This document shows positions 1 to 14,406 of a stretch of DNA of 14,406 nucleotides, piece by piece. The stretch lies in assembly GCA_040326155.1 (NCBI GenBank), contig JBEQLE010000089.1, positions 1 to 14,406 on the forward strand. Reading direction: 5' to 3'. The notes beneath the pieces were generated by a model that was given only the letters and a program-made list of their open reading frames with translations, made no database searches and was not told the DNA's origin. Source of the stretch: Leptospirales bacterium (GTDB taxonomy: Bacteria > Spirochaetota > Leptospiria > Turneriellales > JAOUFE01). Positions within the stretch are counted from its first letter, which is position 1, and every line of letters starts with the position of its first letter. The translations under genes and the position numbers were made by a program.

Positions 1-1100
1 AGACTGCTTTTACCGCTCCCTGCCACGCCGGTAATACAAGTTAGTACGCCTCGTGGAATATTAACAGTGACATTTTTCAGATTATGAACACTGGCATTTT
101 TAATTGAAATATAATCTATAGCATTTTACCGAATATAAGATGCTTTGGATTTTTTTAACAGAAATTGTCCGGTTATGCTTTCGGTATATTTTATTCCGGC
201 TGGTTCTCCAGAATAGACAACATTTCCGCCAAGACTTCCCGCTTTTGGTCCAATATCAATTATCCATTCCGATGCTTTGATGATTTCCGGGTCATGCTCG
301 ACAACAAAAACGCTATTTCCTTTATCTCTCAAGTGAAGAAGTACTGATATCAGCTTTTCCGTATCGCGCGGGTGCAGTCCAATGGAAGGCTCGTCAAGAA
401 TATATAGTAAATTGATCAGATTGCAGTCCAATTGTTTTGCCATTTTGACTCTTTGTGATTCCCCGCCGGAAAGCGTAGAAACCGCTCTGTCTAATGAAAT
501 ATAACCAACGCCAATATCAATCAGCTGTGATGATAGATATTGAGCCTTTCGTAATATGGGAGCAGCAATTTCATCCTTAATCTCGGAAAGAAATGCCAAT
601 ACATCGGGTTGTTCCATTTGACATAGTTGCTCAATGCTGGTTCCGTTAATTTTTGCAGAAAGGGCTTTGTCGTTTAAACGACTCCCATTACAGGCGCTGC
701 AATCGGAATAAATGATGTATTTTCTATAGGCATCTTTTTTTTCATCAGGGGATTCATCCTCCGCTTTGCCAGCGACGCCCTTTTCGATTTTACGCGCGAT
801 TCCTTCAAAATTCTTTGAGTAGGTAAGTTTCTTTTTCGAATCGTTGATAGCAAAAGGTTCTGAATAAAGCAAGGAGTTCAATTCCTTGTCTGTAAAATCT
901 TTTAGTTTTTTATCCACGTCAAACAGTTCAAGAGCGATAAGCTCCCTCCATAAATAACCATGAATTTTATAATTAGGATGCGTGATCGCTCCATCACGTA
1001 TTGATTTTTCTTTGTCGATAAATAAATCGATATCAACACGCACCTTCTTTCCGAGTCCATGACAATCCGGGCACATTCCATCAGGATGGTTAAATCTACT
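1..1100 (-). pseudogene. uvrA: UvrA-family (class II / UvrA2 / DrrC-like) ABC ATPase, 5'-truncated, with an in-frame stop; runs off the left edge
   Basis: Motifs: FNHPDGMCPDCHGLG, CSACNGSRL, signature LSGGESQR, Walker B LYILDEPSIGLH, VVEHD. After TAA at 128..126 the same frame continues [42 protein letters not shown] (second Walker A). The first Walker A region is absent and the first ~34 aa of ORF 126..1202 look non-homologous. Confidence 0.88.
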
Positions 1101-1301
1101 GCAGAATATCTTCAAAAATAATTGCACATAATGGGGTGGTGTTATCTGGAGTTTTGGGATTCCTTGCACCGTATGGCGAGCAAAAAAATAAAATCGCAAC
1201 ATAATCTTTTTTCAGTGTATTTATTAAATTCTTGCTTAAAAGTAAACTGGTCGTGTTGAAATTATAAACAATATTAAGTTTTCATTATACGAAACCATTT
1301 T

Positions 1302-1577
1302 TTATTTTATACCTTTACTTAGTAAAAGTATTGAAAGAAAGAAAAAAATACAAGCCAGGACTGCGATTATCAACTGCCATGTGGCAAATTGTCCTAGAGA
1401 TGGATTTGCGAATAACTTCTTTAAAATACCATATAGCCAAGCTGTTGTAAGAACTCCAATAAAAAGTGCTTCGCCAAACGTTTTAAAATCGGTTCTATAC
1501 TCAGCCTGACAATCAGCACATACTGTGGCTGTTTGTTCAATATTGTGGGAACAAAAAGGGCAAATAATGCCACTCGT
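1302..1577 (-). pseudogene. Zinc-ribbon plus two-TM small membrane protein with no canonical start (ACG at 1577..1575)
   Basis: Hand translation gives 91 open codons: TSGIICPFCSHNIEQTATVCADCQAEYRTDFKTFGEALFIGVLTTAWLYGILKKLFANPSLGQFATWQLIIAVLACIFFFLSILLLSKGIK*. Two CxxC pairs and two hydrophobic segments; in-frame TAA upstream at 1589..1587. Confidence 0.6.
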
Positions 1578-1739
1578 ATAGGAATATTAGTGGTAACAGG
1601 TTATGACAGCTAACGCTTTGTCATATGAAGTGCTCAATTTGAAATATTTTCAACGCAATAATTCTGGTTTTTGGGAAATAAATAAACTGAAATTCCGTAG
1701 TATTGTTATTGAAAAACGCATATAGAGAATCTGCAAAAA

Positions 1740-1781
1740 CATATTGACAATGTGGTGTATTTGTGCTACATTGTCAATATG
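1740..1781 (+). promoter_or_regulatory. Sigma70 promoter and palindromic operator of dinJ-yafQ (probably leaderless)
   Basis: TTGACA 1744..1749, 17 bp, TACATT 1767..1772 (with TGn extension), 6 nt, ATG 1779. Perfect 14-bp inverted repeat CATATTGACAATGT (1740..1753) / ACATTGTCAATATG (1768..1781). Confidence 0.85.
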
Positions 1782-2036
1782 AAAGATGCAACAGTGCGGG
1801 CAAGAATTGACGGAAGTACAAAAAAGAAGGCAGAAAAAATATTGCATAAATTAGGATTATCCACATCAGAAGCAATCAATGTATATTTCAATCAAATATT
1901 ATTGAACAATGGGCTACCTTTTGAATTAAAAGTTCCAAATAATCAAACTAAAAAAGTATTTAAAGAAAGTGAAAATCGGAAAAACCTGGTCAAGGCCAAG
2001 AATGCAGATGACATGTTTGATAAACTTGGAATTTAA
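1779..2036 (+). CDS. dinJ: RelB/DinJ-family antitoxin
   Basis: MKDATVRARID...KKAEKILHKLGLSTSEAINVYFNQILLNNGLPFELKVPN matches the RelB/DinJ ribbon-helix-helix pattern. Start moved to ATG 1779; abuts the toxin gene. Confidence 0.9.
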   Translation: MKDATVRARIDGSTKKKAEKILHKLGLSTSEAINVYFNQILLNNGLPFELKVPNNQTKKVFKESENRKNLVKAKNADDMFDKLGI

Positions 2037-2303
2037 GTGTTAAACCCTCTTTACCATAATAAATTCGATAAAGATATAATTCGGATGAGAAAACGTGGTA
2101 AGGGAATCGATAAGTTAAAAAGTGTAATTAGAAAGTTAATTGATCAAGAAGAATTATCTAGAAATTTGAAAGACCAAAAATTAATCGGTGATTTTGTAGG
2201 ACGGAGGGAATGTCATGTGGAGCCTGATTGGTTATTAGTATACAGAATTGAAAACAACGATATTATTTTCGAGCGAACTGGAACACATTCTGATATATTT
2301 TAA
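2037..2303 (+). CDS. yafQ: YafQ-family (RelE superfamily) ribosome-dependent mRNA interferase toxin
   Basis: FDKD, RECHVEPDWLLVY and C-terminal RTGTHSDIF motifs; GTG directly follows the antitoxin stop. Confidence 0.92.
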   Translation: MLNPLYHNKFDKDIIRMRKRGKGIDKLKSVIRKLIDQEELSRNLKDQKLIGDFVGRRECHVEPDWLLVYRIENNDIIFERTGTHSDIF

Positions 2304-2502
2304 TGAGAAGTTTGCCGATACTTATAGGTATTTTATCAATATCAAACTTTCACAAAAATTCCACACACCAGCACCCCACGTTCATATAAAAGGGGGAGCG
2401 TAGAACCGGAGGTTCGCGGCGGGGGGAAAATAGATTTTCGGGTAGAAGTATGTACCTCTTTTCTCCGCTTTATATTTTCCTAGAATTGCTGTCTTCTTAT
2501 AA

Positions 2503-3099
2503 CTACTCTTCATCCTTATAAATAATAGCGCTCTCACTTTCTACATGACAGTATTCACACCCTTCGCGCTCACCATGGGGCGATTTTATTGCGAGTGAAC
2601 CCGTCTCGGAGGCGTGACATACTTTACAATTTTCTCTGTTCTGTTTGGCGTGTGGCATTCGCGGCGGTGGGCCGGCGTTTTCAGCGGGGTCGACCGAGGG
2701 GTCCACGGGAGCTTTTTTGCTCGTAATGCGAAATGGTTCAAACGTGTTTTCTACAAACTGTTCGTCTGTGTTTTGTGGAACGTGACACTGAACGCAATTT
2801 AGCCAGGTGGGGTGGGGAACAATGGGACCTACTACACGATCGGCGATTCCTTCGGTTTGCTCATTTTTGAGGGTAAACCCTTTTTCATGGCAAACAAGAC
2901 AACGTCTATAGGCGGTCTGCGTTGTCGAATGAGGAACTTGGGGAGGAGCCCCATCATAGGCTCGTAAAATATTTCGTTTTTCTCGTAGTTCTTCCAGGGG
3001 AGTTTTCGAGGTACACCTGAGCGCAGTAAATGCAAAAATAACAACGCAGGAAACAAAAATCGAAAGGGTTGGAAACGAGAAGCGATTTAGAATATTCAT
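2503..3099 (-). CDS. napB: NapB-like cytochrome c subunit with a duplicated diheme domain (four CxxCH)
   Basis: NapB-type APPQVPH and CVQCHVPQ motifs; CLVCH, CVQCH, CKVCH, CEYCH; N-terminal hydrophobic signal. ATG 3099 is preceded by AAGGA and lies 2 nt after the napA stop. Confidence 0.85.
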   Translation of the reverse strand: MNILNRFSFPTLSIFVSCVVIFAFTALRCTSKTPLEELREKRNILRAYDGAPPQVPHSTTQTAYRRCLVCHEKGFTLKNEQTEGIADRVVGPIVPHPTWLNCVQCHVPQNTDEQFVENTFEPFRITSKKAPVDPSVDPAENAGPPPRMPHAKQNRENCKVCHASETGSLAIKSPHGEREGCEYCHVESESAIIYKDEE

Positions 3100-3101
3100 T
3101 T

Positions 3102-5471
3102 TTAATCCTTTTCTACTTTGACGGCGCATTTTTTATAATCGGGTTGTTTCGAAAGAGGGCAGTGTGCATCGAGGGTCAGCACATTGACCAGCATATCTTC
3201 ATCGAAAAACGGGGTAAAAACCAACCCTGGTTTCGGAACCGCCCGGCCGTTTACTTGAGCCGGCATAACCAGACTGCCGCGCCGGGTGCTCAATTTAACA
3301 TTGTCCCCATTTTTTATGCCAAGGTTTTTGGCATCGTCGGGGTGAATTTCAACATAAGATTCGGGAACAGCCTGGTGAATTTGTTCGACTCTTCTTGTCA
3401 TAGAACCAGAGTGCCAGTGTTCAATAACTCTGCCTGTACATAACCAGAAGGGGTATTCTTTATCGGGCTCTTCCGGAGCGCTTTCATAAGGACGGTGCCA
3501 GATTACAGCTTTATTGCCATATTTTTTATTACCATAAAACGAGAATTTTTCACCTTTTTTTACATAGGGGTCAGAACCTTCCCGATATCTCCATCTCGTC
3601 TCTTTGCCATTGACTACGGGCCAGCGAAGTCCTCTTTCTTTTTTCAGTTGGTCGTAAGTGGCAAGGTCTTTACCGACACCCACTGTAAATTTTCGATACT
3701 CTTCAAACAGACCGCGCGCTTGTTCTTTTTCTGTTTCCCAGGGAAACAAGTGCCCATAGCCCATTCTTTTGGCTACTTCAATAAGCTGCCAGGCGTCGGG
3801 AGTACAATCACCCGGTCCATCGACCATTTTTTCCCATTGCTGGGTGCGCCTTTCGGAGTTCCCAAAACAGGCTTCGCGTTCGACCCACATTGACGCGGGT
3901 AAAATTACATCGGCAATATCGGTAGTGGGTGTGGGGTAAATATCGGATACGACTATAAACGGTTTATGTTTTTCAATACCCTTTAAAAATTTATCGTGAT
4001 CGGGCAGGGTAACCATCGGGTTTGTCACCTGTATCCACATGGCTTTAATATTGCCATCTTTCAGTTTACGAAACATAGCCATCGTATGGGCGCTTGGTTT
4101 TTCAGGTATAGTACCCGGTTTGACGCCCCATGTTTTTTCGGCAAAATCCCGGTGTTCTTTTTTCATGACAACTCGACCGCCGGGCAGACCATGCGTTAAC
4201 GTACCTACTTCACGAACAGTTCCGCACGCCGAGGGTTGACCGGTTAGAGAAAATGGACCCGAACCAGGCAGTGAAATTTTCCCTGTAAGAAGATGAATAT
4301 TGTAGACCAGATTGTTAATCCAGGTTCCCCTTGTGTGTTGGTTCATTCCCATACACCAGAACGAAACAATTTTGGTTTTTGGGTTGGCATAAAACGCGGC
4401 CAGTTCTCGAATGGTCTGTGCGCTTACACCGCTAATCTTTTCGGCGTATTCAGGAGTATACTCTTTTAGAAATTCTTTATATTCGCCAAAAGAAGTGAGG
4501 GTTCCTGTAATTTTGGGAGCAGGTTCACCTTCCAGCCCATACCCAATCTGTGTCGTTCCTTCTTTATACACGGTAAAGTTTTGTATAAAAGCGTTGTTGG
4601 TTTTTCCGTTATAAACAATTTCATGCGCAATCGCGTTGGCTATGGCTAAGTCCGATTGAGGGTTAAACATTAAAACCATATCACTGGCCTGGGTGGTGCG
4701 TGTTTTGCGTACGGTAATATCCACAATTTTTACATGGGGGGCCGTTCGCCTTCTTTCGGTAATACGACTGAACAAAACAGGATGAGTTTCGGCCATATTG
4801 TTACCCCATAAAACAAACATATCGGACTCTTCAATATCGTCGTAACAACCCATGGGTTCGTCTTTACCAAAGGTGGTAATAAAACCGACCACAGCCGAGG
4901 CCATGCATAAACGAGCATTGGCTTCAATATTATTGGTTCCAATAGCCCCTTTCATGAATTTTATACCGGCGTAACCATCTTGTATCGTCCATTGACCAGA
5001 ACCATACAAAGAGACAGAGTCGGGACCATGCTCTTTAATATTTTCCTGAAATTTTGTGGCAACCAGATCGAGAGCTTCACTGAGTTCGGCTTTTTGCAGC
5101 TTTCCGTTTTTACGTATATAAGCTGAGTCAAAACGATCTTCCCCATATAAAATTTCCCCTAAATGGTAACCTTTTACACATAAAAGTCCTTTGTTTACCG
5201 AACTTTTTTGATCGCCTGCAATAGCCACAACGCGTCCGTCACGAACACCGACCATCACACCGCAACCGACACCGCAAAATCGACAAGGGGCTTTTTTCCA
5301 CTCAATGGAAAGCTCTTCTAAAATATTACCGGCGTTCTCTTCTTTACAGCCTGGAAAAAATGCCGCTCCGGCAATGGAAACAGCGTACGCGGCTCCGATT
5401 TTTTTTAAGAAACTGCGTCGGCTTATTTCACCTTCAGGTTTCTTCTTTTCTGGTTGTATGGTTTGTTTCAT
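3102..5471 (-). CDS. napA: Periplasmic nitrate reductase catalytic subunit (Mo-bisPGD, 4Fe-4S)
   Basis: Tat motif SRRSFLK; [4Fe-4S] motif CRFCGVGC...LCVKG; Mo-ligand ARLCMASAV; FSLTGQPSACGT; MGMNQH; C-terminal DYKKCAVKV. Start placed at ATG 5471 after AAGAAGGG. Confidence 0.97.
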   Translation of the reverse strand: MKQTIQPEKKKPEGEISRRSFLKKIGAAYAVSIAGAAFFPGCKEENAGNILEELSIEWKKAPCRFCGVGCGVMVGVRDGRVVAIAGDQKSSVNKGLLCVKGYHLGEILYGEDRFDSAYIRKNGKLQKAELSEALDLVATKFQENIKEHGPDSVSLYGSGQWTIQDGYAGIKFMKGAIGTNNIEANARLCMASAVVGFITTFGKDEPMGCYDDIEESDMFVLWGNNMAETHPVLFSRITERRRTAPHVKIVDITVRKTRTTQASDMVLMFNPQSDLAIANAIAHEIVYNGKTNNAFIQNFTVYKEGTTQIGYGLEGEPAPKITGTLTSFGEYKEFLKEYTPEYAEKISGVSAQTIRELAAFYANPKTKIVSFWCMGMNQHTRGTWINNLVYNIHLLTGKISLPGSGPFSLTGQPSACGTVREVGTLTHGLPGGRVVMKKEHRDFAEKTWGVKPGTIPEKPSAHTMAMFRKLKDGNIKAMWIQVTNPMVTLPDHDKFLKGIEKHKPFIVVSDIYPTPTTDIADVILPASMWVEREACFGNSERRTQQWEKMVDGPGDCTPDAWQLIEVAKRMGYGHLFPWETEKEQARGLFEEYRKFTVGVGKDLATYDQLKKERGLRWPVVNGKETRWRYREGSDPYVKKGEKFSFYGNKKYGNKAVIWHRPYESAPEEPDKEYPFWLCTGRVIEHWHSGSMTRRVEQIHQAVPESYVEIHPDDAKNLGIKNGDNVKLSTRRGSLVMPAQVNGRAVPKPGLVFTPFFDEDMLVNVLTLDAHCPLSKQPDYKKCAVKVEKD

Positions 5472-5497
5472 TATAGCCCTTCTTCTCGTTCTTTTTT

Positions 5498-5746
5498 TCA
5501 AATTTCTATAGTGGCAATAGCTTCGTCTGAGGCGTTAAATACTACGGATGTATTGACTACACCCTCCAGCGATTGTATTGATTCAATAATAGCATAATCG
5601 GTTTTGGAATCGACGGTATCTGTAACAGCGACCAAACGTCCCGCACCGGTTGCGGTTATTTCAACATTACCCATTTGGTTGATGGCGTCCGTGACTTCTA
5701 ATGTTTTATTTTCCGGTAATTCAATTAAAATCGCAGATATAGGCAT
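5498..5746 (-). CDS. napD: NapD chaperone for the NapA Tat signal
   Basis: About 82 aa, MPISAILIE...GRLVAVTD...IQSLEGVVNTSVVF matches the NapD pattern. Directly upstream of napA; AAGGA before ATG 5746. Confidence 0.85.
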   Translation of the reverse strand: MPISAILIELPENKTLEVTDAINQMGNVEITATGAGRLVAVTDTVDSKTDYAIIESIQSLEGVVNTSVVFNASDEAIATIEI

Positions 5747-5951
5747 ATTTTTCCTTCTCAAACTTTTTTACCATAAATTCATTTTGTTACTAAAGTACAA
5801 GAACAGTTCAAAAACGCAAATAAAAAAATAAAACCTGCCATAAATTTGCTTTACTGCATTGACAAACCAGCAAATATCTGCAATTGGTAGAATACGTTAA
5901 CGATTGTACTAAATATTCAGAGGTTGAATAATCGAAAGTAAGGAGAACAAT

Positions 5952-6563
5952 ATGCATCAACTCAGAAGAAAAATTCGCAATATAATGATGGTTTCAGGCT
6001 TAATTATTTTTTCTGGCCTCATGTTCGCTGGTTGCGCTAATAACGGCATGTGCGCAGATATAGACAGAAGTTCTGGTGGTAGCGGAAGTGTTTCGTCCGT
6101 AGATGCAACCAATGATCTTACAAAATCAGAGGCCACTGAAATTTTAAGACAGGTAAATGCTGTTCGCTCAGAGGGAGACTGCGATTGCCCGGCCTCCGAT
6201 GGCGATTCGGCTTCTTCTCATGACTCGCTAAACACGATCTCCTGGAATACAAAACTGGAGAAAGCCGCCTCAGCTCACTCAATTGACATGGAGTTCAATG
6301 ACTTTTTTTCTCATACAGGAACCGGCAATACATCAGTGAGCGACCGCGTAACATTACAAGCCTATGCCTGGGTCTATGTAAACGAAAATATTGCAGCAGG
6401 TTACTCCTCGGTTACGGAAGTAATGGACGGTTGGCTAAATAGCGGTGGCCATTGCAGAAATATTATGGCATCGACACCAAATGACATCGGCGTTGGCCTG
6501 ATCTACGATAATGGCGCGGCAACATACTCCAGCTATTGGACCATGGATATGGGAAAACAATAG
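5952..6563 (+). CDS. CAP (SCP/YkwD-like) domain lipoprotein
   Basis: VNAVRS, WNTKLEKAASAHSIDM, FFSHTG, ENIAAG and WLNSGGHCRNIM motifs; lipobox FAGC; RBS AAGGAG at 5940..5945. Confidence 0.92.
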   Translation: MHQLRRKIRNIMMVSGLIIFSGLMFAGCANNGMCADIDRSSGGSGSVSSVDATNDLTKSEATEILRQVNAVRSEGDCDCPASDGDSASSHDSLNTISWNTKLEKAASAHSIDMEFNDFFSHTGTGNTSVSDRVTLQAYAWVYVNENIAAGYSSVTEVMDGWLNSGGHCRNIMASTPNDIGVGLIYDNGAATYSSYWTMDMGKQ

Positions 6564-6588
6564 ATTTTTTGAAGCATAAATATCATGA

Positions 6589-6633
6589 GGGGAAAGCAAG
6601 GAAAGTTCTGGGCCTCGATTTTTCTGTTTCCCC
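6589..6633. terminator. Imperfect stem-loop between convergent genes (possible terminator)
   Basis: GGGGAAAGCAAGGAAA can pair imperfectly with TTTTTCTGTTTCCCC between the CAP stop (6563) and the wHTH stop (6655). Confidence 0.35.
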
Positions 6634-6654
6634 CCGCTGCAAATTTTCTGTAAT

Positions 6655-7041
6655 TTACACAATAAATCTATAGTTATATTTCAACTGCTTCGGCGTACTC
6701 TTTGGCAGAAAGATTTTCCGCTTCCCCTTTTGGTTGTGTCGACGTCTTTCTTGAAATAATTTTTCCTTTTCGGATATTGGGATTGTATTATAAACGATTT
6801 TTATAATATCTTGAACAGGTTTCGAAAATGGCGATTTTGGATTAAACTGATATAATCTTGCCCGGCCAACGACTTTGGAAACAATAATATTTGCATTTTC
6901 AAAACGCTCTAATTGATTCCTGACCTGGTTCTCGTAAATTGAATAATCTCTTGCAATCGCTGCAGCATGGATTTCACCGTAGTGCATTATATGAATCAAA
7001 CATTTTTCCGCAGTTTTATTACCGAATATTCCTTCTAACAT
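6655..7041 (-). CDS. Winged helix-turn-helix (ArsR-like) DNA-binding protein
   Basis: MLEGIFGNKTAEK...AAAIARDY...VRNQLERFENANIIVSKVVGRARLYQFNP fits a wHTH fold with wing. Confidence 0.8.
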   Translation of the reverse strand: MLEGIFGNKTAEKCLIHIMHYGEIHAAAIARDYSIYENQVRNQLERFENANIIVSKVVGRARLYQFNPKSPFSKPVQDIIKIVYNTIPISEKEKLFQERRRHNQKGKRKIFLPKSTPKQLKYNYRFIV

Positions 7042-7069
7042 TGTATTACCAATTTATACTGCAAAGATC

Positions 7070-7115
7070 ATAACCACCAATATTTGGTTGATATAAACCA
7101 AATATTGGTGGTTAT
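7070..7115. promoter_or_regulatory. 20-bp perfect inverted repeat, probable operator of the wHTH gene
   Basis: ATAACCACCAATATTTGGTT (7070..7089), GATATA, AACCAAATATTGGTGGTTAT (7096..7115). Starts 29 bp upstream of the ATG and overlaps a minus-strand TATGAT (7072..7067). Confidence 0.7.
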
Positions 7116-7448
7116 CAAATGGCAAAGGCTTTTTTCCCTTTTTTAATATTGAATATCAAGCTTGAATCTGCCTTTTTCTACACCCACAACTGGAAAATAT
7201 GTTGACATACAGTAGATGCGTCATTAATTTTGAATTAATAAGCTTCGGTCGTAGTCATTTACTTGATGAACACCGGGGTGTTGACGTTATTATATCGCGT
7301 ATTAGCTACACTCGATTTAAAGAATATTCCGTCCCATTTACTCCAAAGGGTCAAAAAAATTCCAAACTTCTTAATATTGTAGCCGTGTAATTACGGCAAA
7401 GGTTTTGAATCATCATACTTATTGCAAGCGCGTTTTATCAAATTATTC

Positions 7449-7483
7449 TTGACACCCTAATAAATAGGGTATACATTGGGGTT
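7449..7483 (+). promoter_or_regulatory. Sigma70 promoter and operator of higB2-higA2 (probably leaderless)
   Basis: TTGACA 7449..7454, 17 bp, TACATT 7472..7477, 6 nt, GTG 7484. Palindrome ACCCTA-ATAAA-TAGGGT at 7454..7470 occupies the spacer. Confidence 0.85.
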
Positions 7484-7819
7484 GTGACAAGGGAGTTTGT
7501 ATACCTGCCGTCGTTCGATAAAGAGTGGGAATTACTCGGCTTCGAGCATGAGGACTTTTTAAAATTAGAAAATTATTTATTAGAAAACTCCCAATTATCG
7601 CCTGTAATTTCCGGTACTGGAGGTCTCAGAAAGTTGCGATGGGCAATACCGGGGAAGGGAAAACGAGGTGGTTCACGAATAATTTATATTGATTTCGTAG
7701 CCTTCAGTAAAATATACTTAATCACTGCATATCCAAAAAGTCAAAAAGATAACCTTACAATTGCAGAAAAAAATATTTTGAAAACACTTGTAAGAAAACT
7801 TAAAAATGAGAATATATAA
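7484..7819 (+). CDS. higB: RelE/ParE superfamily toxin, HigB-2 type
   Basis: ISGTGGLRKLRW...GKGKRGGSRIIY...IYLITAYPKSQKDNLT is the typical HigB-2 pattern; toxin-first order. Confidence 0.9.
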   Translation: MTREFVYLPSFDKEWELLGFEHEDFLKLENYLLENSQLSPVISGTGGLRKLRWAIPGKGKRGGSRIIYIDFVAFSKIYLITAYPKSQKDNLTIAEKNILKTLVRKLKNENI

Positions 7820-7833
7820 GGTGGTAAAAAACT

Positions 7834-8172
7834 ATGAAAACTAAAAAGGATAGCATGTCAGTTTTCTCGAAAATCGAAACAGGCTTGAAAGAGGCTGTAG
7901 CATTTGAATCCGGTAAAGGCAAGGCCAGAGTGCAAAGGAGGCAGATAGAAATAACCCCTCTACCACATTACAAAGGAAATACGATAAAACATATAAGAGA
8001 AGAGTTAAATTTGTCACAAAGGATGTTTGCCGGAATTGTCGGTGTCTCCATCAAAACAATTGAATCTTGGGAATCCGGAAAAAGCGAACCAAGTGGTGCA
8101 GCACAGCGATTGTTATCGATTATTAAAAAAGATTCAAATTGTATAGAAAAGTATGAACTAATTAGAACATAG
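7834..8172 (+). CDS. higA: XRE/HTH_3 antitoxin, HigA-2 type
   Basis: N-terminal FSKIETGLKEAV helix; HTH IREELNLSQRMFAGIVGVSIKTIESWESGKSEPSGAAQRLL. Confidence 0.9.
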   Translation: MKTKKDSMSVFSKIETGLKEAVAFESGKGKARVQRRQIEITPLPHYKGNTIKHIREELNLSQRMFAGIVGVSIKTIESWESGKSEPSGAAQRLLSIIKKDSNCIEKYELIRT

Positions 8173-8320
8173 TATTATTGTAAACGCCACTTCAGATAAA
8201 AAGAATCATTAAACACCGTAAAACCGTCGGAAACGCAACGTTCAAAATTGTTATTGATACGTTCACTCCATTTTTGCATGTTACTTTTCACAAAAACGCT
8301 TTGTAAAAAATTTATCTATT

Positions 8321-10036
8321 ATGCGCATTCATCTACTAAATAATTTTTCCAACATTTCGCAAAAAAATATATTCAAAATCGGTATCGGCATGCTTTCTAT
8401 TTTTACCCTGTCTATATCGTTCTATTATTTGTTTCCCGAAGCATGGAACACCGACTCCGGTTTTTTCCCGGATGGTTGGCAGGGGTTTGCCACCGGGGCG
8501 GACGGTTATTACTATGCATATCAGATAAGGGAATTTTTAGCCAGGGGATATTTTCCGTCTCCGGAGGTTTCACCGGTTTTATACTTTATGGCCTTTCTTG
8601 CAAGTATTCTCGGCAATGTTGTCGCTTCCAATAAATTCGCAGCGATTTTAATTAAAGTGGCTTTTGTGTTTCCCGCATTTTCTATAGGAAGGAGTTTGTT
8701 CAACCCCAGAGCCGGTTTTCTTTTTGCAGTTTTGCTTGTATGTTCTTCTTTTATCAATTATTTTGCCTACCAATACATAAAGAATTTCGGTGCGCTGTTT
8801 TTCTTTTTGTGTTTTCTCGCCGTATTCATTAAGTTTTTACAAAACAGGGAATTCAAAAAGATATTCACTAAGTATACGCTCTCCCTGGCTCTGTTTTTGG
8901 TATTAGCATTTTTGTCTCACAAAACAACCGCGTTTCTCTCTTTACTGACTATAGGCGTTTATCTTCTTTATAAATATATCAATAAGATCTATATTATTAT
9001 TGCCGTGGTCGGGGTTCTCTTTGTTGTCCTGTTTTTAGCGGGTCTCTTTTTGCCGAATTCTATATACCTGGGCGACCTGTTGCGTTTCGAAGGCTACTTT
9101 TCAGGTTCGTTCTCCTGCGCTGCGTGTGAGTATATTGCAAGAGTAGAGCCCTGGCATAAAGTTGAAACGATTTTTTTTCTGTTTTCATTTCCTGTCTTCT
9201 TGTATTTATTTTTTAAAATAAAAAGGAATACAAATTCAGAGAAAAAGATAAGCACAAGCACAGATATAAGTATAAACATCAAACCACAATTTCTCAAACA
9301 AAAAGAACAAAATATAATAGCAATTATAATGGGCCTTATGTTTTTAATAGCGATAAATCCACTGGGTGGGTCAATCGATAACGATATGACGTATCGCCTG
9401 TTTATTCTTCTTTTTATTCCGGGGGCATTTTTTTTAACAGCTATTTTAGATACCGGCATTGACACTATTCAGAGTTTTTTACAAAATGTGAATAACATAT
9501 TTTTAAAGAAATATAGTAGAGTAGTGTTCATGACCTTTCTGGTTATTTTGAGTTTCGTTGTTCTAGCAAACCAGGTGGTATCTGCAAAGCGATTTAATAA
9601 ATCCACTTTGCACGATTATAAACTGTATTCACAGTTAATTCCATTTATGGACGATTTACCGCAAAACTCTCTACTTGTAATTCACCAGGGGTTCGATTAT
9701 TTTTACTGGTATTATACCGGTAAAAAAGCGTTTCATTTTATGCCAGAAAAAAAACATGAAGATCGTCCGCTATACAGGCTGGCCTGGGGTATTCCCCGAA
9801 ATGGGTTTACACGAGTGATCGAAAACTCGGCTCACGCCGACCAATTGAGTTTCGTAAAATATTTACCCGGTAACTATATTCTTTTAAAAGAAGAGACATG
9901 GCGTCATTATCTGGGTTCCCTTGCTCCCGAAGAAAAAGAAAAACACCGAAACTGGCGAAACCCTCATACATATAGAAAAGAGTACTTGCTTCGAAATCAG
10001 AAGTTTCGTACGAAAGAAACGGTAAGCCCGAAATAA
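8321..10036 (+). CDS. Polytopic membrane protein, possible GT-C fold (PMT/ArnT/STT3-like) glycosyltransferase
   Basis: 571 aa with roughly 11-13 hydrophobic segments, GADGYYY in the first extracytoplasmic loop and a soluble C-terminal domain. The CDS is secure; the family is an inference. Confidence 0.55.
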   Translation: MRIHLLNNFSNISQKNIFKIGIGMLSIFTLSISFYYLFPEAWNTDSGFFPDGWQGFATGADGYYYAYQIREFLARGYFPSPEVSPVLYFMAFLASILGNVVASNKFAAILIKVAFVFPAFSIGRSLFNPRAGFLFAVLLVCSSFINYFAYQYIKNFGALFFFLCFLAVFIKFLQNREFKKIFTKYTLSLALFLVLAFLSHKTTAFLSLLTIGVYLLYKYINKIYIIIAVVGVLFVVLFLAGLFLPNSIYLGDLLRFEGYFSGSFSCAACEYIARVEPWHKVETIFFLFSFPVFLYLFFKIKRNTNSEKKISTSTDISINIKPQFLKQKEQNIIAIIMGLMFLIAINPLGGSIDNDMTYRLFILLFIPGAFFLTAILDTGIDTIQSFLQNVNNIFLKKYSRVVFMTFLVILSFVVLANQVVSAKRFNKSTLHDYKLYSQLIPFMDDLPQNSLLVIHQGFDYFYWYYTGKKAFHFMPEKKHEDRPLYRLAWGIPRNGFTRVIENSAHADQLSFVKYLPGNYILLKEETWRHYLGSLAPEEKEKHRNWRNPHTYRKEYLLRNQKFRTKETVSPK

Positions 10037-10262
10037 ACAACGCAAGTCATAATATTATTGCGACACTTCGCCGACTGGTTCATTTGTATTCAGAAGTTAT
10101 TGTTCAGATGAAGCAAAACTTTGTGTGGTAGATTTTCAGCGATTAAAATTAATAAGACCATTATTCTTTGACTTTTTTATATGAATACGTATTTTGTATA
10201 TAGAGACTTATATTGATATCTAAATCCTACAATTTGATGCGTAAAAATATCAGGAGGATAAC

Positions 10263-11324
10263 ATGAGCAAAAGGACAGGTTTTTTATTACGAATAATTGC
10301 AGTTAGTTTTACCATGGGAATGGTAAGTTATTGCGCCAGCAACGGTGGTGGCGGTAATAATGGAGGAGGGGGAAGTGGTTCTTCTGCTGGAGATACTACA
10401 ACGGAGACGGTAGATGGGGTAGCCTTCAACATGGTCTACGTTCCCGGTAAAACGACATTTACCGATACCGCTGACGGAACACAGGCAACGGTAGCCGATG
10501 CTTACGAGATCGCTGATACAGAGGTAACTTATGAACTATGGAACGCCGTACATACCTGGGCGACAACTGGTGATGGGGTGCCTGTAAGTACAGGCGAAGC
10601 CGCTTATACTTTTTCGAACGCGGGGACTATGGGTGACAACGGAGCTAGAACCAACCAGCACCCGGTTACCACTATAAATTGGCGCGATGCTATGGTCTGG
10701 ACCAACGCCCTGACTGAATACTACAACGCCCAAAATGGAACTACACTTCAGGTTGTCTATTACTCCGATGGGGATAGTTCATATGCGACTCCCCTCAGAG
10801 ACTCTAGCGATTCCGGAATATGCTCGGCGGCGGCAACCAGTACAACGGCAGGTCAATGTGATAACCCGGATGTAAAAAGTAGCGCCAAAGGGTTTCGTCT
10901 GCCTACAACGGATGAATGGGAACTGGCTGCAAGGTATATATCTGATTCGAACAATGATGGCGATATAATGGATACTGACGAATATTACCCCGGTAATTAT
11001 GCCAGTGGGGCAACGCTTTCCACTACAAATTTTGCAGCGACAAGTCTTGTTGCCTGGTTTGGAAATTCTGTGGTAGTTGGAACTGGAAATACAACCACAA
11101 CCCAGCTTGTGGCAACTAAAACCGCCAATGCTCTGGAGCTTTACGATATGAGTGGCAATGTCTGGGAGTGGAGTTTTGATTGGTTTACAGTCGATTCGAA
11201 TCGTCTGGTCCGTGGGGGTAGCTGGTTTTTTTCAGCAACGAACGCACGAATTGGTGTCTTGTTCACCTACTTTCCGTACTTAGAGTTCAACCACATTGGG
11301 TTTCGCCCTGCGAGGAATTCTTAA
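10263..11324 (+). CDS. FGE-sulfatase/SUMF1 (C-type lectin fold) lipoprotein; candidate DGR target protein
   Basis: RBS AGGAGG 10252..10257; signal ending VSYC then a Gly/Ser linker; TEVTYELW, HPVTTINWRDA, GFRLPTTDEWELAAR, YDMSGNVWEW, RGGSW...IGFR motifs. Confidence 0.93.
   Translation: MSKRTGFLLRIIAVSFTMGMVSYCASNGGGGNNGGGGSGSSAGDTTTETVDGVAFNMVYVPGKTTFTDTADGTQATVADAYEIADTEVTYELWNAVHTWATTGDGVPVSTGEAAYTFSNAGTMGDNGARTNQHPVTTINWRDAMVWTNALTEYYNAQNGTTLQVVYYSDGDSSYATPLRDSSDSGICSAAATSTTAGQCDNPDVKSSAKGFRLPTTDEWELAARYISDSNNDGDIMDTDEYYPGNYASGATLSTTNFAATSLVAWFGNSVVVGTGNTTTTQLVATKTANALELYDMSGNVWEWSFDWFTVDSNRLVRGGSWFFSATNARIGVLFTYFPYLEFNHIGFRPARNS
11196..11324 (+). other. Putative DGR variable region (VR) with conserved 3' end
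   Basis: SNRLVRGGSW-FFS-A-TN-ARIG-V-L-FTYF-P-YL-E-FNH-IGFRPAR. The variable slots hold mainly NNY codons, as expected from AAY templates. No template repeat seen in the window. Confidence 0.6.
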
Positions 11325-11386
11325 AACTAGCTGAGTATATATAATAGTCATTTGCTTAAAGTTTTTTAGAAAGATACCAGACTGCG

Positions 11387-11413
11387 TATCTCATCCTGAG
11401 ATATACTTATGCA
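11387..11413 (+). promoter_or_regulatory. Operator palindrome and -10 element of a decayed higBA operon
   Basis: TATCTCA-TCC-TGAGATA at 11387..11403; TATACT 11402..11407, 6 nt, GTG 11414; -35 degenerate. Confidence 0.6.
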
Positions 11414-11515
11414 GTGCATGTTATCAGTAAGAAGAAGATTGTGGATTTTGCCAAAATTCATCCGAACTCAAAATCGGCCCTGAAGTTGAACGAAACATCA
11501 GGGCCATTGACTTAA
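11414..11515 (+). pseudogene. higB: N-terminal remnant of a HigB toxin (E. coli HigB/YgjN type)
   Basis: Hand translation MHVISKKKIVDFAKIHPNSKSALKLNETSGPLT*. The first ~24 aa match the MHVISxKxLxxFxxxHPxxxxxL start of this family; no antitoxin follows. Confidence 0.75.
11470..11505 (-). terminator. Intrinsic terminator-like hairpin of the tetR-lnt operon
   Basis: Minus strand reads GGCCCTGATGTT-TCGTTC-AACTTCAGGGCC-GATTTT, starting 13 nt after the stop at 11519. Confidence 0.65.
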
Positions 11516-11518
11516 GTT

Positions 11519-13024
11519 TTAAGATTTAATTTTTCGAAATGCTACAATTCCCACAAATAGGATTGAAATACAATTCAATATTACAAACCAATCGCCAAAT
11601 GTTTTATATATTGTCATTATTGGTTCAATCGGAACGGAGGCAATTAAGATCTTGTCATTGTCTTCATGCCAGGGTAAAGAGCCTCGAATTCTACCGTATG
11701 CATCATACATTTGAGAAGTGGCTCCACGTACAGATCGGGTTATGGAATAACCTTGTTCAATGCCTCTTAGTCGGGTCATTTGAGTGTGGTATGGGTCAAT
11801 GCCTCGCCAGTCTGATGATGGAATAGCGACCATACCTGCTTCGTTGTCCCCATGATCGTTTGTAATTTTCATAGAATCAAAGTCATAACAGATGGCCCCG
11901 CCAATGATGAATTGTTGAGAGTTGTGTGTAATCGTGATGGGTAATATCGGACCAGGTTCTGGGGTGACTGGTTCTCCTGGAACGATAAATTGCTTGGAGT
12001 ACTTAAAGGTTCGACCTTCCGAATCTACAAACAAAAGTCGATTATTGAATTTTTCATGTAAACCATTGAAAATAAGATAACCTGCCATAATATGCACTTT
12101 TTTTTGTAACGCAAGTTGTTTAATCTTTTCTTCAAAGCTTTCTTCTTCGCCGGGGTTCAATATAATAGACCCTTCATTCGTAATGACCATCTCCGCTTTT
12201 TGATTAGAAGCTTTCTCTATGAGGTCATACACTTCGTTGTTGTTTCCATTTCTTGCTTTATTACCGAGATCACCAGTTTGTGAAATATCTTGAATACTGT
12301 AATCTTTCGCTGAAACAGTGGCTACTCGCATAGTTGCACCCTGGCCTTGAAAATCCAGGCGAATTCCTCCATAGGAAAACACTAAAATATTTAAAACTAG
12401 AACTCCCATTCCTGCTTTTAATACTCTAGACGTTGGTGATTTACCTTGTGTCAAAGAGTATATAATTGATTCGCTCATCGATGCGGTTAAACACATTAGA
12501 AAACTAATGCCATAAGCACCCGTGATAGAAGCAAGTTGAAGTAGCGGAAGATTTTCCAGTTGAGTATTGGCGATCATTCCCCATACACCCAGACCTGAAA
12601 ATTGTGCAATCACATATTCCCCGACTGTTATTAAAGAAGCAAAGCTCACCGAAACGATAATTTCGGAATACTTTTGTTTGCGACTTTCTAGTTGATGTCG
12701 AATTTTCTCAACTATAAATAAAACGATCCAGGTGAATATCGCTGCTTGTATACCTGCCATAGCTGCTATTGCTATATGCAGTGGCTCTGACGTAATTTTC
12801 AAATATTGGCCGACAAATGCGATCAGCATAACAAGGAGTAGAATACTTTTTTTGTATCCAACTCTCATATATAAAAGTAATGGAATTGGAAACAACCAGC
12901 CCATAATCGGAATATTCCAACGCATTCCGGCTCCCAGGATGCAGATTGCCGATAAAGTCAGAAGTACAGATTTAGACAGTAGTAAGACATTACTGCTTTT
13001 ATTATTTTCTAGTGTAGTGTTCAT
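11519..13024 (-). CDS. Apolipoprotein N-acyltransferase-like protein (membrane domain plus nitrilase/CN-hydrolase domain)
   Basis: N-terminal TM bundle with WGMIANTQ...LLQLASITGAYGISF; Glu-Lys-Cys triad TNEGS / YSKQFIVPGE / AICYD; RGIEQG; C-terminal TIYKTFGDWF plus TM. ATG 13024 follows AGGAG, 1 nt after the tetR stop. Confidence 0.85.
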   Translation of the reverse strand: MNTTLENNKSSNVLLLSKSVLLTLSAICILGAGMRWNIPIMGWLFPIPLLLYMRVGYKKSILLLVMLIAFVGQYLKITSEPLHIAIAAMAGIQAAIFTWIVLFIVEKIRHQLESRKQKYSEIIVSVSFASLITVGEYVIAQFSGLGVWGMIANTQLENLPLLQLASITGAYGISFLMCLTASMSESIIYSLTQGKSPTSRVLKAGMGVLVLNILVFSYGGIRLDFQGQGATMRVATVSAKDYSIQDISQTGDLGNKARNGNNNEVYDLIEKASNQKAEMVITNEGSIILNPGEEESFEEKIKQLALQKKVHIMAGYLIFNGLHEKFNNRLLFVDSEGRTFKYSKQFIVPGEPVTPEPGPILPITITHNSQQFIIGGAICYDFDSMKITNDHGDNEAGMVAIPSSDWRGIDPYHTQMTRLRGIEQGYSITRSVRGATSQMYDAYGRIRGSLPWHEDNDKILIASVPIEPIMTIYKTFGDWFVILNCISILFVGIVAFRKIKS

Positions 13025-13025
13025 T

Positions 13026-13772
13026 TTAATCTCCTTTGGTTTGTTTTTTTTCACTTCTTTTTCTTGTACTGGTTTTAGATAAGTCAGTTTGCTTTGTATA
13101 CGGGTGAAGCATTAGTTGAATGGCCTTTCTATAATTTTCAGAAAGGCTGGATGTTCCTGTGTTCGTAGTTAATATTGGTATGCCAAAAAAGATTGCCGCC
13201 AGGCCCAGGGTCAGGGCATTCGTATCAGAATCTGGTGAAATCTCTCCATTCTTTTTTGCATACTTCAGATTTGAATTTAAAACAGGCGCAATTCCTTGAT
13301 CCGGTAGTTTTTTGAGTATATCAGCATTACCAAATAGAATACATTTTTCGGCAAGACTTACTGGTTTCATTTTCAGACTAGAATCATCTGTTTCGTTTTT
13401 TGCTCTATAGGCAACGACTTGCCGTAGCAAATTCGGATTCTGGTCAGAACGTTTCGCTGTATACTCAAACAAACTATAAATTCGTTTAACGCCAGGGGTA
13501 AGTTCGTATGCATGAAGTTGTACATCGACACTCCATAAACTGATAAAGTATAGAAATAGATCATCTTTTTTTGGAAAATAATTGTAAAATGATTGTTCCG
13601 AAATTTCAGCAGTTCGACATAAGTCTTTAATTCGTATATCTTCATAATTTGTATCTTTAATAGAATCAACAAAAACGCGCAATACCGATAAACGTGCCCT
13701 TCCATATTTTATATCTCTTATTGAGAATTCAGAGATGTTTTCTTCTGCATACTTGCCAAATAAATTCTTCAT
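13026..13772 (-). CDS. TetR/AcrR family transcriptional regulator
   Basis: HTH YEDIRIKDLCRTAEISEQSFYNYFPKKDDLF; C-terminal AKKNGEISPD. Confidence 0.92.
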   Translation of the reverse strand: MKNLFGKYAEENISEFSIRDIKYGRARLSVLRVFVDSIKDTNYEDIRIKDLCRTAEISEQSFYNYFPKKDDLFLYFISLWSVDVQLHAYELTPGVKRIYSLFEYTAKRSDQNPNLLRQVVAYRAKNETDDSSLKMKPVSLAEKCILFGNADILKKLPDQGIAPVLNSNLKYAKKNGEISPDSDTNALTLGLAAIFFGIPILTTNTGTSSLSENYRKAIQLMLHPYTKQTDLSKTSTRKRSEKKQTKGD

Positions 13773-13830
13773 ATAAATAATATAGTAAACTATAGATATA
13801 TTGTCAACTAAAAACTTATAGTTAACTATA
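13773..13830 (-). promoter_or_regulatory. tetR promoter (probably leaderless) with two operator palindromes
   Basis: Minus-strand TTGACA 13807..13802, 17 bp, TATATT 13784..13779, 6 nt, ATG 13772. Palindromes TATAGTAAACTATA 13781..13794 and TATAGTTAACTATA 13817..13830. Confidence 0.85.
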
Positions 13831-14006
13831 TAAATAATTCTGTTTTAACCACATGGGATCAGTCCCCTAATTAATGTTGGTTATGGTTTATTGGAAAAGG
13901 GGAGATATTATATGAAAATACACTTTTATTTTGGTGCGAGCTTTTTTGGTTGAGCTATTTGTGAGACCCGAAGGCGCGCACGCGCCTGAGCAGATTAAAA
14001 TCTGTT

Positions 14007-14406
14007 GAGTCTGTAGAATAAGTATAGACAAGACTATAATGTCATGTAAAATGCCGTATGGCAAATTACAAGCATACAAATCCGAACCAAGTGGAATTTA
14101 CGGTGATCGATTACAGAAAACAACTAGAAGCAAATCCGATGGCGATGGCAATTGAAGAAATTATCGATACAAAAATTGACTTGAAGATTTTCGACAAACA
14201 ATTTAAAAACGATGAGACAGGGGCTTCGGCATATAATCCCAAAATTATACTTAAAGCGATTTTATACGCTTATACACGTGGCATTATCGGATCCCGGCGC
14301 ATCGCTAAGTTGTGTGAAGAGAACGTGATATTTATGACGCTCGCCGAAAAGCAAGCTCCGCACTACACATATATCGCTGCCTTCGTACACAAGTTTGAAG
14401 ACGAGG
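14007..14406 (+). mobile_element. IS1182-family insertion sequence, left part
   Basis: Transposase from 14058. Candidate left inverted repeat GAGTCTGTAGAATAAGT at 14007..14023; boundary is inferred because the right end is outside the window. Confidence 0.75.
14058..14406 (+). CDS. IS1182-family transposase, N-terminal DUF772 part (runs off the right edge)
   Basis: Not in the ORF track. Hand translation MANYKHTNPNQ...FKNDETGASAYNPKIILKAILYAYTRGIIGSRRIAKLCEENVIFMTLAEKQAPHYTYIAAF. Confidence 0.92.
   Translation, partial: MANYKHTNPNQVEFTVIDYRKQLEANPMAMAIEEIIDTKIDLKIFDKQFKNDETGASAYNPKIILKAILYAYTRGIIGSRRIAKLCEENVIFMTLAEKQAPHYTYIAAFVHKFEDE

Follow-up and report, generated by a model that had tools for sequence, protein, structure and literature searches.

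A DGR-type variable region, probably orphaned and now fixed, at the end of a TvpA-like probable lipoprotein gene from an uncultured spirochaete

Proteins of the FGE-sulfatase/CLec1 type are described as the largest class of DGR targets ("category b"; Wu et al. 2018, PMC5758913), and according to the same paper the Treponema DGR has up to seven remote targets. A 2016 paper (PMC4891356) describes isolates of Treponema denticola that have neither RT nor template and carry target-like FGE lipoprotein genes, which are read there as remnants; by that account, the remnants still differ from a known template mostly at adenines.

The gene described here lies in a 14,406-nucleotide stretch of DNA from a Leptospirales bacterium (contig JBEQLE010000089.1 of assembly GCA_040326155.1), referred to below as the window, and it can be compared with both of these systems. 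Like TvpA, the variable protein of Treponema denticola (PDB 2y3c), its product has an FGE-subtype fold, an N-terminus of probable lipoprotein type, and an RGGSW-(23 residues)-(I/L)GFR motif of identical length. Unlike TvpA, with which it shares 26% sequence identity, it belongs to a genome in which searches returned no template, DGR RT, or Avd, and its segment is conserved with an orthologue. The Treponema remnants, as reported in PMC4891356, are likewise FGE-sulfatase lipoprotein genes with a variable-region-type end in genomes lacking RT and template.

The open reading frame occupies 10263..11324 on the + strand, including the stop, and encodes a TvpA-like FGE-sulfatase/C-type-lectin-fold probable lipoprotein of 353 amino acids, as assigned from the ORF list, translation, Pfam match, and structure model. 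All features given here are on the same strand. A signal peptide up to Cys24 (10263..10334) was read from the sequence, in which a hydrophobic helix at residues 3 to 21, also a helix in the model, is followed by SYC at residues 22 to 24 as part of a probable lipobox (...MVSYC). Tyr at position −1 is atypical of a lipobox, and Cys24 is at least 90% conserved among 56 homologues. A Gly/Ser/Asn-rich flexible tether follows (residues 25 to 43, 10335..10391), with pLDDT below 50 at residues 26 to 37, and leads to the FGE-sulfatase (CLec-fold) domain at residues 64 to 351 (10452..11315), which was delimited by Pfam and recovered at the same place in a family search of the bacterium's own genome (C159:10452-11315). 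With such an N-terminus, the product would be lipidated and exposed at the cell surface.

Near the end of this domain is a variable-region-type segment of 31 codons (11214..11306), recognized by the layout that it shares with TvpA and with a DGR of a relative (G019, below) and by its NNY bias. It consists of GGSW (11214..11225), a variable core at residues 322 to 344 (11226..11294), and IGFR (11295..11306). Core codons 1 to 12 are TTT TTT TCA GCA ACG AAC GCA CGA ATT GGT GTC TTG and codons 13 to 23 are TTC ACC TAC TTT CCG TAC TTA GAG TTC AAC CAC, so that five Phe, two Tyr, and one His are found among 23 residues. Five residues separate the end of the motif from the stop, and the product terminates in ...RGGSWFFSATNARIGVLFTYFPYLEFNHIGFRPARNS. 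The final stretch, PARNS plus the stop (11307..11324), is conserved, with the ...CGCCCTGCGAG... end common to the window gene, a paralogue in the same genome (C100), and an orthologue (L063). In DGR targets, going by the Bordetella phage literature, an IMH and a nearby hairpin at a suitable spacing are required downstream of the variable region. In the window gene, PARNS and the stop occupy the place of the IMH; no hairpin adjoining the stop was seen in the window, where the 90 nt that follow GFR form a weak structure (−11.7 kcal/mol).

Neighboring genes in the window are of an ordinary chromosomal kind, including a PMT_2-type glycosyltransferase, an apolipoprotein N-acyltransferase, a molybdopterin oxidoreductase, and two toxin-antitoxin pairs of RelB/YafQ type and RelE-like/HTH MqsA-like type (1752-2303 and 7484-8172). 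Positions 5952-6563 encode a 203-amino-acid protein with a CAP/SCP domain (cysteine-rich secretory protein family), and a DUF772 transposase fragment at 14058-14405 runs off the contig end.

The fold assignment draws on both sequence and structure. Residues 64 to 351 match PF03781 (FGE-sulfatase) with an E value of 6.1e-28 and 98.6 bits versus a cutoff of 23.3, and an AlphaFold2 model built from the 56 homologues has a mean pLDDT of 90.0. The best Foldseek match of this model is TvpA 2y3c (E 6.1e-17, TM 0.70 normalized to the target), followed by CarF 5aoh (E 8.1e-16), PvdO, and true FGEs at about 1e-10. Among solved structures, the closest in sequence are CarF 5aoh (E 8.8e-19) and, by phmmer, TvpA 2y3c (E 9.4e-11), with the TvpA alignment being free of gaps across RGGSW...GFR. 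These matches bear out an earlier note, written from the letters of the window, which had described the product as an FGE-subtype CLec lipoprotein of TvpA type with a GGSW...IGFR layout; lipidation remains at the level of probable. Its remark that no template or RT is nearby also holds, as retroelement parts are absent from the window. Homologues are on record under titles that name MAGs of Spirochaetia, Spirochaetota, or Leptospirales.

RTs bearing the hallmark motifs of DGRs (IGNQTSQ and YMDD) are encoded by G019 and G026, two relatives from the same order. In G019, a 127-nt template adjoins the RT, and two homologous genes, both located on contigs other than the one that carries the RT and template, have ends that match it. 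These targets are 83 to 88% identical to the template. Adenines account for 13 of 17 mismatches in one target and for 17 of 22 in the second, leaving 4 to 5 non-adenine mismatches per template-target pair, and both targets have a CTCTG-N4-CAGAG hairpin after the stop. G019 has a working DGR with remote targets, and it served as the positive control for the template search methods. The window gene has the same 31-column layout as the G019 system. Unlike the G019 targets, it has no template at 83 to 88% identity, no adenine-dominated mismatches to one, and no hairpin after the stop.

A second source of template sequence was a metagenome contig of 1911 nt, L079, in which a full-length homologue terminates with a copy of the segment that is rich in Asn codons, GGSWYISANNMKVGNWNNNNPNNENNNIGFR, with 12 AAY codons (L079:1094-1246). 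Its reading frame continues beyond the usual stop, and no RT open reading frame is found in the 700 nt downstream. The copy looks like a template, or like a template/target chimera produced by assembly. The 31-column layout is identical in the window, the G019 template and variable regions, and the L079 template. Elsewhere, a fermentation-metagenome organism has a locus with three FGE-fold genes (L087/L088) in which two copies of the segment, 1.4 kb apart (3748-3840 and 5199-5291), are 95.7% identical (4 mismatches per 93 nt) and are possibly a template-target pair. Another candidate, L030/L041, was considered as two variable-region copies and rejected as a single frameshifted gene.

Codon usage in the core was evaluated both in the window gene and across the family. 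All 15 candidate variable codons listed in the earlier note are present at 11226..11294, and 12 of them end in C/T, the exceptions being TCA, ACG, and TTA. Against a background of 186 C/T-ending codons among the 317 upstream codons of the same gene (58.7%), this excess barely exceeds chance (p = 0.075), and ten of the twelve encode F, Y, N, or H, which obligatorily end in C/T. Variable positions can also be defined from foreign templates, as the union of the AAY columns of the G019 template (L056:1852-1944) and the L079 template (L079:1094-1186), which gives 14 slots and 9 scaffold columns. By this definition, NNY codons fill 12 of 14 slots in the window versus 2 of 9 scaffold columns (Fisher one-sided p = 0.004). 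Freely degenerate slot codons number three in the window, two of which end in C/T, and the TTA found at one slot cannot derive from AAY. Taken alone, the NNY signal of the window gene is largely amino-acid composition.

At the level of the family, 45 unique 31-residue segments from relatives and metagenomes have NNY codons at 467 of 540 positions in the 12 L079 slots (a count that includes the two templates) versus 220 of 495 elsewhere. With the templates excluded, four-fold-degenerate codons end in C/T in 146 of 185 cases at slots versus 106 of 274 elsewhere. Because the bias extends to four-fold-degenerate codons, selection on amino acids does not explain the family signal. The FGE-fold family as a whole thus bears the imprint of DGRs, and the window copy fits this pattern.

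Compared directly with the L079 template, the nearest one known, the window segment is mismatched at 22 of 34 adenines versus 15 of 59 other bases (p = 2e-4). Since 15 non-adenine mismatches are present here and only 4 to 5 in each G019 pair, none of the known templates can account for the sequence as it now stands. In this respect the window gene differs from the Treponema remnants reported in PMC4891356, as it has no matching template, differs from L079 at those 15 non-adenine positions, and has slots that are out of NNY. The combination of these three features would make it an older and more eroded relic than the Treponema remnants.

The window's own assembly (G000) consists of 171 contigs and is 94.66% complete. 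Neither megablast-type searches nor blastn at word size 7 found a second DNA copy or a template of the segment in G000, and the short-word search for a non-coding copy differing at adenines, as proposed in the earlier note, returned the paralogue C100 (65% DNA identity) as its sole other match. A six-frame scan of G000 for GGSW...GFR yielded the window and C100 only, and no template fragment was found by blastn or motif scan, contig ends included. With these same methods, the template of G019 and the 65%-identical paralogue were both recovered. An unspecific scan of the whole assembly for stretches of 31 codons that include 8 or more AAY codons produced 400 matches, none in a GGSW...GFR context, while a 21-mer suggested in the earlier note, with up to 4 substitutions allowed, was found in the window, in C100, and in a chance match on C92 lacking lectin context.

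Searches of G000 for DGR proteins gave a similar picture, with no RT of the DGR clade. The two RVT_1 matches, which are the assembly's only RTs, are both of group-II-intron type, with YADD in both and maturase motifs; one is complete and contains QGGVISP (C142:18428-19768), and the other is cut by the contig end before QGGVISP (C157:1-561). Searching G000 by tblastn with the DGR RTs of the two relatives reached only the C142 intron RT (E 3e-16, 25% identity), and the best match to Avd (PF05635) had an E value of 0.5. Absence from a 171-contig bin carries little weight, since other bins with such genes also lack these parts: G002 has one such gene and neither a template copy nor a DGR-type RT, and G009 and G013, with 8 and 13 paralogues, have no RVT_1 match.

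Paralogues in these genomes vary in architecture. The paralogue C100 (C100:36783-38738) is a 652-amino-acid protein, 56% identical over the FGE domain, that also has Cys-rich repeats and, on its N-terminal side, two additional repeat domains, and its tail, GGSWDNSVTNIQVGGSVFSVSSYNEYDRIGFR, is one residue longer than that of the window gene. A third paralogue at about C149:53365-53770 retains a lipoprotein N-terminus and the first half of the FGE domain, with 50% identity to residues 12 to 142; an assembly break at a repeat was rejected because the gene breaks off in mid-contig, and it is probably a pseudogene. In G013, two contigs (C65 and C4; loci L017, L033, L065, and L121) have open frames of 2433 and 2876 amino acids with tandem FGE-fold domains, two in C4 and four in C65, each with its own variable-region-type segment. 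Several of these segments have NNY codons at 12 of 12 slots, and the 13 paralogues of this genome are domains of this type.

Among 5.8 billion clustered proteins, only one close homologue of the window product was found (P0002, 72% protein identity). Its DNA, L063, is 73% identical to the window gene, and as the single close orthologue it comes from a contig of 1394 nt, which is too short for orthology to be judged by synteny. Core residues are identical in 15 of 23 cases versus 207 of 267 for residues 45 to 313 (p = 0.20), and slot residues in 9 of 14. Differences at codon positions 1/2/3 number 6/4/10 in the core and 41/35/125 in residues 45 to 313, with six synonymous-only differences within the core. 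At two slots, the genes have TTA and ACG/ACA in common, and these shared non-NNY codons suggest that the onset of drift from NNY predates the separation of the two lineages.

A very different pattern was found in a control pair, L025:1-372 (G002:C101) versus L069:3563-3934. L025 comes from G002, a genome of the same GTDB family as that of the window. The pair is about 93% identical upstream, while only 2 of 14 slots are identical, and the 16 differences in the 69-nt core are confined to codon positions 1 and 2 (8/8/0). This looks like the product of active or recent mutagenic homing, a pattern that the window pair does not follow. The earlier note had proposed a hypervariable protein whose diversity is generated in trans by a DGR at another genomic site. 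As far as could be tested in the available sequence, G000 offers no template, DGR-type RT, or Avd, and the C-terminus of L063 is conserved to roughly the same degree as its remaining sequence, both being results of the kind that the note named as counting against its proposal. Diversification in trans is thus not supported for the present gene; within the same order, relatives do carry remote DGR targets of FGE type.

We favor the explanation, at a probability of roughly 0.65, that the tail is an orphaned DGR variable region, once diversified and now fixed as a stable aromatic binding face. In an ancestor or donor, a DGR would have copied an Asn-codon-rich template into the site and rewritten the template adenines, creating an aromatic, NNY-coded binding surface. 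The link to the DGR would later have been lost and the allele fixed, and since fixation the segment, in common with the remainder of the gene, would have accumulated ordinary point substitutions while purifying selection acted on it. Past mutagenic homing may well have acted on the window copy itself.

The names of the family invite a different explanation. Pfam and database entries such as "formylglycine-generating enzyme" and "SUMF1/EgtB/PvdO family nonheme iron enzyme" would make it a catalytic FGE/SUMF1-family protein, active in formylglycine generation or EgtB/PvdO-like chemistry and not a binder, yet this is scarcely credible given that the non-catalytic TvpA and CarF outrank true FGEs in both sequence and structure matches and that a surface position outside the cytoplasm is suggested by its lipoprotein signal and tether. 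No Cys is found in the product beyond residue 199. FGE has a pair of catalytic, copper-binding cysteines, Cys336 and Cys341 in the human enzyme by the residue numbers in PDB titles, that is presumably located in the GGSW...IGFR segment, and by that placement the pair is absent here. The product is best read as a surface-tethered, non-enzymatic ligand binder. It would bind through its aromatic-rich face, which would suit a glycan or hydrophobic ligand. Such a face could also have arisen with no DGR ever acting on this copy, if the gene were an ordinary lectin-fold paralogue with an NNY bias due to selection for aromatic or Asn-rich residues and DGRs had independently recruited other members of the family. 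That 10 of the 12 NNY slot codons obligatorily end in C/T is compatible with this history, as are a genome without template or DGR RT, an orthologue comparison showing ordinary substitution only, and two genome paralogues that are 65% DNA-identical here, with no homogenization by a common template. We nonetheless consider it unlikely, because amino-acid selection leaves the four-fold-degenerate bias of the family (146/185 versus 106/274) unexplained, NNY codons in the window itself sort with the slots taken from foreign templates (12/14 versus 2/9), and fresh DGR-type variation is present in a gene of the same GTDB family.

At the opposite extreme, the window gene could be an active remote target whose RT, Avd, and template sit on a mobile element or in genomic sequence missed by assembly or binning. 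G019 does have real targets on other contigs, remote targets are described for Treponema (PMC5758913), the assembly is incomplete, cassettes are missing from other bins with fresh-looking genes, and the layout and conserved ...CGCCCTGCGAG end are intact here. The chance of this is slim, however, when 9 of 14 slots are identical to the orthologue at 27% nucleotide difference, with non-NNY codons shared, and the diversified control pair keeps only 2 of 14. Core differences (6/4/10) are not limited to codon positions 1 and 2, the stop has no adjoining hairpin of the kind seen in G019 targets, and no template fragment was found even at contig ends. A variant with a slimmer chance still is that an unbinned cassette rewrites 11226..11294 only rarely, with strong selection keeping one aromatic allele dominant in what is still a live remote target. 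Conservation with the orthologue would then represent convergence on, or retention of, a favored ligand-binding solution. If so, binning would be systematically hiding a trans-acting DGR network with many targets in this family of uncultured spirochaetes, a prospect to be read alongside the counts of such genes in bins without an RT (1 in G002, 8 in G009, and 13 in G013).

Relics of this kind are already known from Treponema, as reported in PMC4891356, and the present gene extends them to an uncultured spirochaete lineage with no new mechanism. The analysis provides a worked example of how a live DGR target can be told from a relic with no template at hand, using slots defined by foreign templates and then the slot identity and codon position of differences from an orthologue. 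If the tail is indeed an orphaned variable region, a DGR-shaped binding site can stay locked in long after the retroelement has been lost, in an FGE-fold lipoprotein family of uncultured spirochaetes that carries a DGR signature throughout.
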